DNA from: Octopus vulgaris
Taxonomy: Eukaryota
Direction: 5' to 3'
Length of the DNA: 64,000 nucleotides
Assembly: GCA_951406725.2 (NCBI GenBank)
Contig: OX597816.1
Location: forward strand, 10,912,001 to 10,976,000
The notes under the pieces were generated by a model. The model searched no databases. It was not told the DNA's origin and was given only the letters and a program-made list of their open reading frames with translations. The translations under genes were made by a program, and so were the position numbers. Positions within the stretch are counted from its first letter, which is position 1; each line of letters begins with the position of its first letter. This document shows, in pieces, positions 1 through 64,000 of this stretch.

Positions 1-96
1 TTAATATATAATGTATGTATAATATATATCTATATCTATCCATCTTTGTATGTATGTATCTATCTATCTATATATATATCTTTCTATCTAACTATC

Positions 97-138
<42 letters not shown>

Positions 139-361
139 AAATCATCTATATTTATATATGTACAGTAATACATACATATATATGTGTATATTTACACACA
201 CACACACATATATACACGCACATATATATACACAGACACATATATACATGCACATAACTTCGTCATTTCATTTTTGTCTTTCTTGAATAAATATCCCTTA
301 AGTCAAATAGGAAAGTAAATTGTTATTTACTTCAGCCTTCTTGAAATTTTATATATCATCC

Positions 362-836
362 TACAACGGAAACAACAACAACAACAACATCATGAACAAC
401 AACAACAACAACAACAATAACAACACACCCTCCACCTCCATGACGACGATCAACACCACCACCACCACCACCACTGCCGCCACTACAATAAAACATTTTT
501 ATATTTTAAGGTTTATTTTATAAATTGCAAATTGATTATCAATACCGCGCCAAACAACAACAACAACAACATCAACAGCAACAACAACAACAAAAACAAC
601 AAAAACAACAGCAGCAACTACAACAACAACAAAAAACAACAACAACAGCAAAAATAACAGCAGCAACAACAACAAAAACAACAAAAACAAAAAGAACAAC
701 AGTATCATCATCATCATCAACAACAACAAAAACAACAACAACAGCAGCATCAACAACAACAACAAAAATAACAGCAGCAACAACAACAGCAGCAGCAGCA
801 ACAACAACAACAACAACAACAAAAAACAACAACAAA

Positions 837-868
<32 letters not shown>

Positions 869-870
869 TG
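362..870. repeat. (CAA/CAG/ACC)n trinucleotide low-complexity tract
   Basis: Continuous imperfect caa/cag repeats; source of the poly-Q/T/N ORFs in the track. Confidence 0.95.
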
Positions 871-1294
871 AGTCCCTCGTGTCTATATATATATATATGT
901 ATGTACACATGTTGCAAGAAAGTGATAAGTTTAAACATTGTTTTTTTCTTTATATTTTTCCTGCTTTTGGACGACGTAAGTATAGTTTGGAGGCATCGGT
1001 TGTGTCTCTTTCTCAGTCATATAAATTTAAGCGCCTAAGTCAATTTATTTAAGAGGAAGCATAAAGAAAAGTATTCTTGGTGTTAAATTTCAGCCTCCTC
1101 TGTTCTTTTTTCTTTTTTTCTTTTCAACATATTTTTCTTTTCAATTAAAGCTACTACACGCCTTCTACGAAGAACTTTATTTTCCCCTCAGAAAAGAAAT
1201 GGGAAATATTTTGGTTAATCAATAATTGAAGTTATTATGAGGAAATGAAATTAAAACGACACTCAGAATTGTAATTATTTTATCCCCTATCCAG

Positions 1295-1334
<40 letters not shown>

Positions 1335-1350
1335 ACAGAAACATATAGAC

Positions 1351-1392
<42 letters not shown>

Positions 1393-1656
1393 CATACATA
1401 CATACATACATACACACATATATATATATACAAATGTGTATATATTATGTATATATATACTTATACATATATTTCTTATATATATATATTTCTCTAGTTT
1501 CTTCTTCTTTCTCATTCATAAATATTTGAAATACCAATATACACCAATGCAAAACTAAAGCATTTAGTTTTCTCTGAGCACTGGTATAAACCGGAGAACT
1601 AGGATGCAAATATTGCTTAAAGGATCATAGGCCCTTCACTTAAATATATATATGTG

Positions 1657-1707
<51 letters not shown>

Positions 1708-1729
1708 TTATATATATACATACATATAT

Positions 1730-1898
1730 TTTCTGCTGTCCTTTTCTCATGGACTTTCCTCCATCTCCTGTTTCTGGTGAAGAGCTTTGCTCGAAATGTA
1801 AAAGCTACCTTTCTTTTCTTCCCTAAGCATCTGTTAATACTTTGCATGTACTACGTCCTGTTTGTTTCTTGTTGTGTTTGTTCTTTGCTTTTTTAAAT
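1730..1898 (+). mobile_element. Short (TA)n-embedded repeat, family E, with decayed minimal hammerhead
   Basis: gttt-CTGGTGA-A-GAGC-ttt-GCTC-GAAA-tg-TA-aaag at about 1770-1804; related to copies at 2067, 4725, 11253 and 21195; flanked by TA runs. Confidence 0.6.
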
Positions 1899-2014
1899 TA
1901 CTATATATATATATATATTTAGTTATATATGTATGTATATATATGTATATATATATCATCATCATCATCATCATTTATATATATATATATATGTGTGTGT
2001 GTATGTATTTATAT

Positions 2015-2065
<51 letters not shown>

Positions 2066-2066
2066 G

Positions 2067-2272
2067 TTAATCCAAACATGAAAACACAAAGAGAAAACAC
2101 AACAACGTAAGGATGTGGAACAAGCATAGTGTTACTGGACGCTCAGGAAAGGAAAGAAAGTAGAAGAATTTAACGTTTTGAGCGGAGCTCTTTGTCAAAA
2201 ACATAGGAGAAGGAAAGATCCAAAGAAGGGAAGATGGAGGAAAAAAGTCGCCAACAATACACACGCGGTCAC
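2067..2272 (-). mobile_element. Family E repeat with decayed minimal hammerhead
   Basis: Similar to 11253-11470; minus strand reads gttt-TTGACAA-A-GAGC-tcc-GCTC-AAAA-CG-TT-aaat; TA flanks. Confidence 0.65.
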
Positions 2273-2539
2273 ATATATATTTAAAGTAATGGGAGGGATT
2301 CACTCCCTTGCTCACTATATCGCGCACAGGATTTGTATTGTTAACTAGCTGCAGGAGGTGCCTTCCTGGAGTTAAAAAAGAGTAGTAACATTGTTCCATA
2401 CAGAACAGCCATGTTGAAGTGGAAACAAACAATATTTTTTGGAGTAGAGTTACTACTTGCATCTCTTATAGAGATTTTAGAACTAGCAAATTTGCTTGCT
2501 GTATATATTCGAAATTCTTGCATTCCAATAATGTTTCTT

Positions 2540-2760
2540 TGCTTTCATTCACTCTTAAATTTGATGGACATATAGGGCTAAGCAAGCTGACACAAGAAAT
2601 CTCTAGTGTGACCTTTTTAACTGATGTACCTGAAGAGATCCAGAATGACAGGTCGAAACATGTGCTGTGCTCAATAAAATCTAATTCACATTCCATCTCC
2701 TATTTTATTAATACTATTACCCCAATCACCACTGTGAAGTTCCTGAAGTAAATCTACGGA
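2540..2760 (+). mobile_element. Penelope pLTR-like repeat, family F, with decayed hammerhead
   Basis: CTGAAGA-gatc...ggtc-GAAA-catgtg followed by aataaa; clearly homologous to 8700-8900. Confidence 0.55.
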
Positions 2761-3304
2761 TAACAACAGGTAACCTAAATTGTGCTCATCATCAATTTAT
2801 ACATTTTGCATAATTTATCCAATATATATATATATATATACATACATACATATATATATATACATATATATATATACATATATATATTATATAATTAGGG
2901 CTTAGTAAAATAAATTACTTTGCCACATACTGAACTTAGTAGAAATAGCAGCCCCAAAAAATTTTTTTAGCCATTTCCAAGCCCTAATTATATAATGTAA
3001 TATTTTGAATTCGCCTTAAATGGTCCTTTTACATACTGAACACTTGGTGAAATTGATTAATTAATTTTACCCTCAATTGTTGATATTATAATTCATTTCT
3101 CTCTGTCATACTGCCTCGGTTCTCGCGGTTAAAATATAATGTTTGCTAGATAGACCACGTGGGTGGAATGGGGAGTGCAGAATTTTACGCCTGCGCATTT
3201 TGAATTTGTTGACACTGTTAGTTGGAGTGGTTCATCTGAAGCGACAAGTTCGCTGATAGGTAAAGTTCCTTCTTTTTAGTGTTTCCAAATCCAAATTAAG
3301 AAAT

Positions 3305-3367
3305 TTTGAGCTGACGAAAGAAATGCTGATTTTATTTGGCTAATCTTGAAACGTTGACGTACTCAAA
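3305..3367 (+). ncRNA. Type I hammerhead ribozyme
   Basis: Stem I tttgag/ctcaaa; CTGACGA 3311-3317; stem II aaga..gctga/ttggc..tctt; GAAA 3348-3351; short near-palindromic stem III ACGTTGACGT; GTA triplet with cleavage after 3361. Confidence 0.85.
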
Positions 3368-3869
3368 CGATCTATGTACTTGTGATATTTTTCTGTATTT
3401 ACCTCCAAACCTTCGTGAGCTGTCTGGAGTAAACATTATCTGAGAGAAATTTTCTTTAAGTAGTGGAAATGGCTAAAAAATTTTTTTTTTTTTGGCTGCT
3501 ATTTCTACTAAGTTCAGTATGTGGCAAAGTAATTTATTTTACTAAGCCCTAATTATATAATGTAATATTTTGAATTCGCCTTAAATGGTCCTTTTACATA
3601 CTGAACACTTGGTGAAATTGATTAATCAATTTTACCCTCAATTGTTGATATTAAAATTCATTTCTCTCTGTCATACTGCCTCGGTTCTCGCGGTTAAAAT
3701 ATAATGTTTGCTAGATAGACCACGTGGGTGGAAGCGGAGTGCAGAAATTTACGCCTGCGCATTTTGAATTTGTTGGCACTTTCAGTCGGAGCTGGTTCAT
3801 CTGAAGCGATAAGTTCGCTGATAGGTAAAGTTCCTTCTTTTTAGTGTTTCCAAATCCAAATTAAGAAAT

Positions 3870-3932
3870 TTTGAGCTGACGAAAGAAATGCTGATTTTAT
3901 TTGGCTAATCTTGAAATGTTGACGTACTCAAA
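3870..3932 (+). ncRNA. Type I hammerhead ribozyme (second tandem copy)
   Basis: Same as 3305-3367 except one C>T in stem III (G-U wobble); cleavage after 3926. Confidence 0.8.
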
Positions 3933-4229
3933 CGATCTATGTACTTGTGATATATTTCTGTATTTACCTCCAAACCTTCGTGAGCTGTCTGGAGTAAACA
4001 TTATCTGAGAGAAATTTTCTTTAAGTAGTGGAAATGGCTAAAAAAATTTTTTTTTGGCTGCTATTTCTACTAAGTTCAGTATGTGGCAAAGTAATTTATT
4101 TTACTAAGCCCTAATTATATAATGTAATATTTTGAATTCGCCTTAAATGGTCCTTTTACATACTGAACACTTGGTGAAATTGATTAATTAATTTTACCCT
4201 CAATTGTTGATATTATACATATATATATA

Positions 4230-4720
<491 letters not shown>

Positions 4721-4724
4721 TATT

Positions 4725-4890
4725 TAATTCAAAGAAGAAACACAAGAAAAAATGTGAGGACATAGCACATGTAAAGTATTAATAAGATACTCGGAGAAAG
4801 AAAAGAGTGGTTGTATTACGTTTCAAGCATAACTCTTCTTTGGAAACGAGAAGCATAGCAAAGTCGAAAAGAAAACGAAGAAGGAGATAT
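4725..4890 (-). mobile_element. Family E repeat, decayed
   Basis: Minus strand gaagagttatgcttgaaacgta; similar to 1730-1898; TA flanks. Confidence 0.5.
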
Positions 4891-4907
4891 GTATATGTAC
4901 AGGTATG

Positions 4908-5195
4908 TACAGGGTGTCTGGGCTAAGTTTGTTTGCATAAAAGGTTAAGAAAACAAATTACCACATCCAAAATTAAAGAATTTTTAAAATGATAAAAATT
5001 TTATTAATTAGATCATGGTTGGGAGATACTCAAAATAGCTGCCCTTTCACCATGGCCTCAAGACAACTCAGGGTCCCAGCGCATGTGTTCTTCGCTGTGT
5101 CCCCGAGAAAATCTTCAAAGATTTTGGCCACCAGCATGGCCTTGCTGTTGTTGACAGAGTAGCTGGTATCTTTCTAAACCATACCCCTTACATGT
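4908..5195 (-). mobile_element. Tc1/mariner transposon 3' remnant
   Basis: TA-cagggtgtc terminus; minus-strand frames give ..KAMLVAKIFEDF..CLEAMVKGSYFE, resembling a Tc1/mariner transposase C-terminus. Confidence 0.55.
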
Positions 5196-5214
5196 ATAGA
5201 AGTGTATAATTATA

Positions 5215-5930
5215 TCGTTGTCATCATTTAATGTCCAAGGGTTGGACGGTTTGACCAGAGCTGGCAAGCTGGGGCGCTACACCAGACTCCAATCTGTTTT
5301 GGCATGGTCTCTATGGCAGGATGTCCTTCCTAACACCAATCATTTTACAGAGTGTGTAGAATGCTTTCATGTGGCACCACACAGGTGCTTTTACATGGAA
5401 TTGCCATGAGTGCTTTTCACCACCAGAGGGACTGGTCTTAACACTTCTGCTGTGGAGTACGGCAAGTCACCAGGTATCTTGTCCTTTGTCATCTTGCCTG
5501 AAAGGTTCAGCTGTCTGAGGTCGTTCTTCAGTACTTTATCCCATGTCTTTTAGGGGTCTTCCTCTTCCACAGATAAGCATTCTTTATGGAGCTGCTGACA
5601 TCCCTCTACATCACATGACCAAACAAGTGCAGTCTTCTTTCCCAAACACAGAAAATAATTCCTCTTATGGTTAAGTTCTCTGTTAAAACACTAAGTCTGT
5701 CGAACAGGTACACTTACAGTTAGATGCCCTTCCTAATGCCAATCACTCTGAGAGAGTAATGGGTGCTTTTATCTGCCATTTGTGTGACACCAGTATCTTC
5801 CACAACTGTGCTTTTGCTCGGCTTCATGGGTCTTCTTCTCAAGCACGACATATTGCCAAAGGTCTTGGTCATTGCCTCTGTGAAGCCCAACACTTGAAAG
5901 GAACTCAGCTACTTTGCCTCTATGAGGCCC
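5215..5930 (-). mobile_element. Decayed RTE-type LINE 3' end
   Basis: Minus strand encodes RRLHLFGHV..GRGRP-like and WDKVLKNDL-like remnants, followed by the common (GAT)n-tailed 3' UTR. Confidence 0.65.
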
Positions 5931-5939
5931 AATATATAT

Positions 5940-5984
<45 letters not shown>

Positions 5985-7182
5985 ATGCTTGTGTGTGTTA
6001 GTTATAGGGATTCACTAGAATCTAGGTACAACACAGAATATCAGGAATGACTAGGTACAATAACATAGAGCTCACAATGAGGCAAAAGAACTATTATGGT
6101 ATCAGGTGTAGGTAGTTTACTATAAATATGTAAGCACCAAATCCTATTTAAACCGTAGATCCAACTCAAGGCAAGTTCTAGGTGTGGCAGAGATATAAAA
6201 AATAACTGGAGTTTAAACCCCATATGTCTTCTCTCTCTCTCTTCCTATCCATCTTTCTCTCTGTCTCTCCCTCTCTCTCTGTATATAACCTCCCCACACA
6301 CATATGTACATAGGAATAAAACCATATATATATTATATATGTTCATAAAAAATATGTATGCACATATTATATGCATGCATGCATACATACATAAATATAT
6401 ACATATATATATATATACATATATACATACATACACACACACATATATATATAAATATATATATATACATTCATGCATACATGCATATATATATACATGG
6501 TGGTTGTCTACTCCTTATGCAGAGTTTGACCACCTCCTGTACCTACACCTTAGAACCATCACGGCATTCTGATGTGGCTTTTTAAACCAGACATTCATAC
6601 ATTCATACATACATACATGCATACATACATTTATATATACATACATTCATACAAGCATGCATGTAAATATTCATATATACATACATACTTGCATACATAC
6701 ATCTGTAAGTGAGAGAAAGAGAAGCAGAACCCAAGGAATGTACAAAGGCTGGAAAGCAATGAGCCATGAATGCTGTGTTGCATGCATAATGTTGGTGTGC
6801 ATGAGTGATAACGCACAATGAACTGAGGGAAAACCTGGGAAGGAGAGGGCCTGGATGGAGTGTGCAAGAGTCTAGACAGGGTAAAAGGATGCCAAGGAAA
6901 TTGAGTAGAAGGAAAGTGCTGAAGATAAAGACCAAGCCAAAGAATGGATGTGGAGGAATGGTGAAGGCTGGTTGTTGTATAGGGAAACCCATCAAGGATA
7001 TGAGGAATTATTATTGTAGAAAATGGTGAGGCATTCAAATCATGGAAGCACAAAACACCTAATGTAAGTGATGACCATGATGATGGTATATACATACATA
7101 CATACAAATATATATAGTTAATCCAAACATGAAAATACCAAGAGAAAACACAACAACGCGAGGATGTGGAACAAATATTATA

Positions 7183-7264
<82 letters not shown>

Positions 7265-7317
7265 TCACTGTCTGTCTATCTATCCATCTAAATATATCTC
7301 TCTGTCTCTCTCTCTCT

Positions 7318-7372
<55 letters not shown>

Positions 7373-7424
7373 CATCGTATGTAAACAAACAAGTTTGTTT
7401 TCGAAGCATTGAAACGTATTGTAA

Positions 7425-7619
7425 AACAAGTAGACAGATAAATTTCATTCAACGCATAGATACTGAACTGTATATATAAAGGATAAAATCCTTTTTAAAA
7501 GCAGAACAATTTACCGTCAGTGGCTGGCGGCAAATATTTCTGCTTTTAAAAAGGATTTCATCCTTTATATATACTGTTCAGTATCTATGCGCTGAATAAA
7601 ATTTATCTTTGTACTTGTT
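7425..7619. repeat. About 195-bp near-perfect palindrome with almost no loop
   Basis: aacaagtagacagataaatttcattcaacgcatagatactgaac... pairs with ...gttcagtatctatgcgctgaataaaatttatctttgtacttgtt; centre near 7521; inside TA microsatellite. Confidence 0.9.
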
Positions 7620-7682
7620 CCATATATATATTTCTATATATAGGTTATTGCCTATCTATCTATCTAATTATCTTTCTCTCTC

Positions 7683-7713
<31 letters not shown>

Positions 7714-7840
7714 TTATATATATATATACACACATATATATGTGTGTATATATATATATAGATCACTGTCTATCTGTCTGTCTGTCAGTCTGACTCTATC
7801 TATCTCTCTCTCTCTTTCTATATATATATATATATATATT

Positions 7841-8492
7841 TCAACAATTGAGGGTAAAATTAATTAATTATTAATTAATTTCACCAAGTGTTCAGTATGC
7901 AAAGGGACCATTTAAGGCGAATTCAAATTATTACAATATATAAAAGGGCTTAGTAAAATAAATTACTTTGCCGCATACTGAACTCATTAGAAATAGCAGC
8001 TAAAAAACTTTTTTAAAAACCATTTCTAATACTTAAAGAAAATCTCTCTCATATAGTGTTTGGTCAACTCAACTCACGAAAGTTTAAGCAGAGTGTTTGT
8101 TGATTTTAACCCACGCTGGTGGAAAGGGGAGAGCAGAAATTCTTCGCTTGCATGTTTGAGTTTGTTGGCACTGTTAGTTACGAGCAGATCTTCGAAAGCG
8201 ATGAGAGGCCGAAAGAGTATGCTCTCATTTTCAGTGTTTTCAAATCCAAACCAAGGAGTTTCTGAGCTGATGATAGAAGTGTCGTGATGACTAATCTTGA
8301 AACGGACGTTCTCAAATAACCTTTGCATTTGATTTTTTGATGTCTTTACCCCCAAACTTTCGTGAGTTGAGTTGACCAAACACTATATGAGAGAGATTTT
8401 CTTTAAGTATTAGAAATGGTTTTTAAAAAAGTTTTTTAGCTGCTATTTCTAATGAGTTCAGTATGCGGCAAAGTAATTTATTTTACTAAGCC

Positions 8493-8503
<11 letters not shown>
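7841..8503. mobile_element. Fold-back copy of the 2.9-4.2 kb hammerhead element family
   Basis: 7841-8085 is a minus-strand copy of the family 3' end and 8090-8503 a plus-strand copy; apparently perfect inverted repeat 7936-8085/8354-8503; TA flanks. Confidence 0.85.
8263..8314 (+). ncRNA. Type I hammerhead ribozyme (diverged homolog of 3305-3367)
   Basis: tgag-CTGATGA(8267-8273)-taga..gtc gtgat gac..tctt-GAAA(8299-8302)-cggacg-TT-ctca; GTT triplet. Confidence 0.7.
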
Positions 8504-8548
<45 letters not shown>

Positions 8549-8552
8549 TATA

Positions 8553-8900
8553 TAGTATTAATTAATAATAGGAAATGGATTTCGCATTAGACTTTTATTT
8601 GGTCCAACATATGCTTCGACCCATCAGTCTCGGTCCCTACAGGATTTCCACATTCATATTTGAATTTTCTGCGTTTCTATAATATTATTTGCTTTTATTC
8701 ATTCCCTAACTTGATGGACATATAACAACAAACCAGTCAATACGAAAAATCTCTAGTGAGACTTCTTGATCAAAGTCCCTGAAGAGACCCAGATTGACAG
8801 GTTGAAACGTGTACCTAATAAAAATCTAATACGAAATCCATCAACTACTATTAATTAATACTATTACCCTAACTGCCAATGTGGAGTTCCTGAAGTAGAT
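8553..8900. mobile_element. Family F fold-back element with two decayed hammerheads in opposite orientation
   Basis: 8553-8648 is an imperfect reverse complement of about 8772-8863; plus arm CTGAAGA-gacc..ggtt-GAAA-cgtg-TA, minus arm CTGTAGG-gacc..ggtc-GAAG-catatg-TT-ggac. Confidence 0.65.
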
Positions 8901-9189
8901 CCAATGGAAGTGTGCCACAACTGTGGTTGACATCAGATAGCCTAAACTGTACCGGTGCTTTACTCAACATTTAAACACACTAATTGGGAACTTACCTCGC
9001 CTGTGCTTGTGTCACATAAAAAGGCACTAAGCCCACTCTGCTGAGTGGTTGGTGTTAGGAAGGGTATCCAGATGTAAAAATCGTGCCAAAACAGTTACAG
9101 AAGCCTGGTGCAGACTTCAGGCTGGCCAGCTCTTGTGATACCGTCCCACTCATTCTAGCATGGAAGATGGACATTGAACGATGATGATA

Positions 9190-10620
9190 AATTGACTTGT
9201 GATTATTTGTCCAAAATATTTATTAGGCCTTCCTATTTTTCTCCCTGTATCCTCGTTAATTATTGTGATGTCACTACCTGTGTCTAACTGTAGTCTCATA
9301 TTCACATTATTTTTGTAGAGACAAATTCTCTTTTTTGTGCCTCGCTTTGCATTTGTGTTGACAATACTTTTTATCTCGAATTTTTTCGTTCACCTTTTCT
9401 TGTTTCGTCCAACTATGTGAATTCTTGTGTCCAACTTCACATCTGAAACGGTTTCATCATCATCATCGTTTAACGTCCTCTTTCCATGTTAGCATGGACT
9501 GGATGATTTGACTGAGGACTGGCGAACCAGATGGCTGCACCAAGCTCCAATCTTGATCTGGCAGAGTTTCTACAGCTGGATGCCCTTCCTAACGCCAACC
9601 ACTCCAAGAGTGTAGTGGGTGCTTTTGCGTGCCACTGGCATGAGGGCCAGTCAGGCAGTACTGGGAACGGCCATGCTCAGATGGTGTTTTTTACATGCCA
9701 CCTGTGCAGGAGCCAATCCAGTGGCACTGGCAACGACCTTACTCAAATGTTTTTTCACGTGCCACTGGCATGGAAGCCAGATAGTGCTCTTAGCGCTCCA
9801 CTAGCACGGATGCCAGTCATCAAATTTGATTTCGATTTCGATTTTAGATTCTTAAAAGGACAGTTTCTTTTGGAATGTATTTCTCCACATCCATAACATG
9901 GTTTAGGTCTTGAGTATTGTTCTTCTTTTTTCTTATCTGTTACAGGTCGACGCTTATGTATATTTGAATAATCTTCTTCAATTTTTTTCTGCTTCCTATC
10001 ATAGATTTATAATTCTTTGGCATTCTTCAGCCACTATTTGTAGAGTTAGTTTTGAATCTTGTTCAAGCTTTGTCAACATTCTAGCCCTTATCTCTGCATC
10101 TTTACTTGCCATTAATCCTTGTACAAAGATTAAACATTTAAACATGTCTGGGCTTAATTCGTTGAGTTTAAATTTTTCACATTCTCTATTTACGATTCTG
10201 GCAAACATGACGAAATCTTCCGTTTCTGTTTTTTGCTTTTTATTCACATTCAAACACTTCCAGCGAATATTAATTAGCAAACTTCTTTCACTGAATATTT
10301 TAGATAATAGCTTAATTGTTTCCTCAAAACAAATTTTGGATGGTTTCCTGGGCAAGATGTAATTACAAAACTTTTCATGTTCTGCTGGTCATAATTTCCT
10401 TAAAAGAAAACGTACCTTTTTTTCATCCATCCAGCTTCTACACTCTTTTACACTCTTCCTTGAAGATTCCTTCATACCTTCTGAAGTATGCAGAAAACAT
10501 AATCCCTTCTTCTGGATTATACATGAATTCTTCAATTGAATTAGCCACTACATCTGATGTAAATGAACCTGAAGTGTTTTTTGACTGCAATAATAATTCC
10601 AACAACTGTTGATTTTGTTG
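9190..10620 (-). mobile_element. Ty3/Gypsy LTR retrotransposon gag-protease remnant
   Basis: ORF 9999-10355 is gag-like (..FKCLIFVQGL..IRARMLTKLE..); CCHC knuckle CYGCGEIHSKRNC near 9860-9900; protease motif LQLDTGSDITII near 9260-9295; stops present; interrupted by a LINE tail. Confidence 0.8.
9455..9840 (-). mobile_element. RTE-LINE 3' UTR / (GAT)n-tailed repeat, family C
   Basis: catcatcgtttaacgtc..ccatg..gcatgg..gatgcccttcctaacgccaaccac signature, seen about 18 times in the window. Confidence 0.85.
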
Positions 10621-10729
10621 TTGTAGTTGCTGTTGTACATGTTCTTGCTATTTCTGTTGTTCTTGTTGTTGCTGTAGTTACCATTGTAACTGTTGCTGTT
10701 ACTGCTCTCGTTATAGTTTTTGTTATAAC

Positions 10730-11183
10730 AGAACCGTTAAATGGAGGATGTTATCTAATAGTCGTGGATAGTTACACGAAATGGCTGAAAATATTTAAAT
10801 GTGGGAATCCAGCCTCCAAAGTAACGATGGAATTTCTGGATGAACTTTTTGCGTGATATGGCAGCCCAGACACTATAGTGTCTGATAATGGAGCACAGTT
10901 CATGTCAAAGGAATTTAAAATCTTTTACAAAATGCATGCAATAGAGCATATTACTACTCCACCATACCATCAGAGATTGAATGGACTTGCAGAACGTTTC
11001 GTAGACATGTTTAAGAGGGTACTGAAAATATCTAGAAGTGAGCTACTAGCTGATACTGCATTAATGAAGTTCTTAAGTGTCCACCAAATAACACCTAACC
11101 CCAACGCCACTTCAGGTATGCTGACAGCTGAACTTATGTCCACCAGGAAAGCCAGGTCAGTGTTTGACAAATTACTACTGTAG
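10730..11183 (+). mobile_element. Ty3/Gypsy integrase core pseudogene
   Basis: YLIVVDSYTKW..LDELFA*YGSPDTIVSDNGAQFMSKEF..TTPPYHQRLNGLAERFV: rve DDE motifs with an in-frame stop. Confidence 0.9.
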
Positions 11184-11252
11184 ATAGATGGATGGGTAGA
11201 AAGATAGATAGACAGACAGATGTTATAAATATATATTATATGTATATATATA

Positions 11253-11470
11253 GTTAATCCAAACAAGAAAACAAAAACAAAAACAAAGAAACACAACAAC
11301 ACAAGGACGTGGAACAAATAAAGTATTATTGGACGCTCAGGAAAGAAGGGAAGAAGGAGGGTTTAACGTTTCAAGCGGAGCTCTTCGTCGTAAACATAGG
11401 AGAAGGAAAGATCCCGAGAAGGGAAGGCAGAGGAAAAAAAAATCGCCAGTGGTACAGACGAGGTCACATA
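11253..11470 (-). mobile_element. Family E repeat with near-consensus minimal hammerhead
   Basis: Minus strand gttt-ACGACGA-A-GAGC-tcc-GCTT-GAAA-CG-TT-aaac; TA flanks. Confidence 0.65.
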
Positions 11471-11477
11471 TATATGT

Positions 11478-11898
11478 TATTGTTGTTGGCATCCTTTTGT
11501 CTCGGGAGATAATGGGGTTGCACATAAACTAATCCAGTCTGGTTTTTCCATTTCATGTCCTCTCCAGTTTTGCGCAGGCCTGGGCTAAATGTAAGAAAAT
11601 CCTGGGTAGCCCAATCATCAGGATTCCACTCTTGACCTTGCTGGCGTAGTCCATATTAGTGCAGAGCATTACGTTTGGCACCAACTTGGTTGCAGGAGCT
11701 GCCAGAAGAGTGTCGAGTCAAACATTAAACTGCCTACGGGGCTCCACTCCGGATTACTTTGAGGGTTGTCACCTTTCCGTAATCCTGGATAGGGGCCCAT
11801 ACCGGGTACTGTCAGCTGGAGCCAGCTGAGCCCGGGACTCATGTCAGGCAGGGTTGTCACTCCCTGAAGTAGTGAAGAAAATCGCTACCCACTACCTA

Positions 11899-11900
<2 letters not shown>
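11478..11900 (-). mobile_element. Unclassified GC-richer interspersed element ending in (AAC)n
   Basis: GC-rich island bounded by gttgtt/aacaac repeats, with hairpin tcagctgg..ccagctga; single copy in this window. Confidence 0.35.
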
Positions 11901-11930
<30 letters not shown>

Positions 11931-12400
11931 CATACACACACACACACACATATATATATATGTATACATTTATATGTATGTTTATAAATAAATATATATA
12001 TATCTATATAAGTGCGAGAGAAATAGAGTGAGAGATAGGGAGAGTAAAAAACACATTAGAGAAAGAGGGGGACAAAAGTACATGAAAGAGAGAGCAAGAG
12101 AGAGTGAGAGTGAGAGTGAGATGGAGGAGGAGAGAGACAGATTTGTAGAGAATATGCTTGTGCATAATATATTTGCTCGCCAGCAGAACTAAACCAAAAA
12201 TAGCTGTTAGCTTTACGATAATAACACGGCAGATTTTTTACATGAACAGTTTAGCCAAAGATGAAAGGGGGCCTCAGAATACGAAATGAATGGGAGAAAA
12301 AGAATAAGCAATATTTACAGCAGCAAAAAGCATTATGACTTCCATTCATAAACTATTTACTAATATCTACGTGCATACATATATATATATATATATATAT

Positions 12401-12478
<78 letters not shown>

Positions 12479-12796
12479 AGGTATATATATATATATATGT
12501 AGGTATATATGTATATGTATTTATGATGTATGTATATCATATCATTATATTATATTATATATTATTATATAATTATACATGAGCAAACACATACGTTCGT
12601 TTATCCATCAATCTATCTATCCCTCTTTCTATTTATCCATCTATAATATGGTTATGTATATATATATATATAATCATATCAATATCCATCCCTCTATCTC
12701 ACTACCTCTATATCTACCCTTATATAATTGTATATATGTATATATATATACATACATATATATACATATACATACATATATATATATATATATATA

Positions 12797-12854
<58 letters not shown>

Positions 12855-13063
12855 TTATGTATGTATGTATGTATACACGTAAACATATATGTGTATCTGT
12901 GTATATAGATATATATGTTTGTATGTGTGTGTGTGTATATCAATATACTTATATTGAGCAATGCACATGCACACACACATATATATACACACACACATAT
13001 ATATACATACAGATATATATATACATAAATATATATATATACATACATATACTTATACACACA

Positions 13064-13126
<63 letters not shown>

Positions 13127-13505
13127 ATGTACGTATGCATGTGGTTTTGGAAGTAATTTTCTTTTGCCTGTCATCATTAGTGTGTTATTTTTCTTCCCTG
13201 CTTGTATATCTTCTAAGGAAAACGTGTTCACATCATTCAACACTGCCACTTGGAAGACTGTTTATTCTGACCTTTAAGGTATGGAAATAGAGCAAGCTCT
13301 CTTGAAAGTGGCCTATAAGGAGAAGTATGTATGTGAGTAGGTATTTATCGATCCACCTGTCCTCCTCTATATATAAAGATACACACACATATATGTGTGT
13401 GTGTGTATGTGTGTGTATGTGTGTGTATATATATATATGTGTGTAAGTGTGTGTGTGTGTATTTATATTTATATATGTGTATGTATGTATTTATATATAT
13501 GTATA

Positions 13506-13538
<33 letters not shown>

Positions 13539-13605
13539 GTATATAAATATTTGTGTGTTTGTGTGTATCTATATGCATCAGTATATATGTATATATATAC
13601 ATGTA

Positions 13606-13640
<35 letters not shown>

Positions 13641-13786
13641 GTATATGTATGTATATATGTGCTTGTGTGTATATATATGCATATATGTGTGTGTGTATAT
13701 ATATATATACATGTATATTTGCATATGGTTCTCTATATATAGATAAGGATATTCATGTACATATATACATACAAGCGTGCATCCAT

Positions 13787-13824
<38 letters not shown>

Positions 13825-14409
13825 TTACATACATGCATATATTCTTACACACGCACACATACATACATATATACATATATACATACATGCATTCATATAT
13901 ACATATATACATTCATACATACATACATAGATGCATATATAGATGCACACAGAGAAACTCAAGAGTTTTTATGTCAGCAATATGTTGTGTTTGGAATATA
14001 TCCATACAGAGATAACTTTATTTAGCCCCAGTATAATTGTGTAGTTGAGTAAACCTTTATTATATCCTTGTAATTTATTGCAAATATACATTTGTAAATC
14101 TTCATCATCTCCTTGATTTATTTTCCCTGTTGTGTATTCCTTCCTTTTCCTTTTATCTCGGGCCCTAAAATAACCACCGAAAGCAGTGTGCCAGTTTTGA
14201 TGTCTTGTTTATTTTTCTTGATCTAATAATCCACGTCTTTTGTGTTGATTGGTGATTATTTGGAGTTCAAGTGCCTTTTAACAGAAGGCATACATGTACA
14301 TTTGCGTATGCCCTTTCCTATGAACCTATATACATATATATATATACATATGTGCATATACATATTATTTACATATGTGTAGATATGTATATATCTGTAA
14401 ACACACACA

Positions 14410-14880
14410 TGCGCGGCTGTGTGGTAAGACGCTTGCTTCCTAGCCACAAGATACCAGGTTCAGTCTCACTGCGTGGCACCTTGGGGGAAGTGTCTTCTAC
14501 TATAGCCTCAGTTCATGCAAAGCCTTGTGAGTAGATTTGGTAGGCGGAAACTGTAAGAAGCCCGTCGTGTGTATGTATATATATAAATTAGAAAGGTTTT
14601 GACCAGTATTGGCTCAGACCATGTCTAACTTAATCGCACCACCTGGCGTAACTTAATAGCACTACCTATAAATATATATATATGTTTGTGTGTCTGTGTT
14701 TGTCCACCATTGATTGACAACCACTGTTGGTATGTTTAAGTCCCTGTAACTTAGCAGTTCGGTAAAAGGGACCAATAGAATAAGTACTAGGCTTACAAAG
14801 AATAAGTCCAGGGGTCAGTTTGTTCGACTGAAGTTGGTGCTCCAGCATGGCCATAGTCAAAATACTAAAGTAAAAGAATA
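14410..14880 (+). mobile_element. tRNA-derived SINE, family A (interrupted)
   Basis: ggctgtgtggtaag..ggttcagtc head, internal TA/TG tract, tail ..ctccagcatggcc..; more than 15 copies or fragments in the window. Confidence 0.85.
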
Positions 14881-14976
14881 TATACATACATACATATATA
14901 TATGTATACTCACACTCACACACAGACACACATTCCAATATATAGGTATACACATAACTGTATAAGTATATACATA

Positions 14977-15005
<29 letters not shown>

Positions 15006-15007
<2 letters not shown>

Positions 15008-15392
15008 CGTTGCTTTTATGCAAAAGTGTCCTAAGTCCCAAACATTGCTCTTCAGAAAGCCAAAAATTGGTTTCCAAATTCCATTTCATTTTACATTAGA
15101 AACAGTTTCAGCTCAACAATAATAGTTTGTTGAATGCATAAAATCATAACTCCATGCATGTATGATATTTTCAGTGAGAAATATTTTTGCAAAACTGTCG
15201 TATGTGGGACTTACTACACTTTTGAAAAATGTTAAATCATTGCACTACACTTTGACTGTTTTCATCTGAAGCAGCTGGAGAAACGACATTTTGACCAAAA
15301 GAACCGGCTATTGCAAGCAAAATTTAAATATTGAAAAAAACACATTTGGCCAAATTTGGACGTATGACAGTTTAACATAACAGCAACAAGAT
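15006..15392. mobile_element. MITE-like element with imperfect TIRs of about 33 bp
   Basis: atcgttgcttttatgcaaaagtgtcctaagtcc versus the reverse complement of ggacgtatgacagtttaacataacagcaacaagat. Confidence 0.5.
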
Positions 15393-16205
15393 ACTACACT
15401 CACGAGTAGTTGGCATTAGGAAGGGCATCCAGCCGTAGAAACATTGCCAGATCAAACTGGGCCTGGTGCAGCCTTCTGGCTTCCCAGACTCCAGTTGAAC
15501 CGTCCAACCCATGCCAGCATGGAAAGCGGATGCTAAATGAAATGATGATGATGATGATGATATAAGTGTGTGTGTATTTATATATATATATATATATATT
15601 TATGGGTATATGTGTACACTGGTGTGTGGGGGATGCCCGCATGTGTATATAAAAATATATAGATGGATGTAGGTGGGTACATGTATGTATATGCATGTAT
15701 AAATGTATACATATGGACACGTGTATGTACATCCGTATATGTATGTGTGTATGTATGCATGTGGGTACGTATATATAAGTGTAGGGGTGTGTGATTAACC
15801 TTCAGCTATATAGATGTGGAGCGAGCCAGACACTCTGCATGCCTCCGGTGTCTCGGGGTAACCGTGATAACAATCTTATGGTGGCATTGTTTTCCAACCA
15901 TTAATTATACAAACCACAGCTGATAACGATCATATGGGCAGGTGGGCTGACGTCCCTCGTGTGAGTGTATATATGTAGGTATATGCATCCTGACCTAATC
16001 TAACTAGCTGAACAATCTTCTGTCTGCTAGATATTCTGGCCTGTATATATCGTTCCCTTCTTATTCTTGTAATATTTCTTTGTCTTAAACCCAATGTATT
16101 AGGTTGTTCTGGAAAAATTAACAATAGAAATGTTTGGATTAGTCAAAGTATAAGCCATGAACATCTATGCATCTCTGCCAGCAATCAATGAGACTATTTA
16201 TGCCT

Positions 16206-16490
16206 CATCATCATCATCGTTTAACGTCTGCTTTCCATGCTAGCATGGGTTGGACGATTTGACTGAGGACTGGCGAACCAGATGGCTGCACCAGGCTCCA
16301 ATCTGATCTGGCAGAGTTTCTACAGCTGGATGCCATTCCTAATGCCAACCACTCTGAGAGTGTAGTAGGTGCTTTTACGTGCCACCGGTACGAGGGCCAG
16401 TCAGGCGGTACTGGCAACGGCCATACTCAAATGCTGTTTTTTTTGTGCCACCTGCACAGGAGCCAGTCCAGTGGCACTGGCAACAACCTC
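16206..16490 (-). mobile_element. Family C RTE tail
   Basis: Same signature as 9455-9840; abuts the mariner remnant. Confidence 0.85.
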
Positions 16491-17201
16491 TTTTTGGGAT
16501 TGTGTTTTGGCACTATGTCTCTATCCAACCAGCATGTAGAACACTTGCTGTTGTTGAAAAGGATCCATTTCTCATCACATGTAACAATACGATGTAAAAA
16601 TGGTTCTTTTTTATGCTGTGATAGCAAAGAATAGCAAGTTTCAAGATGACATGTCAATTGATGCTCGTTCAGTTTGTGTGGTACCCACTTGTCCAGCTTC
16701 TTTACCTTACTGATTTGTCTCAGATTGTCTAATACAGCTGGAATTGAAGCATCAAACCTTGCTGCTTACTCACGCGTAGTTTGAGATGTATCCGCTTCCA
16801 CTACAGTTTCCAGCCCATCACTATCCACCTTGGGTTCAGGTCTACCATGGGGCTGAGTTTCCGAGAATAAAATCACCGGACCTGAACTTCTCAAACCATC
16901 GACATACATCTTCACCAAATACCTCATTGATGTTTCAAGCTGTCTGAGATGCATTGGTTCCATGACAGAACTCATATTCATAAACAACACAAATTGTTTA
17001 TCTATCCATGGATTCACAAAAATTGATTTATAAGAGAAATCTCTCAATATAATCAGACACCATGAAATGCATTTCAAAAAGTGATAATGTCACACTTCAG
17101 TGTTGTAAAACAAAGAATTGTCAAGATAAAACATTAGAGTTAACGACTGTCAAACTTGGTGCATAACAAAACTGGACATTTCATTCTTAATGACCTGATA
17201 T
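16490..17201 (-). mobile_element. Mariner transposon 5' remnant (transposase pseudogene)
   Basis: Minus strand gives ..QPHGRPEPKVD..SQTTRE*..KLDKWVPHKL..PFLHRIVTCDEKWILFNN (WVPHEL-like and first catalytic D motifs); TIR-like tatcaggtcattaag at about 17200. Confidence 0.9.
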
Positions 17202-17554
17202 ATTGCAGTATTTGTTCTGATTCTCTGTACTCTGAGTTCAATTCCTGTGAAAATCAGATTTGCATTTTGCCTTTTTTGGGGTTAGATAAATATGCTGCAG
17301 TCCAGGATGGCTGATTTGCAGAATTATTAACTTGAAGCTAGCATGCGGTTCTATATTGTCTGAAGCAAAATTCCAGTTTGGTGCCAATGTCTAAGGCTAT
17401 TCATCCAAACATTGGAACAACTTATGGAACCTGCAATTTGGCAGTAAGATACATTGGCCATGCACAAACCAACACCGGCTCGCTGAGGTTGGGTAGGCAA
17501 GACTGGGAATAAAAGGTGGGGGTTGAATGAAAGAAAACAGATATTGATATAAAA

Positions 17555-18215
17555 GATGATGTCGATGATGATGATGATGGTGATGGTGGTGGTGGTGGTG
17601 ATGATGATGAAGGCGATGATTCTGATGATGATGATGATTCTTATGATGATGATGATGATGATGAGATGAAGGAGGATGAAGATGATGACAATGACAAAGA
17701 TAGTGATGATGATGATAATGATGATGTTGTTGGCGATGATGATGATGATGATAGTAACAATGACAATGAGAATGATGATGATGATGATGAGTTGAAGGAG
17801 GATTAAGATGATGACAATGACAAAGATGGTGATGATGATGATAATGATGATATTGTTGGCGATGATGATGATGATGATAGTAACAATGACAATGAGAATG
17901 ATGATGATGATGATGAGTTGAAGGAGGATTAAGATGATGACAATGACAAAGATGGTGATGATGATGATAATGATGATATTGTTGGCGATGATGATGATGA
18001 TGATAGTAACAATGACAATGAGTATGATGATGATGATGATGATGAGTTGAAGGAGGATTAAGACGATGACAATGACGAAGATGGTGATAATGATGATGAT
18101 GGTAATGTTGTTAATGATGTTATCAATGATGATGACGATGAGAATGCTGATGCTGGAGATGACAATAACAATGTGATGATGATGATGATGATGATGATAA
18201 TGATGATGATGATGA
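17555..18215. repeat. (GAT)n tract with about 126-bp higher-order repeat
   Basis: gaaggagga landmark at 17668, 17794, 17920 and 18049. Confidence 0.9.
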
Positions 18216-18517
18216 CAGGTGGTTAGATTCCCCAGCTTCTACTCGTTTTTGTGCCACACACTGTACACAAATAGACATTAGAGTAAGAAGATTCCAGTTT
18301 AAATAAAAACATGCATTTCCACTTAAATCCAAGTTAACCATTAATGGATTAAATTCGATATAATTTAAACCTTGATTAAGTTTCATATATTCTAAAACTT
18401 ATTCCTTTTAAAAATATATTTTTCCACTTTGCTAAATTACGAACAAGGATGATTTCAAAACGAATGTATTCAAAGTGTCATTTTTACTTTCATTTTTTTC
18501 TTTATATTTCATTTTCC

Positions 18518-18910
18518 ATCATCATCATCATCATCATCACCGTTTAACGACTGCTTTCCATGCTAGCATGGGTTGGACGATTTTGACTGAGGGCGAGCGA
18601 ACCAGAAGGCTGCACCAGGCTCCAGTCTTGATCCGGCAGAGTTTCTACAGCTGGATGCCCTTCCTAATGCCAACAACTCCGAGAGTGTAGTGGGTGCTTT
18701 TTTCCATGCCACCAGCACGGGGGCCAGTCAGGCAGTAATGGCAACGACCTCGCTCGAATCTTTTTACACATTCCACCGACACAGGTGCCAGTAAGGCGAC
18801 GTTGATAATGATCAAGCTCGAATGGTGCCCTTTTATGTGCCACTGGCATGGAAGCCAGTTGGCTGCTCTAGCAACGATCACACTCGGATGGTGCTCTTGG
18901 CACCCTACTA
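18518..18910 (-). mobile_element. Family C RTE tail
   Basis: Family signature with (CAT)n at the left end. Confidence 0.85.
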
Positions 18911-19114
18911 GGACCATGTTTTTTTACATTTTATCTTCCATCTTTTACTTGTTTCAATCATTTGAACGAAGAGACTCCACTATTTTCTTTTTCCAGGCTT
19001 TGGTACTTATATTTCTGTATAGCAGTTCAGCTTTTGCTGAGCTGATAAATTACAGGGATGTAAGCAAACCAACAGCAGTTGTCAAGCAATGATGATGGAA
19101 CACACACACACAAA

Positions 19115-20371
19115 TCCTGTTTTCGTTACCAGCTTTGACCCTCAGCAAATACCAAATTTTATTTAATTTGCTTTGTGGAAGCGACTGTTTTGACGAAGAC
19201 ACATCTTGTCCTAACAATCAAAATGCAGAGTAGATAAAACAGTGGTCAACTGACGAAGGGATTGTTCTTTATGTTGCCTGTCTCGTTTTTTTATTAGTTT
19301 CTTTCTTTGTTCAAAAATAGTTTGTTTTCCATGTTCTTGTTTGTCATGCTGTTTATGTTTTTTGATGTCCTGTACCCATTCCCTTCCTTCCTGAGCGTCC
19401 AATAATACTATATTTGTTCCACGTCCTCGCGTTGTTGTGTTTTCTCTTTGTGTTTTCATGTTTGGATTAACTTTCACGGAGTGGTTGGCGTTAGGAAGGG
19501 CATCCAGCTGTAGAAACATTGCCAGATAAGACCGGAGCCTGGTGCAGCCTTCTGGCTTTCCAGATCCCCGGTCGAACCATCCAACCCATGCTAGCATGGA
19601 GAACGGACATTAAACGATGATGATGATGATGATGATGATGTATGCATGTATGTATGTATATATGCATATATATGTACACACATACACACATATATGTGTG
19701 TCTGTGAGTGTCACTTATATTATTATATGATTGAATGCCACACATCCATTTCCAAGTAAGTTTTATTTTCATAATTCTGATGTGATACTATTCTATCACT
19801 ATATTCCTCTCTCTCTTCCTCTTTCTATATTCTTTTTTCCCTCTCACACTTCCTCTAATTTTTCTCCCCCTTCACCGCTCTCTATCTGTCCCTCTCTCTC
19901 CCTCACTCTTCCTCCTTGACTTTCTCGTTGCTCACACGTGACCAGCAGCCATCTTTCTGCTCGTAACTCAAATTTCTTTCTTCTCATTCAGCTACAATGC
20001 ATTTTTGTCTGTCTCCTGCCAAAGCTTGTTTCTCCAGCATTCACCACTTTACCTCGTTATGGCTTAACAATCCTTACCGTTTGTTTTAACTGTCTGTTTT
20101 TGTTACCAACTTTGACCTTCTGTAAATCCCAAATTTGATTTCATTTGCTTTGTGGAAGCGACTGTTTTGACGAAGACACATCTTGTCCTAACAATCAAAA
20201 TGCAGAGTAGATAAAACAATGGACAACTGATGAAGGGATTGTTCTTTATGTTGCCTGTCACGTTTGTTTTATTTGTTTCTTTTATTTTTCAAAATAAGTT
20301 TGTTTTCCATGTTTTTGTATTTCATGATCTCGTTTTTCATGTTGTTTACGTTTGTTGATGTCCTGTACCCA
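19115..20371 (+). repeat. Dispersed direct repeat pair of about 260-280 bp (19115-19378 and 20090-20371)
   Basis: Shared core tttgctttgtggaagcgactgttttgacgaagacacatcttgtcc...; both end in gatgtcctgtaccca. Confidence 0.85.
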
Positions 20372-21194
20372 TATATACATGTGTATGTACATATATAAGT
20401 ATGTACATGTATGTATATATGCATATATATATTATTTATATTATTATATATATAAATATGTATACACACACACACACACATACACACACACACACACACA
20501 CACCATATAAAATGGTAAAGATCCCTTAGGTTATTCATGGCCATGGGATTCCCACTTAGAAAGTTACCTTCATGATACAAATCCAAGCCACGTTGTTTAT
20601 GGAAGAACAGCAGTCACCCATGCATACCAGCCTTGCTTCTCCATGTGACCAATGTTATCCAAGGGAAAGGCAAATGCTGATACAGCTTGGCACCAGTGAC
20701 GTTGCAACTCATTTCTACAGCTGAGTGAAATGAAGTGATGTGAAATAAAGTGTCATGCTCAAGAAGACAACACACAATCGAACTCACTACCTCATGATTG
20801 TGAGCCTGACATTCTAACCACCAAGCCATGACCTTCACACACACAGATATATGTGTATACATATATAGATATATATCATCATCATCATATAACGTCTGTT
20901 TTCCATGCTGGCGTGGGTTGGACAGTTTGACTGAGGACTGGTAAGTCAGAAGGCTGCACCAGGCCTCAATCTGATCTGGCAATGTTTCAACAGCTGGATG
21001 CCCTTCCTGACACCAACCACTCCATGAGTGTAGTGGGTGCTTTTTATGTGCCACCGGCACAGGAGCCAGTCAGGTGTGCCTGGCATCGTTCACGTTTGGA
21101 TAGTGCGTTTTATGTGCCACTGGCACAAGAGCCAACACACACACACACACACACACATACACACTCTGTCTTCCATATCAATCATATTTAATAT

Positions 21195-21380
21195 ATAGGG
21201 AGAGTTTACGAAAAAAACAAAAGATGAAGACAGGTGGTGTACAAAACAAACAGATGTATTAGTATAACACTCGGGAATAGAAAAAAGTCTTTTATGTTTC
21301 GAGCCTATGCTCTTCTACAGAAAGGGACAGAGAAAGAAACAAGGAGAGAAAAAAAAATGTGTGTTGTGGCTAACGATCTA
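21195..21380 (-). mobile_element. Family E-related repeat with variant minimal hammerhead
   Basis: Minus strand cttt-CTGTAGA-A-GAGC-atag-GCTC-GAAA-ca-TA-aaag. Confidence 0.55.
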
Positions 21381-22117
21381 TCATGGCGACTGGGATTCCC
21401 ACTTAGAAAGTTACCATATATATATTTACTATATATATATATGTATATATATATATATGCTTCTTTTAATTTCCATCTCCCTAATCCACTCATAAGGCTT
21501 TGATCAACCTAAGGCCACTGTTGAAGACATTTACTGAGGGTTCCAGATGGTGGGACTGAACCTGAAACCTCATGGTTGGGAAACAAACTTCTTAACCACA
21601 CAGCAATTTGTTTGTATCTTTATTAATGTTTTTGCCATTTCTTTTCTTATTTCGCTTTTAAGGATTTATATTTAGAATATAATATTGATGTGATGGATAT
21701 GATAAATTTATTGACCACCCCCTTAGGTATCTCAGAGATTTTTGCTGAGATTAGTGAAAAAAAAAAATAGAAAAGGAAAATGAAATTAGATGGGAAATTT
21801 TTTTGTGAAACTCCCCTTAGGTTAAACAAGTCTGAAGTTAAAATGTGGTTAAAATCTTTTGTTACTGAAGAAAAAAATGTAGAATTTGAAGCAAAAATCT
21901 GTGATGAAGAATATTCTAATTTGTGTCATACATCGTAAAGTTACTTTGAAAAAGGCAGGAAACCAAGTTCATTTGGAATACTGTTCTGTGTTAGACTTTT
22001 GCTTCAGATGTCAATTACATTAAGTTTCACATTCTTTGATGTCTCCAAATACTGTAGTCTAATCTTTTGTCTTCACAATGCTGTGTTCCGACATTTCTGA
22101 CGATAAACATTTACAGA

Positions 22118-22357
22118 GCTTTATGAGTAATGCTTGATGAGTTATACTTTATGAGTAATGCTTTATGAGTAATACTTCATGAGTAATACTTTATGAGTAA
22201 TGCTTTATGAGTAATACTTTTTGAGTAATGATTTATGAGTAATACTTTGAGTAATGCTTTATGAGTAACACTTTATGAGTAATGCTTTATGAGTAACACT
22301 TTATGAGTAACACTTTGTGAGTAATGCTTTATGAGTAATTCTTAATGAGTAATACTT
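22118..22357. repeat. 14-bp minisatellite (tttatgagtaatRc), about 17 units
   Basis: Directly visible tandem array. Confidence 0.95.
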
Positions 22358-22789
22358 TTTGTCCCTCATTCATTCATGTAAACTGTCTTTTTTTTGTCTT
22401 TTGATCGTTTCAATCATTGGATTGCGGCCATGCTGGGGCACTGCCTTGAAGAACTTTTAGTCAAATGAATCAACTTCAGATTTCTTTTAAAACCTATTGC
22501 TTATTCTAACAGAGTTCACAGTGAGGTAAACAATAATGGATTTGTTCTGGCTGATGTATGAAATCTCGCCCATTTGAAATCTTATCTTTATAAAATTTTA
22601 CCTGAGGATGGTGGATTCTATGTTAGATGTAGTCTATAGATACATTAATAAAAATCTACTGAAAAAAACCGTCGCAAATTTTAAACCCAATTTGTGTATA
22701 CTTTTTATATACATATATATGCAACACATGCAATTGTGGTTGTATTAAATCAAAATAGCTATCTAACAGCTATATACTTGGTATATATA

Positions 22790-23030
22790 TCGTGGCACTC
22801 TGTTGGTCACAACGACGAGGGTTCAAGTTAATATGATCAATGGAACAACCTGCTCGTGAAATAAACGTGCAAGTGGCTGAGCACTCCACAGACATGTGTA
22901 CACTTAATGTAGTTCTCGGGGAGATTCAGCGTGACACTGAGTGTTACAAAGCTGGCCCTTTGAAATACAGGAACAACGGAAACGGGAAGAAAGAGTGAGA
23001 GAAAGTTGTGATGAAAGAGTACAGCAGTAT
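22790..23030 (-). mobile_element. SINE family B 3' half
   Basis: Reverse complement of about 52320-52555. Confidence 0.8.
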
Positions 23031-23039
23031 AAGTATATA

Positions 23040-23759
23040 CGTATGTATGTATGTATGTATGTATGTATGTATGTATGTATGTATGTATGTATGTATGTAT
23101 GTATGTATGTATGTATGTATGTATGTATGTATGTATGTATGTATGTATGTATGTATGTATGTATGTATGTATGTATGTATGTATGTATGTGCGTGTGTAT
23201 GTATGTGTGTGTGTATGTATGTATGTATGTATGTATGTATGTATGTATGTATGTATGTATGTATGTATGTATGTATGTATGTGTGTATGTATGTATGTGT
23301 GTATGTATGTATGTATGTATGTATGTGTGTATGTATGTGTGTGTGTATGTATGTATGTATGTATGTATGTATGTATGTATGTATGTATGTGTGTGTGTAT
23401 GTATGTATGTATGTATGCATGCATGTATGTATGTATGTAAGTATGTATGTATGCATCCATGTATTTATGTATGTAGGTATATATATATATATATATATGT
23501 ATGTATGCATGTATGTATGTATTTATGTATGTATGTATGTATGTATTTATGCATGTAAGTATGTATGTATGTAAGTATATGTGTATGTATGCATGCATGT
23601 ATGTATTTATGTATGAAGGTATATATGTATGCATGCATGCATGTATGTATGTATGTATTTATGTATTTAAGTATGTATGTATATATGTATGCATGCATGT
23701 ATTTATGTATGTATGTATGTATGTATGTATGTATGTATGTATGTATGTATGTATGCATG

Positions 23760-23788
<29 letters not shown>
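23040..23788. repeat. (TATG)n microsatellite, about 750 bp
   Basis: Directly visible; produces the MYVC/HTYI ORFs. Confidence 0.98.
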
Positions 23789-23792
<4 letters not shown>

Positions 23793-24199
23793 GAGCTGGG
23801 AGTGGATCACAATATGGCAGTATTAAAAAGCTTGCGCCGTTGGATTTCTGCGGTGAATCAATTGTAAGTATATCCTTCCAATATTTATCAACAGCAAGTA
23901 TCTACCTTTGTTATTAGCAACACAGCCTTCAAATGATATAAAGCCTTATGGATTCTTTTGTAGCAAATATGTAAGTTGTATAGCAAATGTATATAATGTT
24001 TCAATCTATATAATCTCATTGAATATCGATTATGAGGTTTGTATTTCCTCTTACTCCTGTCTTACTTCTTCTGTTTTGTTGGTTGGTTGGTTTGGTTTTG
24101 TGTCTTTGTGTCATGACCTAATCATGCCTGCCTATTGCTGGTCTTTCTTTGCCTTTTTTTCTACTGATTTTAGTATGGAATATCATTTTAGGAAGTGAA

Positions 24200-25230
24200 A
24201 GGGAAAATGGTTTTGGAGAAAAGTCACAGGGAAAAATTGTTTGTAAAATGTCACAAAGGGAAAATATCACTTGACAGTGGTAACAAACTCTTAAAGTAGC
24301 TGAACAGAAAAAGGTCTTCAGAGAAGAAACCCCTGTCAAACAAGTGTTATGACCCTTAATTTCTTACACTCTAAGGGTCATGACTCCTGGGTGCTCTTTT
24401 ACTGACACTTTTTAACCACTTGGATATCAGAGACTTGTGCATTTAAAATAGCTATTAGAAGGTAAAATGTCAATGGAAAAATAATAGGAAAAAATGTCAT
24501 GGAAAAAAAATGTCAGAGGGAAAAATTTCCATGGGGGAAATATGTCACTGGATGAAAGCCATGGGAGAAAAGTTCATAGGTGAAATATCCAATTAAAAAG
24601 ATTATTAGGTAAAAGTCAAAGGGAAAAATGTCACATAGAAAAAAGTTATTGAGTAAAAGTCACTGGGAAAAATCATTGGATGATAACCATAAGGAAAATT
24701 GTTACAGGAAAAAGTCACAGGGAAAAGTAATTAAATAAAAGTGACAGGGAAAAGTTCATTGGATAATAATCATAGAGAAAATTATTACTGGAAAATACTG
24801 TAGGGAAAATGTTGCTGGAAAAAGTCACAGGGAAAAATGTCAGTGGAAAAATGTCACAGGAAAAAGCCTTGAATAAAAGTGACAGGGAAAAATGTCACTT
24901 GAGAAAAAAAAAAGACACACGGAAATGTGACAAGGAAAAATATCATTAGCAAAAAAACATAGGAGAAAGCATTTGCTGAAAATGTCACAGAAAAATATTA
25001 TTGGATAAAAGGTACAAGGAAAAAAATGTCACCAGAGAAAAAAAAGACAGGAAGAAATGACGGGGGAAAATATCACTAGGAATAAAACATAGTGGTAAAA
25101 AGTTACCAAATATGTCATAGGGGAAAAAATAATTGGATAAACATTGTAAGGAAAATTCACAGAAAGAATTCCCAGGGAAAAAGAAACAGCACAGAAAAAA
25201 TACTCTGGCAAAAAACATGAAAAAATGAAA
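24200..25230. repeat. Degenerate 15-bp repeat array (ggaaaaatgtcacag-like), probable DNA-transposon subterminal repeats
   Basis: Dozens of diverged gaaaaa(a/t)gtcac(a/t)g units; transposon origin is inference. Confidence 0.7.
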
Positions 25231-26084
25231 AATTCACAAACTATGTCAAACCTTCACCTCACCCCCAAAAATGTCAAGACAAGTTACAATAATGTCATAA
25301 AACCGTCACAAAAATGGTTGGAAATATAATATGATATGATAAAAAGTCAGTGGGAGACTTTGATGAATAATTTGATTTGAATTTTATGTTTTGTGTTTTA
25401 TTTGGCATAAAATGAGACATGATTTTGTTTTTTCACTTTGAAGTATAACAAGTATATGAATTGTAGTGTTGTCACATACAATTTATGATCAATTAATAAA
25501 GGAATTAAAATAATTGTTTAATTGCTTTCAATATTGATATTTAAGTGAAATGTGACATTTTAATTTTTTTCCTGTGATGTCTGATGCCCGAGCTAAAATT
25601 ATATTTCCTCAATGGATATATTTTTTTTGTGACTATATTTTCATTCCCCACTTTTATTTCCTTCAAATTTGTTCTAAATTACCATTAATTATTTCCTGAG
25701 TAACATAAACTTTCTTGGACATGCAGAAATATCTCATCATCTTCATCATCATCATTGATATCATCGTTGTCATCATTATCATCATCATCATCATTTAACA
25801 TGTTTTCCATACTGGCATGGGCTGGATGGTTTGACAGGAGCTGGCACTAGGCTCCAGTGGTCTGTTTTGGCAAGGTTTTTTTTTCAGCTGGATGCTCTTC
25901 CTAACACCAACCACTTTACAGAGACAGTCAGAAAGAGACAGAAAGAGAGAGAGAAAGGGCCTACCCTCGGGGAACAGTATGGATAAGTCTAAGTAACATT
26001 ACGAATTATATCTTGGACTGTAGATATTGCTGTTATGCATTTCTATGTCTAGTATGATAAGAGACGATAAAAACTACTCAGTGT

Positions 26085-28450
26085 CTGGTCAATTCATCAA
26101 TGACAATTTGTCATCATTTAATTTGTCCCCAGTCAATTCATCATTGGTCAATTCATCCCCAGGTCAATTCGTTGTCAGTCAAATTCATCGAGATCATAGG
26201 AAAAATGGAAGAAAGAATATCTGAATTAAAAAAAAACGTTTATTTTAAGGTTTGCTGTATTAAATATTTATTTTTTCTTAAAATTTAAGATTGTGTGCAA
26301 TTGCTTTTAGAAATATAATTTTGGGGGCTTGGATCATATTTTTCCATGACATTTTTTATACGCAGGTTCATATCTCTGTATTTTTTTCTATTGATTTGGT
26401 TCCTCTCCTTGCATAAACTTCTGCAATTTGGTTCTGGCAAACCTTTCCTCACATTTAATCACACCAGGAAGTCTCCAAATATGTGGATGACTTATATTCA
26501 CTGTGTTTTCCAGCATGCTGTTGTTGGCTTCTAAACTATTTGTAGTACGAGCAATCCTCGTCATACATCGATCCCAGACATTCCATATAGATAATGGAAA
26601 TGGAGGTTCATGGCATCGCCTCCTCTGTCCTCGGGTGGTCCTAAATAATTATTTTCAAAATAGGATACAATTGACTGTGGAATATCATCATCACCTACAA
26701 ATTCTTCATATCTGTCAACAACATCATCAACCAGCAGAAAGACAAGGGCAACAAAACACTGCACTTTTAGACTAAAACTGTCATCTTCGAGATATCTGCA
26801 TCTTAGTCCTTCTTGCACACATTTTGTCCTAAATGAAACAAGCAGCATGCCAAATTCGATCCAGAAAACCATTCCAGAAATCCGTTATAGGTTGCTTTTT
26901 TGAAATCCATGATTATATTATCAGGTCCCTCATTCTGCGGTAATTCATATATTTTGGAAAAAAGTCTACAATGTGTGTCTTCACTTTTGTCAGAGAGTAA
27001 TGCAAACAATCGTGGGGCATTAAAATTATCAATTTGAATGTGAAGTATATATAATATAGGCGCAGGAGTGGCTATATAGGCGCAGGAGTGGCTGTGTGGT
27101 AAGTAGCTTGCTAACCAACCACACGGTTGCAGGTTCAGTCCCACTGCGTGGCATCTTGGGCAAGTGTCTTCTGCTATAGCCCCGGGCCGACCAATGCCTT
27201 GTGAGTGGATTTGGTAGACAGAAACTGAAAGAAGCCTGTCGTATATATGTATATATATGTATATGTGTGTGTCTGTGTTTGTCCCCCTAGCATTGCTTGA
27301 CAACCGATGCTGGTGTGTTTATGTCCCCGTTACTTAGCGGTTCGGCAAAAAGAGACCGATAGAATAAGTACTAAAGGTGGTGCTCCAGCATGGCCGCAGT
27401 CAAATGACTGAAACAAGTAAAAGAGTAAAAGAGTAAAGAGTATAACTGAAAAAATATACTAGAGCAGTGCTTAAATGTTCCACCTGTCACCCAGTTCTTG
27501 TGTTGTTTTAATTGTATAAAAGGGCTTCATCTCTTGTAAATATTAGTATTCTAAACTAAATCTTCCATCCTGTTGTCAATCTGTAAAAACGTTTTATCCT
27601 TGTCAAGATAGGAGTCTTCACTTGGAATGGAAACCCCAACAGTTGTAAGTGGAGTGGCAGGATAGTTGGAATCAGCTTGCCTCCAAAGTCTAATATTCCT
27701 ATTAATATTTCTATTGCAACAATGTACAGTCATTTAAATTCTGAACTTCACCAGTGATAATTAAGTGAGGGGCATCACAAGATGAAATAGACTTTACTTT
27801 AATATTTGAAACTATTATCCTTGCATTTCTCTCTGCAGCAGGTGAAGTGTGATTATGGATCACACATAAACACATCAGTATCCGTTGTCAAGATGTTGGA
27901 GGGGGACAAACACAGACACACACACACACACATACATATATACAGGTTAACCTGAGGCTATAGTAGAATACACTTGCTCAAAGTGTCTTGCAGTGGGACT
28001 GAACTGGGAACCATGTGGTTGGGAAGCAAGCTTCTTACCACATAGCCACTCGACAAAGGTAAATTTATAGTTGTTGTTGGAGAGTTTCTGCAATAGCAAT
28101 AAAACTAGAATCCTAATTAAGACATTTAAAATCATTAATTGTTATTGTCATTATTACAGTATCACAATATCAAGCAGACTATCAAATGCAGTTATACATC
28201 ACTGGTCACAATATGCTTCCAATTTTGCCTTGATTGTGCTATTCTTTTCCGTCTTCACCCCAAAATTCTTAACTAAATCTTCTTCCCATCATTGTAGAGG
28301 CCTACCAAGTGGCTTTTCCTGACCTCCTAGATACCAGTCAGTACCTGCACAAGTCCAGCTGTTGTCTGTGACCCTTGTGGCATTTCCAGCCCAGAGGACT
28401 TGTATTTTCTTGAATCACCTTACTTCAAAATTCAAAATGAGGTGATTATC
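26085..28450 (-). mobile_element. MULE/Mutator-like transposase pseudogene
   Basis: Minus strand: W..GGTFKHCSSIFFQLY | LHIQID..LFALLSDKSEDTH..IIMDFKKA..CCLFHLGQN..SYFENNYLG; split by SINEs; ggtcaattcatc subterminal repeats at 26085-26195. Confidence 0.85.
27058..27440 (+). mobile_element. SINE family A inserted in the MULE transposase
   Basis: Family A copy with duplicated head (ataggcgcaggagtggct twice) and an internal deletion; the transposase frame resumes on either side. Confidence 0.9.
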
Positions 28451-28684
28451 TATGTAATTACTGCTATATATTTATTGTGGAATATAAAATACTATTTATA
28501 GAGTGGGTTCTATGAAACCTCTGGTCACCACTTTTGAAATGAAAGTAGAGGTTTTGTCAGGAAGAAAACAACTATGTTAAAAGAATTAGGTGAAGACTTC
28601 TTTTGATATCTTGATGGTGGTGGATACTATGGTAATAATTAATGACAATGATGATGAAGGTGTTACAATAATGGTGATGATGAT

Positions 28685-28895
28685 GAAGATATATTTCTTT
28701 ACTACCCACAAGGGGCTAAACACAGAGGGTACAAACAAGGACAGACAAACAGATTAAGTCGATTACATCGACCCCAGTGTGTAACTGGTACTTAATTTAT
28801 CGACCCCGAAAGGATGAAAGTCAAAGTCGACTTCGGCGGAATTTGAACCCAGAACATAACGGCAGACGAAATACGGCTACGCATTTCGCCTGGCA
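28685..28895 (-). mobile_element. SINE family D
   Basis: Reverse complement of gggttcaaattccgccgaagtcgacttt..ctttcatcctttcggggtcgataaattaagtaccag; copies at 37115, 41575, 46150-46890, 56698 and 61000. Confidence 0.8.
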
Positions 28896-30018
28896 GTGGT
28901 GATGGTGATGATAAGGATGAGGGTGAAGATGAAGATTAGGATGATGATGATAGCCATGATGCTGACAATGACAACGACAGTGATGACAAGTGATGACGAT
29001 GACGACGACGACATAACAGTGATAACAACAACACAAAAGATGATGAAGACAGAAATGATCTTGATGATGATAATTGATGATGATGATGATGATGACGATG
29101 ATTATGATGATGATGATGACACTGATGACGATGATGACTACATCAATGATGATAGTGATGATGATGATGATGAGCAATGGCAGCCGTGAGAGTTAAGGTG
29201 CTGATAACAATAGTAAGGGCATGACATGCTGTTTGAAGCTGGCTTGATGGAAGCCATAGATTCGTTTTTTTCCGATTCTTGTGTTGTTACAACATTACAA
29301 ATTGCATATTGTATTATATTGTGTTTGTGAAGCAAGTTTAATCCAAATTTGATGTCATAAATTAAATTTCAATGGCTCGTTTATAATTGATTGGCAAAGA
29401 AACACTGGTTTATGCAACATAGAAGCAATCCCACTTGCCACACCATCAACATCATCATCACCATCGCCACTTAAGATACTGCTATCATCATCACCACCAC
29501 CACATTCATCATCATCATTGTCATCACCACCATCATTGTCATCATCACCATTATAATCACTGATACCCAGATCCTCTCCTCCTCCTCCTCCTCCTCCTCA
29601 TATCATCATCATCACCACCACTACCACATTTATCGTCGTCATCATCATCATCACCATTATAATCATCAATACCAAGATCCTCTCCTCCTCATTATCATCA
29701 TCATCACCACCACCACAATCGTCGTTGTCATGGTCATTACCACCATCATCGTCATCATCATCATCATTGTCATCACCAACACTAAAATTGTCTCCTCCTC
29801 CTTCTTATTATCACCGCCACTACGACCATGACGACGACGACGACCACCACCACCACCACCAAAGAGACGTGCATAATTGCTAGGTACTATGGTAACCGTC
29901 GTTCCTTCTGATGTTTCCAACTTTATTCTAACCGCAATTCTTCAAATAAAGGCAGGTTTGTTTTAAATGCTGCCTTCTATTGATTGATTCAATGACGTTC
30001 TTTCTTCAATCGGTTTAG

Positions 30019-30098
30019 GTCACAGAGGACGCCGACGCTGGCAGCGTTGGCAGTGGTGGAAAGAGAGAAGAGACTCTTTGATGTTCTCTTACTTCAAG
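30019..30098 (+). other. Candidate 80-bp exon of an unidentified host transcript
   Basis: Unique GC-richer island with tttcttcaatcggtttAG| acceptor and AAG|GTttgt donor; one open frame reads SQRTPTLAALAVVEREKRLFDVLLLQ; no recognised homology. Confidence 0.3.
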
Positions 30099-30819
30099 GT
30101 TTGTCAGAAAATTAACCACTTCCATGTCGTCTTGAAATTGGTTTGCCTTCTATACCGTTTCACAAAGTTCTTTTGAGAATTTTATGATGTTGAAGAGGTG
30201 TGCAGAAGTGTGTGGAAATGTATTGCGCTGACCGAGAGATTTATTGTAGTCAAAGAAATACCTTTCTGGTAGATAAAGTCACTTGTGGGTCACTCTGTAC
30301 TTATTAACCAGTGACATAAAAAGCTGAAGCTGAAGTATTCTGAATCAATGGAGAGGAGTTAGAACAAGATGAAATCTCCAAGTGGTTTAAATTACAAGTG
30401 GCTAAAAAGGGTCAGCAGAAGGGCATCCACGAGTCATGACTTGGATGTGACTGGGGCCCCATTAGAGCATAAGAAGTTAAGGGCTGAAACACTTGTCCCC
30501 TACTGCACAACTTTCTCGAGTGTTTCTCACCACTTAGAAAATCTTTTAAGGCTATGCATTCTGATGCACTCAGTTACACACATTCATTCATGCATGTCAT
30601 CATCGTCATCATCATCATCATATTCATCTTCCTCCTCCTCATCATCACCACCACCATCATCATCATCGTTTTCATGCTCACTTCCTTAAGGTGCATAGAC
30701 TACAACAAATATAAATCAATGAGCACTTCAAACATACATGTCTCATCATCAGTTGCCAAATGATCATCATTATGGTTTTCACACCTGGGCACATATGCAC
30801 ACACACACACACACACACA

Positions 30820-31660
30820 CTGATATGTCCCGCATTGTGACAATATATTTCATTGTCCATATGGCACACCTCGCCAACTGACACTGCTTGCTGTGTCGCT
30901 CCACTATTTATCAGTAGTGGAACAGCTCACTTCTCACTTGGGGGTGTCCACCATAGCACCCCACTCTTTGAGATTTTTTTTCTTTCACACAACATTATTA
31001 CTTTTTTTTCTTCAGAATACAGCAGGATGTACCAGTCCACATTGTATACCAGTAGTGCTACTAACACATGGTGACCTGGCTTAAATCCTTCACACAGACT
31101 TTATTATTATTATAATTATTTTCTTCCACACAGAATTATTTTTCTCTTTAGAATGCCGCAGGTAGTATCAGTCTACATTGTATACTAGTAGAGCTACTAA
31201 CACATAGCAACCTAACAGAAATTCTACAAATGGATTTATAGTATGTTTCACTGTGTGTAGTTCAATTCTGGGTTAGAGTTCCAGTTTTATCAGACAGTTT
31301 TTTCCTTCCAAATCTTTTTTCACTAGAATTTATATTTTTTTCACTGTGTGTAGTTCAGTTCTTTGTTAAATTTCCAGTTTTATCAAACATTTTTTCTTCA
31401 GAATCATTTTTCACTAACATTTATATATTTTTTCACTGTGTGTATATTATTTTTCACTGTGTCTTCCTTCTTCAAAGAGATTTATTTTTCACTGCATGTT
31501 TACAAATCCTCATTGCCACCGATACGTCCTGCATTATGACGATATATTTCATCGCCTGCATGACTGGCCTGTAGGGCGAACCTCACCAACTGACGCTGCT
31601 TGCTCTGTCCACCATTTATCAGTTGTGGAACAGCACACTTCTCACTTGGGGATGTCCACC
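30820..31660. repeat. Unclassified element with direct repeats of about 135 bp (30820-30955 and 31520-31660) and internal duplications
   Basis: ccaactgac..tttatcagt.gtggaacagc.cacttctcacttgggg.tgtccacca occurs twice. Confidence 0.7.
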
Positions 31661-32190
31661 ACACACACACACATGTATATATATCATCATCATCATCACC
31701 ATTGATTTAACATTCCCATTTTCATACTTGGATGGTTTGCATGAAATTTGTTAAGGTTTGAAATTTTAATGGAAGTTTTTTTTTCTTAAATTTGAAACAC
31801 TTACAAAAAGGAAGTGTGTCTCATAGAACCTGAGATAATCTCAGGTGTGTTGGTTTCAAAAGGTGATCAAGATATCACCTGTGAAAGAAGGGATGGTATT
31901 TTGTGGTGTATGGTATTTTTTGTCATAGTGTGTACCATCATGCTGAAGCTACTAAGATGAATATAAACTTGAAAACTTTATTTTTTTATCTTTTACTTGT
32001 TTCACTCATTGGACTGTGGCCATGCTGGGGCACTGCCTTGAAGAACTTTTAGTCAAATGAATCAACCCTGGAACTTATTTTTCAAGCCTGGTACTTATTC
32101 TATTTGTGTCTTTTGCTGAACCACTATGTTACAAGGATGTAAACAAAGCAATGCTGGTTGTCAAGTGGTATTGGGAAATACATACACACA

Positions 32191-32242
<52 letters not shown>

Positions 32243-32553
32243 TTCTGTTGTGTCTGGGAAGAGTCATTCCATATTCTTAAATTACATTTATTCACTTTTG
32301 TATGTCCACTCTGTATTGTTTTGTTTGCTCTCTGCAACTTTCATGAGTACTACCAGCATGGGAAGTTCTCAGTCATATCTTTAATGATACGAAAATGAGT
32401 AAAACATCTGGTTGATTACGGGTGAAGAATTAAGGACCTTCTGTGTCCGTCTCCTGTTCGGTTATACATTCAGTATAAATTATGTCTTTACCTGACATTT
32501 GTTTATTTACAGAACAGTTTTTTTTATTTATATATACATATATATATATAAAT

Positions 32554-32681
32554 GTTAAGGCAAGGAAAACATCTCAAATCATATACATTATTATTATTGG
32601 AAAAAATTCAAATTATTATTTTTTTCCAATAATAATAATAATAATGATGCATATGACTTGAGATGTTTGCCTTGCCTTAAC
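32554..32681. repeat. About 128-bp imperfect palindrome
   Basis: gttaaggcaaggaaaacatctcaaatcatat..ttattggaaaaaa pairs with ttttttccaataa..atatgacttgagatgtttgccttgccttaac. Confidence 0.85.
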
Positions 32682-32894
32682 GCTTGTTGCCCTCTTTAAC
32701 AATTATATTTCCACTTTATCAAAAATCTGCAATGGCTCCATAACTACCATCCCGGCTTTTACCTTGGAGGCCCAGTAATCCGTTACAACACTTACCTAGT
32801 GTACCTAATCGCTTAGATCACCTGTGAACTAAAACCCGATATTTTGTGCACACACACACACACACACATATATATTTACTTTGTTCTAACATAA

Positions 32895-32932
32895 CTGTCT
32901 GATGAATGGGAAAGTGAAACTCTGAGTAACAG
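32895..32932 (+). ncRNA. Minimal type I hammerhead ribozyme
   Basis: ctgt-CTGATGA(32899-32905)-atgggaaagt-GAAA(32916-32919)-ctctgag-TA-acag; stem I ctgt/acag, near-palindromic stem III, weak stem II; aataaa about 27 nt downstream. Confidence 0.6.
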
Positions 32933-34189
32933 CTTTTGTTATATTTCTGCAGCTTTTTAATAAAGCATATTACTCTACCTCTGGTATTTGAGTACTCTTT
33001 TATCCACCTTGTTTTGCTGTTATGTGCTTATTCTGGTATATATATCATCATCATCATCGTCATCGTTTAACGTTTGCTTTCCATGCTAGCATGGGTTGGA
33101 TGATTTGACTGAGGACTGGCGAACCAGATGGCTGCACCAGGCTCCAATCTTGATTTGGCAGAGTTTCTACAGCTGGATGCCCTTCCTAACACCAACCACC
33201 CCGAGAGTGTAGTGGGTGCTTTTACATGCCACCGGCTCGAGGGCCAGTCAGGTGGTACTGGCAACGGTCATGGAAAATCGTGTTTTTATTTATATATATA
33301 TATATACAACAGGCTTCTTTCAGTTTTTGGTCCTTCAAATTCACTCACAAGGCATTGTTCAACCTGAAGCTATAGTAGAAGGTGCCATGCAATGGGACTG
33401 AACTTGGGACTATGTGGTGGGAATCACACTTCTTAACACATAGACATGCCAGCACTTACATGTCAAAGATTTTCATGTTTTTCAAAGTTTGAAGTTTCTT
33501 CTCCATTTTGAGTTTCCATTACTTTTTTTTGTTTTTTATTTTTCTGTTGTTGAAGAAAGATTGCTATAGACTTTTTGAAAGTAAAGCATTGGTAAATCTA
33601 AATCTAACTCATCCTAAGTCGTGTGCAAATATGCACAAATCAGAGCAGAAGAAAATAAAAACATGCTTACAATCGTGCACCCTCTCTTTCTTCTGAAGGA
33701 ATTGCAAAGACTGACAGATGATTGATCTTAAAATAATGCTGGATGTGATTAAAGGCTTATTAAACAGTGGAATCTATTTTTTTGATCGTGATACTCTACA
33801 TGTTATTGAACAGTTTTAGTTATTTTATCTGAAGACTTAGAGCGCCGAGATAAAGGATCAAAGACCGACTTTGAGTAGCATTCTTGTTCGCTAACTTTTG
33901 AAATTCTATTTTCGTAACAATCATTTCTTATGGAAAAAAAGTATCAAAATATCAAAACATTACATTATATATTGTGGATAAGTAAGACTAACATCACTCT
34001 TCAAATGAAATATATAAACAGTGAAACTAAGTCTCAGATTCACAAATTCTCACCATCCACGCAGATAAAGAAAGGACTTGGAAAAAAAAATAATAAAAAG
34101 CAGTTAAAATGCTTATAATGTTTTTAGAGAATAACACACACGCACGCACGCATATATGTATATATGTGTGTATATGTGTGTGTCTGTGA

Positions 34190-34246
<57 letters not shown>

Positions 34247-34312
34247 CATTTACATATATATTCTTTTACTTGTTTCAACCAAGCAGCTGCGGTCATGCTG
34301 GAGTATACATAC

Positions 34313-34347
<35 letters not shown>

Positions 34348-34431
34348 CATACATATATATATACATATATACACATTTACATATATATATATGTGTGTGT
34401 GTATATATATGTGAATGTGTGTATACACATA

Positions 34432-34513
<82 letters not shown>

Positions 34514-37425
34514 TGTGTGTGTATATATATATATATATATGTGTATATATATATGTGTATGTGTGTGTGTATATATATATGTGTGTGTATATATATATGT
34601 ATGTGTGTGTATATATATATATATATATGTATATGATGTGTATATGTATATATATATATCCTAATATATATATATTCCATGTTTTCTGAAAATGGTGCGT
34701 GTTATTCCGTATTCTTTGCTTTCCCTGAGATTAAAAGAAGATCTCTTCTGAATAGATTTAGAACGAAACGATGCTCTTCACATCTTACCAATCCTGTTCC
34801 ACTGAAACCAAGGTATTATCTCTTAACTTCTGTCTTTCATCTTTCACTTGTATCAGTCATTTGACTGTGGCCATGCTGGGGCACCACCTTGAAGAATTTT
34901 TAGTCAAATGAATTTATCTCAGTATATATTTCTTCTCTTTTATTATTATTATTATTGTTAAGCCTGGTAATTTATCATTTTGTCGATATCTTTTGCTGAA
35001 CCACTAGCTTATGGGGTCATAGACACACCAAAACTAGTTCCCAAGTGGTGATAGGGACAAACACAAAGATACACATGCATACGTAAGCACGCACACACAC
35101 ACACATATACTCTACTATCTTTTTACACTTTTATTTGTTTCAGTCATTTTGACTGCGGCCATGCTAGAGCACCGCTTTTAGTTGAGCAAATTGATCGCAG
35201 GACTCATTCTTTGTAAGCCTTGTACTGATTCTATTGGTCTATTTTGATGAACCGTTAAGTTACAGGGATGTAAACACACCAGCATCGGTCAGCAAGTAAT
35301 GCTAGGGGGACAAACACTCACACACAAACACATACACACTTAGATGCATACATATATATGTATGTGTATATAGATATATATACACACAACAGGCTTCTTT
35401 CAGTTTCCATCTACCAAATCCACTCACAATGCTTTGGTTAGCCCGGGGCTATAGTAGAAGACACTTACTTGAGGTGCCATGCAGTAGGATGGAACATAGA
35501 ACCATGTGATTGGGAAGAAAATGTCTTATCACACAGCCATACATACACTCTTAAAAAAGTGGCCAGCAAGCTGGCATACAGAATTGAACTCTGCACCTCT
35601 TGAATTCCAGTTGACCACCCTGTATTAAAATGCTAAATGACTCCAGATATGTTATCCTCTTCTTTTACTTGTTTTAATTATTTTGACTGCGGCCATGTTG
35701 GAGCACCACCTTTAGTTGAACAGATCGGCCCCCAGGGCTTATTCCTTGCAAGCCTAGCACTTATTCTATCTGTTTCTATTGCTGAACCACTAAGTTATAG
35801 GGACATAAACACACCAACATTGGTTGTCAAGCAATATTGAAAAGGTTACAAGATGCAATGAAAATTTTAGGACAATAAAAATTAGAAAAACGTGGAAATT
35901 TTACCGGTGAGTGTGTTACATTATAAAGCGCAAAAAGAAAATTACTCTCCCCAGACACAATAGTATATATATATATATGAGAAAAAATAAGTTTGAAAAG
36001 AACAATTCAAACTTTTTGAGAGAGTCAAGAAGAGAGTAAAAATGATTTCTAATAAAGATTCATCATATTCATAAAAAACAGCCAAAGCAGGTAAGAAGAA
36101 TATGAAAATAATATTTGAGGAGTTTCGTTATTGTTATAAAAAAAATGGAGAAAAGATGTTGAATCAGAAATAGATTTATTACAAAATAGATTCAATGCAT
36201 ATGTATGTTTCGAAAAACAATGCAAATATGTAAGAAAAAATTTTAATCATAATAATTAGAATTAGAATTAAAATTAAATTTATGCCTTGTCATTCTCATC
36301 ACTTTGAGGAATCTTTTGGGGAATATCAAAAAAGTTTAATAAGATGAAATAAAATGAAATAAAATATACTTGTTTATGGTGTATTCTTATACCCATAACG
36401 AAACTCCTCAAATATATATATATATATTACCTGTGCGGGTGGCACGTAAAAAGCACCCACTACACTCACGGAGTGGTTGGCGTTTGGAAGGGCATCCAGC
36501 CGTAGAAACACTGCCAGATCAGACTGGGCCTGATGCAGCCTTCTGGCTTCACAGACACCAGTTGAACCGTCCAACCCATGCTAGCATGGAAAGCGGACGC
36601 TAAATGATGATGATGATGATGATGATATATAGGTAAAAACGGTAAGATAACAGAAGAAAGAAAGAGACCTCAGAATTTATTTGTAAAATAATATGTGACA
36701 ATTATTTGGTAGCCAAGATAAAACTGAGTTTCGGATGCCGAGGTGGAAATCCACACCACCATCTCTTCTTAGTTGAATAGATCGACCCCCCAGGATTTAT
36801 TCTTTGCAAGCCTAGTACTTATTCTATCGGTTTCTATTGCTGAACCTCTAAGTTACAGGGACATAAACACACTAACATTGCTTGTCAAGTGACAGTGGCA
36901 GGACAAATACTGACACACAAATACATACATACATACATACATACACACATATATTTTTTCACATTGCTAATTGATATAATTAGTAAAAAAATTAATCAGC
37001 AAGCTTCTTACCAGAGAGCCACTCCTGCACCCATTGTTAGCAAAATTATTTTGTTTAAAGCAGCAAGATGGCAGATTCTTTTGTTAGGACATAAGACAAA
37101 TGCTTAGAAGCTTTTCACTAGTTTTCATGTTCTGAGTTCAAATCCCACGGAGGTCGCCTTTGCCTTTCATCCTTTCGAGGTCTCAATAAATTGAGTACCA
37201 GTTGAGTGGGGTCAGTGTAATTATTTAGCCCTCTCCCCCAAAATTTCAGGGTCTTGTGCCGATAGTAAAAAAAGATTATTAAGTTGGTGTTTGGACAAAC
37301 ATTAATTAAAATGAAATTTGAAGGAAGTTTAAAACAGGAAATTTGTATCAAAGACACAGCAGGCCAGACTCAAGTGGTGTGGCATCAAAAGGGAGCGGGC
37401 AATGATTTTACAATAGATTTGTAAT

Positions 37426-37463
<38 letters not shown>

Positions 37464-38044
37464 GTTTAACGTCCGTTTTCCATGCTAGCATGGGTTGGAC
37501 AGGTATGATGATGATAATGATGATGTTGATGATAATTTTAAGAATGATGATAATTACAATGACTATGGTGATGATGATAATGAAAATGACGATGGTGGTG
37601 GTGGTGGTGGTGGTGATGATGATGACGACAACGACAGTGGTTGTTGGTGGTGGTGATGATGACAATGGTGATGATGATGATGATGATGATAATGATGTTG
37701 ACAATGACGATGACATCGATGATGATGAGGACAATGATGATGACGATACTGATTATGATGATGAGGATGGTGATGATGATGACGATACTGATTATGATGA
37801 TGATGATGGTGATGATGATGATGACAGTAATGATGTTAGTGATGATGATAATGATAATGACAGTGATGATGTTACTGATGATGATCGTAATGGCAATGGC
37901 AGTTGTGTCTGTGTGTCCTGATATTTCTACAATGTAAAATGTGTACCATTCAAAAGGGGTGGATGACTGGGTGGTGGGTGTGGGCAATCAATGGCTGATG
38001 CTTGTTTCTGTTCCTCTCACATTAAATAACAACTGAAACTTAAA

Positions 38045-38578
38045 TCTCTCTCCCTCCCTCCTTTTCCCTTTCTTTTCCCTTCTCTCTCTTTCTCTCCTTC
38101 CATCTTGCTTTCTCTCCCTCTATCTCATTTTCTCCATCCCCACCTCTTTATCTCTCCACCTCTCATTTTCTCTCTCCCCTCTCTGTATCATCCTCCTTCT
38201 CACTGTCTCCCATTCTCTCTTTCTCTCCCTCAATCTCATATTCTCTCTCTTTCTCTATCCACCTCTCCCTGTATCTCCCTCCTACTTGCTGTCTCTCCCT
38301 CTCTTTCTGTCCCTCTCTCTCATTTTCTCTCTCCCTCTTGCTTTCTCTATCTGCCCCCTCTCTGTATCATCCTCCTTCTCCCTGTCTCCCACCCTCTCTT
38401 TCTCTCCCTCTATCTCATATTCTCTCTCTTTCTCTATCCCTCTCTCTCTGTATCTCCCTCCTACTCCCTGTCTCTCCCTCTATTTCTGTCCCTCTATCCC
38501 CCTCTCTATGTTTCTCCCCTCTCTTTCTGTCATCCTCTCTCACTCCCTCTTTCTTTCTACCCCCTCCCCCCTCTCTCA
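38045..38578. repeat. CT-rich low-complexity tract
   Basis: Polypyrimidine tract with internal duplications. Confidence 0.9.
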
Positions 38579-38749
38579 GACTCCAAATCAATTACATTAG
38601 TCCAAGAACACAAGAACAGACCAACAGCCTGTTACATTTCCTGACCTAAGAACAGGAAGCTGACTACATGATTCACAGAGCGATGTCACTTCTACAAGTC
38701 AGGCAATCAACATCAAAACAGATGTCAGTGCAAAGAGTATGAAGGTTAA

Positions 38750-39454
38750 CCCTTTAGCATTGAAACAGGCCATAACCAGACAAAATATTCTGCCCGTTTT
38801 CTGTTCAAACTGACCAGATCCAGTCTTTCACGTTGAACCTACAATGTCATCCTAAGAATTAAACATTCACATCTTTGAAATCTTGAAGCTAAAAGGTAAT
38901 GCAAGATTAATTAAAAAAACGCTGGTAATGATCACACTTAAAAGGGCACCATTCGAGTGTGATCATTACCAGCATCGCCTTACTGGCACTTGTGCCCGTG
39001 CTAGTAGGGTGCCAAGAGCACCATCTGAGTGTGATTGTTGCCAGAGCAGCCAACTAGCTTCTGTGCTGGTGGCATGTAAAAGGGCACCATTCGAGCGTGA
39101 TCGTTATCAACGTCGCCTTACTGGCACCTGTGCCGGTGGCATGTGTAAAAAAGATTTGAGTGAGGTCATTGCCAGTACCGCCTGACTGACCCCATGCCGG
39201 TGGCATGCAAAAAAGCACCCACTACACTCTCGGAGTGGTTGGCGTTAGGAAGGGCATCCAGCTGTAGAAATTCTGCCAGATCAAGATTGGAGCCTAGTGT
39301 GGCTGTCTGGTTCACCAGCCCTCAGTCAAAATCGTCCAACCCATGCTAGCATGGAAAGCAGACATTAAACGATGATGATGATGATGATGATGATGATGAA
39401 TGTGAATAAATAAACGTTACATTTGATTGGTAAAGTAAATTGAAGCCTAAAGGG
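38750..39454. mobile_element. piggyBac-like MITE with a nested family C tail (38925-39398)
   Basis: ttaa-ccctttagc at the left end and gcctaaaggg-tta at the right end. Confidence 0.45.
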
Positions 39455-39815
39455 TTACTCCAGATTGTAGCCATAGATTAGGCTTGTCAAATATTGAATA
39501 CGGTCTTGGTGCAAAATAAAATATACTTGTTTATGGTATATTCTTATACCCATAACAAAACTCCTCAAATATATATATATATATATAATTAATCAATATA
39601 GGGTGGCAAAAAAAATTTTGTAGAATTCTTTTGCCACCAGCGGCCTAGTGGGAAAAAATTAAATAGTCATAGACCATTTTTAAGTTCAACATCAACAATC
39701 AAGGAACGGCCATAATAGGCCATTCACCCACTAGAAATAACAGCCAAAGCTTCAACCGCAAATAAAAATCAATTCCGTAAACCAGGAGAAAATTTAAAAA
39801 ACATTTACCCTGTAA

Positions 39816-39920
39816 TTTCTTATACGATATACCGTTTCATCTGCTGATTAATGGTAAACTAACTTGATTAAATTAAATCAAGCCAATCTTCCACAGGCCC
39901 TCAGATTCTTCAGTAAGAAA
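39816..39920 (-). ncRNA. Type I hammerhead ribozyme with long stem II
   Basis: Minus strand tttctta-CTGAAGA-atctg..(cttgatt/aatcaag hairpin)..cagat-GAAA-cggtatatcg-TA-taagaaa; 7-bp stem I, 5-bp stem II base, GTA triplet. Confidence 0.85.
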
Positions 39921-40394
39921 TAGCCCAAGTCGGAACAGATATTTTCACGAGGCATTTCCGACCTTGCCAAGTTTATATCTGACCTAAAATTTTCAAATCG
40001 TCGCACTCGCGCCAAATTTATCGGCAGCAAATAAATATAAGCCGTCGATTCCATTACGGAATTAACCAGAAAATTCATAATTAATCAATATAGGGTGGCA
40101 AAAAAAAATTTTGTAGAATTCTTTTGCCACCAGCGGCCTAGTGGGAAAAAATTAAATAGTCATAGACCATTTTTAAGTTCAACATCAACAATCAAGGAAC
40201 GGCCATAATAGGCCATTCACCCACTAGAAATAACAGCCAAAGCTTCAACCGCAAATAAATAAACAAGGGCAAAAGAAAAAAATTTCTAATACCAAATATG
40301 ATGAAAATAGACACATCGTCAATAACCATATAATTCATCACTATAAGCACGCATCTCAAAGAAAGCCGACAGAAATTTCTAAAAAATTCTGTTA

Positions 40395-40455
40395 TTATCA
40401 TATCGGATCCGATTTCAGAGTTAATTCATAAGAACCCGCCCTTCGTCAGTGATAA
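40395..40455 (-). ncRNA. Type I hammerhead ribozyme
   Basis: Minus strand ttatca-CTGACGA-aggg..ctct-GAAA-tcggatccga-TA-tgataa; 6-bp stem I, perfect palindrome ATCGGATCCGAT as stem III, ATA triplet. Confidence 0.85.
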
Positions 40456-40615
40456 ATGCAGCAAAGAAATAAATGGAAGAAGCAAACACTAAGTCATGAG
40501 CACAATTAAGTACCCCAAATACATCCAAAATAGAAATTCCCCAGCACACCTCGAGACACATTTTTTAATATGCTAGACATTGATAGAATATTTTTCGAAA
40601 AATTTTATCATATAT

Positions 40616-40658
<43 letters not shown>

Positions 40659-41096
40659 GTACGACAGGCTTCTTTCAGTATCTGTTTACCAAATCCACTC
40701 ACAAGGCTTTGGTTGGCCCAAGGCTATAGTAGAAGACACATGCCCAAGATGCCACACAGTGGGACCGAACCCGGGACCATGTGGTTGGGAAGAAAGCTTC
40801 TCACCACACAGCCACTCCTGGCTTCATTCTGTTTCTCTCTGCTAAATCCACTCACGAAGCTTTGATCAACACAAGGTTAGAGTAGAGGATACTTGCCCAA
40901 GGTTCCAAGCAGTGAGACTGAACCCAGAACCATGTGGTTGGGAAGCAAACATCTTACCACACAGCCACGCCTACCCCATGGTTATTCTTTCTTATTTTTC
41001 TGCATCAAATTTCACTTCCTGTTTGCCTGTTGTGGCTGTTGGCAAGACACTTTATTTCATCTTGCTGCAGTCCACAAAAATCAGCTATTGCAGACA

Positions 41097-41306
41097 CAAG
41101 GGGGCGTTGCAAAGTTCCTGGTTTTAAGTTTATCGTGAAAGGCCTGGTTGGAGACCCAACCTTCTGAGTTCTGTTACAGGCTTGAAAATCTGAAGGCCAG
41201 CTGCAATAGGTGTTAATCGGAGAAGGGTATACATTGAATAAAATCACAATTAACTGATCCTCTTGTATTTTCTTTTACTTAAAGTCAAGAACTTTCAGTC
41301 CCCTTC
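41097..41306 (+). mobile_element. Mariner-derived MITE
   Basis: Homologous to 51690-51907; degenerate TIRs. Confidence 0.7.
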
Positions 41307-41574
41307 ATATTTAACAGAATGAGGTGAAGTATTTGGCTATTTCCAAAAGACTGTGGTTGCTACCATGATTAACTCGGTGCCAATGTTTCCAAAATATTAT
41401 AAAACTGGCACTCTGTTGGATACGGCAACGAGGATTCCAGGTGAACCAACCAATGGACCAGACACCTCATGAAATTAACATGCAAGTGGCTGAGTACTCC
41501 ATACTTTATGTAGTTTTCAAGGAGATTCAGCTTGACACAGAGTATGACAAGGCTGGAAGGTAAATAAGAAAAGA

Positions 41575-41975
41575 AGGTGGCGAGCTGGCAGAAACGTTAG
41601 CACGCCGGGCGAAATGCTTTGTGGTCCGCCGCTGCATTCTGAGTTCAAATTCCGTCGAGGTTGACTTTGCCTTTCATCCTTTCGGGGTCGATAAATTAAG
41701 TACCAGTTATGCACTGTGGTCGATGTAATCGACTTAATACTTATTTCTGTCCTTGTTTGTCCCCTCTATATTTAGCCCCTTGAGGGTAATAAAGAAATAA
41801 GAATTGTTAGAACGCTGGGCGAAATGCTTAGTGGTATTTCGTCCGCCGCTGCGTTCTGAGTTCAAATTCTGCTGAGGTCGACTTTGCCTGGGGTCGATGT
41901 AATCGACTTAATTCCTTTGTCTGTCCTTGTTTGTCTCCTCTATGTTTAGCCCTTTCTGGGTAATAAAGAAATAGG
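41575..41975 (+). mobile_element. SINE family D, tandem dimer
   Basis: ggcgagctggcagaaacgttagcacgccgggcgaaatgc head followed by a second, internally deleted unit. Confidence 0.8.
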
Positions 41976-42333
41976 TAAATAAGAACAGAAAAGTAAAAGA
42001 AAGAAAATTAGAGTTACTTCCCCTTTGAAAATAGAAGCCATCATACACCTAATAGCTGTAGAATAATTCAATGGAAAGTGGTTTAAAGACTACAAAACAG
42101 CTGCTCTTTCTGGAGAGGGCAGTGTCCTCTAGTTTGCTGAAGGAAATTTGTGCATATGTTTGTGCTGAAGATTTCAGATCTGGAATTAAGTAATATTTTG
42201 CAATTCTTAAATCTAAAATGAATGTCCATGTTTCAGCTGTACATAAGTTGCATTATTTAGTTCCATTTACATATGGCATGGATTTTTTATATATTTCTCA
42301 AGTAGAGAAATGTGTATAAACATTTATATAAAT

Positions 42334-42376
<43 letters not shown>

Positions 42377-43643
42377 AATACAGGCATATCAGTATGTATG
42401 AGTGCATATATATATATGTGTGTTTGTATGTATGTGGATATATATATATATATCATCATCATTGTTTATATATATATATACTATGTACATGTGGCATGTG
42501 CATATATATACATACACACACACACACGTGTGTGTATATAAAATGAGAGATGGCTACTTACTTTCAAGATATCTGTGTGTATATATATATGTATACATCT
42601 GCACAGGCTGTCTGTGAAGACTGTATTTATGTCATCGAAATAAATGTACTATTATATTATTATTAATCATTTTCCAGACACATGCCTCAACAGTAATCTG
42701 ATAACTATGATTATCGTCTTCATCATCATTATCATCACCACCACACCCACTGTCGTCATCGTCGTCGTCATATAAGCAACTGTTTTACTCTTCGGAGTCA
42801 GAATTTTTCATCTCCGTACTGTATGTAATGAAAGAGGTTAAGATTTTCGTTCAGTATGTTTGAGAAGAAGCTAACGCTTTTTTGCTAACAACCAAATGTA
42901 ACATCAATAAAGGTGAACTTGTTTGCTTTTCAATGACGTCTTTACTATCTGTCTTGGATCTCCAACTAAAACGTTGCTAATCACTTGAGGCAGAGAAACG
43001 AAATCTTATCAGTGTATTCCTCTCTCTTCTTTGTAGAAATTTTCTGCAAGTGTGAAGGCACATGACTTTGTGGTTTGGGTTTTCTGCTCGGGAGCATAAG
43101 GTCATGATTTCAGTTCCTGGCTGCATGTTGTGGCTGTCGGCAAAACACTTTATTTCATCTAGCTCCAGTCCACAAAAATCAGTTGTACCTGTATATTCAA
43201 AGGGCCAGCTTTATCACATTCTGTGTCATGCTGGATCACCCTGAGAACTACGTGAAGGGTAAAACAAATCTGTGGAATACTCAGCTAGTTACTCGTTAAT
43301 TTTATGAGCAGGAACAATCCCTGTAGTAACAGATTGAGGGTTAGTTTTCTCTGCTATTTCAATAATTTGTGTTTGTCTTAGTTGTTAGAGTACTCAGCTC
43401 ACAATGAGTTCAATTTCCAGCAGTGCATTGGGCCCTTGAGCAAGACACTTTATTTCATGTCATTTCAGTCCATTCAGCTGGCAAATAAGAGCTGTACCTG
43501 TATTTTACACACACATACAGAAATGTGTGTGTGCGTGTGTGTAAACTTCTATACACATTTCTCAACTTGAGAAATATATGAGAAATGCATGCCATATGTA
43601 AATGGAACTAAGAAATGAAACTTAGGTGTAAGAGGCTGGATCT

Positions 43644-44043
43644 CTTTACTTGTTTCAGTCATTTGACTGCGGCCATGCTGGAGCACCGCCTTTAGTCGAG
43701 CAAGTCGACCCCGGGACTTATTCTTTGTAAGCCCAGTACTTATTCTATCGGTCTCTTTTGCCGAACCGCTAAGTGACGGGGACGTAAACACACCAGCATC
43801 GGTTGTCAAGCAATGCTAGGGGCACTAACAGAGACACACAAACATATACACACACACTTATATATATATACATATATACGACAGGCTTCTTTCAGTTTCC
43901 GTCTACCAAATCCACTCACAAGGCATTGGTCGGCCCGGGGCTATAGCAGAAGACACTTGCCCAAGATGCCACGCAGTGGGACTGAACCAGGAACCATGTG
44001 GTTGGTTAGCAAGCTACTTACCACTCAGCCACTCCTGCGCCTA
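43644..44043 (-). mobile_element. SINE family A, full-length young copy
   Basis: Complete head-to-tail copy; 3' half nearly identical to 57108-57285. Confidence 0.9.
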
Positions 44044-44567
44044 CTGGTCACTTTGAAAACAAAATATGGAGAATATCTGGGCTGGAGATGTTCCTTTTTA
44101 AATGCTAAGTGGATGAACTGTATAACTATATAATTTCAATGCATAATTAATTTATCTTTATTCAAAAGCTGTAGTTACTCAAATCATCAGGAATATTATG
44201 TTATGCTAATTTTGCTGTTCTCAACCATCATGTGATCATATGCACATGCACAATTGCACACACGCACACACGTGGCTTCTTTTAGTTTCTATCATCTATC
44301 CTATCCACTCACAAGGCCTTGGCTGACCCAAGTTGGTATTGGGTTGGTGCATAATTATTGCAGCTTGTTTCCAACAAACTTTATTCAACAAAAACAATAA
44401 CAACATTTAACCAAAACATCTTTAAATGACAGTATGACCGTCTGCCAAGCAAATGGGAAGTAGTAATTGAAGTAGATGGTGAATATGCCCCGGAATAATC
44501 ATTTCAAGATGTTTTTATTTACATTATTTACATTTGATGGATATTTGTCCTCATCTTGTGTGTTGTT

Positions 44568-44613
44568 AACACAACGTTTCAGCTGATATACCCTCCAGCC
44601 TTCATCAGGTGTC
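44568..44613 (-). ncRNA. Minimal hammerhead ribozyme of the Penelope pLTR
   Basis: Minus strand gacac-CTGATGA-a-ggctg..cagct-GAAA-CG-TT-gtgtt; stem III reduced to the palindrome ACGT. Confidence 0.75.
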
Positions 44614-44660
44614 TTGGGGAAATTTCAAACCTGGGTTCTCATTTCTAAGGTATTTTTCAA

Positions 44661-44719
<59 letters not shown>

Positions 44720-44721
<2 letters not shown>

Positions 44722-44996
44722 GCCAGCCTCGTCTGGCACCTGTGTCGGTGGCACATAAAAAACACCATCCGAGCGTGGCCGTCTGCCAGCCTCGTCTGGC
44801 ACCTGTGTCGGTGGCACATAAAATCACCCACTACACTCTCGGAGTGGTTGGCGTTAGGAAGGGCATCCAGCTGTAGAAACACTGCCACATCTGACTGGCC
44901 TGGTGCAGCCTTCGGGCTTCCCAGACCCCAGTTGAACCGTCCAACCCATGCTAGCATGGAAAGCGGACGTTAAACGATGATGATGATGATGATGAT
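44720..44996 (+). mobile_element. Family C RTE tail nested in the Penelope pLTR
   Basis: Family signature, 63-bp internal repeat, (GAT)n tail, inserted at an (ATT)n tract. Confidence 0.85.
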
Positions 44997-45789
44997 TCAG
45001 GTCACTCCTTGGAATCGAACTCAGAATCTTGGGGTTAACCACTATGCAACATGCCCGTGGGCAATTATGGAGTAGATTTTAGTGCTTATAAATCTAATAT
45101 TTTCCTATCTTCCCTTAATACTGGTTCCCATATGCTACTCATGTCTGCACTCGGTCTGCTTAGGAGGTTGTTGTGTCTTAGCATATGTGATGCTTCTTAT
45201 ACTTTTCGTATTTTCCAGTGGTGTTCCCTGTCTATTATTTTAACTTCATCCCACAGAAGGAGGTGGTCTCCATTTTCCCATACATGATCACCTATACCCG
45301 ATCTATTAATATCTCCTCGTGTCACAGCTTTGCGATGTTTCTCTACCCTTATTTTGAAAGGGCGGCATGTTTTAACCTTTGTATTACTTACCACAGCTGC
45401 ATAGTAGGACAAATATCCATCAAATGTAAATAATGTACATAATTCCTCATCTCTTAATATAGAACTGAAAGATGTTTCTGTTACATCTTGTTCTTGTTTT
45501 TGTTGAATAAAAAAGCCATAATAATTAGGCACCAACCCAACAGTAGATGACACTTGCCCAAGGTACTACTTCACAGCAAGATTGAACCTGTGACCATATG
45601 GTTATGAAGCATGCCTCTCAACCACACACTCATGAGGGATGTGCTGGCGATATCATCTGTTGATTGTAATATTTATTTCTTTATTGCCCACAGGGGGCTA
45701 AACATAGAGGGGTCAAAGGACAGACAAAAGGGTTAAGTCAATTACATTGACCCCAATACATAACTGGTGAATATGCTCCGGAATAATCA

Positions 45790-46142
45790 TTTATTTACCT
45801 AAGATTCCCTTCAGTCATGACACAGACCATGGGATTGCACCTAGAAAGTTACCCTCCCAGGCACAAGTCCGGGCAAGTTTGTTTATGGAAGACCAGCAGT
45901 CACCCATGCATACCGGCCTTCCCTCCCCCCATCACGCCACCAGTGTTATCCAAGAGAAAGACAGAGACCATTACAGCTTGGCACCTGTGATGTCGCAACT
46001 CATTTCTACAGCTGAGTGAACTGGAGCAACGTGAAATAGTGTCTTGTTCAAGAACACAACACGCAGCTCAGTCCGGGATTCGAGCTCACAACCTCACGAT
46101 CATAAGCTCGATGCTCTAACCACTGAGCTATGCGACTTCACA
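45790..46142 (-). mobile_element. tRNA-derived SINE (family B-related head)
   Basis: Reverse-complement head with ctcagtggttagagc and a B-box-like motif; homologous to 20520-20835. Confidence 0.7.
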
Positions 46143-46339
46143 TTATTTACATTTGATAGATATTAATCGATCCTGAAAGGATGAAAGGCAAAGTCAACCT
46201 CAGTGGGATTTGAACTCAGAACGTAATGGCAGATGAAATACCGTTAAGCATTATGCCCGGCATGCTAATGGTTCTGTCAGCTCGCAGCCTTAATTTCACA
46301 ATATAAATATTCCTTTCTACTATAGACAAGACAGAAATT

Positions 46340-46890
46340 TGGGGGTGGGAGATAATCGATTACATCGACCCCAGTGTGTAACTGGTACTTAATTTATCAA
46401 CCCCGAAAGAATGAAAGGCAAAGTTGACCCCGGCGGAATTTGAACTCAGAACATAAAGACAGATGAAATACCTATTTCAGTACTACCCACAAGAGGCTGA
46501 ACACAGAGAGGACAAACAAGGACAGACAAACGGATCAAGTCGATTATATCGACCCCAGTGTGTAACTGGTACTTAATTTATCAACCCCGAAAGAATGAAA
46601 GGCAAAGTTGACCCCGGCGGAATTTGAACTCAGAACATAAAGACAGATGAAATACCTATTTCTGTACTACCCACAAGGGGCTGAACACAGAGAGGACAAA
46701 CAAGGACAGACAAACGGATCAAGTCGATTATATCGAACCCAGTGCGTAACTGGTACTGCATTTATCAACCCCGAAAGAATGAAAGGCAAAGTTGACCTCG
46801 GCGGAATTTGAACTCAGAACGTAAAGACAGATGAAATACCGCTAAGCATTTTGCCTGGCATGCTAAAATTTCTGCCAGCTCACCATCCTA
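46340..46890 (-). repeat. 184-bp tandem array derived from SINE family D
   Basis: tcgatta landmark at 46356, 46540 and 46724; SINE head only on the last unit. Confidence 0.9.
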
Positions 46891-48267
46891 AATTGTAGTG
46901 TCGAATATTTGAAGCATGTGTGTAGTTTATGTTAAAATAAGTTTTGATGACATCAAAGGATAACATCAGATTTGATTTAAACCAAAAAACCAAAAACCGA
47001 AATTCTTCAATAATCTTATTTTGCCTCTGGGCCATCTTAAGTCTTTCCACATCTTTGAATATGGAAATAAACTTTGGTAGAAAGATCTAGAATTTGATTG
47101 ATTTATTTATTTGTTTTTTTTCTTTTGTTTTCCTAATATGTTTTATTTCTTTTCTCCCCCCACCTCTCCCCTCCACTTTATTCGTATTGAAATTTTTAAT
47201 TGATTCTAATCAGATGTTTCAGAAGACAAACTGAAGCAGTAGAAGTTTGTAGGCTATAGAAAATCATTATCATCGTCGTCATCATCATCATCATCACCAT
47301 CATCATCATTGTCATCATTATCATCATCGTTGTCATCATCGTCATCATTATCATTATTGTCATCATCATTGCACATCTTCATCACCACCACCACCACCAC
47401 CACCACCACCACCATTATCATCTTCATCATCATCATCATCATCCTCCTCCTCATCTACCGAACTCACTCTCAAGGTTTCGGTTGTCTCAGATGCTAAAAG
47501 TAGGAACTTTTTCAAGTTTCCATGCCTTAAGATTGAACCTGCAATCACCTGATTGAGAAGTGAACTTTTCAACCACACAGTCACACCTGTGCAAATCAAA
47601 GCAAAAATTTATTTTATGGTTTTGTTTTTATTTAATTTCAACTGAAGTTCAAATTTAAATTTAAATTTTTAAATATTTTCCAATAATGACTCTCCTTAAC
47701 TCCTTAGACATAACAATATATATATATGCATGTATGTATGCATGTATATAAGTGTGTGTGCATGTGTTTGCACTCCCACCATCACTGAACAACTGATGTT
47801 GGTGTGTTTACACCCTTATAACTTAGCTGCTCACCAAAAGCACACTGATAGAATGGGGTTGATTTGTTTGGCTAAAATTCTTCAAGGTAACAAGTACCCT
47901 AGCATGGTCGTAGTCTAATGATTGAAGCAAGTAAAAGAAACACTTTGTACTTTAGTGGCTTATTTCATTGATTTGCTCTGAGTTGGTACCATTTAGTCTG
48001 GGACTCTTATCTCCGAAAAAGATGATAAAGAAACACATTGTAGAGTAAGGACTCCAAATCTCTCGTCTAACGACCCTGATAATGCTAAAACTGGAACTCA
48101 CCACAGGCCATTAATATCTTGATGTTTATGAGAGATCTAGATGATTAATTTTTTTTTTTAGAAATTATATCAATTAGCAACGCGAAAGATAAAACAAATA
48201 AAGAGTAAAATATTTGAGGCGGAAAAATAAGAAAGAATAAACATGGTGGGTGGGTGGGGGGTGGGTT

Positions 48268-48700
48268 AGGCATGGCTGTGTGGTAAGAAGCTTGCTTCCT
48301 AACCACATGGTTTGGGGGTTCAGTCCCACTGCATAACATCTTGGCAAAGTGTTTTCTACTATAGCCTTGAGCCGACCAAAGCCTTGTGAGTGGATTTGGT
48401 AGACAGAAACTGAAAGAAGACCACCATTTGTGTGTATGTATATATATATATATATGTGTGTATATATGTATGTGTGTATGTATGTATTTGTGTGTCTGTG
48501 TCTGTCCCCACCACCATCGCTTGATAACCAATGTTGGTGTGTTTATGTCCCTGTAACTTAGTGGTTTGGCAATGGAAACATAATAGAATAAGTGAAAGGC
48601 TTACAAAGAAGTCCTGGGGTTGATTTGTTTAACTAAAGGTGGTGCTCCAGCATGGCCACAGTCAAATGACTGAAACTAGTAAAAGAGTAAATGAGTAAAG
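48268..48700 (+). mobile_element. SINE family A
   Basis: Full-length diverged copy. Confidence 0.85.
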
Positions 48701-49552
48701 AGTATATATACACATATATATATATTTACATGTATATGTGTGAGTGTCTTTGTGTCTGTGTTTGTCCCCCCCCCACCACCTGACAACTGGTGTTGGTTTG
48801 TTTATGTCCCCTTAGCTCAGTGGTTTGGTAAATGTGATGAATAAAATAAGTACAAGGCTTAAAAGAAAAAGAAGAAAGCCAAAGTTCTGACGTTGATTCA
48901 TTCGACCAAAACTTCTTCTAGGCCATGTGCCCCAGCATGGCCATAGCGTAATGACTGGAAACGAGTAAAAGAATAAAATAAAATAAAATAATATAAAATA
49001 AAAGGAAGAAAGGTAAAAAAAAAATAACAAAAATATAAACTAGCAAAGAACAAAAAACAAAAGCTGAAGCAGATTGGTCTTCCCCCACCCCACCAAAAAA
49101 AAAGAAAGAAAGAAAGAAAGAGAGAAAGAAACAAATCTGCCCAAAACAACAACAACAACAATAACAGCATCAACAACAAGAACAACAACAACCATGAAAA
49201 ATATTATTCTCGGCTCTTTTGTCTTCGCCATTTTATTAGTACCCGGACTAGTATCCTGCTTGGTTTTACTGTTGAAAAACCACCTGGTTAGTTATGAGGG
49301 TCAGTGTTGGTAATTCATCGGAATATTCGCCCATTATGATTCAGCTATTAGAGTCCATTAGTAACTCTAATCTGCCATTGTTACGACCATAACCCACCGA
49401 CTTACATCCGAGCTCCATCAAGATGTTGTCATGGTGATAATTTTGCTTAAATTGTGATATGCATTAGCATCATAATGGTATGATTGATTAAATATAAATA
49501 GGAATGTAACTTTCATGTGAATTATTTATTGTAACAGCCAGAATGAGCACTT

Positions 49553-49585
<33 letters not shown>

Positions 49586-50870
49586 TTCTTGCTCTCTCTC
49601 TCCCTTGCTCTTTCTTGCTCTCTCTCTCCCTCGCTCTTTCTTGCTCTCTATCTTTCTCTTTCTTTCTTGTGGGTGTAATTAATATATTGTGTCTGGATCT
49701 GCTTGGAAGCAACAATTAATAGACACACATACACATGCACTTGCTTACACACATACACATACACATGCATGTGCATTTGCTTACACATACACACACACAC
49801 ACATGTGCATTTGCTTACATACACACACACACATGTGTATTTGCTTACGTACACACACACACATGTGTATTTGCTTACGTACACACACTCTAAAGCATTC
49901 ACTCACGTGCAGCTACCCTACATAAAAATGTGTGCATCGCTCAGAAAATATTGCAGATGCATCAAAAGTTAGTTACAATAACACACACAAACATTTGTGT
50001 GCGTGGATCATCATCTTCATCGTCATCATCATCGTTTAACGTCCGCTTTCCATGCTGGCATGGGTTGGATGGTTTGACTGAGGACTGGCGAACCAGAAGG
50101 CTGCACCAGGCTCCAATCCAATCTGGCAGTACCACCTGACTGGCCTTCATGCCAATGGTACATAGTAAGCACCCATTACACTCTCGGAGTGGTATAGTAA
50201 AAGACACTCGCTCAAGGTGCCATGCAGTGGGACAGAACCTGGAACCATGTGGTTGGTAAACAAGCTACTTTATTTCATTACAAAATTTTGTCATAAAGAA
50301 ATAATACAGAGTAGCTTGCGGGCTGGACAAAAACATTGATGAGATGAATGATGAAAGAGGATGATATTAATGGGAGAAGACAAAAAACGCCCACCGATTT
50401 TTTGTTTCTCTAAACAAGCTACTTACCACACAGCCACTCCTGTGCCTATTATTCATATAAAATATTGTAAAATGTCAATAATGTTATATATATATATTCT
50501 TTTACTTGTTTTAATCATTTGACTGTAGCCATGCTGGAGCACCGCCTTTAGTCAAAGAAATCGACCCCAGCACTTATTCTCTGTAAGCTTAGCACTTATT
50601 TTATCAGTTTCTTTTGCTGAACCGTTAACTTATGGGAATGTTAACACACAAACATCGGTTGTCAATCAAGGGTGGTGAGGGGACAAATACAGACACATAC
50701 ACACACATATATGATGAGCTTCTTTCAGTTTCCGTCTACCAAATCCATTTACATGGTTTTGATTAGCCTGTGGTTATAGTAGAGGACACTTGCCCAAGGT
50801 GTTACGCAGTGGGTCTGAACCCAGAACCATGTGGTTTGGAAGCAAGCCTCTTATCACACAGCCACTCCTG

Positions 50871-50909
<39 letters not shown>

Positions 50910-50941
50910 CATATATCTATATATCTATATATCTATATATA

Positions 50942-50974
<33 letters not shown>

Positions 50975-51510
50975 GAGGCAGACCCAGGAAAACCTGGGAC
51001 GAGGTGGTGAAGAACGACCTTCGCTCTTTAGGTCTCACCGAGGAAATGACCAGAGACCGAGACTTTTGGAAGTATGCTGTGCACGAGAAGACCCGGCTGG
51101 ACAAGTGAGGCCATAACCCATGGCCCCTACCTGGGATGTAGTCAGTCCACCTATGCATACCTTCCTTCTTGGGACACATAACTCTACTTGTGAAGACCTG
51201 TTGCGGCAAGTGAAAATGGACAAAATGAAAAGCAAACTCGATGAACATTAATGGAATTTGTAGCTTTGTGGTACCAGTGCCGGTGGCACGTAAAAAACAC
51301 CATCCGAGTGTGGCCGTTTGCCAGCCCCGTCTGGCACCTGTGTCGGTGGCACATAAAATCACTCACTACACTCTCGGAGTGGTTGGCGTTAGGAAGGGCA
51401 TCCAGCTGTAGAAACATTACCAGATCTGACTGGCCTGGTGCAGCCTTCAGGCTTCCCAGGCCCCAGTTGAACCGTCCAACCCATGCTAGCATGGAAAGCA
51501 GACGTTAAAC

Positions 51511-51545
<35 letters not shown>
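50975..51545 (+). mobile_element. RTE LINE 3' end (ORF C-terminus plus 3' UTR; source of family C)
   Basis: RGRPRKTWDEVVKNDLRSLGLTEEMTRDRDFWKYAV..* followed by the family C UTR and (GAT)n tail. Confidence 0.85.
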
Positions 51546-51546
<1 letters not shown>

Positions 51547-51560
51547 ATATACATATATAT

Positions 51561-51605
<45 letters not shown>

Positions 51606-51608
<3 letters not shown>

Positions 51609-51652
51609 ACAATTGAGGGTAAAATTAATTAATCAATTTCACCAAGTGTTCA

Positions 51653-51655
<3 letters not shown>
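51606..51655 (-). mobile_element. 50-bp 3'-terminal fragment of the 2.9-4.2 kb hammerhead element family
   Basis: Reverse complement of about 4161-4210, embedded in (TA)n. Confidence 0.85.
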
Positions 51656-51689
<34 letters not shown>

Positions 51690-51693
<4 letters not shown>

Positions 51694-51907
51694 GGGAGTG
51701 CTGAAAACTTTCTGGTTTTAAGGATATCACAAAAGGCTTGGGTGGAGGCCTAACCTTCCGACTTCTTTTACCGGGCTTAGAAAAATTGAAGAATCGCTGC
51801 AATAAGTGTGTGAATCTGAGAGGGGAATATGTTGAATAAAATCATAATTAACTGACCCTCCTGTATTTTCTTTTACCCAAGGCCAGGAACTTTTCAGCAC
51901 CACCTTG
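51690..51907 (+). mobile_element. Mariner-derived MITE
   Basis: TIRs gaagggagtgctgaaaactttctgg and ccaggaacttttcagcaccaccttg; TA flanks; remnant KLKNRCNKCVNLRGEYVE*. Confidence 0.8.
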
Positions 51908-51927
51908 TATCTATATATTTACATATA

Positions 51928-52162
51928 CAGGGTGGCCTACAAGTAGGTGTACGGTTATCACGCAGGCTTTTTAAATTTCTTTTAAAACATTTTATCACAT
52001 TTTAATTTCTTTCTTGCCAACTGAAAAGGGAGCTTGATAAAATTAACTAAATTAGCATAGAATAATGTTTTTATATTTTGTTATTATTAAAATCTAAACT
52101 GTTAATATATGAATGCGAAAGAGATGGTTGAATAACTGTAAATCTACTTTTGGGTCACCCTG
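51928..52162. mobile_element. Tc1-like MITE
   Basis: TA-cagggtggcctacaagtaggtgtacggttat ... ataactgtaaatctacttttgggtcaccctg-TA. Confidence 0.8.
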
Positions 52163-52175
52163 TATATATATATGT

Positions 52176-52557
52176 GGAGGCGCAATGGCCCAGTGGTTAG
52201 GACAGCAGACTCGCGGTCATAGGATCGCGGTTTCGACTCCCAGACCGGGCATTGTGAGTGTTTATTGAGCGAAAACACCTAAAGCTCCACGAGGCTCCAG
52301 CAGGGGATGGTGGTGATCCCTGCTGTACTCTTTCACCACAACTTTCTCTCACTCTTACTTCCTGTTTCTGTTGTACCTGTATTTCAAAGGGCCGGCCTTG
52401 TCACTCCCTGTGTCACGCTGAATATCCCCGAGAACTACGTTAAGGGTACAAGTGTCTGTGGAGTGCTCAGCCACTTACACGTTAATTTCACGAGCAGGCT
52501 GTTATGTTGATTCGGATCAACCGGAACCCTCGTCGTCGTAACCGACGGAGTGCTTCC
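52176..52557 (+). mobile_element. tRNA-derived SINE family B, full length
   Basis: ggaggcgcaatggcccagtggttag..ggtttcgactccc head; tail matches 22790-23030 and 41405-41560. Confidence 0.85.
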
Positions 52558-53597
52558 ATCCCATATATATATGTATGTATGTAAAATTTAGATTCAAATG
52601 AATATGTTACTTAAGTTGAGGCACCAGAATTTTGTACAGTATTATCCATACAATTTCAAAATAAGGTGATAAAAATCAAAATAAGCAAAAAGGATAAGCA
52701 ACTCTATTTAATTGAACAATGCAACCATTACATCAATTTTAATGCAGAGCAATCCTCAGCTGCATAAAGAAATAGAATTTAATTAAATTAAAACAGATGG
52801 ACACATTAGTAAAATTTTACCTAAAATCTCCAAGAAGTTAAGGAGATAGACAAAGAACATGCTGCCTTCACTTCAGCTTAGAAGCTACTAAGTTATCAGG
52901 AAGAAAGACTTGTTACAGATTTTGCCTGTCACTGTTTTATGGGTCCAGTTTTAATTTATAGACTAGTTTTATCAAATCTTAGTATATCTAAGGCCGAAAG
53001 AACAAGGAGTAGTGTCTGTTAGGGATAGGGCTGAGGGAGTTGACAGAAATCATAGTGAGTATAGTCATATTAAGGCCCTCATGCTTTCCGAAATCCACCG
53101 AAACTACACCTGATTATACATACACTTTAGATGAGTTGTAGTGCACCTGAGCACTGTACACAATGTTTTTATTATTATTATTATTATTATTAAGAATTAT
53201 TAGAAGCAATATCATGAGATTTGGTAAAGGAAAACTTAAATCAAGATGCTAGCTGACAATTAAGGGGGCCAGCCACTAGCAGACCATTGATAATGAAACA
53301 GGGGAAATCTTATCATGTAGTACTATAGTTAAATATTTTAAACAATATTGCTATAGTGTATAAAGTTAAAATTTAGGGTTATTCAGAGGATTATTAAGAA
53401 GAATATCATAACAAAAGGATGAAAAGTTTTTTGAATACTTTTGAGTATATACCAAACTTTTACTACAATGGAGGGATGAAAAGAGAGATGTATATGTGTA
53501 TGTGTAAGTGTATCTTTTATCTTTTGTCTTGTACTTGTTTCAGTCATTTGACTATGGCCATGATGGAGCACCACCTTGAAAGATCTTTCCTGTTCTC

Positions 53598-54210
53598 CTT
53601 CAGTTGCACCAGGGTCTCCAGTTTGTCAATGTAAACCCTATCTTTCAGGCATCCCCACAAGAAAAATCCAGGCTATTCAAGTCTGGGGAGCATGAAGGCC
53701 ATTCAAAGTAGACCTCACACATGGTTCCAGCAAGATGTGGCAATTGCTCATACTGCAAGAGAAACAATGCAGTTGCGATGGCAGTGTTTTGGAGAGAGAA
53801 TAATCCCCTGCTATGGCAATGTCAACTGGTCTTTACATTCCCCAAACTTGACTTACCCAGATTTTTTCTTGTGGGGATATTTGAAAGAGAGAGTTTACAT
53901 CGACAAACTGGAGACCCTAGTGCAACTGAAGTAGAACATCGATAGAGAAATCAGGGAAGCGGGGTCTGAAACTCATGAGGGTGTAATGGTGCAAGTTTTG
54001 GAAAGAGCACACATGTGTGAAGCTGAAAATGGCTGCCATTTAAACGATGTCATTTTTTGAATGTGATGTAGTGGTGTTGCAAAATTTGACTTGTGCATAT
54101 TAATTTCAATTACGCCCTTTATATTGTATCAAAGTTTTATGCATTTATTTGTAAAGTTAAGGAAGTTATTGAAAATTGAAACCCATCAATGATTTTTGGG
54201 ACACTCTCTA
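53598..54210 (+). mobile_element. Tc1/mariner transposase C-terminal remnant with inverted duplication
   Basis: WFQQD..AHTA..WSLHSPNLTYPDFFLWGYLKERVY on the + strand; 53598-53705 encodes WPSCSPDLNSLDFFLWGCLKDRVYIDKLETLVQLK on the minus strand. Confidence 0.85.
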
Positions 54211-54494
54211 TGTATATATATATATCATCATCATCATTTAATGTCTGTTGTCAATGCTGGCATGGATTGGATGATTTGACCAGGGCACCAGACTCCAGTC
54301 TGATTTAGCATGGTTTTCTATGGCTGGACGCCCTTCCTAATGCCAACCACAAAATGACAAACTGAATAACTGAGTAATAAATGAAAAATACGAAAAAAAC
54401 ACAAACAAAATAAAAATGTGTGTGAGCTGGCAAAGTTTTAGTAGAGACAAAGCTTTATTTCATCTGTTAAAAACCAAGCAATTCAAGTTAAAAA

Positions 54495-55035
54495 TCCTCC
54501 TCTTCCTCCTTATCCTCCTCATCATCATCGTCATCCTCATCATCATCACCACCACCACCCTACCACCACCCTCCTCCTCCTCATCATCAACCTCATCATT
54601 CTTATCTTCATCATCATCACCCTTATCATCCTCCTCCTCATCATCATCATTCTTATCTTCATCCTCATCACCCTCATCATCATCATCCTTATCTTCATCC
54701 TCATCACCCTCATCATCATCACCCTTATCATCCTCATGTTCATCATTATCCTTATCTTCATCCTCATCACCCTCATCATCACCCTTATCATCCTCATCTT
54801 CATCATCATCCTTATCTTCATCATCATCCTCATCATTCTCATCACCCTTATCATCCTCATCATCCTTATCTTCATCATTATCCTCATCACCCTTATCATC
54901 CTCCTCCTCATCATCATCCTCATCATCCTCATCATCATCATCCTCTTCAACCTTGTCATCATCGTAATCCTCCTCCTCTTCCTCATCATCACCCTCATCC
55001 TCCTCATCCTCATCGTCATCATCATCATCATCAAT
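54495..55035. repeat. (CAT/CCT)n low-complexity tract
   Basis: Directly visible; similar tracts at 28900-29175, 29440-29860, 37500-37890 and 47265-47455. Confidence 0.95.
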
Positions 55036-56697
55036 GGCAATAAGAATAACAGCAAACAGCAGGACTGAAATAATTACAAATAAAAAAGGCTAAGACTGAC
55101 AACAATCAGATGGTTAGAGATGAATAGATGCGTTTGTCTTAAGGCTTATAAATGGGTGAATGCTGATATAGTTGTTTGTTGCCTATGAATTTGTGACTGA
55201 GAAACACAACTGTCACTCTTATGTATAAATATGTGAATGTCTATATAACTGTGTGTAGATGCATTTGCTTGTATGTGTGTGCTTGTATGCGTATTATGTG
55301 GACATTAATATATTAAAACTAAAACCAGAGTAAGATCAACGAAGATAAACGCGCATGTTCGTCTTGCGTCTATAATTGCGCGAACATAAACACATTGGTG
55401 TGCATGTGCGAGTGTGTATATGTGTGTGTTTCTGTACGTGTGTGAATGTTAATATATTTGCGTATGAGTATAGGCGAGTGGATGTTTACAAATTACTGTA
55501 CGTGTGTGTATAATTGCATTAATGTTAACAAATCTCCGTATGTACGTACAACTGTGTGAATGCGACTCTATTTGTTTGTACAAGTGTGTGAATGTTAATA
55601 TATTTGTTTTGTGTGTATTTACTCTACAAACAATTTCTGAGTGGTTCTGCTTCCATTTCATTAATATCTGATCTTTTACAATAGAAGAAGGCTTCGTTGT
55701 ATAATTAGAGCATAAAAGATATTAAAAGTACATAATGGATCTTTTCATAGACGTACAACCATTAACAATGGAAAGCATTGTACTTAGCAGAAAAGATTTT
55801 TACCTGTAATAACCATCTGATTATCTGCATGTGACCCAGATTATAATACACATTTGGTAAATCGATTAGTTAAATAAACTTAAAATAAAATGATAGATAC
55901 ATTTTGCAGAGTTTTTTATTTGTTAGGTATATTCATAAATTTCTATACCACAAGATTTTGCTATTGTTTTTTTCTTTTTACATCTTTTCCCGTTTTTTTT
56001 TTCCAGGTGAGAATAACTTTTTTTGTTGTTGGTAGCAATATACTTGATATGGAGGTGTGTGGTCTAGTGGTCAAGGTGTTGGATTCATGATAGTAAGAGT
56101 GTGATTTCAATTCCTGGACTGGGCAATGCATTGTGTTCTTGAGCAAAACACTTCATTTCACATTGCTCCAGTTCACTTAGCCAGCAAAAATGAGTTATCC
56201 TGTGGTAGACTGGCGTCCCATCCAGGTGGTGAATATATATTCCATGAAACCAGCCCTTTATGAGTCTATATAACTCAGGAAGGAACTTTATCCTATCCTC
56301 ATATATTTGATTAGTAAACTAATAACTGAGTGATTCAGTGTTGAAAATGTTTAGTTTCAGTTGTTGAAGGAACATTAAAAGGTTGGTTCATTTAAATTTG
56401 TTATAAGCGACTGAAGCAGTATTGGTTCCAACCGGCAATATGTCTATGATACTTAAAGCAGATAGCCAGACAAATTACAGCATTCATCTCTAGAAGGCAT
56501 CCATTATAGACTTATAGTGTTAAAAAACGCATAAATATATCAGAAGCAGACAAAACTCATCTAGCAGCGGTTGTGGCATTTGAGATGTATACTGCAGTTT
56601 ATCAGGCTTTCAATGACGCATCTACCCTAAGTAATATACACAAAATAATTTACTAATATAAATATATAAGATCTGGTTTAATAATAGAAAGACATTA

Positions 56698-56900
56698 AGG
56701 CAGAGAACTGGCAGAAACGTTAGCACGCCAGGCGAAATGCTTAGCGGTATTTCGTCTGTCTTTACATTCTGAGTTCAAATTCTGCCAAGGTCGACTTTGC
56801 CTTTCATCTTTTTGGGGTTGATAAATTAAGTACCAGTTGCGTACTAGGGTCGATGTAATCAACTGGTCCCCTCCCCCCAAATTTCAGGCCTTGTGCCTAG
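56698..56900 (+). mobile_element. SINE family D
   Basis: Complete head and core matching 41575. Confidence 0.8.
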
Positions 56901-57489
56901 CATAGAGCAACAGGACTTCCGTAATGCTATGATGGACCGTGAAGTCTGGCGTAACATAGTAAATTCCATTGTCTCGACCACAGTTGAACAATGATGAATG
57001 ATGATGAGAAAAGAATAATAGAAAGAGATTTCTTTTCTGATGAGGCCTGAGAAGACTTAAACATGCCCAGAGTTGTCACCATACTTCTCTCTTTCTCTCT
57101 TTTCTCTCTTTTACTTGTTTCAGTCATTTGACTGCGGCCATGCTGGAGCACCGCCTTTAGTCGAGCAAATCGACCCCAGGACTTATTCTTTGTAAGCCCA
57201 GTACTTATTCTATCGGTCTCTTTTGCCGAACCGCTAAGTGACGGGGACGTAAATACACCAGCATCGGTTGTCAAGCAATGTTAGGGGTACAAACACAACA
57301 ATACTTACTAAGGATCAGAATAATCCCACTGCATGCCCTCATCCAAATTTTTAATAAATTTGGATTTCATAGTTTTTTCCTGCTCCAGTCTTGACGAGAA
57401 CTGACTATTAAGGCTTCTGATTTGTTTCTTATTATTATTACTTATTTATAAAAATGAAATGTTAGAATATCTCTGCCTCAAAAGATTAT

Positions 57490-57900
57490 GTTGTTATGCC
57501 AATTGTTCTCTACAGGGCAGAAACTTGGGCAATATTCACAGGAATGGAATACAAAACAGAGGCCTTTGCGATGTAGATCTTTTGTAGATTGAGCAGAACG
57601 AAGTGGAATGATGAGATAACGATCAGTGAAGAACTAGAAAACATGCAAGTCCAAAGATACCTACTGTCAAGAATCAAGTTCACAATGCTATCATATTTTG
57701 GTCATGCAGTGTGCCATGAGTCATTGTCCAAGACCATCCTGACAGGAAGTAATGGAGAGGAAGAGTGCAAGAGGCTGCCAAAGATGTTTGTGGAATAGTG
57801 ACATCAAAGAATAGACTAGAAACAAGAGCCTGACTGATTGTATGCAAGGATCACAATGCAGAAGGAACCGGAGAGTCTTGGCAAGCTGAGCCCTGGACAC
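57490..57900 (+). mobile_element. Decayed RTE-clade reverse-transcriptase ORF C-terminal fragment
   Basis: LYRAETW..EAFAM*..KWNDEIT..LSYFGHAV..LSKTILTG matches RTE C-terminal motifs (YG.ETW, YFGH). Confidence 0.7.
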
Positions 57901-57977
57901 AAGGAGGGAACCCGGATTATGATTATTACTGTAACTTTAATTAAAACAACTTTTGGTTCATTAAATTAAGTATAACA

Positions 57978-58503
<526 letters not shown>

Positions 58504-58849
58504 ATACTAATTTGACATCTAACAAATAAAACAAAGTACTTGATGACCTCTACTTGATTGTTCAACCTGCTCAATATAACAGCTAAATCTCACTTAAATT
58601 ACACTTCACTTAAATGATTGTGTCCTTAGGCTCCTTGCACATCGGAAAAAGCGATGGATTGATCATGACAGGAATGCTTTTGACCACATCTCTCTCCATC
58701 AGTGTTGGTCCGGGGTTGAAGAACAGCAATGATGTCAACAACTGGCTGTTCTTCCTTCGTTCATTTTGTACCAGCTTTAAGTGCTTATATTCATGTCTCG
58801 ACTACTGGCCTTATTGTGTTGATATGTTATCGTGGGGCACATGAAAAAA

Positions 58850-59158
58850 AAAAAAACACCATCCGAGCGTGGCGGTTCGCCAGCCTCGTCTGGCACCTGT
58901 GTCGGTGGCACATAAAAAACACCATCCGAGCGTGGCCGTTCGCCAGCCTCGTCTGGCACCTGTGTCGGTGGCACATAAAAAGCACCCACTACACACACGG
59001 AGTGGTTGGCGTTAGGAAGGGCATCCAGCTGTAGAAACACTGCCAGATCTGACTGGAGCCTGGTGCAGACTTCGGGCTTCCCAGACCCCAGTTGAACCGT
59101 CCAACCCATGCTAGCATGGAAAGCGGACGTTAAACGATGATGATGATGATGATGATGA
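58850..59158 (+). mobile_element. Family C RTE tail with 63-bp internal tandem repeat
   Basis: caccatccgagcgtgg at 58857 and 58920; (GAT)n tail. Confidence 0.85.
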
Positions 59159-62100
59159 TCCAATTTATTTTCACGATACAAAGTTCTGTGTTTGTTTTAT
59201 TGCACTTTAATAACACAACTGCCAGGAATATTAACATGCTGGGTGATTGATTTAATGTAAATGTAGCTTAGAGGTCAGATACATTTATATATATATATAT
59301 ATATATATATATGAATATATTTACATACATACTCACTCACACATACACACACACGTGCATATGATTATCCTAATGCTGTCAAGATATCTGTAATTATGAT
59401 AGAATGCACTATTCCTTGATTGATTAATACGATTTTAATGGTTCATAATGATGGGTGCATGCATGGCTGCACTGCACCTTATGCAAATAACATCTGCCAT
59501 TACATCAGGTTGTCCAGTCCCCAGTGAGCAGAATTTTTGAGGCTAGAACTCTGCAGAAGCCATAAACAGCAGCACACACACACACACACACACAGTCATA
59601 CAGGGGTGTGTGAAGGGGTCTGCATGCAGTGGTGGACTGGGTCTAAAAATATTGGTTGCTAAGAGACTAAGGGTGGGAGGGGCCCATCCACAACTACAAT
59701 GTTATCATTTAATTTTTTTTTTGTTAAAAGTATTCTTTTTAACTGTCTACAAACACAGCCAGGCTGAAATAATTAATACATTCTTCCAATAGTGAATAAA
59801 ATATTCTCAAACTTGAGGGGATGAGCCCTTAGATACTAACATGGGCCCCTATATATGGATTCTAATGGCGCAGGGGTCCGCTTGCCATCAAGTTGTTTTG
59901 TCACCTGCTTATGTTCTAAAACCATTTTATATTCAAACCATTTGAATAAACTACATCAATTTCATTTTTACACCTTTTAGTTTGTAACTCATTTAGTCAC
60001 ATCTAATGAAAATTGGGATACTACATCACATTCTTGAAGCTATATCAAGAAATAGCATTTGCGAAGTGCATTCGACTGTAAAACATTTGTAAAAGGGATC
60101 ATGAAGCGCCCAGTTCAAAATGAAGACAGTTATGGGCCTTATAACTTTAGCAGGAAAAATAATTTTAAAAGATCTGTTGTTTTTGCATTCATATTCATGG
60201 TCCTTAGGTATTAAATACTTTATTATAATAGTCATACGAACAAGGGCACCTGAAAATAATGGCAGTAACAAACACAAGCCAGATATTTTCTGTGACAGAA
60301 AATTAACATTTTACTTGGTTTTCCTGGCAAATATCTCTATAATTAGGTTTTTACTATGCTTTGTAGATACATATTTTTGTCTCATATTTGTTTAGTATTT
60401 CTACTATGTCACTACATTGTGTACAAACAAGACGAATATCTACCCTGGTCACACAGAGCTGTGATGGCATGCAGGTAATTAAAACTATTCCTGGTCCAGT
60501 CAGCTATCAGTGTGCCAATATCAGGGCCATTAATGAAAATAAACAATAGATTTTATGCCTTTTATAAAAAATAAGTAAAAGCATCAAATGTTATAGAAAT
60601 ATTACATTCACGAGTGTTTTGTCATAATGTGGAATATTTTCTCGTTGCATTCTGTTTTCATTGAGTTCCATCTAACATTGAGGTCGATGGTAAAATAGGT
60701 TTGGAATCATGAAACATCTCATTATAGCAAGATTTTCAGGAATGTAACACTACAGTAAAGTGGTTGACAGTTGTGGTGGTGGTGGTGGTGGTAGTGGTGG
60801 TGGTGGTGGTGATGGTGGTGGTGGTGCTAGTAATAAATTAAAAGGTTGATAAGCAAGGTGTATATTCTGTATCTGTTACCAAGAATTTTAAGATGAAAAT
60901 AAAGTGATACTATGTTGTATTTTTTTTTGTCAGGATTGAACAAAAGATAAACAAAGCAAACAGAAAAAAACATATATATAATTGTTTAAAATTTCAGCAC
61001 AAGGCCAGTAATTTTATGGGGTGGGGTTAGTTGATGACATCGACCCCAGTACTGGACTTGACTGGTATTTTATTTTATTGACCCTCAAAGGATCAGAGGC
61101 AAAGCTGCCTTTGATAGGATTTGAACTTACAACGTATTCAACTAAGAGAAATGTTTCTAAGAATTTTGTCACATGCGCTAATGATTTTGCCAGCTCATCA
61201 CTGAAGAGAAAAACACACATACATTCATTCATACGCATATATACATACATACATACATACAGATTACATATCCAGATTACAAGTTCAGGTTTATACCGGT
61301 AATTATTGGGGCCTTGGGATATGTAACACACTGCCTAATTACCAATCTTGAGAAATTAGGCTTCTCAAAACCAGAAAGGAGAAAGCTAATTGAAAACTAC
61401 AGATCCAATCCATCAATGGAACTGTAAATATCTGTAAAACTTTCCAGAAGTTTATCATTTAAACATAAATGAGCATGTCTAGATATGCAACTATATGCAT
61501 GAGAATACATACATAAAACATACAAATGTGCACATGAATACATACATGCATACATACATATATACATACATACATACATATACATATATACATACATACA
61601 TACAAAAAAAAACAACCTTGTGTTTGATGTTGAAATTCCATTGAAAGAGTCTTGGATCTAGGTTAGAAACCAGTTCTTTCTGTATTGGCAAGAAATCTTG
61701 AAATAAACTGAATAATGACATACATACATACATACACACATACATATACACACACATATACACAGTTGATATGAAATGTGAAGATTTAAAAATGTGCCAT
61801 ACCCGAATTTAAGTTGAGATGAAGCTAGCTTTTTAACATATAACCCTACTTGGTGCCATAACGCAAAATTCTCTGCTTGTTTGGTTAACAGATAATTTAT
61901 TAACCACGTTGCCTATTGTATTCCAGGGTGTCTCTGCCAATAAGCACTTTGGCATATTTCTCTAAGGAAACAATAATCAGTTATTGTAGTTTCTCTTGTG
62001 CAGTTTCCATATTTTTACATACAGGAAATCTATTAACGATAGCCTCAATGATAAAATATATTTTTTACGGCGCTATATATCGAATAATTTATTTATTTGC

Positions 62101-62525
62101 TTATCACAACTTATGTCCAATTCTTATCACTGCCTTTGCATACAGACATACATGGGTGTTTGTATCAGCTGAAAAATAAATATATACACACATATAAACT
62201 GACAGAAATGATGTATACATGGAACAATACTTATAAATGCTCACTGCAAAATGTATTTGAGAATGTGTGAATATGTGTGTGTGTGTGTGTGTACACATAC
62301 AGAATGAAACATGAAAAATATGCAGTAGAGCAAATAAACATGGAGAGAGGATGAGAGAGAGGGACAGAGAGACAGAGAGGCAGAGAGAAAGAGCGAGGCG
62401 GAGAGAGAGATAGAGAGAAAGAGACAATAAATAAAACAATAGTATCATGTTGTTTAGATTAATGTCAGCTTTGATCAAGCAGACCAATGATAAAAGGCCC
62501 TTCCTTTAGTGCACTCATAAACAAC

Positions 62526-62574
<49 letters not shown>

Positions 62575-62579
<5 letters not shown>

Positions 62580-63396
62580 AGATAGGGGTTGAAAATTCAA
62601 CCCACCATGGGATAATATATATCCAATATACTGCTAGATAGGTACCCAACAAAAATTAATACATAGATGTTAGAAATTGTCAAGCAATCAGTTCATCTAT
62701 TGTATTAAATGGGTAAGGGTAATAATATTACCGTAAATTAATACTACAAAATTAGAGAATGGAGAAACATACTTAAATCAATAAAACATCAACTATCCGA
62801 TGATACTCAATCCATACTTTAATACATCATTACATAGGAGTAAAGGCAATATATAAAATGAAATGAGATATACAGTAATAGTAAAAGTAAAAAGATAAAG
62901 AGATATAAGTAAAAAATTACAAATACAATATGCAAATAAATCAAAACTGACAGCTGTTTCGGCAGTGAGGACAGTCATACCTCATTTAACCTATAAGCCA
63001 TAAAGGCAGGTATAAATGAGGCATTAACAAAGATGCCCCACGGCCTCTTCAGAGAATTAAATTAAATTTGTTATAATAGTGAAAAATATTATATAATCAT
63101 ATACATATAAATATAAAAATATAAAAAAGTAAAATATAAAAACTTATACATCATAATGCTACACTTGTATAATATAATACATATTTGTACAAAAAGGAAG
63201 GTAACCAGAACAAAATAAAACAAAATATATAACAGTGTATATATAATATTAATAAGTACCGATATCATACATATTTAGCTAATAGTTTTTTTTATAAAAA
63301 AAAGGGCTAACACATATGGAGATGAAAAATAATAATAATTAAATCCGTGGTACAGTTCATAAAATTCTAAAGCTATAAAAGTTAATAAAAATTACT

Positions 63397-63430
<34 letters not shown>

Positions 63431-64000
63431 GTAATAATAATAAAAAATAATAAAATAGATACAGTTAAGTTATCACCAAGTCCATCCTTCCAAGATCGAA
63501 ATAACTATGAGTTAAGAAATGCTGACCACTAGGTAAAGAAAATTTAGATTAATTCGATTGGCTATTGGTTTGAAATTTAAATCACAAAAGAAAATTATAC
63601 GGTTGGTTAGTCAGGGAACGCCAATATTCACACACGCATCTACAGATCAATCGCACATACACACATAGTTATATGTATATACATACACTTGTACATATAC
63701 ATAATCATAAGCAACAACTAACACTTAGATAAACAAATAGGGAAGCAACCATGCTAACACTAAGTCCTTCAAAATTATAACTGAGCCTCAATAACAAAAA
63801 AAAGAACCATCCATACATTCTATAAAATATTTAATTAAGATATAAATGTATTTTTAAATATCAGTATGTTACTAATTCAGATAATTATTTCATGGGTAAC
63901 TTAAAATTTATAACACCGGTTTAGGCAATAAAAAATAGAGGGGAAGTATTAATGTAAACGCTTATGAGAACATCACAGAAATTTTAAATAAATTTTATAT
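62575..64000 (-). mobile_element. Probable Penelope-like element 3' end, running off the window edge
   Basis: Abuts (TA)n at 62530-62573; contains a hammerhead; weak FSLPSGQHFLTHSYFDL remnant near 63495-63545. Confidence 0.45.
62945..63058 (-). ncRNA. Type I hammerhead ribozyme with extended stem II
   Basis: Minus strand ct-CTGAAGA-ggc.gtggggca..atgcctcattta/taaatgaggtat..tgtcctcac.gcc-GAAA-cagctg-TC-ag; palindromic stem III ACAGCTGT; GTC triplet; stem I weak. Confidence 0.7.

Follow-up and report, generated by a model that had tools for sequence, protein, structure and literature searches.

In a 64,000-nt stretch of Octopus vulgaris DNA (assembly GCA_951406725.2, contig OX597816.1, positions 10,912,001 to 10,976,000 of the forward strand; hereafter the window, with positions counted from its first letter), two non-coding families of hammerhead-bearing repeats, here named A and B, lie end to end, and the reading that we favor as probable is that a younger copy of B inserted where an older copy of A bordered on (TA)n. 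The window is microsatellite-rich animal DNA, and it also holds a third such family, here named C. Coordinates of the features are collected in Table 1.

Table 1. Features of the A/B composite and of family C in the window.
Feature	Position	Strand	Basis
(TA)n microsatellite upstream, flanking the composite on its 5' side	40613..40658	.	TRF 40610-40658 and sequence
Family A retrozyme piece, 354 nt, intact 3' end	40259..40612	-	Many copies in public runs; records end at 40259
Type I hammerhead A, cut predicted between 40401 and 40400	40389..40461	-	Motif scan, folding
Terminal hairpin of family A (GG...GCC, followed by CU), spanning 26 nt, 6-7 nt ahead of the junction	40266..40293	-	
R copy 1, 5'-truncated second round of family B	40077..40259	-	Alignment
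Family B spacer upstream of hammerhead B	39922..40076	-	Depth in public runs at the level of B
Type I hammerhead B with a long extension of stem II, cut predicted between 39823 and 39822	39815..39921	-	
R copy 2, 3' end of family B; terminal hairpin 39602-39638, then CU	39585..39766	-	
Downstream (TA)8, likely target remnant	39569..39585	.	Sequence
Hairpin sites	40266-40293 (A); 39602-39638 and 40094-40131 (B); ten sites in family C		
Retrozyme of family C, a 565-nt tandem bearing two type I hammerheads (cores 3311 and 3876)	2883-4217	+	
Family C copy, inverted arm, diverged hammerhead with core near 8268	7838-8495		
Family C solo end piece, 55 nt, between two (TA)n runs	51603-51657		

An earlier note on this DNA had proposed two hammerheads on the minus strand, with cuts after 40401 and 39823 and thus 578 nt apart, and a descriptor scan confirmed both, as type I. 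The same note had each ribozyme followed by an identical 182-bp repeat, R; two copies are indeed present, and strict identity fails by a single T in a T-run, the sole difference over 183 columns (99.5% alike). In unit coordinates, R copy 1 begins 56 nt downstream of where B is cut, and the stretch from 40259 to 39585 measures 675 nt, which amounts to 1.37 units of the 492-nt family B repeat. B at this locus is a partial tandem with 5' truncation, in the order R, spacer, hammerhead, R, and it is because of this 1.37-unit tandem that R is present twice: it is the 3' end that belongs to family B, repeated as a terminal redundancy. The resemblance that had been drawn between the 578-nt interval and the 565-nt unit at 3 kb is a coincidence, as the true unit of B is 492 nt long.

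Hammerhead A has the core CUGACGA, starting at 40449, and the cut site AUA; its stem I of 6 bp is prolonged via a 3x3 loop by 3 bp more, its stem II has 4 bp and an inner hairpin, and its stem III, of 4 bp, is a perfect 12-nt palindrome. Hammerhead B has the core CUGAAGA, starting at 39913, and the cut site GUA, with a stem I of 8 bp, a stem II of 5 bp carrying a long extension, and a stem III of 4 bp that forms a 12-nt palindrome with G.U pairs. With a strict descriptor for type I, four motifs were retrieved from the window (A, B and those at 3311 and 3876) and none from 100 block shuffles. Rfam covariance models gave no match at gathering over the window, and at E<=10 the weak matches, numbering 7 and 5, included no hammerhead family. 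The hammerhead folds lie above the MFE by 1.2 (A) and 1.8 (B) kcal/mol; compared with shuffles of the motif alone, A folds no better (z -0.10) and B has a z of -3.58. Activity of the two predicted hammerheads is not assured on these models, because stem III is weakly populated in motif folding (probability 0.04-0.17) and stem I has a low probability in the full 1-kb transcript (about 0.07 for A, 0.07-0.33 for B).

The variants listed from public sequencing runs largely respect the stems. Pairing is kept in all three listed stem variants of hammerhead A and, across A and B together, in 6 of 7, the exception being a B variant at 39847 that breaks a 2-bp helix in the stem II extension. At the center of B's stem III palindrome two bases co-vary from AU to GC, at nearly equal depth and in three runs. 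This co-change, which may be one ancestral event, keeps a pair that is possible only between two copies, and it hints at a double hammerhead formed like with like. The heterologous double-hammerhead module that the earlier note had offered as one explanation found no support: the stem III homo-duplexes reach -19.2 and -13.6 kcal/mol, against -4.5 for a partial pairing of A with B, and in the circularized 578-mer the hybrid stem I has -0.4 kcal/mol, against -5.3 and -5.4. On this modeling a designed two-ribozyme module is unlikely, because the stem III palindromes pair with themselves and not with each other and because stem I of the 578-mer circle is so weak. Folded as circles, the 578-mer has a z of -4.5 and family C one of -6.0; the B monomer has a z of -4.6 and the A piece one of -1.6.

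The separateness of A and B emerges from public sequencing runs, 20 of 24 listed runs containing part of the stretch. Four were analyzed, two guessed to be DNA and two guessed to be RNA; the listings comprised 32 records out of 26,276 and 40 variant rows out of 114, both picked by length or support. Matching contigs numbered 7,549 and 18,032 in the two DNA runs, with many variant sites, and their depth is not a copy number. Medians of summed depth were 0.94 million in B-only bins versus 0.13 million in A bins in run X1, and 2.5 versus 0.054 million in run X3, so that B is deeper than A about 7 times and about 46 times, respectively, with a plain step at the A/R border. Among the 32 listed records, 22 are contained in A, and none of the 22 enters R. 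Three listed records, from two runs, end exactly at 40259 with 25, 4 and 4 unaligned letters, which we infer to be (TA)n. A and B are thus very probably separate multi-copy families, with R as the end of B. The alternative raised in the earlier note, a template-switch chimera of two families sharing a 3' end, holds in part: two hammerhead families do meet here and a template switch is possible, but a shared end is not supported, as R belongs to B and A has its terminus at 40259. That note had named as counter-evidence a chance nesting, in which A and B would occur elsewhere only as separate families, and this is largely what the depth and the listed records indicate, although the A-R join may recur.

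Both parts, A and B, are also present in the two runs guessed to be RNA, in contigs that are not on record as RNA. One contig of a run guessed to be RNA (X9, record 30; 340 nt, depth 378) is a diverged relative of A whose hammerhead has an inner stem II that differs in sequence yet pairs, judged by eye from the loose ends; it is possibly an expressed A-type monomer. The unique flank at 39410-39491 has zero depth in all four runs, and for this reason the runs could come from a related species; they may lack the locus or stem from a sister species. The exact 20-nt R pattern had no match in metagenome and viral contigs. Six metagenome loci (57-65% GC) that matched a degenerate pattern of the hammerhead A core were rejected as chance matches, as they showed no continuation into stem III or stem I and no BLAST match to the window.

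In the variant comparison (39 tabulated rows, the second letter at 40353 having been dropped), the window carries a letter other than the >75% majority of both DNA runs 9 times in A, with 8 of these 9 being GC to AT, and twice in B/R (Fisher p=0.002). The two R copies differ by no substitution in 182 sites (95% bound 1.6%). The A copy has a putative deletion of about 21 nt near 40475, where loose ends at 40473/40475 occur in 26 and 24 contigs. From these sequence differences the A copy looks older than the B copy, although its 'private' alleles could reflect a subfamily difference and not age, since the runs may derive from related species. The extra bases (about 21) of other A copies include, on the ribozyme strand, GTAAGT, a word like a 5' splice site; Penelope-like elements (PLEs) keep introns near the hammerhead.

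The family C copy at 3 kb is flanked by (TA)n on both sides, has two consecutive like units, each with a ribozyme, whereas A and B at the composite do not, and carries an 86-nt inverted 5' arm (2883-2968) that is the reverse complement of 4041-4126. The hammerhead near 8268 in the second copy has a shorter stem II insert, a shorter stem III and a GUU site. C ends either 200 or 291 nt past the cut, so that its two alternative ends are 91 nt apart, each against (TA)n; within the window, no inverted 5' copy and no alternative ends were seen for A or B. A GGTAAAG word stands about 50 nt upstream of the core in C.

Other repeats and fragments in the window were noted alongside. A 184-nt tandem repeat at 46356-46840 (2.6 copies, 97% alike) gave no hammerhead match in the descriptor scans, and the dominant short repeat of the window resembles what we take to be an octopus SINE. 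Decayed fragments resembling an LTR retrotransposon lie at 9999-11183, with a weak integrase (rve) match below cut-off at 10857-11180. A protein fragment at 45.2-45.6 kb had, as the best of two matches, a hypothetical protein of Octopus vulgaris with 64% identity. On the minus strand, the fragment at 45200-45380 resembles the C-terminal part of a Penelope GIY-YIG endonuclease and has this hypothetical protein as its best match. Pfam returned nothing for the GIY-YIG-like stretch at 45.2-45.4 kb, and it carries no weight in what follows.

The ends of the three families resemble one another in structure and not in sequence. A and the B unit each contain a single CCCT (the one in A lies 11 nt ahead of the junction), and the C unit contains two; every CCCT stands just before an end and closes a hairpin opened by GG. 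Relative to shuffles, the hairpins have a z of -3.79 in A (0 of 200 shuffles as stable), -3.06 in B and -1.0 to -4.1 at four C ends. A hairpin descriptor, written post hoc after four ends had been seen, passes 13 of 150 RCCCT sites in the window (1 in A, 2 in B, 10 in C); in 30 shuffles it gave 46 passes, about 1.2% of sites. Of the 13 passing sites, six immediately precede (TA)n and another six hold the corresponding position within tandems, and the motif is present at every 3' end of B and C that abuts (TA)n. The hairpin of A has the same span as most C hairpins, its spacing to the junction is that of C's short end, and at 40291 the majority base (95-98% of depth) converts a U.G pair of the window to C-G. 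Plain alignment of A's last 40 nt with the ends of B or C was not significant (scores reached by 698 and 332 of 1000 shuffles), and local alignments of the A, B and C units stayed at shuffle level (reached by 155, 198 and 165 of 300 shuffles); no significant primary-sequence likeness joins the families. The case is strong but not final that A stops at its own terminus, a GG-hairpin-RCC-CU motif, at 40259. The shared hairpin is a predicted, candidate start signal for reverse transcription.

Under the sequential insertion that we favor, an autonomous Penelope-like protein would bind the retrozyme RNA, as a multimer or a circle, with the octopus PLE protein recognizing the hairpin, and would nick AT-rich DNA. 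cDNA synthesis would then start internally, 6-17 nt 3' of the GG-hairpin-RCC-CU motif, at a site 140-290 nt downstream of the ribozyme cut and not at the cut. In the case of B, R, hammerhead B, the spacer and then R again would be copied, and the truncated 5' end of B would be joined to the last bases of A. Each hammerhead would act in the homo-multimers of its own family, as a monomer or via its self-complementary stem III, and cleavage and circles would serve only these multimers; the 578-nt RNA from A to B would be an accidental by-product, its circle lacking a proper stem I.

How the two families came to be joined was weighed against the join itself, which lies 142 nt from the cut of A and 56 nt from that of B, has an exact overlap of at most 1 nt, and retains no TA repeats beyond 'AT'. 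The two copies could be the product of a single event, in which, after 1.37 units of B, the Penelope-like RT re-started on family-A RNA at A's hairpin, using the A-rich cDNA end as primer, so that both pieces were inserted together. The common orientation and the direct join at A's natural end, with its minimal overlap and without intervening (TA)n, speak for such a hetero-tandem, as do the template jumping of R2 RT, which needs just 1-2 nt (PMC8857657), the start of PLE RT at an RNA site non-homologous to the primer (PMC11167929), and the cross-family signal that the shared hairpin offers. We nevertheless consider it rather unlikely: A has more rare GC-to-AT changes than B, and a deletion, so that a template from a decayed locus would be needed, and L1 chimeras arise by RNA pre-ligation, jumping being perhaps physiologically unneeded (PMC8857657). 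Sequential insertion is favored over this single event because A looks older than B.

That A-R-B-R, or A-R, is a recurring recombinant subfamily, propagating as a unit and yielding a 578-nt circle, appears quite improbable. The good folding of the 578-mer as a circle would fit, and both ribozymes look intact, but this folding is owed to its B parts, as the z values of the B monomer and the A piece given above indicate; copies with the weak hybrid stem I would lack a good ribozyme, and no listed A record enters R, even if a minor subfamily could hide outside the 32 listed records. DNA-level repair or ectopic recombination of two older neighboring inserts, or an assembly error in repeat-rich DNA, is in our estimate very improbable; none of the listed records bridges the join, and the flank is uncovered, yet the join falls exactly at A's terminal motif, an unlikely pick for random repair or mis-assembly. 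It is barely credible that two self-cleaved RNAs were joined by an RtcB-type ligation prior to reverse transcription, or that A and B work as a functional heterologous double hammerhead. Cleaved retrozyme RNAs are RtcB substrates (PMC7229834) and dimeric hammerheads are known (PMC4209133), but the join is at neither cut, and this position, together with the overlap of at most 1 nt, rules out ligation of cleaved RNAs as the origin, while the stems III of A and B do not cross-pair beyond their partial duplex.

The elements fit most of the tested features of non-LTR retrozymes and of non-autonomous PLEs. Like metazoan non-LTR retrozymes (Cervera and de la Pena 2020, PMC7229834; Li, Clavereau and Pollet 2026, bioRxiv 10.64898/2026.07.22.740005), they are non-coding and low in GC, occur in many copies, measure a few hundred bases and carry a single type I hammerhead in each unit. 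In the present case, the hammerhead cores are intact, the GC content is 32-36%, no stop-to-stop ORF of at least 100 aa lies within 39585-40533, and many genomic copies were found in public-run contigs. At 492 and 565 nt, the units exceed the 150-450 bp of PMC7229834 and fall within the 51-972 bp of bioRxiv 10.64898/2026.07.22.740005; stem III has 4 bp here versus 1-2 in metazoan non-LTR retrozymes, and two families are joined at one locus, unlike in those described. The accessible parts of these two sources hold no mention of cephalopods, mixed-family joins or a shared terminal hairpin. They do describe genomes that hold several retrozyme families whose ribozymes differ (16 in coral, 2 in axolotl, 2 in mussel), propose that non-LTR retrozymes stem from Penelope-like pseudo-LTRs as non-autonomous derivatives, and report that animal retrozymes self-cleave and circularize and are proposed to use PLE proteins. 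One of nine dimers tested in bioRxiv 10.64898/2026.07.22.740005 cleaved. By the terms of that source, in which an active element has at least two consecutive like units with ribozymes, A (one piece) and B (1.37 units, one ribozyme) are both monomer-type at this locus.

Likenesses to PLEs extend to the architecture of the insertions. Partial tandem and 5' truncation are common to Penelope-like insertions and to B, while the partial tandem, inverted 5' copy and two alternative ends of such insertions (PMC8557442) are matched by family C. (TA)n targets and type I hammerheads with a palindromic stem III (PMC8557442; PMC4209133) are found here too, as is an end downstream of the cut at a stem-loop (PMC11167929). 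Unlike an autonomous PLE, the composite has no RT or endonuclease ORF (RT plus GIY-YIG); the alternative ends of C are 91 nt apart versus 30-40 in PLEs, and the terminal stem-loop is GG/A-rich/U-rich/RCC-CU versus AC-rich in the lizard element (PMC11167929). In the lizard, the Penelope-like protein introduces nicks into both strands of AT-rich DNA, cDNA of this element starts internally at two sites in the stem-loop downstream of the hammerhead, and insertion needs no ribozyme cleavage (PMC11167929). As in the viroid-type double hammerhead (PMC4209133), stem III is self-complementary in A and in B, but here the double form is possible only between like copies and A with B cannot form it. In O. 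vulgaris, 190 Penelope-like families have been described, and 30 Penelope families were recently active (PMC13282606); A, B and C may already be catalogued among those 190 without their ribozymes.

In summary, these observations place hammerhead retrozymes in cephalopods, for which a search of openly available texts yielded no earlier report, although supplements could list cases; nor did this search find a report of an octopus retrozyme, a mixed-family join or the terminal hairpin. The two-ribozyme layout itself most likely came about by accident, two repeats having used one target, and matters little alone. The more interesting lead is the shared terminal hairpin: insertions of three families end just after it, beside (TA)n, and not at the ribozyme cut, as would be expected for internal priming of the Penelope type and not for ends defined by cleavage. 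The preprint bioRxiv 10.64898/2026.07.22.740005 leaves the mobilization mechanism of animal retrozymes open, and the window offers a testable handle on it. If the hairpin is a start signal, it would link retrozymes to a particular PLE enzyme and provide a short, assayable RNA tag. A further proposal, that the hairpin is a cis signal for one Penelope-like enzyme on unrelated families and the locus a frozen single two-family reaction, we regard as unlikely; if true, mixed-family tandems would be common in the octopus, and they would offer a route for the shuffling of ribozymes among retrozymes, as well as a minimal RNA tag for PLE-driven insertion.
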